Shown here in pieces: positions 1 through 64,000 of a stretch of DNA of 64,000 nucleotides. Within the stretch, counting starts at the first letter, position 1. Every line of letters begins with the position of its first letter. Under the pieces are notes generated by a model, which ran no database searches, was not told the origin of the DNA, and saw only the letters and a list, made by a program, of their open reading frames with translations. Origin of the DNA: Trichoplax adhaerens (Eukaryota > Animalia > Placozoa); the NCBI RefSeq assembly GCF_000150275.1, contig NW_002060943.1:12657694-12721693 (forward strand). Direction: 5' to 3'. The position numbers were made by a program, and so were the translations under genes.

Positions 1-539
1 GTAGCAGAATTATGGAATTTTACTTCAAAGTAAAGTTTCTGTCATATCTGATCATTGCAAACGACCATAACGAATTAACCAAAATGAAAACTACTATCAT
101 TTTAGAATAATCATAAATAGTGCTTAACAATATTTTAAACAAACTTTTACTTAAGCAAGCTGTTTGATCACTTATTAATTGCTAATATTATAACTAACAC
201 TCAATACTGTTTGTGTCTTATAATTTTGGTAGTTTGTCCTTGTATTTGCTATGTTGTTTTCTACTACTATATTCAACATGTCCAAAATAGGAATAATATA
301 ATTTGTGAATTAATTTTTGAATCATTCCAATTCTCGTCAACTCTAAAGAGTAGTAAATGCGTTTAATGTACTTTACAGATTCTTTTGTCGCAAAATGAAA
401 TAATACGGTATCGCAAGAATGTATTTGATATCATCTTGCGTAGCTAATCTATATTAAAAATTTTGAGATTACAAGAGTCTAGTTAGAACAAAATCTGGTA
501 TTTCTAATTTAGCGCCTATAATTAATTAGACAAGTACTT

Positions 540-1674
540 ACCAATTCAAATTATTTCAATCCTAGTATACTGCTCATGTACTCAAATTTGTAAGCATTAA
601 CAGTACGATAAGTTTATTAATTTATTGAACGCTCTCAACGATTCACAGTAGATAATAAAGCTATATGTTGTAGTTGTTAATATTGTGAAATTTATCGATA
701 TGCTATTATTATTAGTGAGTTGTTCATGTTACTATTACTGAAATTGATAGTTGTTGTAATTTAAATTATCAACTAGAAAGTAGACCAAAGAATTTAATCG
801 TGTAAGTAAAAGTAATTACTTTGACACGGTGAGAATATCCATTGACATCATGTATTGCGTTATTAAGTATCTTATGGTCTTGCTCCAGCACAGTTAATAC
901 AGTAGGTATTGTATGTATGTAATGGCCAAATAAGTCATTTACGGAAATTTTCAATGATAGTTTTTGAATTTAAGATAGTCTTTGCAACTGAGATTTATCA
1001 ATTTAAAGTTTATGAAATAATATTTAAACGCAATTTATATACTTCTTTTTTAAATAGCGAAGTTTATTGTATAGCTTTCAACTTTCATTTAAAAGGCTCT
1101 GGCGAGCGTAGTAAGGACAAATAATATTATGATTATAAGCAATAATTGATAGCACGGTAATGATAATTAATGGGTAAAGGACAATATTTGTGGATAACAG
1201 TTCCATTATGAATTTGAAAGTAACTTTAGATAATTAGAATATTGCAATCGGAAGGATAGCATCTACTTAGCATTTTATACTGGTAGGGATATGAACAATT
1301 ACATATTACAATGACGACAGTTATCGCTTTGTAGCGCAATGATAATGCGATCGATTTTAAGACATCATAACTTGTGTATTTTAAGATTGTAGATGGCAGA
1401 ATGGATATACATATATATTAGAGTAGATTTTTGGATTGTTATTGATAGCATGGATCATTTTGAATTTTAATTTTATAGCTGAGTAAAATCATTTTGAGGA
1501 TATGATAATAGTTATTGTAATACCAGCAATTTATGCACACTTCAATTGTAACAGTTCATACCAGACCACGCCAGAATTAATTTAGAGTGCAGGAATATTG
1601 ATTTAGGATTGCCAATTCATTAATGAGAGCCATTTAAATGTCTTGTTACCATACCGAGTACCACCATTGCTATC
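540..1674 (-). pseudogene. Heavily decayed ionotropic glutamate receptor-like pseudogene (S1-M1-M2-S2 remnants)
   Basis: Collinear minus-strand fragments with stops and frameshifts. 1674-1562 reads DSNGGTRYGNKTF/NG/LINELA..IPAL*INSG (compare iGluR DGKYG...WNGMIGEL..APLTIT..R). 1266-1070 reads VDAILP..FKFIMELLSTNIVLYPLIIITVLSIIAYNHNIICPYY..SLLNES*KLY (compare VDFS.P..F.F..PL..M1..SPY..NSLW). 954-600 reads ISVNDL..SHRVKVITFTY..TYSFIIYCESLRAFNKLINLS (compare S2 SAEDL..RV..GYGIA...S.L...VNLA). Weaker upstream remnants may reach ~2570. Confidence 0.42.
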
Positions 1675-3489
1675 CTAAAGACTGATATTTTAAAGAATAA
1701 TTCGTTAGCATAATATTCAGATAGAAAATAGAATCTGACAAAGTAATATAGAGTACATCATAATTTAAACTTTCGAATCATTCTATGATCGTGTGATTTA
1801 GACCAGACTTTCTTTAATAATATAATTATAAATATTCGTATGTACAGTGATGCAGAAAGGTATATTACATCGATTGCTACTGAAGTTGCTGAAACTTGCT
1901 TTAGACCAAGATTACTATAAGTAACGCTGAGTAGGGTCTAAATACTACTTCACTGACTAGAATGTAATTACCCCAATGATCAAGAGATCTAACTGTTTAA
2001 TGGAGTAAATAGTAGCGTGCCGTATTAATGCATAGATAGTTTAGTGGGATAATTTTAATTACAATAGGAGTGCAACGTAACACTTGCAATTCCATGTCGA
2101 TAAGGCAGCCACTAATAGATCTACAAGTAACTCTATCGTTTTTAAATAACACCGCTTAAGACGTAACATTTTATTTCTGATTTATTGCTTGATTACTAAC
2201 ATTGGCCATCAATGGGTAGATTTGCTCTATTAATGCAAGGATTTATTTATTGAAAACGATATCGCAATCATAATAGTTTGACATTTGATCAACATCATTA
2301 AAGGCAATTTGAATGAAATTTCAACTCATTTTTCGTGTAAATCCATGAAATGAAAGTGACGGTATATACAGCTGAAATCACAGGAATCCTTCTCAATTTA
2401 TCGATTGTATAGGAGCCATGCTGCTGTTTACTTATACCGGTTGATTTTTAGCAGCTAAACTTAACTTATTCCCTATTAATGAATATTATTAATCATCATA
2501 AGGTTATCGCCTTAGCCATTGATGCCATAATGATCCTCATTATTCAATACCATTAGTTAGAATATTATAAGATGCTACAAGAGTATAGCGAAAAATGGAA
2601 GGTAGAGTTGTTTAACAACGTCTTATCATCTTCATATATCAAGATATTTTACTAAATCTTGCACTAAAAGAGAGGATTTCTTACCCCTCCACTTTTTAGC
2701 AGTTAGACTTTTTCTACTGACTGGAACACAAATCATTCATCCTAAGATTTCTAGTATCGTTCATTCAATGTCATGATGACCATGATATCCATACTATAAA
2801 GTACAGCTCCTTGCTCCTGCCAATTAGCCTATCCTAAATATTTTAAATATTTCAATGGTCATGATTTTTGACTAGTAGCTATCCCCTCCTTAAGTCAAGA
2901 ATTTAAAGCTCTTCTTATTGTACCTAGGTGGAAGCCGTCATGAAATTGAATTCTTGTCCCCAAATTCCCGTCAAAAGCTCATTCTCCTCCAAGGTGGTAT
3001 AAGGAGTTCTATCTATGAGAATTAAGACTCTATTCTCAACGGTTAATTATCTTGTACCCTTCCTCATTGTCGGCTATACAAGTCTTTATTATAGCTACTA
3101 ATCCACGAGAACGACAATCAATAGTGCCATAATGACAATAGCCAAGAATCATTTTTTTTCTCGCCTCTCCCAGATAATGGAGCTTAGCACCATGTCGTTC
3201 TTGGCGATTTGATGTCTATTATGTATATTAATAAATTATATAATTGAGCGGGATATATTCTAGTATATCTAATTATTCACCATCAAATTATAATAAGCAA
3301 TCTCACGTGATTGGCCACTATTGCAAGCAGCAAGGTGAAAAAATTGTCTCATGTATCTACTCTTCGTTTCTATTGATAATCACTCATGGAATGAACACAG
3401 GACATGAGCAACTGCAAGCTAATCAATCAATCTTTATTCCCTTCACCACGAATTAATAATCATTTCTCGCAAAACTCTTTCCTCCACAG

Positions 3490-3780
3490 GAATGACAAGA
3501 GAGAACTTCTCATAGAGAAGCTTGTGCTAGCGGGAGCAATCGACTGATAATGGTTGCTATGGGCTACCGCGAGTTGGCAAGGAACAAGGATCCCATCTGC
3601 GCATGTGTAAATCCTGCTGCATCTACCGTTGGACGGACCTCATCGACTGGGTGGAAGCAGGAAAACCAACGAGGCCAAGAAAAAATTTTTCACAACGCTA
3701 TTCCGTTTAATTTGGACGAGTAAACCGTCTTCCAACGTTAATGGGAAGGAAGATTTCTATTCAAGGACAAGAGAAAGAAA
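3490..3780 (+). other. Putative non-coding 5'-UTR exon of the TPR-ZU5-UPA-Death gene, containing a 57-aa uORF (3550-3723)
   Basis: GC-richer block bounded by a strong acceptor (ctctttcctccacag|) and donor (|gtaagt at 3781). A pyrimidine-rich acceptor at 4923 lies 52 nt before the ATG at 4975. No frame stays open through the block. Confidence 0.35.
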
Positions 3781-4974
3781 GTAAGTTGCGTATTGAACTC
3801 TTAGGTTGTCGAATTAGATCGGTATTTGGCGTCCATTGATTGATTGAGTAGCGGATTGTTGCATTCGTTTACTACTTTTACGCCTTGGTGGGGCTTAGCA
3901 GTCTGCTTGCAAATCTTGAATGCATGATAGCCTTTGGATAGGCCTTGCTCGAGTAAATTTAATGTGCCATTACAGTTGGAAAAAGTCTTTTAATGTTCTA
4001 ATATACTAACTGTCAAAGTTTAGTTACAGATACTATAGGATAGAACTCCATTAATGTGTGCTATAAGTGACTTATGCTGACTCTACCCATGCTGCACTAT
4101 TTTTTAAATTTCATGGCTCATGATGGGCTTCCATTTCAAGTTTGAGTAGCGTGTGGGTTCCCTTGCACTTAACTGCCTCTTTATGCATGATTGGCCTCGA
4201 TCGAACCAGTTCAAATTGCCATTGAAGTTGAAATAAATCGTTTAGCAGTACGGTGTACTAGAGTTACAGGCAATCTTAGATTTGAGTAACGAGTAGGTCT
4301 CCTTACATTTAGCAGTCACGGTGGGCACGATTGCGATCATGTTACAAATTACAATCGATCGTTACGCGATATGCCAGCATGATGGCAGTAGTTTGCAATC
4401 CTTTGCTGGTAAACCATTATAGAATACTTTCTAAGCAATAAACAGTCCCCTGACGTACAGTAACGTATAGTAGCAGTATTTGCATTACCTTGTTATTAGA
4501 CTAAAATAGAATGCTTCTTTACGATGAGCAGTTGCCCGATGTATGATAGGCCTCACACGAAGAAATTGAAGTTATAAGTGTAGTTAAAAATCATTTTGGT
4601 AGTACTGTACTGTATACTAAAGTTACAGATACGACAGAACAAATTCTATCTACCTCAATAAGTAACTTGCATGGATTCTCCAGTGAAAATTGTGCGTACT
4701 TCATCCCATGTTGTGTAGCGTGTACATCTTCTCACATGTAGCTGCATATAATTGACCACGATTGTACAAATTCAAGTTCTAATTCCTATTGGAATAATCA
4801 GTTAACCTCTTAATACTTTATTAGTAACCTGTACAGATTCTTCATGCTTGCGATTTATACCATACTTAACTTCAATCCTTGGGACACTGTAAATCGTACT
4901 TATTTCTTTCCATCTGTGTTTAGAGTAAAAGCTGCAATTGAACTGATATAATTTTAAGTTTCATTGGTAGCAGC

Positions 4975-7900
4975 ATGGCAGAGGCTGTAATTCAACAGCG
5001 CAATTCTATTCTTGCTACTGCGAATCCACGATTTGTCAGAGGATACTATCAGCAATGTTTGACCCTCTACGATCAAGCTCTACAATGTACCTTAACCTTA
5101 CAGCAATTGCTAAACGATGATGATAACAATGACATCTGTAATCAAGCTTTATGTGATGATTATTTAAACTTATCCAAAACCTATTGTCGTCAACATCGTT
5201 ATGATAAAGCACGCAGTTATTGCGATCAGTCGCAGACCTTAGCAGTCAAGTTAAATGATAAACTACGTGTGGCTCATAGCCTTGATGCTTTTGGTAACAT
5301 TAAGAAAGAAATAGGCCAATATGAGGATGCACTCAATGATTTTGAAGCTGCGTTGAAATTAAAATTAGAACTGAAAGGGAAAGATAGCCAAGATGTTGCT
5401 CTATCCTACAGTTATATTGGTAATACGTATTCTATCATTGGAAAATTAGATGAAGCTAAGGAATCGCTATACAAGGTTATCGATCGTGACAAACACGTCT
5501 TACGCTTGGGGAATACTGTTACAAGTGTTGAATTAGTAGAGTCATTTAATGTGCTTGGATTTGTCTATTGTCTACAACGTAGATTTAGTCTATCGATGCT
5601 AATGCATAAGAAATGTCTCAAGTTGATCATGAGCCTGCTGAAAGATGATACCGCCAGCTTGGATCTTGCTCTGTGCTATGGCCATATAGGCATGATGTAT
5701 AGCTTACAAGATAGCTTTATTGAATCTACTTCGTGTCATGATAAAGCGATGAAAATGGCGCTATCGATAGCAGGCGAGAAATGTGTCGAAGTGGCACGAA
5801 TTTTTATATGGAAAGCCAAACTTAGTCAATCGAAAGGTGATGTTGGTGAAGCCATAAAGTATATGAAGAAAGCTCTAAAGATTCAAACGGATATATTAGG
5901 AAAGAAACATGTTCTAATTTCTGATGCCCATGACTTATTAGGTACACTGTATATGTCGCATGGGAAACTAGATGATTCGTTCACGTCTCTATTTATATCA
6001 CTAAATATTCGACAGGAAATACTTGGAGAAAATTGCTTGCCTGTTGCAACAGTATATGTATCAATAGGAAACATTTTCTTTCTAAAATCAAGCTATCTAG
6101 ATGCTTTAATGTACTACCGTAAGTCATTAGACATCCAATTAGATATTTTAGGCGATAATAGTTTAGATGTTGCGTCGTCTTATCATAACTTGGGCAATGT
6201 ATACGTGTCACTTGGGGACCCTGATGAGGCCTTACCTGCATACCAAAAATCTTTAGAGATTTTAATCCGACTTTTAGGAGAAGATCATATTGATGTTGCA
6301 GCTACTTATGAAGATCTGGGCCGATTTTTCGATAGACAACAAAAGTATGCTGAAGCACTACCCATGTTTCAAGCAGCGTTAAATAAACAAGTAGCCATTT
6401 TTGGCGATTCGAACGTTATTGTAGCTGGCTTATATGGCAAGGTAGGCGAAGTTCATCATCATTTAAACCAGGATGAAGAAGCTTTGCCTTTATATCGAAA
6501 GTCATTAGAGATATTTCAAAAATTTGGGGCGGAAAGCTATGGAGCTGTTGCGAAGACCCACAAATGCATCGCCGATAGTTATTATAATTTAAAGATGTAC
6601 AACGATGCTTTAGATCAATACAAACGCGCATTGTCAGTTAGGACCAAAGTTACAGGCGAATGCCATGTTGACGTAAATGAATTACGAGAAAAAATCGCTG
6701 CCATCTACAACAAGCAAAATAGATATGGCGATGCTATAGAAATGCATCAAAAAGCACTTGTCGCTAAAATAGCGCTGCTTGGAGAAGATCATCTCGAAAT
6801 CGCTGAAATACATGATACAATAGGTGGTCTTTACAGTTTACAAAATAAATTTGAAGATGCGCGTTCAGCATTCGACAAAGCTTTAAGCATTCGTAAAAGC
6901 AAAAAAGGAGAAAAGAGTCTAGATGTAGCTTTAACGTATGACCGCATTGCTACAATTGATATACAACTTAAATCGTATGACGATGCCTTAAAGTTGCTTG
7001 AAAAATCGTTAGCAATTCGAAAGGATATCCTCGGTGAAGACACTTTAGAAGTTGCTAGTTCTTATTCTCACATAGCTGCTGCTTATAAATGTCAAAACAA
7101 GTTTGAAAATGCTTTGTCCTATCTTGAAAAGGGATTAGCTATTAAATTACAGAAAGTGGGTGAAACTAGTGTCGAAGTTGCTGAATCATACAACAACATT
7201 GCCACCATTTACCAATATCAAAAACTATATGACATGTCATTGGTCTTGTTTAAAAGAAGCTTAGCAATTTTGATCAATCTGCTAGGTGAAGATACGTTGG
7301 AAGTGACTTCAGCAATTAACAATATTGCTAAAATTTATCAATTCCAGGGGAAAATGGAAAATGCAGTATCAATGTTTGAAAAATCGTTATCAATTCGTAT
7401 CAAATTAATGGGAGATTATGATCTAAATGTTGCCGATTCCTATAATAGCATTGGATATAGCTACTTAAAGCAGCATCGATACGATGAAGCGTTATTGAAT
7501 TATGAAAAAGTCTTAGTAATTCGACAAAGTATCCTTGGAGAAGATTCTTTCGATGTTGCAAATGCCTGTAATAATATAGGCTATGTCTATCAATCGAACA
7601 GTAAGTATCAAGATGCACTAGAGAAATTTATGAAAGCATTGTCTATTCAGAGAAACATCACAGGTGCCAATGGGCTAGATGTAGGTATTTCTTATCGAAA
7701 CATTGGGAGAATTCATGACAAACAACACAATTACAAGTACGCTGGACTGTTATTTCAGAAATCATTAACAATTCAAATTGAAACCTATAAAACACATCAT
7801 TTAGGTATTTGTGAAGGTTATTACGATGTTGGTAGGAATTTGGCACTACAATATCGTTTTGTTGAAGGCATTGAAAAGTATCAGAAATCGTTAACTGTGG

Positions 7901-10900
7901 CTATTTTACTTTGTGGTGAAAATAATGTTTATGCAGCATTAACGTTTAATGATATTGGTTGTATCTATCAATTGCAATGTCGTTATAACGATTCGTTGTC
8001 AATGTACGAGAAAGCTTTAAGAATGCGAGTGGAAGTATTGAGTGAAAATAGTTTAGCAGTAGGATTGACCTATTGTAACTTGGGCAGCTTGTCAGAGACA
8101 CAAGGCGATTATAATCAAGCATTGTCGTTTTATCGAAAATGCTGGAATATATGGCTATCTGTACTTGGAGATAACAACCTTAAAGTAGCTTTGGCCTCCG
8201 CTAATATTGCCAATATATATACGTTACAAGGAAAGTATGCTGATGCTGTTGCAATCTTTCAAAATGCTAGTAGCATTGTAAAAGAATCGGTTGGAGAAAG
8301 TGATATATATTACGCTAATCTATGTAATAAAATTGGTATCGCTTATCACCGACAAGGGAAGTATAATGATGCCCTATCGATGCACCAAAAGGCTGTAGAA
8401 ATACAAAAAATGATACTAGATGGCAAAAATTTACATGCTGCTGATTCTTACCGAAATATTGGTATAATCTATACATCACAAGGCAATTATGAACTTGCAA
8501 TATCGACATACCAGCAATCGTTAGAAATTTTGCGACAACTATTAACTGAGAAAAATTTAGCTATTGCCTACGTTAGGAACAACATTGCTAATACATTTCT
8601 ATTGCAAGGAAGACTTATCGATGCCTTAAATATCTTTCAACAATCTCTATCTCTTCAGAAGCAATTACTTGAAGAGAAATATTCCGTCATTGCAAAATCT
8701 TATGGCTCAATTGGATGTGTTTATTACAGAATGCATAAATATGATGAAGCTTTAACGAACTGTAGGAAATCGATTAGCATATTGGAAGAGTTGGACGAAG
8801 ATGCCAATTTAGATCTAGCGATGGCATACTCAAATATTGGATTAGTTTACAAAGCAATAGGAAAGTATGCGGAAGCATTTAAAATGCTTGATAAATGTTT
8901 AATGCTACAGTTAGAAAATATCACTGAGGAAAATTTTGATATCGCCGATACCTATAGTAACATCGGCCTCATTTACCAATCGCAAGGACAGTATGAGAAA
9001 GCAATTGCTGCTCATCAAAAATCGCTAGAAATTCGCCAGAGACTGGGCGGGGATAAATGTTTACAAGCAGCATGTACCTATCAAAATATTGGACTCATTT
9101 ATCAGCTACAAAGTAGATATGATGATGCCCAGTCATTCTCAATAAAAGCCTTAGAAATACAATTAGAAATTCAAGGAGAAATTAGTTCAGATGTTGCTAA
9201 AATTTATCGTAATCTAGCCGTGATACACATTTCGAGAGATGAACGACAAGCTGCTATGGATATGCTCGATAAATGTCTTAGTATAGAACTTAAGCTAACT
9301 GGAGAGGAAAGTTTAGAAGTAGCTCAATGCTATGAAGATATGGCAAAAATATTTCAATCAGAGGATAACATTGAAAAATTTAAAACTAATGTAAATAAGG
9401 CGTCAAAAATTCAATGGAAAATATTAGGACCCGACAAATTAACAAAGATTAAATCTCAGAATGGTCTTCAAGTGCGTTATAAATCTAACGAGTATTACAA
9501 TAATCTACTAGGTGAATTACAACAGTCTGTTAGTATGAGACTGTATTCTTGGATAGATATTCGTACTGATGTTATAAATTTGAATGGCGTCGTTGGATAT
9601 ACTCGGCAATTAACAGGTATTATATATAGTATTGGACTACTGTAATTATGGTTACGTGAGGATGTAAATATCGAGCCTATAACGAATTTTATATCTGATT
9701 TTTAATTATGTTAGAGAGTGTTAAACCGGACTATTTGAAGCCTGATAAAAGGCATGAAGCCAGAATTAGATATCAAAATCAAGACGATATCAAACTGGAA
9801 AGATATCTCTACCCAGGCATGACTGCAGGTAATGTGAGATAGAGATTGTTGAAATAGGCACGTTGTATCATGATTTTGTATTTCACAAAATACGTAAAAT
9901 TAAAGGGAGCATAATTTGAAAATAGTAACTGTTATATACGAATTATTCTACTGTAGTATATTCTCTTCTCAGAATTTGTGTAATCATTAAGTTCATTAAG
10001 TCGTATGTATTTATGGCCTAGAATAGTAGAGTCTATTAACGCGTAATTGATTTTATTTTAGCGGAAGAAGGACTTCCTGAAGTATCCAAATTATGTAAAA
10101 ATGATCGAGATACCATCATTGCCGTACCCAATGTGCCTGGACTGCAACTATTTATACCTGCGCAAAGCTTAGAAGATAGTATTCGATGCACTTTATCGGC
10201 TCTTTATGCCGATGCACCTTATATTAATGGAATACCTAATCAACCTAGTTTTCAGTTAATTCCTCTATCGACAATAGTTAGGATCGAGCCAAATATAAGT
10301 CTTGCTTATAACATTGATAATAATAATACCACCTTGCAAATACCTATGCCAGTAGCAGAAGAAGTAACGCAACACCTTGGTGTAGAGTCTGTTAAGTGTC
10401 TAGATATACGTATATTAAGCCGGAACAGAGATGGCGATGTTTGGAGAGAAGAATACATTGATTACCAGCATCGAATGGATGAAAATGGCTGTCCGTGTGT
10501 TGCTTTAGCGATCAGTCGCTTGGCAGATTACTTGGTCACCGCTACCGTTTATACTTCCAAATTATTACTACATAAAAATAGTTTTCCCAGCTATCAGCAA
10601 GATGTTTCTGTCTTGTGCTATCTTTCCGAGATTCATCGTGGTTCAAATAGGGTCCGTTTGAAAGTAGTTATCGCAAGAAAGAGCGATGACAATACGGAAA
10701 TTGTAGAGCAAATTCCGACCAAATTTCGCCACACTGAAGCTATTAGTACAGGGCTAGAAGGTACTATTTTGGAAAACGGCCGATATAGCGCCGAATTTAA
10801 AGAGGAAGAGCTGCAATGCGTACAAGAGGACAGTATTGTTCAACCTATCATCGTAGATTGGAACAGCTGTTCCTTTTATGTACTTAATTTTCTATGTCTT

Positions 10901-11697
10901 GTAAAAGACCCCAACAAAAAACTAGAAAAACTCTGCTCGATTGTCCTCAAACCTGAGAGCACTCAGATAGATTTACAGCCTAAATATTGCACTATAGAGG
11001 TTTGTAGACTGGGGACAACGTCAAATTTATTGTAGTAGATACTAAAATAATTAACTTGAAGTGCTACTAATAATCTATTTCTAATGGGTTATACTAATCC
11101 TTGAATAGAACGTAACATCAGAAAATGACAATAATAGCAATAGCCGGGATACTACTGATGAAAAGTTAAACCTCTCCGCCTTGCGAATAGGTACTTTGTT
11201 TACGTTAGAAATTAAGTTTCAGTGACTTCTGTTAGAGGATGATTTTTAATTCAGATCGTCTTTATTAAAGCGTGCAGCCTATGATAGCTGAGATATACGT
11301 CATGTGGTTTACGTCCTGACAAATTTATACCTTTTACCTTATAGAATATAGTTTAACTGTTACTACTGTGTTTATTAATTCTAATACATGCGCGTATCTT
11401 TTTTGTCTTGTTAACGTAGATACTAAGCTAAATTTTACTATTATTGCGGAAAAGATCGGTGATGATTGGGTTCAATTAGCAACATTATTAGATCCTAACA
11501 TTGCTACTGATGATATCGAATTGACTAAGCAAACATCAAACGATAAAGCTTTGTCTTGGCTAACAAGATGGCGTAGTCAACATGGATATACTGCAACCAA
11601 GGACAGTATAATTGAAGTGCTTGAACAAATCGATCGTCAAGATATTATCAAGCAAATTATTAATACTGCGGATTCCACTAATAAAGCGGATGCTTAA
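4975..11697 (+). CDS. TPR-repeat (kinesin-light-chain type, ~42-aa units, ~33 copies) protein with C-terminal ZU5-UPA-like and Death domains, ~2017 aa, 5 coding exons
   Basis: Exons 4975-9616, 9715-9828, 10062-10999, 11109-11190 and 11420-11697 join through GT-AG introns in consistent phase (1,1,0,1), giving 6054 nt of open frame. TPR consensus is VAxSYxNIGxxYxxQGxYxxALxxYxKSLxIxxxxLG. ZU5-like segment is GLQLFIPAQSL..LSTIVRIEP..LQIPMP..IRILSR..W..CVALAISRLADYLV, followed by a beta-rich UPA-like segment. Death domain is IAEKIGDDWVQLATLL..DIE..KALSWLTRW...G..AT..SIIEVLEQIDRQDI. Confidence 0.88.
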
Positions 11698-12914
11698 TTT
11701 AGTTTATATATTATACTACGATATCTTGCTGTGATAAATACACTGTTATTAATATGACTAGCCCAAGATAAGCCAGAAGTTGACTTAACGGCTTTTAGTG
11801 CTGTTAGTGCATTCGCATTAGTCAGAATTTGACTTACCCGTTGTTAGAGTTGTTAATGCGATAGTGAAATTAATGCTAGATAAGACAGATGATGATCTAT
11901 CAGTTCATACAGTACTGTACGATTTCGTAGTGTACAAGGACAACAACCAATGGTTTATTTGGATTACATTTTACAATTATGACTGTAATAGAATATCGTA
12001 TGCATGGTGAAAGCTTGTAATTGAGTTCTATTGTATTAAAAAATATCGATAAAAGCCGGACTTACGTCTTCGTCAAATTTTTACTAGTTTGATTCTAAAT
12101 TATTGATTTAAACTATTTCGTGCCTTATATGTTCTTTTATATATAACATTTACTGTTGATGAGTGCCTTAATGGACTAATCTCAATAGATATAGAGAAGA
12201 AAGTCACTGTTATCAATTTAATACTGATAAAGTTCATGCTACTTTTTGAATAATTCGTAACTTAGCTAACCACTATTTCAAAGATGATTTTATTTATTGG
12301 ATAATTTTTATATTTTCTCCTACATGATTTATTGATCGTGATTATTATATTAAAGGGTAAATGATTTACAGCATATATATCTCATAGTAGTCTAGTCGTG
12401 CACGTGTGATACCGGTCGTCGTTTAGGTAGTGGTCGAGGGTTTGTTGTAAAGTTAAAATAACGCTAATCGTTGGTTAGAACAAATTACGTAAATTTTAAA
12501 CTTTAGTCAACATTAGCTTTAGAGTTCGATAATAGAACAAGATTTCTTATCATAGAAGATGACAACTTGCTTAATTTATTTACATGTAATTAGTGTCAGT
12601 ATATTCTGTATTGCAAGGTTTAGTATTAAATATCTGAGCTACTTTGAATGCCACTCAGTCAAAAAAGAGGTCGTCTAGAAGTCGTGTTAAACGAAAAAGA
12701 GAAATCCATAACTTTTTACCAATAAAATTTCTGTGCTTAACTATATTAAAAATATCTTGCGTTAAACGGCTTTTCTAGTGGACGTAGTTTATTATCATAC
12801 TGTAATTAACTTTATTGGAATTCGCATATACTTTTTATCGTACCTTGTAAGCTGTATAATAGAAATCCATGTTACTAACCATAAATATCTACTTTTAAAT
12901 TTTTTGCTATGCAA

Positions 12915-13280
12915 TTAGAATGCATAATCAATATTTAAATTTATTATTGACGATGATTCTATTGGATTCTTGGCTTTCTTCAACAATTTTCTTTCATATT
13001 TTTGCACTGTAATTACTGAACTTCTTTCAAGTAACTTAGAAAACTGTGCAAAATCATGTCCGCTGCGTTTGTTACATAAAATATCCCGTAGCTTTACCGT
13101 CCTATCTTTTTCAGAAATTATGCTTTTAATATCATTACAAATTTTGCAGCTATTAAAGTTCCATGTATGTTGTCTTCTCTCGCAGAATGAAACATACTTA
13201 CTATATGATATTTGATGCTGCTGATCTCCAATAATAAAATTAAGAACTTTACGCTCGTGAAGAATTATAACTGTCTTTGT
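12915..13280 (-). pseudogene. CARD-like domain fragment (C-terminal half), probable pseudogene copy 1
   Basis: Stop-to-stop 121-aa frame with no ATG, reading ...NDIKSIISEKDRTVKLRDILCNKRSGHDFAQFSKLLERS... This matches the CARD helix 4-6 pattern (I....TR..K.R.LLD.L..KG..AF..F...L). It is a nucleotide paralogue of 16402-16580, including the 3' flank. Confidence 0.55.
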
Positions 13281-14120
13281 TTAACTTTGACTCAGATCTA
13301 AAAGGAATAGGCTTGGAATAAAGTTCGAGTATTATATTCAGCAACAGTAGTTTGATATCGAAATAACGTAGGGCACTGTGAGTATAGCTGCAAGATGAGA
13401 TTTATAACAATGCTTTTAAGCTTTTTACGGAGTATTGGAGATTTGCAAGGTTTAAAATATTAGATGCTTATAAAATCTAAAATCTAAGTGGTATATATGA
13501 CATAAGCTTTAATCCTATGACGAAGTGATATAAAAAGTTCATAAATGCTTCTTATTTCAACACAGTATTATTCACTCATTGGTGTTATGTGCAAACGTGG
13601 CTATCATAATTTAACACAACTATAACGAATCAGCCTTACGATTACGTTACAAAACATGGCCAACTATTTAGCTCTCCATTATATATAAATATTTAATATT
13701 TGACTTTTCTTGTGTAACTTAAAAGTGTATATTATAGATAAATTATATTCTATAGATACAGTATGAGTATGTGACTTCTTCAAATCACTAAATGCAAAAT
13801 TTCAGTCTAATGATCTTTCTAAATCAGCTGAAGATTACTTGTTGAAACTTCTTTATAGTGCACAAAAGTGTGTAAATTGAAACATTTAAATAAATTTATT
13901 AATGTAATGGATTCTGTTTTTATTGAAATATCAAGATAATCGAATGTGTAATACATTCTATACGATGGATTCTACTAAGCTAAGTGCAGTATTAAGATAG
14001 TGTAGTAGCCATAAAATTATCTTAAACAATCAGTTACGTTGACTCGAATCAATGGGGTCCGGGATATCTACTAAATTATTATAGACTAATGCTATTATCT
14101 TGCCATTCAAGATATATGTT

Positions 14121-14727
14121 TGTCGTGATCAGCCAACGACAAGGAAACCTGGGCTTTGAAGCTGTACAAATGCTAAGGCTACAACAGCCAAGTATGCCCC
14201 AACGGGCTAAGTGTAGACTAGTCTTAGGCTTTTAAATAGTTTATTGAACCAAGGTAGTCTTGCCATCCAAGACTACTCTAAATACACGCGTACACTACAC
14301 GGTCAATCGACAACTCAACTGCTAGTGAGAGCGCTGGGCTTTATATACCCTAGCTCGGCTGCACTCGGTGCACAGCTTAGGTAAGCAACTCTAAAAATAT
14401 ACAGCTTTTGTATAGCCGATTGTCTATATGGTTTGGTATGGCAGACGGCGTAAACAACACTAATGAGTTACGAACTAATTAATAGCCAAGTAATAACCAA
14501 AGGCTTAGCACAAAGTAACAGAAAGTACTATTGTGTGAATATTAGTTATCACCTCTGTAAATACATTGCTCTGCACAGAGTCTACAACAAGTATAACTAG
14601 ACTACTAACAATGTTACAATTATCCCCATACCTAATAAATAAATGTTATTAACAAGTAATAAAATCTTAATTACTAATTACTAAGGCTAATGCTACAATT
14701 AACTGACTGAGTCTGTACTCCGTCACA
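14121..14727 (-). mobile_element. Solo LTR-like element, family A (607 bp), TSD ATGTT
   Basis: TGT...ACA ends with a perfect 5-bp duplication ATGTT at 14116-14120 and 14728-14732. It is a close reverse-complement copy of 39077-39683. TATA-like GTATATAAAG, a hairpin and AATAAA lie on the minus strand. Confidence 0.85.
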
Positions 14728-14732
14728 ATGTT

Positions 14733-15470
14733 ATTTGGAATAATCGTCTTTTCCTCCTTCAAGAACAGTAGCTGGGTTTAAGTATAACGCAGCTCAGAAA
14801 GAGGTACTATTGGCATTGGTATAGGCTGCGATTTAATACTAACTCATATAAATATCAGTCCTATAGGAATATAATAACACGCATTTTTTATTTTATGTTA
14901 TGATATTAATATGCCAAATGGGCAATTTAGATCTTACATAAATTGAAGTCATAATCACAGCATTTTACGGTACTTACCATATATTATTTCGGAGCTTTTT
15001 ATGAAATATCCATTCACGTACTAATTTCGATTTAAAGAATCGATTGCATTAGCGACAACAAATAATATCTTGACTGTCGGTGAAAGATGTGTAAACTATT
15101 TCAATTATTTCTCTATATTCAGCACATTTAGCGTAGAATTTACTTTTTATTGCCTTAAATTTTGGCATTCTTTTATGAATAGTTTCGTTTAATTTATCTT
15201 GAATAAAAAGATGGGGTCGTATTTCGCTAATATAATCATCAATATTCTTCTCAATCATTGATGCAATTTTTGTGGATATTTATCATATATTATATATTAT
15301 ATATTATATTATATTATATTATATTATATTATTATTATATATTACATATTATATAATTATATATTATTTCTTGCGGATATTTCTGGTCGCAGTAGAGTAA
15401 GCCTATATAAGATTCTTCTTTCTTAATAATATTCTGATATGGATAACCTGGTATTGTGTATTTTGCACAT
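14733..15470 (-). pseudogene. Decayed coding exons (possible CARD N-terminal helices) interrupted by a microsatellite and the family-A LTR
   Basis: ORF 15049-15258 (MIEKNIDDYISEIRPHLFIQDKL...) resembles CARD helices 1-2. The frame continues past a stop to a GTAAGT donor near 14977, and an acceptor follows near 14862. Multiple stops are present. Confidence 0.3.
15285..15368. repeat. (ATATT)n microsatellite
   Basis: Directly visible imperfect pentanucleotide run, flanked by near-identical ttg[t/c]ggatattt motifs. Confidence 0.9.
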
Positions 15471-16401
15471 TGAAAATAAAAATTTTAACTTATGAATTAT
15501 TCCACAGTTTTAAACAGGCTGATAAATGGCAATAAAATATGCCATCAGGAATATACTATCGTAAATTACTACTTGTTATACGCAAGGAGCATTAAGCTCC
15601 GTAACAGCATCCATTAATTTAAAAGTATTTTTAGTCGCTATCAGAATCAGATATGTAATATTAGCTATATTAAAATAGTAACAGCGAGTTACGGACGAGA
15701 TTGTACTAATCATCGGTGCCATGAAGGATGTTGAAATTGAGAGATTAGCTTCTAAGCTTAGATGAAATATTCTAATATAACTATGGTACTCTAATTTATG
15801 AACGTGAGTGCAATTGCCACTTAGTTTGTGATGGAAGATTTCTTGCAAAGTTGAGATGACGTAAATTGATCGATATATCAGATTACTTGACTTCCAAACA
15901 TTAGGGAAGAATTAGCTTGAGAGTTAGGCACTAGAACTAAATTAATAGCATATTTTAAACTTGAATATATTCTATATTATTATACATTACTACTACCGCC
16001 TTGATTTATTCACTTGCGACTAATTAAATCGTGTACTACGAGATTAGCATTCAATCAATTAAGTCATTGCTATGATCACTCCGTAGAAGAGAAGCCACGT
16101 ATAACTCGTGTAAAGAGAAGATAGGATTATCATTGATTTAACTAATTACATACACAATTTTTGTACCTGACTATATTAAAATATATTTAAGTCAAATAGC
16201 ATAATTTTCAGCCATAGTAAATTATTATCATACTTGTGATTTATCTTATAGAAGTATATATATTATTCGTACCTTTTCTCATACCTTGTAGACTTTATGA
16301 CAGACACACAGGTTATTAACTTTAAACATGAACTACTGGTACTATACTTTGGCTCTGTGAATAGATAGAATAATCATTGTTTAAATTTGTTATTTAAGAC
16401 G

Positions 16402-16780
16402 AATTCGCTACATTTATCGCTTTCTGCAACAATTTTCTTTCGAATTTTGCACAGCAATAACTAAATTGATTTCAAGTAACTCTTAAAGCTGTACAAAATC
16501 ATGTCCATAACGTTTGTTTTACATTATGTTTCGCAGCTTTGTTGTTCTACCTTCTTCATAAATGGTAATTTTAATATTGGCAGCTTCTCTAGTGCTTAAA
16601 ACTTGCTTTGCTTCTTAATTTGATGGCTCTAACACTTCATCTATCGGAAAATTTCGATTACATCCCATGCCGTATGCATCTAGGGCATATTATAATTGGG
16701 ATGTACGTATGATTTCTTTTTCATCTTCTTCTTGTGTAGTTATATCAACAATATTTGGATTAAATAAATTAAGTAATACT
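16402..16780 (-). pseudogene. CARD-like domain pseudogene, copy 2
   Basis: Translation with 4 in-frame stops and a terminal frameshift: ..RTSQL*YALD..NFPIDEVLEPSN*EAKQVLSTREAANIKITIYEEGRTTKLRNIM*NKRYGHDFVQL*ELLE.. This covers most of the CARD pattern (VL..L....VL...E...I...R..KL..I...KR...F..L). Confidence 0.6.
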
Positions 16781-17299
16781 TTTACTGCTACTGTGCTTGT
16801 ACTTTAAGTTATGAAGAAAACTATGATCGCAAAAAGATCCCTGTGTGCGCAATTTTCTGCCATTTTAACTTTATTGATGTTATTTACGAAGAGAAATAAC
16901 ATAATATGAATGAAATAATTTTCATATGATTAGACTGTAGTTATTATTTTAAATTTACATATACGAGTATAGCGGAGGTAGTAGTAGTAGTTTCTAACAA
17001 CGCATTTAGAATTTAAACACTATAATAATATCCTATTAAAAGCAAATTTAATATAAAATGCTATAAAAAAATTCTTTTACAGTAAATGTGTTAAATTTAG
17101 GAGAAATTGCTATAGAGTCTTACATTAGTCTAGTGAAGATAAAATATTTTAAGATACTTCATGACATTCAAATAATCGATATCGAAGTCTTTTAAACCTT
17201 ACTGATACCTTACTTACGATTCACTGTTATAAATACAGAAACTACGGATTTATTGAAAGTAATTCCTGACTTATCCTGAATCAGAGTGCTCATTAATTA

Positions 17300-18050
17300 A
17301 GGTTAAGTTTGACAGCTTTTACGGTAGCATACGTCATCTAAAGCTCTATTCCCATTACCCGCACTTGTTCAATACGTCTTCGGTCATTTAAACACGTCAA
17401 AATTTTCACTTCATCTTGTAGTTTATTGGCCAATCCCTCCGCTTTTCTACGTCATTTCTCGGCTTCTATCGATTCACATTTTTCTATATAAGAAGTACTC
17501 ATACTCCGATAAATGCAAAATCCAAACTGAAAGAGCTGACTACTGTTGCTGTATTGGAATTTGATTAGACTTAAAGCCTCTTTGTAATAAAACAAAGCTA
17601 CTTTATGCCTTCATTCATTATGATTTTTCACGCCTTTTTCCAAATTCGATTTTATTTGATCAAGTAGGGTTAATTTGATGAATTCATTAGCTATATTCTT
17701 TAGTTTCGATCAACAATTGAATAATACCATATACTATGCATAAAGAGATCGTAACGCTTTTCTTCAAATAAATTGCGCCTTCGATTGCAATTTTGATCGC
17801 AATACTAAGAAAAGAAGCAACTGATCTATACCATTATATAAAATAGCTATCTCCCAATTTTTATCAAGATAGAAACGTCTATTTGAGCTTATAGTCAACT
17901 CCGATGAACGAGATGGAGACAATACAATCGCATAGCTATCATCAATCATGCCTATAACATTCTCCTGATATTAATAATGATGAAATTGATTAAAACGCAT
18001 TTGAACAATTGTCTCTACTTCTTCCTGTAAACGCTTTTTCAACGTCAATA
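17300..18050 (-). pseudogene. TPR-protein pseudogene, paralogous to the N-terminus of the 4975 gene
   Basis: 17709-17330 reads ALFYYKEALSL..IYRSMSTSY..EAEK*RRKAEGLANKLQDEVKILTCLNDRRRIEQVR/GNGNRALDD. This aligns with LYDQAL..YLNLSKTY..KARSYCDQSQTLAVKLNDKLRVAHSLDAFGNIKKEIGQYEDALND of the intact gene. Stops and a frameshift are present. Confidence 0.6.
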
Positions 18051-19029
18051 ATTAATTATCGTTATTCATCAATCCAATTATAAAAGCATAACAATTTTTA
18101 GCGGTGACAATGACAAATAAATCAGCTAGTTAGAAAGTAAATGTACACGTAGTGAGAAGAATATCACAATTTTTGTATTTATTCACGTTGATAATACAGT
18201 CCTACTTGCAAACCGCATCGCAGCTAGAAATCTATTAGCATAGTTTTTCTGGTTATCTTATAACGACCTATATTTTTCGATTCGTTACTATTAAATTAGA
18301 TAGCGATACGCTGAATCATGTGATATTTTTTTCCTCACGGAATTTTAAATTGTTTCGTTGCCTTAAAGTGCGCGGATAATTGCTCTCTGAACTTGAGAAA
18401 TAAAGGCTTTGAGGTAGGAATGGTTACTTCAAAATTTATTCTCATTTTAAGATTAATAAATATTTTGTATTAATCTTACTTTCAGTACAGCAGTAGGCAA
18501 AATGTCTGCATCTATAATTGCTGTTACCTAATCTTTTGCTTATATCTAAATCAGAATAATACACATATAAGTAAAAGAAATATGATATCATCGACTATAG
18601 GTAAGACAAGCATACTAGCAGTCTATTTTTCAAATTTAGGATAGATCTCTATTAATAATCCTACGTAATATATGATACGCACAATAGTATCCGATGTGCT
18701 TGAAACTTTTGCAATAAATTTGATATCAAATAAATAAATTATTATTGTTATTGACTGATTAGTTATTCTATTGGGCCACGTTGACTATCCTTGATTTTCT
18801 ATCTCGTAGTGCTTTCAAGTTTTAGATACTATGATTAATTATTTCAGGATTAGATCTTATAGACAAAATAATCATATCGAAGAATTAATTTGAAGGTAAC
18901 AAGATAAGGTATCAAAATAGGCAACAGTTCCTAATAAAGAGTGCAAAAATACGGCCGTACGAAATAAATTAGATGTTACTAGATGTCTTAAAGATTCTAG
19001 CTTGCCTTAACATAAATAATTATAATTGA

Positions 19030-20045
19030 TTTCAATTTACGATTAGACCACTCATTGATATTATCTCAAATGAAATGAGTCTAAGTCGCTAACTTGTAAT
19101 CTTATAGCAAAACGCTTATAACTACTTCAAGAATAAAATTTTTTATTTTAGGCGTATCTTAGTGAATTTCTTGGTAAGCTCACTTACAGAAATGCGCCCC
19201 AAACTCAGTTTTATTCGTCTCTAAAGTCAGCACTTGGCGCAATTTTACGAATGTGAAATCTTATTCAATTTCAATTTTTATCAGCTTCCTACAAGATTTC
19301 AAATCAAATGTTAGTGGGCTGCATTCTATAACTTTGACTCTATAGTTATAACATTTGTTGCAAGTTGAGTGAATCAGATAATCTTAAGAGCCAGCTTATG
19401 ACTAATTGATTGAAAAAAAAGTACCAAAGGAAAGGAAAAATTTAAACGTATATTCAAAACTATTGTTTCGGCTCTTATCGAATGGTTGAAAGTAAACTTT
19501 CAGCTTTAAATGAAATACTCTAAGGTGTTACAGGAAATTTTAGAGCTTCAGTTTGCTTCATTATTAAAAATAAATTTTAAATTACAGTGAGACTACGCTT
19601 ACAATCTCTATTTATACAGAAGGAGTCGAAGCGCCTAATTTGTCATTTTATAGCAATATACATGTATAAAGAATGTATTATTTTATTGTCAGCGGCATAC
19701 TAATTGATGTTTTGGTAAATTAATTTACCGGAAAGTCTACCAATCTTATATCCATTTCATCTCTAAAGTCAATACAGGACACAATTTCACAAATTTCCAT
19801 TCACATTCAATTCCATTTCAATATATGAAGTTTTTAAATTGAATGGCAGTGGCCCACCTTTTATGGCTCTGACCTATTAGGCACAACATTGGCAGCACGT
19901 AGATTACACGAGATGACCTTGGGAGTAGTTAATGATTCATAGATGAAAGATAATGGAATATTAGTCGAAAAGAAAAATAAGTAAACGTTTATCGCTATTG
20001 TTTTATCTTCAATCTGATGATTGAGAGCATTATTTCAGCTTTATT
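19030..20045 (+). repeat. Old tandem duplication (period ~541 bp) containing a live and a dead copy of a putative signal-peptide exon
   Basis: Collinear shared motifs (ttatagcaa, ttg|gtaa, tctctaaagtca, attcaatt, tttcagcttta) at ~19100-19510 and ~19645-20045. Confidence 0.7.
19673..19714 (+). CDS. Candidate first coding exon of the mucin (MYYFIVSGILIDVL), splicing in phase 0 to 24408
   Basis: ATG, then 14 mostly hydrophobic codons, then |gtaaat. Joining to tttacag|ATT at 24408 gives the signal-peptide-like MYYFIVSGILIDVL-IFFLSFGVPSSA-DV. The alternative in-frame ATG at 24384 also gives a plausible signal peptide. Confidence 0.45.
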
Positions 20046-20921
20046 TTTTTATCAGAATTTATTTGCTTACTAATTCATCGTCTCATTGACTAGAAAATTG
20101 TTATGTCAACGGATGGCCTTAAAATTAAATGACTATTTCTTTACTTATAATCGATTATAGTAAGAATAATTTTATTCAAAACTGTTCGGAATTGATGTAA
20201 AGTGGAATGGAGAATCAATCTTAGGTTAATCATCTCCGCATGAGTGATTGGAAACCTCCAGGATGATTCACAAATATAGAAGATATGGAAAATTAAGTTG
20301 GATTTTTCCTTTTATTATTGTAAGTTAGGATTTTAATTTAATTCACTCTTATAATCTAAAGTAAGCGTAAAAACAATTTTTGATGTTAGATTCAAGATGA
20401 AGGATATCTATTTAATTTCTTTAGATAAAACTGATAGTTCAATTGCAATGCATTGTGTAGCCTGTAAACATTATAAAATATTACTGATAACCTATTAGAC
20501 CCAACGGATAAGCTCTTTACGAGTAGAAAATAACGTAAATACAATCTAATTGACTCCTAAATTGAATACACCAGTCTATTTCTTTTCCTTATCGCGGAAA
20601 AAATAATTTTGCGATCGAAGACAATCAGACTTTAGCTTGAGCAATGATTGAAGGCTCACGTAATAAAGAAATATAAACTATTGATGGTACAAATGGACTA
20701 AAATCTCAATTACTTTACTCTAGTTGCATTACCGTCTTGAAATGACGTTACTTATTGATTGTATAAGGACTCGAAATCAGTTCAATACTGTAGAGGTTCA
20801 AGATACCGCGTTAGTCCTGACAAAATAAGTTTAGTTCTATAATCATGTCAATAATGCCTATATTTATACTCTTGTATAGCTATTAGAAAGGGTAGAGTTG
20901 CTACAAATTCTAGTGCTGTTG

Positions 20922-21517
20922 TGTTACGAAGCAAAGTAACGTACATGTTAATTAAGTAGATTTCGCTATGTTACTAATGGCAATTTAGTACCCTTCGCGA
21001 AGTGCGAGTAACGTGCGATTAGCTTGCTGAGTCTTATTCGCTTTATTCGCTAGTTATTGATTATTGCCAATTAAAGCCGTTTACTAGTTGTATCCATAGT
21101 TAACTTTATAGTTTATTGAGGGTTGTTTCCCAGTATGAACCATGTAAATGGTATTTTGCTAAATTAGTATGTGTGCACCATAAGTTTTGTGGTAAGGTAT
21201 AAATGGAAGAGCGAATGCTCAGCTCCTCAGTTCGTGATTTAATAGCGTTTAGGCTACTCTATTAATTAAACTGTACTAAACTCTTAGAACAGTCTTATCC
21301 CTGTATGACCGTAAGTAGTATAGGACTACCGCACATCAGACCTTCAGGTGTAGTGGAGATAGAAATAAGTAATCTATTAGTTTCGGGTAATAGTTCGCAA
21401 GTTAAGTTTATAACAATCTTGTAAAAAATTTAAACATTTAATAGAATGCTGATTTATCCTCGTGTAAGTACTGTGAGTGGCATGTGCTATACAAATAATT
21501 TATATAAGTTTGTGACA
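20922..21517 (+). mobile_element. Solo LTR-like element, family E (596 bp), TSD TGTTG
   Basis: Ends are TGTTACGAA...TTTGTGACA (imperfect inverted termini) with perfect TGTTG at 20917-20921 and 21518-21522. Internal GTATAAAT and ATTAAA are present. Confidence 0.65.
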
Positions 21518-24383
21518 TGTTGTTACATGAAATTGTCGAGATTTAAAGCTATGGTTTGAGCTTTAGTAAGACGATTATTTTTACCATGACCAGTTGCTGA
21601 TTTTTTGCGTTCATTTATTATCAGCATGACTAATCCGAAGAAAATTCGGTTAAGGTTCATCATAACTTACGCGCTTGTTATATTAACAAGGTGCTTTCGT
21701 TACATAGTGAATTATTTTGTCGACTGATATTTACTTTATATTCTATGATTAATAATTTTATATTAATGAAACTATACGGTGTTAAGATCCTTTAGTCATG
21801 GAAATTGTCAAAATAGTAAATAGGTTAAATCAAATAAATAGCTTTGTTTCAGGCTATTATTTTATTTGATAGTAGAGAAAACTTACTAGCATTAGCATAT
21901 TCATGACTAGCTACTACAAATTCTATATAAAATTCTTAAAATTTGCAAGTAATGCATCGATTTTTCACAAAGGAATGACGTGATGATACAATTAAAAACT
22001 GCTTTTAAAGTTAAGAACTTTATACTGGAAGAAGCGCTATTTTACCAAATTAATTAACTATCATGATATCAGCTACAGAGATGGAAAGGTATATGGTTAT
22101 GTAGACTTATAAAGTTACAAGCAAACCCAAGAGCACATTCAAGTATCATAAGCCAAGACAAAAATATTATTACACCAGCATATTCTAATGCAAAACATTT
22201 ATAGTTTATTAAATTTTAACTCAAAATTGCTGGGAGTCCGACCGTTGAAGTGCGATATTGTTTTAAAATAGGTTGGCTTTAGGCAAATTAATTTATTGTA
22301 CCGAAAGAGACATTTCGTTGATTGATAGAAAATTTAAGATTATGAGTAAATGAGATTCCGATGGGTTTCCTTAATTTTTCGAAGGGCTGGACATTGATGG
22401 GTGGGGATGATATTGTTCTGCATAGCTACCGTAGGTAACAGATTATGAATAATAGGCACAAAATTTCTCTCAATGACTGAGTACTTTAGGAATGACAACT
22501 ATTCATATTATATATATTAGCAAAAGCGAATTCATTTGAGAATTGTAGATTTAAACCGTTACAAATTCATGTTTACTTGCCAACCTAGATATACTCTGCA
22601 TACTTTAAACAGATCTATTTGCAATTTTTTAAATCTTTTTCAGCTTTGAAACATTCTATATCGACTTTGTTCAGATTTCTGTACCCAGGCAGAGACTACA
22701 TTATGTTTGATAATTCAAATCATTTCGCATTTGACGCATAATTTTTTCTGTTATAGAGTTAACAGAAAAAGGTGTCCTATAATAAGATAGATTCGTGATC
22801 TTTCTTGCGCATATTTTCTGTCATTCAGATTTATTTCAACAAGCATAATGTTGGAAGTTTACGACATTTGGTTAATTCATTAATTAACCATCAATTATGA
22901 ATATTTATATTAGTGTATTAGTGATTAGAATTAATTACTAGTATCCATTGCATAATAGGCGGTAGGAGAGGATTAGATATACTGTTCAGAAGCATGAGGT
23001 TTACTATTCATGTTTTCTGAACTAAGATGTTGTTAGCGAATACCACGCCTTATTAAATAAGCAAATAAATGATTATAAAACGCGAGTATTAAATAATTGT
23101 CTTTATTTATGCCAATATTATGATGAAATGGCTCCTTCATTATTCTCCTTCATAAGTCCATGAATCTAGTAATCAAACAGCATCGTGCTCAATAACCTTC
23201 TACTCGATGTACAACTTAGCATTTATGAAATAATGTCTCGTAAATCAAAGTTGAGACAAAAAGTTTTCTGCAAGACTGCAGCTAAGGAATTATCTGCTGA
23301 TCTGTTCGAATGTTATTGTTTAATATACGGTCTCAATGATTAGCCATTAGCTCAAAATAAATCCTATTAACTCTCTAATAAAATTTAAGCGTGGCGAAAT
23401 TACTATTACTATCGAAGCATTTTATGCAGATAGGTCCGCAAACTTAAGGGAAATTTTAGACTGTGGACGTAGATATTAAATGAGAGAAAGTAAAATTGAA
23501 AATTAAACCGTCTTAATAGACCTTTTTATATTTGAAGATTCGCTTTTCATGTACAGTAATTTATAACTAGAGTATTAAATATTTCATTCGTTTCGCAAAA
23601 TATACGTTTGAATAGTTCTGATCATCTTGTAAAGAATTGAATTCTTAGAAAAGATTACTTTCGGTTAATTGTGCCGCATTAATTGTCTAGAGTGTACATA
23701 GTTTAAGGATCGTTTACTTCTCGCTACTACTTTACAAAATTGGAATGTTATGTATGTAGGTGGACTTTAATAAGTTAGTAATCTGTCGATTTTCAACTAT
23801 TGGTAATCGTTGCGACTTCTAGATCAAAAAGTAGATGTGACAGTTCCTAAATAAAATTGAGGAATAGTCAATATCAGCATTATACCGTGGACTAGCTAGG
23901 GGTCTCAGGGAAGACTTTTGATGTTGGCTTTGAAATTTATTGAAATAGGAAATATATTTTTTAGTCAGAATGAAAATGGGTTGCTATCGAAGTAATTTTT
24001 CTTTAGAATCAATTCTGTTTAGAAATGGTAAACTTTAACTTTAATCTAGAAATTGATAGTTCCACTTATTTAGTAGCAATTTAAAGCCTTGATTAACTTC
24101 CAGTGCTCAATTAGCCTTAATTATTGGTTATATGTTGCGTCTGGAATTTAAATCAAAACGGTAATACAGTAAGCTACAAACATAATTCAAAAGTTCGAAA
24201 CTAAAAATTGCAACCAGTTTCAATATTTGAAATGATTCGCAATCTGCAATAAATCGCAATCAAATTCTATTTTTAATGAATGTCAGATTGCTTAATTTGT
24301 TTTAGAACGCTCCATAGACATCATAAAAGTAGTAATTAAAACTTAAAGGGTATAAAACGGATTCCAACTGACTTAATAGTATA

Positions 24384-27300
24384 ATGATATTTATAATTGC
24401 TTTACAGATTTTCTTCCTGAGCTTTGGCGTACCAAGTTCTGCCGATGTCACTTTTACTCTTACTTATTTATCAACAATAACTGAATATGTAAGAGAAGTT
24501 AACAATAGTCCAAATGGAAAGCTATCATCTATTTCGACATTTGCTACTTTAACACCTAGTAGATATTCCAATCATGATAGACTAGCAAGCCAATTTGATC
24601 CATCTGTAAACTTTGGAAATAGCTTATTACCGTCTGAAACATCAGATGATTATTTTCAAACTTCTAATGAACAATCTAATATTGATGTATTGGCGTCATT
24701 GCAGTATGATGTTTCTAGTTTCTGGATAGCTAGTAATGTTCAAGCTGAAGTATCATCCATTATTGGTAGCAGTGCAGTGATAAATAGTTATGATTTGACT
24801 ATGATAAACTCACAGGATTTTACAACGATAATCGCCGATTACCAGGAATTCGAAAGCATTAGTCATACTGATGATTCTGTTCAAGCCACCATTATTGCTG
24901 TCCAAACGGAATCAATGATTTCATCGAATGATTCACCAATTATGTTATCATATGAAAGCCAAGACAGTCTAACTGGAAATGGTTTATCTTCCTCTAGTCC
25001 ACTAGATATTGCGACAACAACCGGTCTTCAAATATCTCAGTCGGAGCATCTATCACTAATAACGATGACTGAATTAAGCAAAGTTTCTTTAAATTTGCAA
25101 TCTTTGACATATTTGTCGACAGATACTACAATAATTAATTCCAACCAACTGGTTTCATCATTAACAGATACTGATAACTTTTTATCGTCATTTTCCCTTT
25201 CAAGGCCAATGTCTAGTAAATTATTGATATCCTCTGATACTTTAATGACACTATTAGATAACGTCAGTTTCGAATCGAAGCATTTAAGCTCTACTTTTGA
25301 ATATTTATCTTCATTCTTTACTTCTGGAATACCTGATATATCATCAATATCTTTGGATACATCAGCTAGAATATCTGAGATATCAGACTCTAATTCCTTA
25401 CAAGGTTGGATATCTGATAATGGATTTAAAACAACAAATGAATTGATGTATTCTTCTCGCATATCAACAATTAGCCTCCAATCAGTTGGCAATCCTCCCA
25501 GTTATTTATCATCGGCTAAAGATTTGCATACATTCAACTTCGATAATTTGCTCTCTACAATAACAGACTTGAGCAGTATAGCAAATATTCTACCAGTCCA
25601 GTCATCAGATATATTTGAGACAATGCAAACTACCGATACTGCGATAGCATCAACCATAAGATTAACCTCCCTTGATGATTTCACAAACTCTTCAACAGCG
25701 AAGTATTCGTCCGAAGAAATTTCCTTTGCTTCAGTTTTGAAGGTATCATCGGTAGTTTCTCTCATAATATCTGATGCGTCTGACAATTCTGTGGACTATT
25801 CGACCACTTCTATAATTTCAATGCTTGAATATCAATCACCTGGAAACCCTACCAATGTTTTATCATCGGTTCAGGAGATACAAATGTCGAACTCGGATAT
25901 GGTGCTTTCAACAATAACTGGTTCAATTACAATATCGAAACTTTTACCACTTTATTCATCAAAAATGGATGAGACATTGCAAGCTACTGCTTTACTGTCC
26001 AGTAACAAGCTTAAATCTGTCGATAATGACAAAGGTACAACAATGACTAATCAGTTATTCTATTTAACTACATTAATAACTGCTGATATTCTATCTGGCA
26101 GCGCTTTTAAGGATGATTTATCGACTACTGTTTATGGTATCCAGACATCAGTTTCGATTGATTTATTATCAACAAGAATAGATTCCAGTAAAGCATCGCA
26201 AATTTTACTACATCAATCGTCGGATATAGTTGAGACATCGCATACTATTAATCCATCATCAAATTTGGCAAAAACCTCTGTTGACAACTCTATCATATCT
26301 ACAGAAACGTATCTATCGGAAGAGGCTATTTCTACTGCTATATTTGGTATTGTATCCGAGATATCTTATACTCCTGAATTAAACTTGACATTCAATTACA
26401 AAAGTACACTAACTTATCAGTTATTCCATTTAACTTCATTAACGACTGTTGACGCTCTATCTAGCAACGCTTTCAAAGATGATTTATCGACTACTGCTTA
26501 TGAAATTCACACATTGAGTTCGGATATTTTGCAATCAACAGTTACAAATTCAAGTATAGTATTGCAAATGCTACCTCTTCAATCATCGGAATCGGGTTCA
26601 GATAGTTTACCATCGACAATAATAGATTCAAGTATAATATCGCAAGCTCTATCGTTTCAATCATCGGACATAACAGAGACGTCACAAGCTATTAGCAGTT
26701 TATTATCAAGTCTAGGTATAACCTCTGTTCAGAATTCTATAAGCTCTACAAAAAAGTATTTATCAGACGAAGTATTTTCTACTCTAATAAATAATATAGT
26801 TTCGGATGTATCTGATACTTTTGAAACTAACTTATTATCCGACTACGAAAGTACGACAGCTGATCGCTTATCCTATTCAAGTCGTCTAGAGACTCGTGGC
26901 TATCTATCTACAAGCGCTTTTGACGATGATATATCTTTTACTACAAATGATATCAAAACACTGGACTCCAATAACTTACTATCGACAATAACAGATTCAA
27001 GTACAGTATCGCAATTTATACCATTGCAATCAACAGATATAGCTGAAACGTTACAAGCTACAGACAGTATATTATCAAGCTTAGAGAAAGCGTCTGTTGA
27101 GAACTCTATAATATCTACAGAAACATATCTGACGGACGAGCTAGCTTCTACTCTAATATATGATATAGATTCGGATATATCTGATACTTCTGGAATAAAT
27201 CTGTTATCTGATTACAAAAGTACAATAGCCGATTCGCTATTCTATCGTACTACATTAGTAACTCTAGATGTTCTATCAAGTAGCTCTATTAAGGATGATT

Positions 27301-30300
27301 TATCGATCGCTACTAACAATGTCCAGACATCGGATTCGGATAGCTTACTATCGACAATATTAGATTCAAGTATAATATCGCAAGCTCTATCGTTTCAATC
27401 ATCGGATATAACAGAGACGTCACAAGCTATTAGCAGTTTATTATCAAGTCTAGGTATAAATTCTGTTCAGAATTCTATAAGCTCTACAGAAAAGTATTTA
27501 TCAGACGAAGTATTTTCTACTCCAATAAATAATATAGTTTCGGATGTATCTGATACTTTTGAAACTAACTTATTATCCGACTACGAAAGTACGACAGCTG
27601 ATCGCTTATCCTATTCAAGTCGTCTAGAGACTCGTGGCTATCTATCTACAAGCGCTTTTGACGATGATATATCTTTTACTACAAATGATATCAAAACACT
27701 GGACTCCAATAACTTACTATCGACAATAACAGATTCAAGTACAGTATCGCAATTTATACCATTGCAATCAACAGATATAGCTGAAACGTTACAAGCTACA
27801 GACAGTATATTATCAAGCTTAGAGAAAGCGTCTGTTGAGAACTCTATAATATCTACAGAAACATATCTGACGGACGAGCTAGCTTCTACTCTAATATATG
27901 ATATAGATTCGGATATATCTGATACTTCTGGAATAAATCTGTTATCTGATTACAAAAGTACAATAGCCGATTCGCTATTCTATCGTACTACATTAGTAAC
28001 TCTAGATGTTCTATCAAGTAGCTCTATTAAGGATGATTTATCGATCGCTACTAACAATGTCCAGACATCGGATTCGGATAGCTTACTATCGACAATAATA
28101 GATTCAAGTATAATATCGCAAGCTCTATCGTTTCAATCATCGGATATAACAGAGACGTCACAAGCTATTAGCAGTTTATTATCAAGTCTAGGTATAACCT
28201 CTGTTCAGAATTCTATAAGCTCTACAGAAAAGTATTTATCAGACGAAGTATTTTCTACTCCAATAAATAATATAGTTTCGGATGTATCTGATACTTTTGA
28301 AACTAACTTATTATCCGACTACGAAAGTACGACAGCTGATCGCTTATCCTATTCAAGTCGTCTAGAGACTCGCGGCTATCTATCTACAAGCGCTTTTGAC
28401 GATGATATATCTTTTACTACAAATGATATCAAAACACTGGACTCCAATAACTTACTATCGACAATAACAGATTCAAGTACAGTATCGCAATTTATACCAT
28501 TGCAATCAACAGATATAGCTGAAACGTTACAAGCTACAGACAGTATATTATCAAGCTTAGAGAAAGCGTCTGTTGAGAACTCTATAATATCTACAGAAAC
28601 ATATCTGACGGACGAGCTAGCTTCTACTCTAATATATGATACAGATTCGGATATATCTGATACTTCTGGAATAAATCTGTTATCTGATTACAAAAGTACA
28701 ATAGCCGATTCGCTATTCTATCGTACTACATTAGTAACTCTAGATGTTCTATCAAGTAGCTCTATTAAGGATGATTTATCGATCGCTACTAACAATGTCC
28801 AGACATCGGATTCGGATAGCTTACTATCGACAATAATAGATTCAAGTATAATATCGCAAGCTCTATCGTTTCAATCATCGGACATAACAGAGACGTCACA
28901 AGCTATTAGCAGCTTATTATCAAGTCTAGGTATAACCTCTGTTCAGAATTCTATAAGCTCTACAGAAAAGTATTTATCAGACGAAGTATTTTCTACTCCA
29001 ATAAACATAGTTTCGGATGTGTCAGATCCTTCTGCAATAAACCTGTCATCTAGTTATAAAAGTACAACAGCTGATCAGTTATTTCAGTTAACCACATTAA
29101 CAGCTCTGGATTTTCTGTCAAGCAGCACTTTTAATAACGAATTATCGACAATCATCAATGATATCCAGATATCTTATTCAGACAGTCCATTATCGAGGAT
29201 AATTGATTCAAGTACAATACCACTACTTTTAAATACTCAATCATTAGATACAATAGAAACATCGCAAGCAACGGTCCGTTCTTCATATATCGAATCAAAA
29301 TCGGCTGATGAGTCTTCCATCCAGCCTACTCATGTCTATCTATCACAAAAAACTCTATTCACTCAAGTTACTTATACATTATCACCAGTTTTGGATACCT
29401 TGATTGCTACATCAGATTCGTCTGATTTTAATTCAGGAGAAGCCTTTGTATCTTATTACCATTCCGAATCGTTTGATTTACTTGATTCTTCTATAATAGG
29501 GAAGTCTAGTCCTCAATTGCTAACCACTATTGGTAGCCAATTATCTGTTGATGATACCCAAATATCTCAATCTGATAATTCTCTATATACCGAAAATAAA
29601 TTAACCAGCAAGTTGCAGATATTGTCCATACAGTCTTCGGTAACAACTGAATCCTCAGCTACGACAAAATTTACAACAAATGTACCATTACAAACGATCT
29701 CTACCGAATTTGTTAGCAATTTGCCTCGTAGGACAACTTCTAGCGTAGAGGAATATTCTAGCAGCGAATCTTTCGGACCGGAAGAAAATTTGAAGAGTCT
29801 ATCCACATTTTTGCAAGGAGTAATTTCTACTTCTATCTTACCAACGTCAAGCTTATCGCCAGAATCCATTAGAGAATTCACAGAATTAACGTCTACTAGT
29901 AAATTCTCGCAGTATTTATTATCAACTTCTACAGTGTTAGAAAGCCATGAAGGTACAGGTGCTATTGCAAGCCCATCTCATTCATCTACGCCATTCCTGT
30001 CATCTTTCCAAGCAGCAACGAGCTTAATTTCTGATTTGCAAGTGCAACTATCAACTCTTACAACAAATCCAGAAAGTACTCCTTTTATCTTTACTCCAAC
30101 ACATCAATTCGAGCTGACTATCGGTACTTCTTCAGTTTATTTGCAATCAGGATCGATCTCAGACGTGTCCTACGAATCTTTAGCATTGGTACCTAGTTTA
30201 GCTAGTACTAGTGGCAAACCATTTTTGGAACTTACTGAGACTCTACCAACGATATCCAGCCTTCAAGTCATTTCATCAAGCGATGCTGGCACATCAATAT

Positions 30301-33300
30301 CCCTTAATTCAGTCGTGCGTTCTGAACAAACTGTACAAGAAACTGTGTTCTATTCAAATATCTTTACCAGCTTAACATTACCGTCTAAAGGTGATATATT
30401 AAGTCAAACTTCTTCAGGATCTGAAATATCAACTAATGAAGTTTCCCCTTCCACAAGTAGTCTGGGTCTAACTTTTAGCTTATTCTCAAGTGACACCTTA
30501 ACAGCTGGAACATTTCATACTATCTCTTCATCCTTTGCACCATCGATCCAATCATCAGCACCGCTATCGCAATCTTCGAAGCAAACGGATAGTGAAACTG
30601 TTACAAATATTGAATCGAGCATTAATTCTATTACCAAAAGTAACATCCAAGATTCGATATTCAGTCAAACTCATGCTGAATACTCCACTATGATTAGCAG
30701 TTTCATGGCGATATCTTCCTCAGGACTGAGCTTGACTATTAGCTTTTCATCTTCATCCTATCACGAAAATTTAGATACCCTATCAACATTTGCATCGTTC
30801 AATCCTAGTCGTTCCTATTCCTTGTTCAGTGATGGTCAGAGCCTTGAATCTTCCTTTTCCTTTAGCTCATCTCTATTATCTTATATTAACACTGAAAAGA
30901 GTCTTTCAACGGGGCTACCGATAACCGAATCGATCAGTCTGTACTCTGCTAACTCTCAATCCATCAAATTGTCGGCAACGGCCATCTCTCAAGCTGGTAT
31001 AGAGAGTAGTAGTGAACAAATAAACAATCTATATTCTACAAGTTTGCAATTCTTCACATCACCTACGGCGGCAGTTTCCCAAGCGAAGAAAGAAAGCAGT
31101 GGTAAACTGTTTACTATTCCCACTACGATATCAACTCTGATAGAAACGAAACCAACAACTGAACTATCTACTACCATACTTTCAGCACTAGAATCCGACT
31201 CGTCGCTCGTTCCATCCAGTCTTTCAGGTTTTGCCTCTACGAAATTGCAACAGGAAGAGTCCTCATATGTAACCGTAATGCAAATCAGCTCGGACGTTAA
31301 CACCTGGTCAAGTTCAATCAATATTATTGCGACTTCTAGTGCATTTTCTGATAATTTAGATGGCATAACAACTATTTTATCTCAAGCTACAATATTATCA
31401 TCTAAAATATCTTATAATGTTGCATTGAGTAGCCGGGTAGCTACAATTACTTCCATACCATCAAAAATAGAAACATCTGCATTTATTACAAGTGAGAGTA
31501 CTCTAATACAAAATGGTATTAGCCAAAGCTTTTCTGTTCTATCATCCGACGCTTCCGTTTCTGCACATAGTTCCTCCATCTCGTCAGCGATTATCGAAAG
31601 TACGCAATCTATAGAGTCTAATATTGGGCCAACAGTATCCACCAGCAGCATTTTACCCACATCGCCTCCAGCAACAACATCTGGAGCGATCAGTAATCCT
31701 ACAACTACAACTACAGATCCATGCCAAAATCAGCCATGTGGTCCTTTAGCTATATGTCTCAAACGAGATCCTACACAAAATAATACTCTACCTTACTACT
31801 GCCAATGTCGCATTGGTTATTATCCATCAAATTTAAATGTAATTTTGTCATTTGGAGACAATTGCATAGGCAAGTAATGTATCATAACTTCATTTCAGCA
31901 AGTTTAAAGACCTGGGTATTAACTAGGAGGAAATACAGAGATTAGATGCGATAATCGACTTATAGTATTGTAGTAAATGTTAGATCAATGTCTCTTTATA
32001 CTGTATCAGCATAGAAAACAATTTGATAGTGTTACGGAGCTAATAGCTCCTACAAACAAATAAGCACTTCGCATTTATTTAGCTTTATTGATTACTAATG
32101 TAGCTTACCTCACAAGCGGCCAAACAGCAAGCAATTAATAGTGGATTGATTAGTATATTGTAAAATAAAGTGCTATTATAATGTAGTATGAGAATACTAT
32201 AGCTCACTATACAACTTAGGTGTTACTTGCATATGAATTGACAGAGCAATCTAATATCTAATCATACATATTAATGGTTAGTATCGTATAAGTATGTTTA
32301 CTAAATGTTACTTCGTGGATAATTAGTAAGCTATTTAATTGCAGACATGATCGCTAAATACTCTTTTAGAACAAAATATAAATTGTGGTACTCCTTAAAA
32401 TTATAAATATGCCAAAGACAGTAATACTATATCAGATAAGATGAATAATTTGATATGATTGCGGTTCTGTTTCAGTCGGATTATTTTTCTATGGTTATAT
32501 CTCTTTAAATTTACCCTTCAATATTGAATTTAATAACCCGAATAACGGCCTCGGCAGAGCCATTAGGCAACAAAGTAGAGCTCAGGTATATTATATGTAA
32601 AGATGGTTGATTTTTCCTCTGAATAATTTATAAACTATTCAATATTAAAATTCGAAGGTGACTAGCATCATTAGGAACTCCAAAAATATTGGGCGGGATT
32701 TTGTCCATGTTATTATTATTGGTTTAAGGTACTCATATTTAAAGTAAAATATTGCAAGGGTGATCAATAATTTACTTTCTCTGACAATTTATCGATATGT
32801 TATCTTGTGTAACAGGCCTGGCAGTACGATTGTAGATTTTTATATTGTGTATAAAAATAATGCAACAGCAACCAGTGAGAATATCCAACTAAATCTTCAA
32901 GAAGGAATGCAATCCATAGATGGATACAATATTACAAGGACCAATGTAACAAGTAAATGGATTGTAACTAGAATTTAGCATAATCATAAATGTTCCATAT
33001 TAAACAATTATAAATGCTAGCTAATGTGGCTAATTGAGAAAGGCGGGTTATAAAAGCGCTAAAATTTTATTGCTTTGTGATATTAGGTACTAAATTTATT
33101 TCTTTATTTTTATTTATAGTTGCTGATGTTTGCCAGGCTGAAAATGATCCCTGTTCTGGCCTACAGCAAGTTTGCCTTGAAAATAAAAATCGATTCATTT
33201 GTGAGAGCTGTCCTACTGGCTATCAATTTAATGCTACAATCAAAAATTGTTTAGGTGTCGAGAGCTACTTAATACAATTAGACCATATTAAAAGCCGATA

Positions 33301-35173
33301 TTGAAAAGCATTTTCGTCCTGTATATCATATTAAATTTAATATTTTGTTTTGGTGTACTGAAAAATATCGATTAAATTTTTTCATTTAGTCTTGTCATTC
33401 TAAAATTGTACTAATAGACGCATTTCTTTCACCGTCTGTAATAACAATTAATTATTAGACATTGATGAGTGCATATTCGACTCTAACCCTTGCAATGTAA
33501 GCGAAGAATGCATTAATACTGATGGCAGCTATTTATGTATTCCAAGATCCAAACCAACAACAAATATAAATAGCACAGGTTAGTTTAAATCAAGAATACT
33601 AACAGCAGTCAATTAGAAATTAAGTTCTGTAAATATTATCATGTTTCGCGATATTTACTGGCTTAAGTCCCGAAGGCTTTATGCGATTACATGTAATGTA
33701 TGTAAAGCATGTATTGCTCTATAGCCATTTAGTAATCTCTCTACTTGCCAATTTTAAAATTTAGTTCTTTGCTCGGATTATTGTCAGCATGGCGGCAATT
33801 GCAATGTTGATTTGCAGACAAATGAAGTACTTTGCAGGTATGCTAAGAATTTTGATCTCCATAACTTCTATTCATAACTTGCTAGCATTCGATCAAACTA
33901 CATTTATCAATATCTACTTATATTCTATCACTATGCTAAAAAAGTTTTCTTTTGAATTTTGATAATGAATAAGGTTAATGATACTGTTATACCGATATTT
34001 CATAATTTCTATAGAGTTTTTAAAAATTATCTGCTTTAAAATATCCTTTTTTAGTCCGGTGATTTGAGAGAAATCAGCATCTAATTCAACCACCATAGAT
34101 TGCATATCCTCTCATAGTACTATTTTGTGCAGTTTTTAGCTTCTAGTCAATAAGTGATGTGAATTTTATTTTAAATTTATCTATGGTTTCCGATACTTCT
34201 TTAGCAATAATCTGGATAATTCAACATTTTATTTAGTCAGGAGCATCTTTAGAATGAGAGTCCAAAGATAATTAATTAACTCTTATATGATACACATACC
34301 ATATATGCTTTATTTGTATTCTGATCAAGTGTAGATTCAGAATTACATTAGTAATAACATTGATACCTTTATTTTATCAGTTGTACCTCGCTCTATACTG
34401 GAGATAAGTGCGAAAGACTAAGTGGTAAGATACAAAAGATTTGATTTAATAAATATTTCAACAAATTAAATAAAACTGTTTAACAAAATTAAGATAGATA
34501 ATGGGTGCAAACTGTAATAATATATCAACCATTAAAATTTCTGGTTCGATAGCACTTGGTATTGCTCTAACGTCTACAGGAGGAGGAATAGTAGCTATTG
34601 TTCTTCTAATAGCTTGTGTAATGTTATACTATCGACATCGAAGGTATCGTATTAATTCCTAATTATATATAGCATATTGCAAATTCTCTTCAATTTTTAT
34701 AACCTTAACCCCCAATTTCGACACGTTATTATTTTGAATAGCTGATAAATAGTTTATTTTACCTCTGCAGCTAGTGACAGTTATCCTTCATATATCAAAT
34801 TTTGTCTATTTTTTAAGATTAATATAGGTTACTGTTCTCATCTCTTGAACTTCAATAAATGTAGTATTATTTCAATCAGCATTTTCTGTTTTCTCCCAAT
34901 ATTTTAATAAGTTTGATAAATTAGAAATATCGGTATGTTGCTACATTATTTCGATTTTTACCCGTTTAATTTCCAAAAGAAGTTGCCGATTTCCTATTTT
35001 CTTTGATCATTTGTTATTAATTACCTTTCATTTACTCTAAATTAATTCGCAGGAAAAAAGTCTATTTATCACATTTATTTGATGATGTGGAGAAAAGAAA
35101 TGAAGTATATGTACAGACTAATACTGCTTACGTAGATGAAGACGGCAACAGTATTCATGAAGCATTATTTTAA
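24384..35173 (+). CDS. Large transmembrane mucin: signal, ~2400-aa Ser/Thr-rich region, EGF, SEA, EGF, truncated cbEGF, EGF, TM, short tail (MUC13/HEG1-like architecture), ~2795 aa
   Basis: Exons 24384(or 24408)-31869, 32476-32585, 32658-32728, 32816-32952, 33120-33254, 33459-33578, 33765-33837, 34381-34424, 34553-34643 and 35053-35173 join in frame (8388 nt). SEA motifs are FYGYISLNLPFNIEFNNP..LRPGSTIVDF. EGF motifs are DIDEC..CINTDGSYLC and CQHGGNC..CSCTSLYTGDKCE. The TM is IVAIVLLIACVMLYY, followed by RHRRKK. Confidence 0.88.
26600..29020 (+). repeat. Coding higher-order tandem repeat: ~3.3 near-identical 738-bp (246-aa) units, each a dimer of diverged 369-bp (123-aa) monomers
   Basis: GATTCAAGTATAATATCGC recurs at 26625, 27363, 28101 and 28839 (spacing 738). 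The variant GATTCAAGTACAGTATCGC occurs at 26994 (+369). Degenerate monomers flank the array on both sides. Confidence 0.95.
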
Positions 35174-36390
35174 GGTTAAATTTTTCAGTAGATTTAATTA
35201 ATATTTTCTGATGGATGTAGTAGGATGATATAAATATTACAGAAAATCTTGCATTGGTGTAATGCAAGCACATGATTTAGCTGTTTCTTAAAATATTTTA
35301 CTAAAATATATTCATTTTTCTTCCTGTATTCCTTTAGTATAAAATATTTCAGGCGTAATGCAATTATATAAGACATAGTAAGGAGAGTTGAATTTCTAGT
35401 CCCAAATCAGGGACGCATCTGAAAAAGGCGATGATAATAGCAACTAGAACGGACCTATCTACTTATTAACTTTCAATAAGACTTTAGTATTTTCGAGTAA
35501 ACTTAAATCAGATTTAAAGTCCGTAAATTCCTGCTATGGTATGCAATTTAACGAAAGAACAAATATGAGAATAAAATTACTGCTTCAAAATGGCCCAAAT
35601 TTTCAAAGTAGCAAACTTTATTTTGGACTTACTGGCTTTATCCGGATTTTTCTGTTTAATTTGGAAATATACGGTAAAAGAAAGCTTGTTTATAAATCTC
35701 AAGATATAATAGTCTTTATGGACAAGGGAAATAATGCATTTCGAACTTCACTTGGTCGTTTCTGTCGATACCTGCAAAATCATTCAAATGAGATTTAAAT
35801 AATCTGTGATATAAATGTTGGGAAGAAGCACAAAATTAGTCCCTATTGCTGTCCAGGTCCAGAAATTAAAAACTTATAAAAAAAAATTACAATTTTTCAA
35901 GATGATCAATGCTAGTGTACCACAAGCAACATTAACCCTATTTGTGGGAGAAAAATTTAATTTTTTATATGTAAATGGGTTAGAAATGACGTGCGGTAAA
36001 GTTTCTATTCTTCTAATATTATAAACAAAGTACTCAAAGTAATCAGCTTTCAAAATAGATCTTGTTTAAGTTATTCGTATACGTATACGTGGATTTTAAA
36101 ACTATAAATTGATAAATTATCCAAACACCCCGATTAAGTTACTGTAAATCAAATTATTATTGACTTGTACGTATCTTGCAAAGGTTGCAACGGAAAAAAT
36201 TAAGGTTAAAAAATTTGATTCAGCATCCTTTAATATTTTACGTTTTTAATATTTTTAGTTAATTATTAAATTAAATTAAAAGATTTTTAAAATGATTTTA
36301 ACCATATAAACTAGTTTATGTGTTTTTGTAATAATCTTGTTAACGGTACGGGTAAATGCAATTATGAAATCGTAGAAATTTGCGCATGTA

Positions 36391-36849
36391 NNNNNNNNNN
36401 NNNNNNNNNNNNNNNNNNNNNNNNNNNNNNNNNNNNNNNNNNNNNNNNNNNNNNNNNNNNNNNNNNNNNNNNNNNNNNNNNNNNNNNNNNNNNNNNNNNN
36501 NNNNNNNNNNNNNNNNNNNNNNNNNNNNNNNNNNNNNNNNNNNNNNNNNNNNNNNNNNNNNNNNNNNNNNNNNNNNNNNNNNNNNNNNNNNNNNNNNNNN
36601 NNNNNNNNNNNNNNNNNNNNNNNNNNNNNNNNNNNNNNNNNNNNNNNNNNNNNNNNNNNNNNNNNNNNNNNNNNNNNNNNNNNNNNNNNNNNNNNNNNNN
36701 NNNNNNNNNNNNNNNNNNNNNNNNNNNNNNNNNNNNNNNNNNNNNNNNNNNNNNNNNNNNNNNNNNNNNNNNNNNNNNNNNNNNNNNNNNNNNNNNNNNN
36801 NNNNNNNNNNNNNNNNNNNNNNNNNNNNNNNNNNNNNNNNNNNNNNNNN
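36391..36849. other. Assembly gap (459 N)
   Basis: Run of N. Confidence 1.
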
Positions 36850-38249
36850 TATCAACTGGTCTTGAAAATCTATTTGCTCTTGCTCTATTTATGAAAATTC
36901 TGAGATATTCAAATATTATATCATGTATTACAATTACTAATTAATAAATTAGGCTATTTTGAATGCTACTTATCTAAAAGAATTCATCTATAGCTCATTT
37001 TAGATGAAAAAGATAATCCTTGGTTTGACTTTTTACATATAAAATTTCTGTCTATAACTATATAACTGTGCTATATCTTAATTATACCTTCATACGAAAA
37101 TCAATTATTTTTTATTCTGATTTATAGCAGCATAGATTATAAATACAATATCTATCTTTGTTGCGAGTTAGGGCTAATTCTGGCACTATGATACCAGTTT
37201 ATAATATAATTTTGAAGTTGTTATTAGTATAATCTCTAATTTGTTAGATAAAAATCAACCAGTATATAAATATTATTAATTATCAAGAACATTTTTACTA
37301 CCATACTGAATTCAGTAGTCAATATGCTCAATTCTCTAAATTACTATATTTTGGTTACGTACGCAGATTGTTAGAGCTGGGTTATTAAATAAGTTATCAA
37401 GATAATGCAATTTTGTAGCTCTCCTGTTGACGAATGGTAATCCTAATTCCGTTGCTGTATTGTTTAAGTTAAAGAATTCCTAACTGATTTTATCACTTGC
37501 AGCATTACCAAAGAATACATAATTACTGATGGCTACTATTTATTTAGACGGGATTCTTCTACAGTTACCAAACATGCTTTCAAATATTTCTGTACTTATG
37601 CTAATAATAAAATTTTAAAGATTTCCAGACTTTTAGTTAAACATTACTTAGAAATTTAGATACAAAGACTAATCTAGTAAGATATTTTTAACTTGAACTC
37701 CAAATTTACAATTTTATAAGATGATGACCTGCTTGATATGTTATATCATATTTATATTAGTTATAGCAATAATTATATCATGTATTTCAAAATGATTATT
37801 TGATATATCAGTTTACTTCAAAGTCAAATCAGCTAAAGAAATCAGTAATTACTCATGTTAGAGAGATAAAATCGTAATCCTTAACTTAAGTGACATAAGA
37901 TTCTTGGATGCAACTATATTAAAAATGCGTTCACATTAATTAAATAATTTCTGTCATAGTAATGGGTATTTAATCTATAGACGTACGCATATAACTTTTT
38001 CTCGTGCATTATCGACTCAACTATACAGGGAAACGACCTTTAATATAAAGTTCTTAATGCTTGATCTATAAAAAAATTTTAACCACTCTTTTAATTGCAT
38101 TTTCATGATAATACTATTTATCTTGTAGTTTTCTTTAACATTTATCATTCAAATTTTCTGATAGCGTTATATGAATCATTTTGAAGTAACTTAGGTCTAA
38201 GTCACAAGGTTGTCTGACTCCGTATGTTATCATCGTAGCTTTAGCTTTC

Positions 38250-38558
38250 ATACTGAAACCTATAGAAAGTCGGCCATACAAATCTATATAAGTTTTATGA
38301 TCATTTACCTACGCTGTGAACCGAGTACCATGGAGAGATGATAGTATATAAAGCCCGGGGCTGTCATTAGCTGATCAGTGGATGATTAGCTGTGTAGTAT
38401 ATATATAAATGTTGATGAAGTAGTCTTGGATGTCAAGCCAGCTAAACTTAATAAAATTCTATTAAACCTAAACCTATTCTAATCCTAGTCTGTTGCAGCT
38501 TCATTTTTTAAGGAGTTCCAGTGATCTCAGGTATCCCCATCACAGGCTTCTTGCAACA
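38250..38558 (+). mobile_element. Diverged older relative of LTR family A (partial)
   Basis: Collinear motifs shared with 39360-39680: catactgaa, agtcggc.atac, gctgtg.accgagt, gtatataaagcccgg, cattagctg, agtagtcttggatgtcaag, aataaa. It ends ...gcaaca; the 5' boundary was not resolved. Confidence 0.65.
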
Positions 38559-39012
38559 AACACCTATCGAATCAAATTTGAACGGAATTTTAAACAAAAC
38601 ATAGCTTTGATGTGTCTAACTGTTCATGAGGAAGGTTGCCGTCGACTTTAGAATTGCTTAAGTCTTGATATTTTGAATTTATTTCCTGAAAACCTCTAAA
38701 CTTTACAGTCATTTAGCAGATATGCTACCGTATTGTTTATGCTTGCAAGCTTTGCGCAGTGTAAGTATGATTATCATATAATTCAAAGCAACCGTGATAG
38801 GTATTATAAAGTAAATTGTGAGATTGTAATACATGAAGTATCGATGCTATAATTGTTTCCATATTGGATTAATGATGGTACGCTGTAAAATGGTGTTACT
38901 TAGAATTATTTGATTACGTGCAAAATAAGATAAAATGTTGCTATGCTGATTGTAGCTGTGAAGGCTATGGAGAGTATCAAACAAACGACATTACATTATC
39001 TGATTGGCCTTT

Positions 39013-40131
39013 TGTCATGGTAGTGAATCTACGGTGATGAATGATAACTTACTTAATTTAGACACGTATATGTATTTGTGACGGAGTACAGACTCCGTCT
39101 ATTAATTTTAGCGTTAGTTTTAGTAATTAGTAATTAAGATTTTATAAATTATTAATAACCTTTATTTATTAGGTATTCGATAATTGTAACGTTATTAGTA
39201 GTCTAGCTATACTTGTAGTAGACTCTGCAGGATAGTGTATTTACAGAAGTGACAACTAATGTTCACACAATAGTAATTTCTGTTACTTTGTGCCGAGCCT
39301 TTGATTGTTAATTGGCTCTTAATTAGTTCGTAACTCATTAGTGTTGTTTACGCCGTCTGCCATACTGAACCATATAGACAGTCGGCTATACGAAAGCTAT
39401 ATATTTTTAGGGTTATTTATCCAAGCTGTGCACCGAGTGCAACCGAGCTAGGGTATGTAAAGCCCGGTGCTCTCATTAGCTGTTGAGTTGACGATTGACT
39501 GTGTAGTGTACGCGTGTAGTTAGAGTAGTCTTGGATGTCAAGACTACCTTGGTTTAATAAACTATTTTAAGAGCCTAAGTCTAGTCTACACTTAGCCCGT
39601 TGAGGGCATATTTGGCTGTTGTAGCCTTAGTATTCGTACGGATTCAAAGACCCAGGTTTCCTTGTCGTGGGCTGAACACGACAGTATCACCTTAAGATAG
39701 TTATTAATTTGGATATGTGCATGAATTATTTTATGACTTAATATAGCAGATACAAACCTGTTTCTAATACAGGTTAAATTATACTAAATATGGTATGTGA
39801 ATTGTCAATGGTAAATTTAATATAAATCCTGTTAATTATAAGCTAGGGCAAACATAAGGTTAATCTATAGTAATATTATAAATTCATTGGATTAAACTAG
39901 GAATAATTTAATGTATTCACGAAGTCTTATTGGTTGAAATATATCACATATCGGAAACCGGTTGTATGGCTAGAAAAGCTATTTAAATGATTGGCTTTAA
40001 ATATTATATTAGACTTGCATTTTCTAGAATAAAGATATAGTTAGAAGATTCTAAAAGTGCATTTCTCAGTCATTGTTACTTATCTAGGGTAATCTAATTA
40101 GTTTAGATTAGGCAAGTTTAGTTAAGTAACA
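39013..40131 (+). mobile_element. Solo LTR-like element, family B copy 1, TSD CCTTT (carries a nested family-A insertion)
   Basis: TGTCATGG...AGTAACA with CCTTT at 39008-39012 and 40132-40136. After removing the A insertion it is near-identical to 45242-45749. Confidence 0.88.
39077..39683 (+). mobile_element. Solo LTR-like element, family A copy 2 (607 bp), TSD GTATT/GTATC
   Basis: TGTGACG...CACGACA, the reverse complement of 14121-14727. The empty site, a single GTATC, is visible at 45301-45305. Confidence 0.88.
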
Positions 40132-43100
40132 CCTTTCTAGAAGTTTTTCAGTAGACATACTCGGCTAAGTAGAGCTGTATGTAGATAGTCTTCGTATTAG
40201 ATCTCATAAAGTTCTAATTTTCTACAAATTTTTAATTTTCGGGATCGGATTTTATCACAAGCTAGGACGATAAACGGAGCACTTGGAGTATTTGTTGTAT
40301 CAGTTAGGATTCTACAGCAATAAATCGTCTGTGATAGTTATATGAACATCTGTTTTGAAATAATGCAGATGTGTGAAATTTGGCACCTGCGCTTAAAACT
40401 ATTTGATTGGATTTTAAACTTTTGGGCAAGACACAATCAAATAATCTTTTAGTATCGTATTAAATCACCCTAAAATGTAAACTCATTGTGTTAACTGCTA
40501 GACAGTAAATAAATTGTTATCAGGATTATAGACCAGCTTCTGTATTTGTCGTGGTACTAGTAATGGGTAGTAATGCTGTATACGTAGGCTGCTGAAAATA
40601 AAGAATTATAAAACTAACTTATTTTCGATTGAGGGCCAGTGAATTAGTTGAATACTTAATTATGTAAGAGCTCAAGGGTCAGACCGTGTTTAGATTAAGA
40701 TTTATCTTGTATCTTTTATGCGTTCTCAAACGAAATTTAAAGTAGACTTTCATCAAAATTTAGATCTAAGAATAGATAACAGCCGATATTGTTAGTTAGG
40801 ATCAAATTCTATGTATACGTGCATACTTTGTAGCAATGCTAGCGAATCCAGATAGAATATGCAAGAGCAAGCTGCTTTTTACAAAAAAAAGTTCGTTAAC
40901 TAATCGTTTACATATAGGAAAACAGTTTCCGTTTATTACACTAAAAAATTTGATGGAAAATTTTAGAGTTATGAAGTAAACCTAAACTTGATACTTACTT
41001 CAAGATACAAAAAGATCACAGAAATATCTGGAAATAGCTCACGAGTATATTAATCACAAGAATAGATACCTTTTGGTGATATTTCTATAAATGCTCTACC
41101 AGGGAGTCGAAAAATAACTGTCATACTATCAGAAATAAAATTCACGAATAATACGTGATTAATTTAATCACAAATTACAACAATAAGATTATCGCCTCCG
41201 CTAAGAGGACAAAAAATTGAATACGTCAGTAAACACAATGAAGGCTAGTTAAACAATAATCTTGAAAATTTGTTTACTTTATTTATATTGAGGTTTTATA
41301 TAATGACAATAATCTTTAGAAGCAAATGTTATGAATTAAATGGAACGAAAGAGTAGATTTCATGCTAATTAAATTTACGCATTGAAACTCAAATCTGTTA
41401 TAGTACTTAACATATGACATCTAGGGTAGGACTTTCTTATTGGCAAACTTACAGATGAATACCTTGAAGCATTGTTATTACGATAAGCTAGTTTTAAATA
41501 TATATAAGACTAAATGTGCAAATTTACTTATAAAACATCTGCTAACTATTTGATATCATTTTCCGGACTTTTAATGACGTCTTAGGTAGTTCATTTAGAT
41601 TATGCAGCTTAAAATATCCAGCATTTCGATCTTACTATCTACGCTGTTCATTAAACGATTGATATTGCAAATGAAATACTATTTAGTAATTCTAAATTAC
41701 CCCTATTGCATCAGTAATAAGATTAATAGGTCGATAGCCCAATCAAATTTTAAGTAGTATTTGCTCATGAGCATCCCTGAATGATTTCGTTATAGATAAA
41801 TAAAATTTAAATATTTCATCATTTTAAATCTTTAACATTCCTTTCCGCAATTTAACTTTTGAAATATTCTTAGACAAATATTAAAATTTTCAAGAAAGTA
41901 ACAAATAAAATTTACTGCTTCTATGTATCAAACTTTATCGTTTTAATAATTATTATGGCGTATAACTATTTACATTAGCAGCTTAATTTTAATTTTGAAT
42001 CTGCTAGTTTCTATCATTTTGCACCCAAGCACCATCATTAGCTTTAAAAAATTAAAATTTACAAGTACATGGGACAACTCTAATAGGAAAATATTGTGAA
42101 AGGTCGTAAATTCACATCTGATAAAACTGCAGCTCTGGATTAATGAAAGAGCTACCGTTTGATTGCATATACGAATAAATACCTTAATCTATCATAAGAT
42201 CTAGTTCAGCAATAAAGTCTTATAATCGACAGCTACGTTACGTATCGCTAAAACTCACAGTTTTCTATCATAATTTATCCGAACTTTCCTGGCAGGGAAC
42301 GGTAGGCTTTCAACGTGTTTCGTAAGTCTAATTTCTGGTCCAAATATTTTTCTTATTGTTATAGCACTAATAAAAATTTTATAAATATTGACTAGATCTC
42401 GTAATAATAAAAGTAGATGATCTTTATCAGTATTTACAACACCATAATTATCGTATAATAATGTTTATGAATAAAATAATATCACGACTAATCAGTATGC
42501 TATAAATCCGGCTGCAATTTTGCTAAAGAATACATGCATTAATTGATGAAATGATAATAAAGCATTGCGTCAAGTTTAATTATCGCAATAGTACAAAAGG
42601 AAAAGTATAGATAAGACTCTCATATCATTATGAATGCAATAAAGCATGGAATCACTTTTACTGGAGTGCCTTTCTATCAGCGTAACATATTATGTTGTAG
42701 GCCTTATAAAGCGTTAACTTTAATATATCCTAATATGTAATCTTTCATTTCGCCCAAAATTAAAATACTTCCGTTTCAAACTTATAAATTATTAATTTAC
42801 TTTCATGCACAAATCTGTTCAATAGCTAAAAATCTATAATTTCCGCATAAGGAACTCATTAATTATATCTAAGATCAAAAAGTATACTTAATGGATTAAA
42901 ACTAATAGAGAATTATGGTGCAATAATTCTGCAGGATATATGAAATTATCATAGCTTTATAAGATGGGCAATGAAAGTCTGGTATGAATTATAGATGAAA
43001 TAAGATATTAAAGTATAGAGACACAGTTTTATTAATTACTTTCAAAAGCTAGTCATCAGCAATTAGGAAAAGCTAAATAAATTATCTAACCGTTAATCCA

Positions 43101-43156
43101 CGTACCTATGGTAGTTATAGCTTTATTCTATTCAAAGTATACGTACGATAGTATAT

Positions 43157-43796
43157 TGTGATAAAATCCGATCATGAAAATTCATAAGTTGTAGAAAATG
43201 AGAAGTTTATTAGGTCTAATAATAAGACTAGCTCCACACAGCTCGTATTCTAGCCGAATTAAACTACTGAAAGACTTCTAGAAAGAATAATCAGATAATC
43301 TAATACCTCCTGCTGTTATACTCTCCATAGCTTTCGCAGCTACAGTCTGTATAACAACATTCTACCATAATTTACACATATTCAGCTTATTATTAGTCAC
43401 AATATTTTACAGCGAACCATCATGATCATTAATCCAATATTAAAATGATTACAGTATTTTCGTAGACATTATTCCTACCACTCAAAGTAAAATGAACTAA
43501 GCATAACCAAATATATGATTTGCAATTCTATTTCTACCTCTAAACTTATAAGTAGCTCAATATCTTACTATATACAGCCAACTGTACTCTAGCATGGATT
43601 CTATCCTTACAGTCTATAATTATGGGCTACTAAATATATCATAAGGTAAATAAAGAAAAGACACTACCGTATATCATATTAAACATGACTAATAGTCTAC
43701 AATCACAGTTCTAAGTTATTTTACAAATATCAAAAGTAAAATAAGTTCTCTCACTACATGTGTTCATGAGTATTGACAAAATCACTACCGTCATCA
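43157..43796 (-). mobile_element. Old repeat family C copy (probable ancient solo LTR, ~640 bp)
   Basis: Begins TGTGATAAAATCCG, the reverse complement of the 40259 end. The far end (atcactaccgtca) resembles the family-B terminus. No intact TSD; the distal boundary is approximate. Confidence 0.55.
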
Positions 43797-44249
43797 TCCA
43801 TTGCATACCTGACAAAACTAAATTATAATTATCTCGAAAATATACTATGCATGATAAGATCATAAACTAAAGTGATATTTTAATTGAAAGGTTCTAAATT
43901 ATTTTATTTAACCATAATAAGGTAACAGCATATCTATTTTTACCGTGTAAAACTCCAGATATGATATCACTTTAATAATATATGATAACTGTTATGATCA
44001 TCCTATCTAAAATGATACTTCATTTGCTTGTAAACTATTAGATCTGATACGTTATATCTACTATAAGCATCATTCTTTTTTGTCATCGAACCGGCTTGGT
44101 ACCAATTCTGGTAATAAGAATAACAAGACTTGGCAGTTAATTACCTGCTAATATCAATGCACAAGCAAACAACGGGCATTATTATTATTTACTGGAATTG
44201 TTTTCAAGTTACTGCCAACGTTCAAATCTTGTTGAAGCCAGCTTTGTAA

Positions 44250-44883
44250 TAATATAATAAAAGGTATTGTAATAAAAATGTCTCATATCTATTTAATCAA
44301 ATTGGGATCTGATCTCAAAAAATAATTGTTTCAGTTGAGTAAACTTTAAACTATAGGCTTATTTCACAGAGTTTAACAATAGTGGCGCATAATTGAATTA
44401 ATTAAGATTCTAATCAAAAGTATTACAAACGCTATTAGATGTGAAGTTCTGTCGAAGCTTATGTCTGTAATTCTTAAACATTTTAAATTTTGCGCAATCT
44501 ATTTACAATTATAAATTTACCTATAGTAAGGCTGAAATCATCAAAAGAAGAGTTTTCCTTATAGATAGATCATCAATATGTTATACAGCACGAACCAACC
44601 CGTTTAAAATACCATTAATCCTATCTTACAGTCCAAAACTACGTTGCTGGGAATCTTCATAAATACAGCACGTCTAGTCATCTAGATCTATTTGCCACTC
44701 GTAGCTAACTGATCAAAACTAAAAATCAACATTTCTAAATATTAATTAACAATATAATACTAGTATGGCGACAATATCTACTTTTAGAAGCCTAGCTCTA
44801 TCTAACATAGCTAACAATACAATCAAATATGGGGTGCAGAACTATAAATACTAGCACGTATCTAAATCTGGTAGTCTTGATAG
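44250..44883 (-). pseudogene. F-box (probably F-box/LRR) pseudogene copy 1
   Basis: Reads LSRLPDL../LVFIVLHPIFDCIVSYVR*S*ASKSRYCR (F-box L..LP....VF..L......V..W), then LDVL/IYEDSQ..DDLSIRKTLL/FDDFSLT. It is collinear with 45790-46458. Confidence 0.45.
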
Positions 44884-45241
44884 TTTAATTACTTGCAAGG
44901 AATCGTCTAAATGTACTAATTTCATATTGAACAATTGATAGCAGGAATATTTAGCAAGATAAATGCCACACAATCATAATACAGGGCCGATTTGTTCTAG
45001 CCATGCAATTAACGCGTCTTATTCATTCGCCGTATTTATTAATTATAAAAGGAAGTTATCTTGCAGCTCGGCATTATTCTATCATGCGGTACCGTGTATC
45101 GAAAATAATTTTGAATGTCAGTGCTGAGTTTTGCAATAAAGTAATATAGAGCAATGTCTGTCTTGCGTGGCCTTGGTTTGTTGCTACGCTAGTTAATGTC
45201 ATATCGTACTGTTTTAATCTAAACTCTTAGATTTTGGTATT

Positions 45242-45749
45242 TGTCACGGTAGTGAATCTACCATGATGAATGATAATTTACTTAATTTAGACATGTATAT
45301 GTATCACGTTAAGATAGTTATTAATTTGGATATGTGCATGAATTATTTTATGACTTAATATAGCCGATACAAACCTGTTCCTAATACAGTTTAAATTATA
45401 CTAAATATGGTATATGAATTGTCAATAGCAAATTCAATATGAATCCTGTTAATTATAAGCTGGGGCAAACATAACGTTAGTCTATAGTAATATTACAAAT
45501 TCATTGGATTAGACTAGGAATAATTTAATGTATTCTCGAAGTCTTATTGGTCGAAATATATCACACATTGTAAACCGGTTTTATGGCAAGAAAAGCTATT
45601 TAAATGATTGATTTTGAATATTAAATTAGACTTGCATTTTCTAGAATAAAGATATAGTTAGAAGATTCTAAAAGTGCATTTCTCAGTCATTGTTACTTAT
45701 CTAGGGTAATCTAAATTAGTTTAGATTAGGCAAGTTTAGTTAAGTAACA
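45242..45749 (+). mobile_element. Solo LTR-like element, family B copy 2 (508 bp), TSD GTATT
   Basis: TGTCACGG...AGTAACA with perfect GTATT at 45237-45241 and 45750-45754. It is the uninterrupted paralogue of 39013-40131. Confidence 0.9.
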
Positions 45750-45789
45750 GTATTATTGATGCAAGCTGATTATGGTAAATCTACGTCAT

Positions 45790-46458
45790 AACAACCTAAG
45801 CAATTAAATTAATAAATTCATCTTGATAATATGGAAGTAAATCTAGTTGCTATCATATAGCCTTTCTAATGAAAGTATCTCAACAATAACTATCTTCGTC
45901 GAAAGAAATTCCCTATAAGACTTTGTTGCAAAGTTTTAGAAATAGTAGAGCGATAATCAATTACTATAAGAATCTACTTTAAAATCTAAGGTATGCCAAG
46001 CTCAAAGTGAAGTCAAGCCTATCATATGAGTTCATTACCGCAGCTCATAAATAAATCCTATAAATCCATTTATGACAACATAATTAGCTGCTGTCAGACT
46101 TGAATCATCAAACAAAATACTGTTTCTCAAATAGAAATCACCATCTTCTGCAATCCGAATCGTTTTTACTTCAAACATTTTTAATCTTCTGTTGATATCC
46201 AGCACCTTTCAGTGTTGGTCATCTTCATAATTCAGTACTTCAAGTCGTGCAATCTTGCACTACTATCTCTCAACTGGCTAATATTAGTCATCTAGAATTT
46301 CTAATATAGATTTTAGTAATCATCTAGTATTAACATCACGATAATATCTACTCTTAGTTACCAAGCTATATCAAATACGTATAGCTATCATTACAAAATC
46401 ATATATAGGGTGCTTAACTACAGTCTTAAAACACTAAAATTGGCGCCAAGTCTGATAG
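45790..46458 (-). pseudogene. F-box (probably F-box/LRR) pseudogene copy 2
   Basis: Reads LSDLAPILV/FKTVVKHPIYDFVMIAIRI*YSLVTKSRYYRDVN.., then KIARLEVLNYEDDQH*KVLDINRRLK..DFYLRNSILFDDSSLT. It has many stops but amino-acid similarity to copy 1. Confidence 0.45.
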
Positions 46459-46781
46459 AGAAGGAAGCAGATGTTATAACCTGATTGCAATAATAAAAAA
46501 TGAAAGATAACTAACCATAAATGTTTTCTGAAAAATAATATATTTTATTTTTGCTGGTAATTGTCATAAAGCATTAAGAATAAACTTTAAAGAGATTTTA
46601 AGTTAATAATTTTAATATAAGAAACATCAAGGATGGTATTTAATTTAATCTCTGCTAATGCTAAAGTACTACAGTTAAAATAAAGACTGATATGTGATTG
46701 TTACATTCATCAAAATAACTTAGATATGGAAGTGTAGTTTCTGATAACATTTTGTTTCGAACTTTTTAGAAGTATGAGTTA

Positions 46782-47600
46782 TGTCACGTTCTGTGATAGT
46801 TACATAATTAGTATGTTACCTTCTTTCTATATATCGTTAAATATCACGATGTTATTATCACGTCATGCGTATATGGATGTAGTTTTGGTACTATATTAAG
46901 CTTATCTATATATGTATTCTCATGTTGCCATAGTCGGTATGATATTCTATTTGTAATGTCTAAACTAGGGAAACCTTTCTCTTAGAGATGATCTTGTGAT
47001 CTATGCCAGTAGATCAAAGGTCATAATAAAGAAAGTATATAAACTCATTATTTTAACAATAAAGTTAGTTCTTCAACTTAATTACTGGGTCTCCTTGCTG
47101 AGTGCAGATCTAGTACTTGTTACAAAATTTGGAAGTTGGAACAAGTTACTACTTAAGGAATTGTTAAAGTTAGTTATAACCTAAGTTATTGCGTTATTAT
47201 GATGACATAGTAATATGTTACAAGTATGTATCAAGAACATAGGAGCTTGATAGGACTTATAGTCGAAGAGATTTACATATAAAATTGTTCATTACCTCGA
47301 ATGTCCGCATTTGATAATTCAATCGTAATAACAGGTTTGTTATTGAAATATGTTAATGGCATAGTAATAGGTTTATAACTACTAAAAGAGTATATAAGAT
47401 GGACTGCGATCAATAAAAGCGATCCAGGTTAAGGCAAAGTTGTGTGATAGCTTTATATCGTATATTGTGTTGAGCGAGTTAGTACTTCGCAAGGATTCTG
47501 CCTACAATACCGTAGGCCAGGAATGTAGTTCTACGGATTAAAGTAAAAGTTTATTATAATTACTATGTTCTTTTCTTGTGTCACTAGAGTAGTTGTGGCA
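46782..47600 (+). mobile_element. One or two adjacent or nested LTR-like elements (boundaries ambiguous)
   Basis: Candidate 47118-47600 is TGTTACAA...TTGTGGCA with GTACT/GTAAT flanks, GTATATAAG, hairpin GCCTAC..GTAGGC and ATTAAA. The overlapping alternative 46782-47143 is TGTCAC...GAACA with AGTTA flanks. Confidence 0.4.
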
Positions 47601-50600
47601 GTAATGAAAAGTAGCTCTCTAATCATGTTTTAATGGGTGCAAATGGGAAGCTCAATGCAATTGTTAATCTAAGAACAATATAGCAGTTCTCATTAGACAT
47701 TTGAATGTTTTCATAGCACTGATCTAATACGAGTTCTAAAACCTACTTAAATTGGTTAATATTTTAACTTAAGGCGTGGGAGCTAAAAACTGAATAACTT
47801 TCTAACATGGCGTCATAAAATTAAGGCGTATATCTAAATTCTTTAGAAGACTAAAGGATTACCTTTCGTTTATTTAATAAAGACCTGAAATTTATTTTTT
47901 GCTTTTGTTTATTAATAATTACGGTTACCTTTGAAATACCAAATCTATATAGTACAATTTCATTATTTAATTAAGATGTATCTTGCTTACTTAGATCAAA
48001 TTATCATAAATAATTGGGAAGCTTCTTTTAAGAATTAAATCACAATTATATTAAAGCTCAACTACGTATAAAACCTTCCCGTAGATCACATTTAGCTATA
48101 AAAGGACGAAATTATTATTATCAAATTTATTTTCGCAGTCTATTTTGCCGTATGGTCAAACAGATTCGATAGTGCGCCATGCCGGAAAAGATGCCTAGTT
48201 ATCGCGTATTGCTATATATATTTATTCTTACACCGTTGATTAATGGTAACCAATAACATAATAATTTAGATCTTGTTGATAACGAAGTTTTATGAAATGT
48301 TTGAAATATTTAATATCTGTGTTATAAATTAATATTGTAATCTCACCTGAAAGCAAGTAATCAGTTTCTTAGATCGTTTAATTTTGCGCTGCAATTGCCG
48401 CAGCAAATTCTAACTTTTAGATTTCCCCCGGGTTAGTTGAAAACGATAATTCCAACAGATATTGATGTAATCAGCATTCAGAAGCTGCAATTCTTTAATT
48501 TCGCAACTCTACAAATCTCGTACTTGTTCTTTAACAATAATTTTTAAATCACGCTGTTATTTTAATTCCAACATATACTTATTCACTTATTTTTTCATAA
48601 TAACAATTAAGTATTTTATAAATGTGACATTAGGTACGTTCATAACTTATCAGTAGCATATGCATAACTTGTAAACTAAAACTTACATCTGTTACTTCTA
48701 AAGAAGTACCCTTACCTTAAATTATAAGGAAGAATTTAATTACAGAGAAAACGTACTCCGTGATAAATCTATATAACTAACCAGCGTTACAGAAAGTAGG
48801 AACATCTTAAAATTTTGATACAAAATCACAACGATGACTATTTTCGTAGACTTTAAGCAACATTTTACGTCGTGAATAAAGTCCCATTCTATCGGAAAAA
48901 CTATTTACAAAAATAAGTTGTTTATGTTGTTACCTCTCCTAGAGAAGAGTTCATGACATTTTTAAACACACAAATAAAATTTCTTTACGTTATCTGTCTT
49001 TTATACTTTTCTCGTCTAAATAATATCTATGGATTATAGTAGTAAACATGTCGTTACATCCGTTCTATCAAAAAATATTAATAATGGTTTCCATTAAATT
49101 TAGCCACAATAAGCTATATAGCTGCCCATGGATTTCTACGAACACAAATAGCATATGTTAGAACGTATCACTACTTAACCTAAAATAAAATAAAAGTTTT
49201 GAGATTTACGCTTTTAGACAACGACGATCTTATAGCCTTATGTCTTTGTTAAAATCTGATTAGTTAATAACACGCAAAATAGAGAACTAAATTCCTTCAT
49301 ATCTTCATTAAGAATTTATCTTTAATATTTTTTACGGATTAGGCTCACAAACGGTCAAGTGTGGTAATTCAAGCCAAGATATTTCCGCTAGAAGCATATG
49401 TGACTGTGTTGACAATTGTAGAAATAAGTTTGATGAAATAAATTGTGGTAAGCCAACCATAAAGTAAAGTAATTAATTGGTTTAGCAAGAAATGATTTGA
49501 AGAAAATTTATTAGAACAATCTTGTGCTTAACTTTCAAATTTTGGGCCATGAACACATCACGCAACATTAGTCTATTTATAGTACTCTAAATTTCTAATG
49601 GTATACCTCTAAATTTATATCAGTAAATAATATCGTAAAATCTTTCGTATCCTTCCGTCAAAGCTAACGATTACGAAAATATCTTAAATCATATCATATA
49701 TTTAATAACTATTACTGACTTACTTTTCACCGCACTTACCGGTTGTATACCCAAAAGAAATTTTTGATGCATTTATTAATTAGATGCTTAATTAAAAATT
49801 TCAATCAACATGAATAAACGCACAGTCATAACATTAAATTTAAACACTATTGTCATCGAGGGTAACAAAATCTTGATCACTCCGAAGACATATAGCCCAA
49901 ACTAGCTTTCAGTCTCTAACATGTACTGTTCCACCCTAAAGTAATGAAACACAAAAGATACTAGCACGTTTGGGGTTCTTCGATATAAAGTTATTACTGA
50001 AATAAGGTAGCAACTTTTCTGTAATTCATGTACAACGCAGTTTCATATTCATTTAAAAATTACGACCAGCAAACGGGTTGGAACTAGTTGTACAATCGAA
50101 AGAAGACAACTAATGATAAGATAACTCGTATGAAATATCACAAACAAAACTTCTCTAAACTCTAGACTAATTCACTAAAAGACTTATTATTTCTCAAGAT
50201 TTTCAAGCAAAGTAATGTAAAGAATTTATTATGAACTTATAAAATCAAAGATGAAAAAATCGATAATTTATTCTAGGCCATTACTGGCTACTAGTATACA
50301 TTATTGACACGTGATCTAAAAAATTACTCTCTTAATTGCAATAGCCACAAAAGAAGCGGCTTAGCAATTGAGCTTAGCAAAACTGTTACTCTTATAACTC
50401 AATTTGTAGCAAGAAGTAAAATCGACAAACATACATGATATCTAACTCTACAATACTCACTGTTCAATACAGAAACTAACGATAGATCAATTACTTGTAC
50501 ACGCAAGCAAAATATAATAATGTAAAACATAAAAATAGTAGAATATGGTCGTAACAATCGTTTAAGAACACCTGCACAATTAACAACGTCATGTAAAAGT

Positions 50601-51812
50601 GATGTCACATTCATAATTATATATAAATATAATAGGTAATTTCTTATAAATTTTGTAAAAACAATAACTATTTAAGTAATTAATCGGAAAGTGATGTATT
50701 TCTCGTAGTTTATTAGTCTAAGCCAGGTAGGATTTAACAGATTTAAACAATGTAATTAGATAAAAGGCGCCTTCCTAAAATTTTCAAATACACCTTGCCC
50801 ACGTATTTTACATTTTGAGTTGCAAAATCTCCTAAATTCATAATTTTATTGGTACTAAAACAGTTGGTGTAGGATGTGTTTCTACTATATATATGCTAAA
50901 GTCTAATCATAACACAAATCAATATTTATTACTATTATGCCGGACAATAAATCTTCCGAAACATAACAAATAGAATTTGAGATAAGACATTTTGTCTAAA
51001 TAGACTGTCTGACTAAGGCCATTTTCCATCGTAAGTGTACCTAGTAAGTAGCTTTTACTCATCGGGCAGATAACCATAACAAGTCCGAGCTCTAGCCAAA
51101 CACAATAAGGAGAATAAATTAAGCGATTATAAACCATGGTATTATTGAGCAATGTGTCATATAAGCTAATTACTATTCGCAATAAAAACTTTTGAGTGGG
51201 TTGTTATATTCGTTATTAGTGCCGTTAAATATCACAACTATAAGATCCAAAATAGAAGAGTGCCAAACCTCATCAAGCTGTCATCTAAATTACAGATTTC
51301 ATGAAAAAAAGTGTAAGTTAATATTATAAGCAAATAAAACTGGCTAGAGATATGTGAATTTTCTGTATAGCAAATCAAAAATTTTTATAAATTACTTCTT
51401 TTTCAGTTTGCAAGCCGTCGAAGTGTCGACTTTGGCCACTATCGAGCATGAACGTATCCAGCAATTCAAGCAGCAATGGTCACTGCGGTTAGTTGTTTCG
51501 TCCGATGATGGACTGATACATATATTTCATTTAAGTTATTACAAATAGCTTGACTGGAATTTACACGGCTTGACATTTGCAACGATGGTTTTATCCTTTG
51601 AGATACCAACTATCATGTATTCTAGCACTTTAGATGCCAATAATGATAAGAACGTACATCAAGTAAAATCATAATTTTCTTCTAACTAATTCTTTCTAAT
51701 GGTGTCCTAAGTAGAAACTTAAATTGACTTAACATTAGTAGTAAAATGGACTAGAATTCACATTGGATAAGTATTCTAAGCTGAGAACTACTACATTAAT
51801 CAATTTGCTTAG

Positions 51813-54800
51813 TTAAACTGCCGTGTATATATGGCTGTTCATGTTCTATGGCGGAAATGAAATGCACAAGCAGGAAATTCAGTAAAATGATTAATAATTT
51901 CATGATACCATATCAATATGTGTAAGTAAAATTATCTCATTATACTGCTAATATTATTCCTAATTAACAATTATTGGAAATGTATTGCAGTCTGTTTCTT
52001 GATTCAGTAAAAAAAGGCAGTTTTGGTATAACTCTATAATACAGTAAATTAAATAATGTAATCAACGTGCGACTATGAAATCAGACCTAGATTTTGAGTC
52101 ATTCGATAGTACTTCCTAATTTAACACCTTTATTGCTCGATGTAACTTAACTTAGTATTAAATATAGACTACCAGCTATATCTTTCTATGATGTATTATG
52201 TCCTATCGTAGCTTACTTTATTTGTCATAAGTTATTATTAGTAGATTATAACGATAATCTGTAAATATAGATTTTATATTGGAATATAGATGGTCATGTA
52301 CATGGTACAGTATGGTGCTGAATTATAGCTGATACTAAATATAAAAATAGATGCATAACTCAAATATTGGGGTAGGGGTAGTTTATCTTACTATGGCTAA
52401 TCGTAAAACATAGTTACATAAATATTGTAGCTGTTACCATAATAAATTGAAAAATGATTTGCTATAGAGTATGTTACTAACGTTAACTTGAATATATAAA
52501 ATTTCAGGAAGAATGTTGCTTACTGATTGTACTAGCAGATACTACGAAAACTGTTTAAGCAGATAATCGTAGATAATTCAGTAATTCTTCCTGAAAGTCT
52601 TTCTCGTAGTTACATTTGGCTAAAGTAGAGCTGTATATAGAATATCTTTGTATAAAGACTTAATATAGTTCTTATTTTCGTGACCTGTTATATGAAGCAT
52701 GGAAGTTTAGTTTAACATTCTGCAATATATTCTGTAATTTCGGATTAACTACTGTGTGTTAATGTGTAATGGCTAGATTTAAGCAATTACTAACTGTTTT
52801 AGTTGAAGCTATTTTAACTAAGTTAGTCTAAAAATTGACTGATTTATGTCTTTAAAATCATGTAATTGAACATGATATAGCTGAATCGTGCCAAAAATTA
52901 CCTTATCACGACCATAATTAAGACGTTAAAAATAGCAATCAAGTAAATCTGATCTTTAGATATTCTATATTTCACTTAATCCTATTAAAACTAAATGCTA
53001 ATTTTAAATATAATAATCATTTATAACTTAAATTATTCGTACGTTTGAGCATTATTAAATTTGATGTTGAATTTCTTTGTTACGAAATGGTATTTTCCGT
53101 TAATTCATGACTACTAATGAATTATTTTAGGAACCTAAAGGGCTCTTCTGCCGCCATATTTACGATTGATACATCCATCCCTCAGCCATGGATTTATTCA
53201 ATGTATGTTCTAATTACTTCAACGATTAATTAGTTATCGAAGTATTGGTTAAAATGATTTACTCTATTGTTGTAAAATCAATGTAAAACTAGTACTCACA
53301 GTTCGGTATCACTTGAGTAAATGCATAAGCCGGTTAAATTTGCAGCTAAGTATATTTATGCTGATAAAGTTCAAATTTGTATCCATATTTAATATATTTC
53401 GAATGAGAGAAGATCGCCCATTTAGTGATAAATAAGATTGTTGGAGCTATTCAATTTAAAATGCTAGTTCGATATCATGTTCAAATTTACCATATAATAT
53501 GTATTGCAACGGTTTATAACAACATTTAACGGACAATTCGATAGTATTAATAAGGTTATCGCTCTGGGAAATCAGATTTAAATACTTTTTTATAGTAAGT
53601 ACTAGTAAAGCTTCAATGGCCGGATATGCAAATATTAATTAATCATATTTTGATGTAGTAAGTTTTATTGAATATCCATCAGTTCTTATACTTAATTTTA
53701 TGCTTTTCATTCAAGTACTTTCAACAATCAGCTGATGAGCGAAAACTTCGGCCCAAAAGTTTTGATTAATCTTCCAAACTTGTTGCAATTGTGAGTAATT
53801 ATACATACCTATTAATGCTTAAAATCATTTGTAAATAATTGCTCTTCTGAGAAAATAGCACTGTAGCTTTCCATTACTACTGCTATAGTAAATAAATTAA
53901 AATACTGCAGCGAAAATAGTATAGTTTCGTTTGCATTCTAATATTATTTCTGCAATGTTATTATTAGAGCGTAAGTAAATTACCAGTATTACATGCTAAT
54001 AGCATGCCTCCTGAATAATTATTGGAAGGATAATAAACTATTTTAAAATGAATGCATAATGACGCATTTTAAAGAGAAAATAACAGTGACTTAAATTGAT
54101 TTATAAACTTTGCTAGGAATTTAAGAAGCAATCAGTTAACCCATATCCAAGACAAAACATTTCAATCTTTGAAAAAAATGGAGCATTTGTAATTGCATCT
54201 ACAATATCAATTTATTAATCATGCAAAGTCAAATCTTGTTATATTTGTTAGATAATGAGCCTAGAATATTTAATATTGCTAATTTTAAGAATGAAATTTT
54301 GACTGGGATTAAACTTCATAAATCATTATATTAGGAGCTTACAGAACAACAGCATTGTAATTATTGAAGAAAATGCTTTCCTTGGATTGACAAATCTGAA
54401 AATATTGTAATTAAATATTTTTTCCGTGTTCTAATAGAATCATATACACAATGCTATACTTTACAAATGTGATAGAGATACTGTAAATAGTATACATCAT
54501 ATTGTAATTTTAATATAATGCGTATAATATCTTAAGTCATCAATGCAATTTATTTTAGAAATAACTTCTAATCGCAAATACCTGCAAAATTACTATATGT
54601 GATAATATTCCGTGTGACTTATGAATAAGTCTTATGTTAAAATCGAATTTGTGATTACTAGCAATTACTCCATAATTTACCAAAGAAAATTGATAATCTT
54701 TCCATGCTAAATTTAATAATCGACCGTAGTTAACAGTACTCTAGATCAATTTATATTTGAAATATTAGTATTTGTATGCCTTTTTAAGCATAAATGCTGA

Positions 54801-57800
54801 CATTGATTGGAAATTTTGTCATTAATGCCATCATTGTGTAATATGAAAGGTCCTAACTTTTCTTTGCCAATTATTCCATGACATTTAGATGTTTAAACGA
54901 TAATCCTATTCCTAATCTATCAATGAGAGTCTTCAAACCAGTGCCAAGTTTAAAATACCTGTATGTTGCAACAATTGTTTTATTTTAATTATCAATAAAT
55001 CGATAGCTTAGGAAAATAGAAAGAAAAGACAGCCAAAATAATTCATTTTATAATTTAAAAAGATATAGCAAATTTCAATAGTGTATCACTCCTGCTATAC
55101 TAATCTTTACAAATAATTATGATACTGTTACTAAATCGCAGTTTTTTAAGTGATCTAAGCGCATAATTGTTTAGCTATATTCAGTAAATAACTATTTCTG
55201 TAGGGTTAGATGACTTCAGTATTTCTTATTCGGTTTCAATGTCTTCAATAGGAGTATTGCATCGGCATATTTGAAAGAATTGAGCTGTACATCCCTACAT
55301 GCGCCTGGCTTACTGCAACTGTATGTGTAATAGCTTGATAAATATCTAAATTTTTCGATGTATATTCTAATTAAAGAATTTAAGATGTCTATATTACTGT
55401 CACGACTTAACTCTTATTAACAGCTTTAAAATAGATTTAAAGTTACCGTAGTTTCTTTGTTCACTCCTAATATTAATTATGTGTGACTTACTTGTACTGT
55501 AAATATAAATTTAATTATGGAGACATTGGCATTTAATCAGTCCTTATAAAGTGACTATGTTGCTACCTGATTCATAAAAAATTAATACGCATGCAACTTT
55601 ATATTAATACTGAGGCCATCTAAGTTCCAATAATCAAAAATTATTTAAAATCCGTAAAGTGCATGAAATGCCTAGTCAATCTTGGAATATGCGAAATAGC
55701 TGCCGAAATAGTTACTTTAGTAATACAGTAGTAGCAAGCTCTGCTCCATATATATCTCCGTGACAGTACTGATACTCATTAAGAAAAACTGAATAATTTT
55801 AAAATACTGGATTGCAGTGTGTCCGTCCGTAGACAAATCTTTTTAGTATAACCGATACTTTGCCTTTAAGTCCAAATTTCTATCATAAGAGATCGTATCA
55901 TAATCTATTTGTCTCAATTACTATATAAGAATTTTATGACAGTACTAAAAAGATTCATTGTAGTAATTTATGACCAAAGTGATATCTATTACAAATACTT
56001 ATTAGCTCTAAATACTATGAACGTAAAATTTTCTAAATTTAGCTATTTCATCTTCTTAGCAGTTTTCACCTGTCACTTGCTTATTTTATAAAATCTAATT
56101 CAAGTTTTTCTGACCTTTGTTAGTCTAAATTACTTAAAAAATGAGCATGATCAGAAATCAAATTATAACTTTTAGCTTTATTTGTAAACAAATCGAGTTG
56201 AATACGTTAAAAGAACATTATTAATTAAACATACAGTACATTTTTTTAGTGCAAAATTAATCAGTTTTTATATCTAATCCCACAATTGGAAAATTATCGG
56301 CAATTACCCAACCGTAGCGATGAGTTCTTGAGACTTACATGAAATCTGTTTGAAGATTCATTATATTATTAGTTCACAAAGTAATAATTAAAACCTTATC
56401 GAAAACATTTAACAATCCTGATTCTTTTTTTAGGCATCTTTATAACTTAAAAATTCAAAGAATTGGACATGGAACATTTAATAAATCAGGCTCCATAGTT
56501 CTTTTGTGAGTGTCGTAGCGTTGTACAATGTACTATCAAGATTAGAGTAGAAATATCGATGTTAGAATAATTTTGTTGGCTTACCTTTATTTAGTGAGTA
56601 TCTAATTAAAATATATGATGCTTAAATATAGCACCAGCTTTTATGGCAGCGATATATAACACAACATATAAACATACAATGAAATTAATAGTTAAATTGG
56701 GAATCGAGAATGATCTACTTACAATTCAAATCACTACGATTGTATGATACTTATATTGAATAGTAGATTATCGTGAAAATATTCTGTGATAGGATATATC
56801 GTAATTTGACTACTTTGTATTAGTCATTAGACGTCTATATTCGGACATAGTGTTGTCTTTATTAGGTAGAAGTAAGTAAAATTAGATTTTGATTCATTGC
56901 AAGGTTCAATGTTAATATTCCTAACTAAGATGTCTGAACTATCGCAAAAGAGTATACTCGTGCTAATGCGGTATACCGTATAATAAAATTAACTCTTAAA
57001 ATTAGTATTTAAAGCAAAATACGAGGCGTTCAAGTCTGTGTAGTCTACTAGTATTGGAAAGGTGTTCTTGATGGAGTATGCATTACTCCCTGATACATGG
57101 TTCAGAGAGTCGACTTATTGATCGTACATTACGTTACCTTACCTTGTTGCAATGCTGTTTAGTACCAGTGAAATAATAAATAATCATTAAATTAGTAAAA
57201 ATATCAAAGCTAACCTAATTACTTAAGAGATGTCAAAATCATTTGTATTTACATAAGATTTTCTGTTAAATTCCATCAGAGATCTGATGAGGAACCAGAT
57301 TCGATCCATTGCTCCGCGTACATTTGATGGTTTAAATAGTTTAAAGATGTTGTAAGCATTATCAATCAGCTCTAAATTAAATATAAATATCTGCGGTTTT
57401 GTTAATTCAAAATTATAGCGAATAATTACTTTTTATATTTCTTGTGGGTATTGTGTCAATCAACAAGTAGTATATCAGCTATATTTTTAACTTCGGCTTG
57501 ATATAGACAAGGTTAAACTTATATCCATGTATTGGGATATTTAAAATTGCTTATTGATTTTTTATACTTGCGTGATTCTTAATATTTTGATTATGTTCAA
57601 TACAAAATATTGAAATACTAACGTTGTTTAATTTTTTAATAGATTTTTAGATTATAATCCGATCGCAATAATACCTTCGAAAATTTTATCAGCAATGCCC
57701 CTCCTTGAAACCTTGTAAATAATAATTTAAATTATTAACTGTTTAATCTTAATGTAATTTCAGAATTAAATTTCCTTTCTATCAACATTCACGATTTAGT

Positions 57801-60800
57801 ACCAGTTCAAAAACTATGGGTCTTTCAATGGAAAGGCATGCTTTCCGAAAGCAATATTATTTGAAAGAGATGTAAGCTTTGCTTTTAGATTTTTTAATTA
57901 AGTATATTCGCGGTTATCTAAGGAAATACCGGAATTTCTAATTGCAAAGTGTCCATGTCGAGTATAGTAATTAATAAGAAATGTGAGTAATATTAGCTCA
58001 TTGCTGCAAATAAACACTTTTCAGCCGGAAATTTCGGCTTCTTTGGTATTAGCATTCCGTTTGCATACACGATATTAGGACCTTGCAGTAATTTGAAATG
58101 TTACAAAAAATTTAATATAAATTAAGAATATTAAAATTGAATATATTAAATTCAGTTGTGATACAGCAACTATGAAATGAGGCATAACTACGAATCTGAA
58201 AGTTCACACTAAAGAACTAACTAAACATGATAGTTTAATTGCATTGTTTAATGTTATTTCAATCCAATAGATATTTAGGCTTTTCAAATTATCGAAGTAT
58301 TGGGTGTGAAACCTTTTCTCAATTACCCAGAATTAGCCTTTTGTAAGAAATCTTTTATTCGGTCTAATTATAGATAATATTATAAAACTGAATCCTAATT
58401 CAATTTATTTAGATACCTAAATTCGGGTATAATATCTCATATTTGCGATGAAGCATTTAGGGACCTTAGGCACCTTTCTATCTTGTAATATGGCTAGTAA
58501 ATGTTATGCAAACATATTAGCGAGACCACTAACGTGATAAATTTGATTTCATACGGTAATCGATGCAATTCAAGTTTCTTACTGCTTGTCTTAAATATTA
58601 AACAGAAATTTAGGAAGCAATAGACTGAAGCATTTAAGCGAATACACTTTTTCTGGGCTCGCATCATTAAAGATTTTGTAAGGAGATTATTTGGCTGTTA
58701 TAGCATTCTTCGTTAGGATCAGACTATTAACCTTTTAAGTACTTTACAGTACTATGGCAACATAACGTGACCATCACTGTTTTTTTTCGATTAATTAATC
58801 TAACCACTGTAATGAATTCATTATTTAATTAAATTATGGAAAGTAAAACACTTAACACCTCTTGCCATGGACTACTAGATAAATGGAATATCTTGAATCG
58901 AGTGGTCCATGGCTACACAGTATCATTGGTGACTTTACATCGGTGAAAAGTGAACAAGGGAATCTTGAAGCTATCATCTTCGCCATTCACTTGTCCACTT
59001 TTTCTTTCGCTTCAGTTACAGTACTGAAAGACGGAGATCGTAATCTTCTCTGTCTCGATCGTGCCCGTAGTTGTAGTTCCCTCCTCTCTCTCTCTCTTTG
59101 ATTTACTTAGGCCAATAAAGCTTCTTTTCTTCGGGAACAATTGTGTCTCTTGTCGACAGTCTAAAACCCAGAACGTGAATGCAGTAATGTAGAACTACAC
59201 GACAGCAGGTCTATTGTAGAGGTCTATTCCTTTCCGTGTTGAACGATCCGCTAGCGTTGGTAACCGGTTGGAAACCAGTGATGCTATCAGTAGCAGCTGT
59301 TAACATCGCCACTAGTATCGTCGTATTTATTAACCTCCATAGTAGTCAAACGATTAAAGCCACGCTGCATAATAAGCGTTAACAGGACAGCACTAGTGCA
59401 AGTACTTGTGTACAGAACGCGAATGCTAAATCATACTACTGTACACTTCATGCTTTTACCAGTAAAGCAAAGCATCGCGATGCGTATACGAGCCCTTTAT
59501 TTGTTTGCTATTCGTCAACTCCGTCGACTACTGCAAGTACTTTTGTACAGAACGCGAATGCTAAATCATACTACACTCCTTGCTTTTACCAGTAAAGCCA
59601 AGCATCGAGATGAGCATGTGAGCGCTTTATTTGTTTGCTTTTCCTCCACTCCGTCGACTACTGCTTCTACTGTTGAGCACGAGCTGTGCCAGTTAGGATC
59701 GATTCAAGTTGCAACCAGTGTTTTAAATTGACAAAAATTTTTAATAATCGCACGTCGTTTAATTTATAAAGCAAATTAATTTTTCAAACTATTACCCACT
59801 CTTCACCCAATAACACAAACTAAGTTTAAAATACTAAAATCTTAAAAATATTAGCAAAAGCAGATGTATTAATTAGTAAAAATTAAAAAAATTGGTTAAT
59901 ACTTTCAATACTGATCTTATGATACCGTAGTCTAATTTATTCATCGCCTCTATATAAGTCGTGGCGGATTTATTGCTTTCCGTAATACCTATAATTTTGC
60001 ATAGGGAAAATGTAGTGCTATGAATCTTAAATTCATTTTCTACTGTTGCAGCATCTAACACCAAATCATCTAGTGTAAAATTATCATTCAAATGTTACGC
60101 TAATCTATCAGATTGACCTAATACTACTGCAATTGAATTATTCTTTTATTAGGCGCCTTTTTGCTGATATTTTAACTTTAACAATAATTATTGGTTGTAA
60201 AAATCTCGCTAAAATTTGAAACCTGAGCATTTATAAATGGGAATGATCTTTGCCGTTCCGCAGTTATTTTAGGAATAATGGCTTTATTAAGAGAATATTA
60301 TTTTAATTTTTCAAATATTTTTCCTTAAAATATAAATTACATTGTCAAGATTCCTAGAGATAGTCTATACCGTTAAATTGATGTAAATATGAGTTCTCCA
60401 AAGCGTAAATGAACGTTTTATGTTTTTATACTGTATTATTTAAAAAATTACCATACATTTTAATTGCAAGCATTAATCTGAATATTAATGTAAGATTTAA
60501 ACATAATCTTGCTTTTATTCTTTGCAGCATGCGCTAATATAAATTAAATTTAAAGTAAATTTGAGCTTAAGCTTATAATAATTGTTGGTCATTCTCTGTA
60601 GGAATTTGCAATTGAATTTGCTCGAGCATTTACCAGCTAAAGTTTTCACTTCCGTTCCTGATCTAAGAATTCTGTAGGCGCTTTCATATTTCCGATACAC
60701 CTTGTGCTTCATGTAGTCAGTAACATCTTCTAAGCTATTGCAATTTTGAAATTTCTTACTACCTTAAATCTGTTTACTGTAACTGACAGTACACCAGGAG

Positions 60801-63297
60801 TAAATAAAAATCAGACTTAACTTATCAAATAAAGCTTTCATGTTTCAGGTCGATTTGATCTACAAAAGTAACTGTCTTTCAAATTGTAGATTTATACATA
60901 GAAATAATTTTAAAACCATTGATGAAAATATCTGCGATGGTCCTAAATATTTACATTGGATGTGAGTATGTCGTATTGACAATACCAGTTTGGACTGGCT
61001 GATGTATAATAATTGACTTTAAGTTTCCAGACTTTTAAACAAATTCGATTTTAATTTTTGTGTAGGTAATGCCTAATGTATTTTAATTTAGCGATATTTA
61101 TATAAATAAATACAGCATATAATGATTTTAGCGTATCTCATATAAACTAGTTATGTTATCACCGCTCATCAAATTCCTAAATTGTAGAAAATTTGAACAT
61201 TCTTAGATTTTATACAAGATGGTCTAAATACAGCTCTACTTTAACAAAATGCGTACAAGCACTAGAAAAGATATTTAGAAATAACAATTGAATTACCTAA
61301 TGTTGCCTATTTGTGTACTTACCGTTGCTTCTGCAGTCTCGAGCAGTATAGCTGTCATAGCAATATACTACATTATTTCACAATTATTCAAGTTATAGTT
61401 ATCAATATTTACCGGCCATGTACTGCGAAGGATCATTTACAAAAAATGTTATTGTAGCAGCGACAATATTTATGTAGATATTGTTTCCGACCAGTTACAG
61501 TACGATGAACTATTTATATACTAACGTAGAAGTTGTGCATCTATCTTTACTTTTAGCATTAAATAATGATTCGGCACCTAACGAGCTGTATACCGTCATC
61601 TGCACTTTAAAATAGAATCTACATTTATAGTCTATTTTCTACAAATTACTAAATACGCCTGACGATATAATATCGTAAGCTTAGGTACCATACATCGAAA
61701 TAGCCATGACTATTAATTTACAATTCAATACGACGTCACATCACAATTGGCTTTAATTTTATAAATATTCATTATAAAATAATCTTTGCAAACAGATTTA
61801 CATACTAATTTTTATTACAGAGCCCTGTTTGCTAATCAAATAGAATCACTTAATGTCCAAGCTTTAAAGGGTTGCTCCAAAACTATACAAAATTTGTAAG
61901 AAATTTATAAAACATGACTCTTTCATTATATACTAATTGAAATAGGTATCATACATCTGATTAAATATAACAATTGATCAATCTTACGGTACGATAATGA
62001 GCTAATAAGCAATCAAAATATTACGACTTAACTTTAAACCAAATAAACTTAGAGATTTAGATGCCAATATAATCCGGTATATCAATACATCAGATTTTTC
62101 AATTTTTCCTAAATTGAAAAAACTGTAAGTCAATTATCGTAAGTTACCAAGAAATTTAATTTAAATTACTATTGTTTTCATGCAATATATACGTCATACT
62201 ATAGACGCTTATATTTGATTGCATGACATAAACCGTTAACTTTCGCTTTAAAGGCACTGACTTTTGCTCCTGATTAATATCGTGTAGTACTTCTTATATT
62301 AAGATCTTAAAACTTTACTCGAATGATCGATAGTTACTCAGTAACTATAATAAAGAATTAAAGATGGATTCCTTAATGATCTATCTTATAAAAATATAGT
62401 AGATGAACATAAACAGTAGCATCGAAAGAATTGATAATTTTTTAAATCTTGTTAAAACATGAAGCTGCCATCTTTTCTTCATTAATTTCGAAGGTTTTGT
62501 ATAAAACACTACATAAAATTTTCGAATTGCTTTTTATAATACACTAAAATGTACTGTAAGGTTGTGCTGGTTTGCAGAATTAGCATGTAATACGATAATT
62601 TTCCTTTTGATATACTGCATCCTATGCAGAAATTTTGTACGGTTGCAAAGTCAGTAACCGTCTAATTTTAAGGATGGGTATATAATGGCTTTTATAGCCT
62701 AATAACCAATACACGTTAATATGATTACAATATCTAATTATACTGCAGGTAATTCTAATATGCTGCACAGTATTACTATAAAATTTGAACTACAAAATAC
62801 AGATTACAGTTCGTGTAAGATGCAACATGCCTTAACATAATTCTTACTATCTAACGAAGAATTAGTTTCAGTCACAATTAAATAACCAGTTATTGTAAGT
62901 AATTTTACTTCTTCGGCAAGCAATAAAATTCTGATATAATAACATTGCTATAAGTTTTCAACAATATCATTTTTTGATAACGATAGTCGTTTCTTCTAAA
63001 TTTACCTTTAAGACATTTTAAATATTGTTAGAGGGATTTTAACGGTAGCTGTAGGCATTTTAATTTTTACTATTTTAGAAATATTGTGAGTTGGCAAGCT
63101 CAATCCTTTATTATTTATGTGATTATAGATGATAAAATGCCAGGATATAGTTCAACCTTAGTAGGTTTTCCTTTGTTTCTCATTGACTAATTAAATATCT
63201 TGTCATAACTATGCCGTTATAGAAACTTAGGTTTTAATCCAATCGAAAAATTAGAATCTGCGCCGAATGTAAAATCTTTATATGAGTTTGAAACCTT
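51813..63297 (+). CDS. 5' part of a large extracellular LRR protein (LRRNT + 17 one-repeat exons); probable LRR receptor such as an LRR-GPCR; C-terminus beyond the window; possibly decaying
   Basis: The LRRNT exon is 51813-51921 (PCIYGCSCSMAEMKC). AG/GT-bounded phase 2-2 exons lie at 53131-53202, 53716-53790, 54117-54188, 54335-54406, 54889-54960, 55252-55320, 56434-56505, 57280-57351, 57643-57714, 57800-57871, 58271-58342, 58413-58484, 58606-58677, 60890-60961, 61821-61895, 62053-62124 and 63223-63297. Examples read NLRSNQLTHIQDKTFQSLKKMEHL and DLMRNQIRSIAPRTFDGLNSLKML. The start/signal exon was not resolved. Confidence 0.82.
52180..52728 (+). mobile_element. Old family-C-related repeat in an LRR intron
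   Basis: Shares ggcta(a)agtagagctgtat.tag with ~40165 and aligns over ~500 bp to the reverse complement of 61180-61720 (e.g. acataaatattgt.gctg.tac.ataa). It ends aagtttagtttaaca, like family B. Confidence 0.5.
59397..59664. repeat. Two-copy tandem repeat, ~135-bp unit
   Basis: tgcaagtactt.tgtacagaacgcgaatgctaaatcatactac...ctccgtcgactactgc starts at both 59397 and 59532. Confidence 0.9.
61154..61740 (-). mobile_element. Old family-C-related repeat (TG...CA, ~590 bp) in an LRR intron
   Basis: Starts TGTTATCACCG..AAATTGTAGAAAAT, like 43157, and ends ...CGTCACA. It is an inverted homologue of 52180-52728. No intact TSD. Confidence 0.5.
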
Positions 63298-64000
63298 GTA
63301 AGAGACTAAGATAAATAATGATATTATTATTAGCTAAAATTTAAAGTGAACCTTGATTTTTCGTGTTCTAATCTATCGTGCGGTACTATGGAAATCCGGA
63401 TAAGGAAGTAATGTTGCACCTGCCCTTTATTGAGATTGATCAATTTGCTAAATTGCGTATAAAAGTAGTATAATCTGATAAAATAGACTTGCACATGCTT
63501 AGTTTGTGAGGAGCTAGCAAAGTATGGCATCACTAAATCAATCCTGGCAATTTTTACTAGTGTTGTTCACGTTTATATCTATAGAATGAAAGAGAAATTA
63601 TAATAGAATCGATCGATTATTAGTGTTTCGCTGATGTTTTTTGCCATGTATTTGGATTGTACTGTAACTGTAATCTACTCTTAAACATAGACATTTTGTA
63701 TTGCTATTAAATACAGACACATTTACAGTCTGTTCGCTCTACATTCAAATATGGCTTACTACATTTAGTTATTACAGTCCTCGCTATTTTCTACAATCAA
63801 CTGCTATTCTATAACCTGTTATGGTATATGTTGTATCTAATCCTACAATCATGTTCTCTGCATGTGTTCTAATGCCATAGCTATAAATACCGCCGTTTTC
63901 TACCTTAGATTTGTTAAGTGGCATTATTAGTCACAGTTAGTATTCACACTTTACTCATGGCAGCTACCACGCTGATCTACCGCCATTATCACATTGTACC

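What the first reader, a model, noticed from the sequence alone, without database searches (positions are those of the whole stretch)
4975..11697. TPR-ZU5-UPA-Death fusion: a PIDD/ankyrin-like signalling module carrying a ~33-TPR sensor
Seen: the ORF track shows three separate ORFs, but in-phase GT-AG splicing, including two small unlisted exons (9715-9828, 11109-11190), joins them into one ~2017-aa protein. Established: the ZU5-UPA-DD supramodule occurs behind LRRs (PIDD), ankyrin repeats (ankyrins) and an Ig/TSP ectodomain plus TM (UNC5). I do not know of it behind a long TPR solenoid. The position equivalent to PIDD's HFS autocleavage motif reads SRLADY, so it probably does not self-cleave there. 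Inference: this may be a cytosolic sensor that nucleates a PIDDosome-like death-fold platform without an NB-ARC/NACHT ATPase.
Basis: partly seen in the sequence, partly recalled or inferred. Interest (0 to 1): 0.82.

Follow-up and report, generated by a model that had tools for sequence, protein, structure and literature searches.

The report
Placozoan TPR–ZU5–UPA–Death domain gene
This is one intact five-exon Trichoplax adhaerens gene that joins 34 TPR repeats to an ankyrin/PIDD-type ZU5-UPA-Death module; it belongs to a barely described placozoan gene family and has lost the self-cleavage motif that most of its relatives keep.

Summary
The three ORFs and two mini-exons join through four in-phase GT-AG introns into a 2017-codon reading frame.

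- **One gene.** Two metagenome contigs from a second, divergent placozoan-like genome carry the same exons in the same order. Splice sites sit at the same codon positions, and DNA similarity stops at the exon ends.
- **TPR array.** Exon 1 holds 34 regular 42-residue KLC/NPHP3-type TPRs and no NTPase domain.
- **ZU5-UPA.** Pfam sees nothing in the 312-aa middle exon. An AlphaFold model (pLDDT 85) matches ankyrin-B ZU5-UPA-DD (Foldseek E 4e-10, Z 14.3), UNC5B and the NLRP1/CARD8 FIIND.
- **Death domain.** The last exon is a Pfam Death domain (E 1e-11), closest to ankyrin death domains.
- **Cleavage motif.** The HFS-equivalent site reads R-L-A here and E-L-A in the orthologue. Thirteen of 17 relatives keep H-[FLY]-[SC].

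The gene is not unique. The genome gives at least 24 matches to this exon, several of them behind TPRs and ahead of Death domains. This scan had already met the family on other DNA of this genome (s1-741765). A role as a sensor or death-fold platform remains inference. I class it as a new variant of a known kind.

The parts
4975..9616 (+). Exon 1. It runs from the start codon ATG at 4975 to the donor G|GT at 9616/9617 and encodes 1547 residues plus the first base of the junction codon.
   Evidence: ORF. The donor was read. The same caatt[ag]acag|gta donor occurs in the orthologue L035. Pfam finds TPR families only: TPR_12 E 3.9e-210, TPR_NPHP3 7e-91, and no Roc, COR, NACHT or NB-ARC.
5158..9435 (+). 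Array of 34 consecutive 42-residue TPR units (residues 62-1487), kinesin-light-chain / nephrocystin-3 type.
   Evidence: A self-built repeat HMM gives 34 clear units, mostly spaced exactly 42 residues apart. Pfam finds 21 TPR_12 stretches.
9436..9616 (+). Conserved non-TPR tail of exon 1 (residues 1488-1547), the first part of a roughly 100-residue linker to ZU5.
   Evidence: The last 107 residues of exon 1, which include this tail, are 65% identical to the orthologue, and the match ends at the same ...YTRQLT donor. Pfam finds nothing in the last 105 residues of exon 1 (window 9301-9615).
9715..9828 (+). Exon 2, 114 nt (phase 1 to 1). It is the second part of the linker and ends in the motif YPGM.
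   Evidence: GT-AG and phase were read. It is 54% identical to the orthologue (tblastn E 9e-12), with the same acceptor and donor positions. The ...LFPGM.. / ..IFPGF.. motif sits directly before ZU5 in paralogue models P0005, P0006 and P0002.
10062..10999 (+). Exon 3, 938 nt, encoding the ZU5-UPA pair (312 full codons, 10064-10999).
   Evidence: AlphaFold2 with alignment A1 gives pLDDT 85.4. Foldseek: 4d8o E 4.1e-10, 3g5b 1.9e-8, 7crw 9.2e-5. VIA-align Z 14.3 to ankyrin-B residues 1121-1417. The own genome gives 24 matches, and paralogues keep this as a single exon.
10064..10552 (+). ZU5 domain (exon-3 residues 1-163).
   Evidence: Z 13.1, rmsd 2.5 A over 129 residues to the ankyrin-R ZU5 (3f59). 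Profile A2 hits ankyrin-2 ZU5B at E 0.0056. Distant homologues P0018, P0021 and P0023 carry Pfam ZU5 within or overlapping the stretch that aligns with this part of the exon. Pfam itself finds nothing in this copy.
10517..10525 (+). R-L-A at the position of the H-F-S autoproteolysis triad, at the end of ZU5.
   Evidence: Column comparison in alignments A1 and A2: 13 of 17 relatives have H-[FLY]-[SC], the orthologue P0003 has E-L-A, and ZU5 proteins that Pfam recognises have HFS/HFC/HFT.
10589..10999 (+). UPA domain (exon-3 residues 176-312).
   Evidence: Z 9.6, rmsd 3.3 A over 118 residues to the CARD8 UPA (7jn7_C), and Z 9.6 to the NLRP1 FIIND (7crv_B). The domain is continuous with ZU5, as in ankyrin-B and UNC5B.
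11109..11190 (+). Exon 4, 82 nt (phase 0 to 1), a short Ser/Asn/Asp-rich linker. It is the least certain exon.
   Evidence: GT-AG and phase were read. The orthologue has an open 97-nt exon of the same phase behind the same ttgaatag acceptor (L035 2186-2282), with no significant sequence similarity. A paralogue model (P0012 on L022) has a 30-residue exon at the same place.
11420..11697 (+). Exon 5, holding the Death domain (Pfam match about 11434-11664) and the stop codon TAA at 11695-11697.
   Evidence: Pfam Death E 1.2e-11, 45 bits against a cut-off of 22.6. The best solved relatives are the ankyrin-3 DD (6.9e-5), THOC1 DD and ankyrin-1/2 DD, with PIDD DD at 0.11. The start of the orthologue's exon is 50% identical, behind a conserved acceptor.

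Best explanation
**Shown.** Window 4975-11697 (+) is a single five-exon gene of Trichoplax adhaerens. It encodes a 2017-residue protein with no signal peptide, transmembrane segment or NTPase. The order of parts is:
- 34 tandem 42-residue KLC/NPHP3-type TPRs;
- a conserved linker of about 100 residues;
- one ZU5 domain, then a UPA domain;
- a short linker, then a Death domain.

This is the ZU5-UPA-DD supramodule of ankyrins, UNC5 and PIDD, placed behind a TPR solenoid. The gene belongs to a family found so far only in placozoans, with at least 24 genomic matches to the ZU5-UPA exon, many clustered at 12.55-13.25 Mb of the same scaffold. Most members keep the H-F-S/C triad at the ZU5/UPA boundary, the triad used for autoproteolysis by PIDD, NLRP1 and CARD8. 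This gene and its orthologue have R-L-A / E-L-A there.

**Inferred.** The protein stays uncleaved and works as one chain, in the manner of UNC5B and ankyrin. There, ZU5 packs on UPA and DD and keeps the Death domain shielded. I propose that the TPR solenoid binds a ligand or partner, that binding or clustering opens the supramodule, and that the exposed Death domain recruits other Death-domain proteins into an oligomeric platform for cell-death or immune signalling, without a STAND ATPase. Given the family's expansion and divergence, a role in defence or damage sensing is the most likely biology.
For: **Gene model.**
- In-phase GT-AG junctions.
- Orthologous contigs L035/L036 are colinear. Amino-acid identity is 65% for the last 107 residues of exon 1, 54% for e2, 54% for ZU5, 46% for UPA and 50% for the DD start. 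Splice sites are conserved at the same codon positions. DNA similarity is confined to exons.
- A public Trichoplax sp. H2 model of a paralogue (RDD38356.1) maps on L022 with the same layout: large exon, small exon, 312-residue exon, small exon, terminal exon.

**Domains.**
- TPR families only in e1, in 34 units.
- ZU5-UPA fold: pLDDT 85, Foldseek E 4e-10 to 4d8o, Z 14.3 (whole model vs 4d8o), 13.1 (ZU5) and 9.6 (UPA).
- Profile hit to ankyrin-2 ZU5B at E 0.0056.
- Relatives carry Pfam ZU5.
- The language-model neighbours are ZU5, UPA and FIIND clusters.
- Death domain at E 1e-11.

**Family.**
- 24 matches in the own genome.
- TPR lies upstream on the same strand at four loci, and a DD lies downstream at four.
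- Only 24 hits among 1.84 billion representative proteins. All those with a named source are Trichoplax.

**Motif loss.**. The tree puts the window gene with P0003 (100/100) inside a group that otherwise carries the motif.
Against: - No transcript evidence was available.
- Exon 4 is supported only by phase, splice-site conservation and analogy with paralogue models.
- Pfam does not see ZU5 or UPA in this copy at any threshold. The fold assignment rests on a model built from a shallow alignment of 22 sequences.
- The relative orientation of ZU5 and UPA differs from the crystal structures (rmsd about 13 A over both domains). The joined protein was not folded, so the closed-supramodule idea is untested.
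- Nothing measures ligand binding, oligomerisation or partners.
- The Death domain and the ZU5-UPA pair are closest to ankyrin, which is a cytoskeletal adaptor and not a death signaller.
Confidence: 0.6

Rival explanations
1. It is an ankyrin-like structural adaptor. The TPR solenoid replaces the 24 ANK repeats as a cargo-binding platform. ZU5 binds a spectrin-like or other cytoskeletal partner, and the Death domain has a regulatory rather than a signalling role.
For: The best structural matches of ZU5-UPA are ankyrin-B, -G and -R. The best sequence matches of the Death domain are the ankyrin-3, -1 and -2 death domains. Like the ankyrin ZU5B, it lacks the catalytic His and Phe.
Against: Trichoplax already has a canonical ankyrin (PMC5135030). 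This gene sits in a fast-diverging, tandemly clustered family: about 35% identity between paralogues, broken copies, and most members carrying an autoproteolysis motif. That pattern is typical of conflict or immune genes, not of cytoskeletal adaptors. It has only one ZU5, and in ankyrin the spectrin-binding domain is ZU5A.
Confidence: 0.15
2. It is a non-cleavable regulator or decoy. The cleavable HFS-bearing paralogues would be the real sensors, working by N-terminal degradation that releases UPA-DD, as in NLRP1 and CARD8. This copy would have lost cleavage and would hetero-oligomerise with them through UPA or DD to damp or tune their signalling.
For: The H-F-S loss is shared with the orthologue, so it is old and has been kept under constraint (46-65% amino-acid identity elsewhere in the gene). 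Most paralogues keep the triad. UPA-mediated oligomerisation and the negative regulation of NLRP1 by a CARD8 isoform are published (PMC7794386, PMC9679424, listed and not read in depth).
Against: There is no evidence that any paralogue cleaves itself or that paralogues interact. This gene has the longest and most regular TPR array seen here, which suits a sensor better than a mere damper.
Confidence: 0.15
3. The model is an artefact. The TPR ORF and the ZU5-UPA-DD exons are separate genes, or the downstream part is a dead relic.
For: There are no transcript data. Two word searches seeded from exon 1 (candidate length 851-2707 aa) and one exhaustive search with exon 3 found no public protein model containing this exact locus. 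Some paralogue copies are broken (stop codons).
Against: All five exons are open. Exon 2 has no start codon in the orthologue, yet it is conserved with identical splice positions. DNA conservation is confined to exons across a divergence of about 50-65% amino-acid identity. That pattern is what purifying selection on a spliced mRNA produces.
Confidence: 0.05

Closest known systems
Ankyrin-B/G/R ZU5-ZU5-UPA-DD tandem (PDB 4d8o, 6m3q, 3f59)
   Same: ZU5, UPA and Death domain come in this order behind a long alpha-solenoid repeat array. It is the best structural match (Foldseek E 4e-10, Z 14.3) and the best Death-domain sequence match (E 7e-5). Like ankyrin ZU5B, this ZU5 has no HFS triad.
   Different: There is one ZU5 instead of two, and 34 TPRs instead of 24 ANK repeats. 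Sequence identity is 14-16%. The gene is a member of an expanded placozoan family, not the conserved single-copy ankyrin, which Trichoplax also has.
UNC5B cytoplasmic ZU5-UPA-DD (PDB 3g5b)
   Same: It has a single ZU5 followed by UPA and DD, and it is not self-cleaving. In my recollection of the UNC5B structure it adopts a closed, autoinhibited supramodule; that is the model for the mechanism proposed here. Foldseek E 1.9e-8, Z 10.8.
   Different: UNC5 is a transmembrane netrin receptor with an Ig/TSP ectodomain. This protein has no signal peptide or membrane segment, and it senses, if it senses at all, through cytosolic TPRs.
PIDD1 (LRR-ZU5-ZU5-UPA-DD)
   Same: It is a cytosolic protein with a repeat solenoid in front of ZU5-UPA-DD. 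Paralogues of this gene carry the same H-F-S motif, and a distant relative (P0023) is LRR+ZU5 with HFCWY.
   Different: This gene has TPR instead of LRR, one ZU5 instead of two, and an HFS triad replaced by R-L-A. PIDD-C/PIDD-CC-type processing is therefore not expected.
FIIND-CARD of NLRP1 and CARD8
   Same: It has a ZU5-UPA pair directly upstream of a death-fold domain. The UPA match is Z 9.6 (7jn7_C, 7crv_B). Family members with HFS could in principle work by the same cleavage-and-release logic.
   Different: The death-fold here is a Death domain, not a CARD. There is no cleavage motif in this copy and no NACHT-LRR. One paralogue (RDD38356.1 on L022) may end in a CARD (Pfam E 0.0078, below threshold).
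Trichoplax TPR-Roc-COR-Death/CARD ROCO proteins (Civiero et al. 2014, as cited in PMC11378527)
   Same: It is a placozoan expanded family that joins TPR arrays to death-fold domains and is proposed to be receptor-like.
   Different: This gene has no Roc GTPase or COR domain. A ZU5-UPA pair sits in their place.

Membership tests
ZU5-UPA-DD supramodule proteins (ankyrin / UNC5 / PIDD type) | A ZU5 beta-sandwich fold | tested here: met
   Model residues 5-161 align to the ankyrin-R ZU5 with Z 13.1 and rmsd 2.5 A over 129 residues. Profile A2 hits ankyrin-2 ZU5B at E 0.0056.
ZU5-UPA-DD supramodule proteins (ankyrin / UNC5 / PIDD type) | A UPA domain directly after ZU5 | tested here: met
   Residues 176-312 align with Z 9.6 to the CARD8 and NLRP1 UPA. 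The whole model aligns to ankyrin-B 1121-1417 (Z 14.3) and UNC5B 541-825 (Z 10.8).
ZU5-UPA-DD supramodule proteins (ankyrin / UNC5 / PIDD type) | A Death domain C-terminal to UPA in the same polypeptide | tested here: met
   Pfam Death E 1.2e-11 in exon 5. It is linked to exon 3 by in-phase introns conserved in the orthologue and in paralogue models P0005, P0008 and P0009.
ZU5-UPA-DD supramodule proteins (ankyrin / UNC5 / PIDD type) | Sequence membership in Pfam ZU5 (PF00791) and UPA (PF17217) | tested here: not met
   There is no ZU5 or UPA hit for exon 3 even at E 10. Six of 22 family members reach ZU5 at E up to 1, the best at 0.0035. P0002 reaches 26 bits against a cut-off of 21.
ZU5-UPA-DD supramodule proteins (ankyrin / UNC5 / PIDD type) | Closed packing of ZU5 on UPA and DD | not tested
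   Only exon 3 was modelled.
PIDD1 | N-terminal leucine-rich repeats | tested here: not met
   Exon 1 hits only TPR families.
PIDD1 | H-F-S autoproteolysis triad at the end of ZU5 | tested here: not met
   R-L-A at window 10517-10525.
PIDD1 | Two tandem ZU5 domains | tested here: not met
   Only one ZU5 was found. The roughly 100 residues between the last TPR and ZU5 are too short for a second one and have no Pfam hit.
FIIND-CARD proteins (NLRP1, CARD8) | A ZU5-UPA pair with an SF|S / HF|S cleavage site, followed by a CARD | tested here: not met
   The fold is present (Foldseek 7crw E 9e-5). The motif is absent, and the C-terminal domain is Death (Pfam E 1.2e-11), not CARD; Pfam lists no CARD hit for exon 5 even at E up to 10.
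Ankyrins | 24 ANK repeats plus a ZU5A-ZU5B-UPA-DD tandem | tested here: not met
   There are no ANK repeats and only a single ZU5.
STAND / NLR receptors and ROCO proteins | A NACHT, NB-ARC or Roc-COR NTPase switch | tested here: not met
   No such Pfam family occurs in any exon.
KLC / NPHP3-type TPR proteins (Pfam TPR_12, TPR_NPHP3) | Tandem 42-residue TPR_12 units | tested here: met
   TPR_12 E 3.9e-210 and TPR_NPHP3 304 bits against a cut-off of 100; 34 units.

The most novel reading that the evidence does not exclude
Placozoans have a class of cytosolic sensors that needs no STAND ATPase or Roco GTPase. TPR solenoids are wired straight to an autoproteolytic ZU5-UPA module and a death-fold domain. 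The HFS-bearing members would fire by NLRP1/CARD8-like degradation of the N-terminal part and release of UPA-DD. This conserved non-cleaving member would be either a ligand-opened UNC5-type switch or a built-in brake on its cleavable paralogues. That would place FIIND-type sensing logic in an early-branching animal lineage.
Probability: 0.2. Interest if true: 0.8.

Novelty: new variant of a known kind. Interest (0 to 1): 0.55.

Why it matters
The ZU5-UPA-death-fold module is the business end of PIDD, UNC5, ankyrins and the NLRP1/CARD8 inflammasome sensors. How and when it was joined to different sensor arrays is poorly known, because its sequence diverges beyond the reach of standard domain models.

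This gene is a complete, intact example with a conserved orthologue. It shows that placozoans couple the module to very long TPR solenoids and have multiplied the combination. Public annotation misses this, because Pfam finds no ZU5 or UPA in these proteins. The papers I read on placozoan immunity and on ZU5 or death-fold proteins do not mention it.

The family also offers a natural contrast between members with and without the HFS triad. That contrast makes the role of autoproteolysis testable in a simple animal. For this single gene, however, function remains inferred, and the scan had already met the family at other loci.

Tried and rejected
**Searches that found nothing useful**
- Pfam on exon 3, exon 2, exon 4 and the exon-1 tail at E up to 10 gave no ZU5 or UPA. 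The only hit was a spurious DUF1687.
- phmmer of exon 3, and of profile A1, against PDB sequences gave nothing meaningful. Only the wider profile A2 reached ankyrin-2.
- Single-sequence AlphaFold failed with pLDDT 32.
- Two word-index protein searches, seeded from exon-1 residues 1380-1547 and 1-260, found only distant TPR proteins and no public model of this gene.

**Paralogue with an apparent very long open frame.** The paralogue L007 appeared to lie in an open frame of 3440 aa. That was an artefact of N runs in the assembly.

**Alternative splicing that skips exon 4.** I considered a donor at 11019/11020 joined to an acceptor at 11351/11352. It is in frame, but it uses a poor donor and would translate the polypyrimidine tract of intron 4.

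**Upstream exons.** Pfam finds only TPR families in exon 1, and 4975 is the first possible start codon after an upstream stop. I did not search systematically for upstream exons.

**Literature.** Three full-text searches and six papers gave no description of TPR-ZU5-UPA-Death. Absence from this library is weak evidence.

Full report
**Source.** The window is G000:C1414:12657694-12721693 of a 105.6-Mb assembly in 1414 contigs. Paralogous proteins from the same 13,260,704-nt scaffold are GenBank entries of Trichoplax adhaerens, for example XP_002109091.1. The organism is therefore the placozoan T. adhaerens. GC content is about 30%.

**Observation.**
- The three ORFs are present at 4975-9645, 10133-11035 and 11368-11697.
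- I read the junctions in the sequence. Exon 1 ends at 9616 (acag|gtat). Exon 2 is 9715-9828 (gttag|ag ... gcag|gtaa). Exon 3 is 10062-10999 (ttttag|cg ... agag|gttt). Exon 4 is 11109-11190 (aatag|aa ... atag|gtac). Exon 5 is 11420-11697 (cgtag|at ... TAA).
- The phases are 1, 1, 0 and 1. The junction codons are GAG, GCG and GAT.

**Is it one gene?** I had no transcript data, so I used comparison.
- The closest relative of exon 3 in a library of 1.84 billion representative proteins is P0003, at 51% identity. It is encoded on two short metagenome contigs, L035 and L036 (ENA ERZ27263980 and ERZ23499115, GC 31%).
- These contigs are colinear with the window. They carry a TPR tail whose last 107 residues are 65% identical and end at the same YTRQLT, then an exon-2 homologue (54%, E 9e-12), then ZU5 (54%), UPA (46%) and the start of a Death domain (50%) at the contig end.
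- The donor and acceptor of each intron sit at the same codon position as in the window.
- Between UPA and the Death domain, the orthologue has an open 97-nt exon of phase 0 to 1 behind the same ttgaatag acceptor as exon 4.
- At the DNA level, similarity is limited to window 9001-9623, 9764-9832 and 10084-10906. Introns do not align.
- Exon 2 has no start codon in the orthologue, so it cannot begin a separate gene.
- Paralogue gene models agree. The residues just before ZU5 in P0005, P0006 and P0002 carry the same ..[FY]PG[MF].. motif that ends exon 2.
- The Trichoplax sp. H2 model RDD38356.1 maps on the T. adhaerens locus L022 with the same layout: large exon, small exon, 312-residue exon, 30-residue exon, terminal exon.
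- I put the single-gene reading at about 0.9. Exon 4 is the least secure part.

**Domains.**
- Exon 1 gives only TPR families in Pfam (TPR_12 E 3.9e-210, TPR_NPHP3 304 bits) and no NACHT, NB-ARC, Roc or COR.
- A repeat HMM built from the protein itself finds 34 units, almost all exactly 42 residues apart, over residues 62-1487.
- Exon 5 is a Death domain (Pfam E 1.2e-11). Its nearest solved relatives are the ankyrin-3, THOC1, ankyrin-1 and ankyrin-2 death domains. PIDD is weaker, at 0.11.

**The middle exon.**
- Pfam and PDB sequence searches find nothing in this exon. A single-sequence fold failed.
- With an alignment of 22 family members (A1), AlphaFold2 gave pLDDT 85.4.
- Foldseek ranks the ankyrin-B ZU5-ZU5-UPA-DD tandem first (4d8o, E 4.1e-10). 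Next come AnkB/spectrin, UNC5B (3g5b, 1.9e-8) and the NLRP1 FIIND (7crw, 9.2e-5).
- VIA-align gives Z 14.3 over both domains. Residues 5-161 against the ankyrin-R ZU5 give Z 13.1, rmsd 2.5 A over 129 residues. Residues 176-312 against the CARD8 UPA give Z 9.6, rmsd 3.3 A over 118 residues.
- Three further lines agree. A wider profile (A2) hits ankyrin-2 ZU5B at E 0.0056 with the classic SPIV.LEP...P motif aligned. The distant homologues P0018, P0021 and P0023 have Pfam ZU5 within or overlapping the stretch that aligns with exon-3 residues 3-167. The protein-language-model neighbours are ZU5, UPA and FIIND clusters.
- I therefore take ZU5-UPA as established at the level of a predicted fold.

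**The cleavage motif.**
- In A1 and A2, the column that reads S-R-L-A-D-Y here reads S-H-F-S-D-Y in most paralogues. Thirteen of 17 have H-[FLY]-[SC].
- The ZU5 proteins that Pfam recognises read HFS, HFC or HFT there. One of them is P0023, an LRR-ZU5 protein resembling PIDD.
- The window gene has R-L-A and its orthologue E-L-A. His, Phe and the nucleophile are all gone, and the loss is shared between the two.
- In a maximum-likelihood tree of 18 rows, the two form a 100/100 pair inside a group of 12 whose other members all carry the motif. Rows with fewer than 200 aligned residues were left out. The support for the group itself is modest (82/84), and the root is a midpoint only.
- With the motif also present in the distant ZU5 proteins, loss in this lineage is the simplest reading.
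- Other T. adhaerens clades likewise pair with proteins of the second organism. The subfamilies are therefore older than that split.

**The family.**
- Exon 3 has 24 matches in the genome at E up to 0.001. Ten lie at 12.55-13.25 Mb of the same scaffold. One lies only about 1-1.8 kb before the window start.
- In 10-kb stretches around 21 loci, TPRs lie upstream on the same strand at four loci (this gene, L016, L017, L020). A Death domain lies downstream at four (this gene, L014, L019, L020). Some copies carry stop codons or abut assembly gaps.
- Outside Trichoplax and the unnamed metagenome organism, nothing closer than generic ZU5 proteins was found.
- Earlier notes of this scan describe the same family at other loci (s1-741765, s1-739347). 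They also describe the published TPR-Roc-COR-Death ROCO family. My census overlaps theirs at the 12.555-12.559 Mb locus. The ROCO family is documented through PMC11378527, which cites Civiero et al. 2014.

**Mechanism (inferred).**
- Without the triad, the protein should remain one chain.
- The nearest working models are UNC5B and ankyrin. In my recollection of the structural literature, which I did not test here, ZU5 packs against UPA and DD there and masks them.
- I propose that the TPR solenoid is the binding surface, that engagement or clustering opens the module, and that the Death domain then recruits Death-domain partners.
- Expansion, clustering, rapid divergence and decayed copies point to defence or damage sensing rather than a housekeeping scaffold. 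This is analogy, not evidence.
- The rivals are an ankyrin-like adaptor, a non-cleaving regulator of its cleavable paralogues, and a wrong gene model.

**Known or new?**
- The module and each of its domains are known. Repeat-solenoid plus ZU5-UPA-DD is known with LRR (PIDD) and ANK (ankyrin).
- I found no description of the TPR version in the papers searched.
- Public records name the relatives only 'Nephrocystin-3', 'Death domain-containing protein' or 'hypothetical protein'.
- I class it as a new variant of a known kind, and as a clean reference member of a family this scan has already met.

**Limits.**
- The spliced protein was never joined, searched or folded as a whole. All work was exon by exon, by reference.
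- The fold rests on a shallow alignment.
- The identity of the organism behind L035/L036 is unknown.
- No experiment bears on function.

Noticed in passing
window 24384-31877 (+): A single 2497-residue ORF has a signal-peptide-like N-terminus, 35% Ser+Thr, and long internal repeats: near-identical stretches occur around residues 1001 and 1501. It has no convincing Pfam domain. It looks like a secreted mucin-like protein.
   Followed up: partly
window about 36390-36860: An assembly gap (a run of N) lies inside the apparent ORFs at 36318-36944. Those ORFs are artefacts.
   Followed up: partly
L028 7856-8743 (G000:C1414:12655855-12656742, about 1-1.8 kb before the window start): A neighbouring paralogous ZU5-UPA exon lies on the same strand (40% identity over ZU5 residues 5-95). 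No Death domain for it was found inside the window.
   Followed up: partly
L022 1349-7553 (G000:C1391, about 493.8-500.1 kb): This paralogue corresponds to Trichoplax sp. H2 RDD38356.1 (1876 aa). It has N-terminal TPRs, a 938-residue exon with no Pfam hit, a ZU5-UPA with R-T-G at the HFS site, and a terminal 107-residue exon with a weak full-length CARD match (Pfam E 0.0078, below threshold). It may be a TPR-ZU5-UPA-CARD protein, the death-fold arrangement of CARD8 and NLRP1.
   Followed up: partly
G000:C1414 12.55-13.25 Mb: Ten of the 24 genomic matches to the ZU5-UPA exon lie in the last 0.7 Mb of this scaffold. This is a subterminal cluster of the family.
   Followed up: no
L020 2146-6085 (G000:C1295): This is a complete colinear TPR, ZU5, UPA, Death copy, but with a TAG inside the ZU5-UPA exon. 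It is a pseudogene or a sequencing error.
   Followed up: no
L035 and L036 (ENA ERZ27263980, ERZ23499115): Two metagenome assemblies hold AT-rich eukaryotic contigs with an orthologue of this gene at about 50-65% amino-acid identity. The proteins P0007, P0010, P0011, P0013 and P0014 pair in the same way with other T. adhaerens clades. Their sources were not looked up; they may come from the same divergent placozoan-like organism in environmental data.
   Followed up: partly
L030 4863-7007 (G000:C1344) and L018 (G000:C976): Some family members have a Death domain upstream of ZU5. P0031 has Death 509-585 and then ZU5 721-776. P0006 has Death 10-79 and then ZU5-UPA. The module is therefore shuffled among several architectures.
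   Followed up: no
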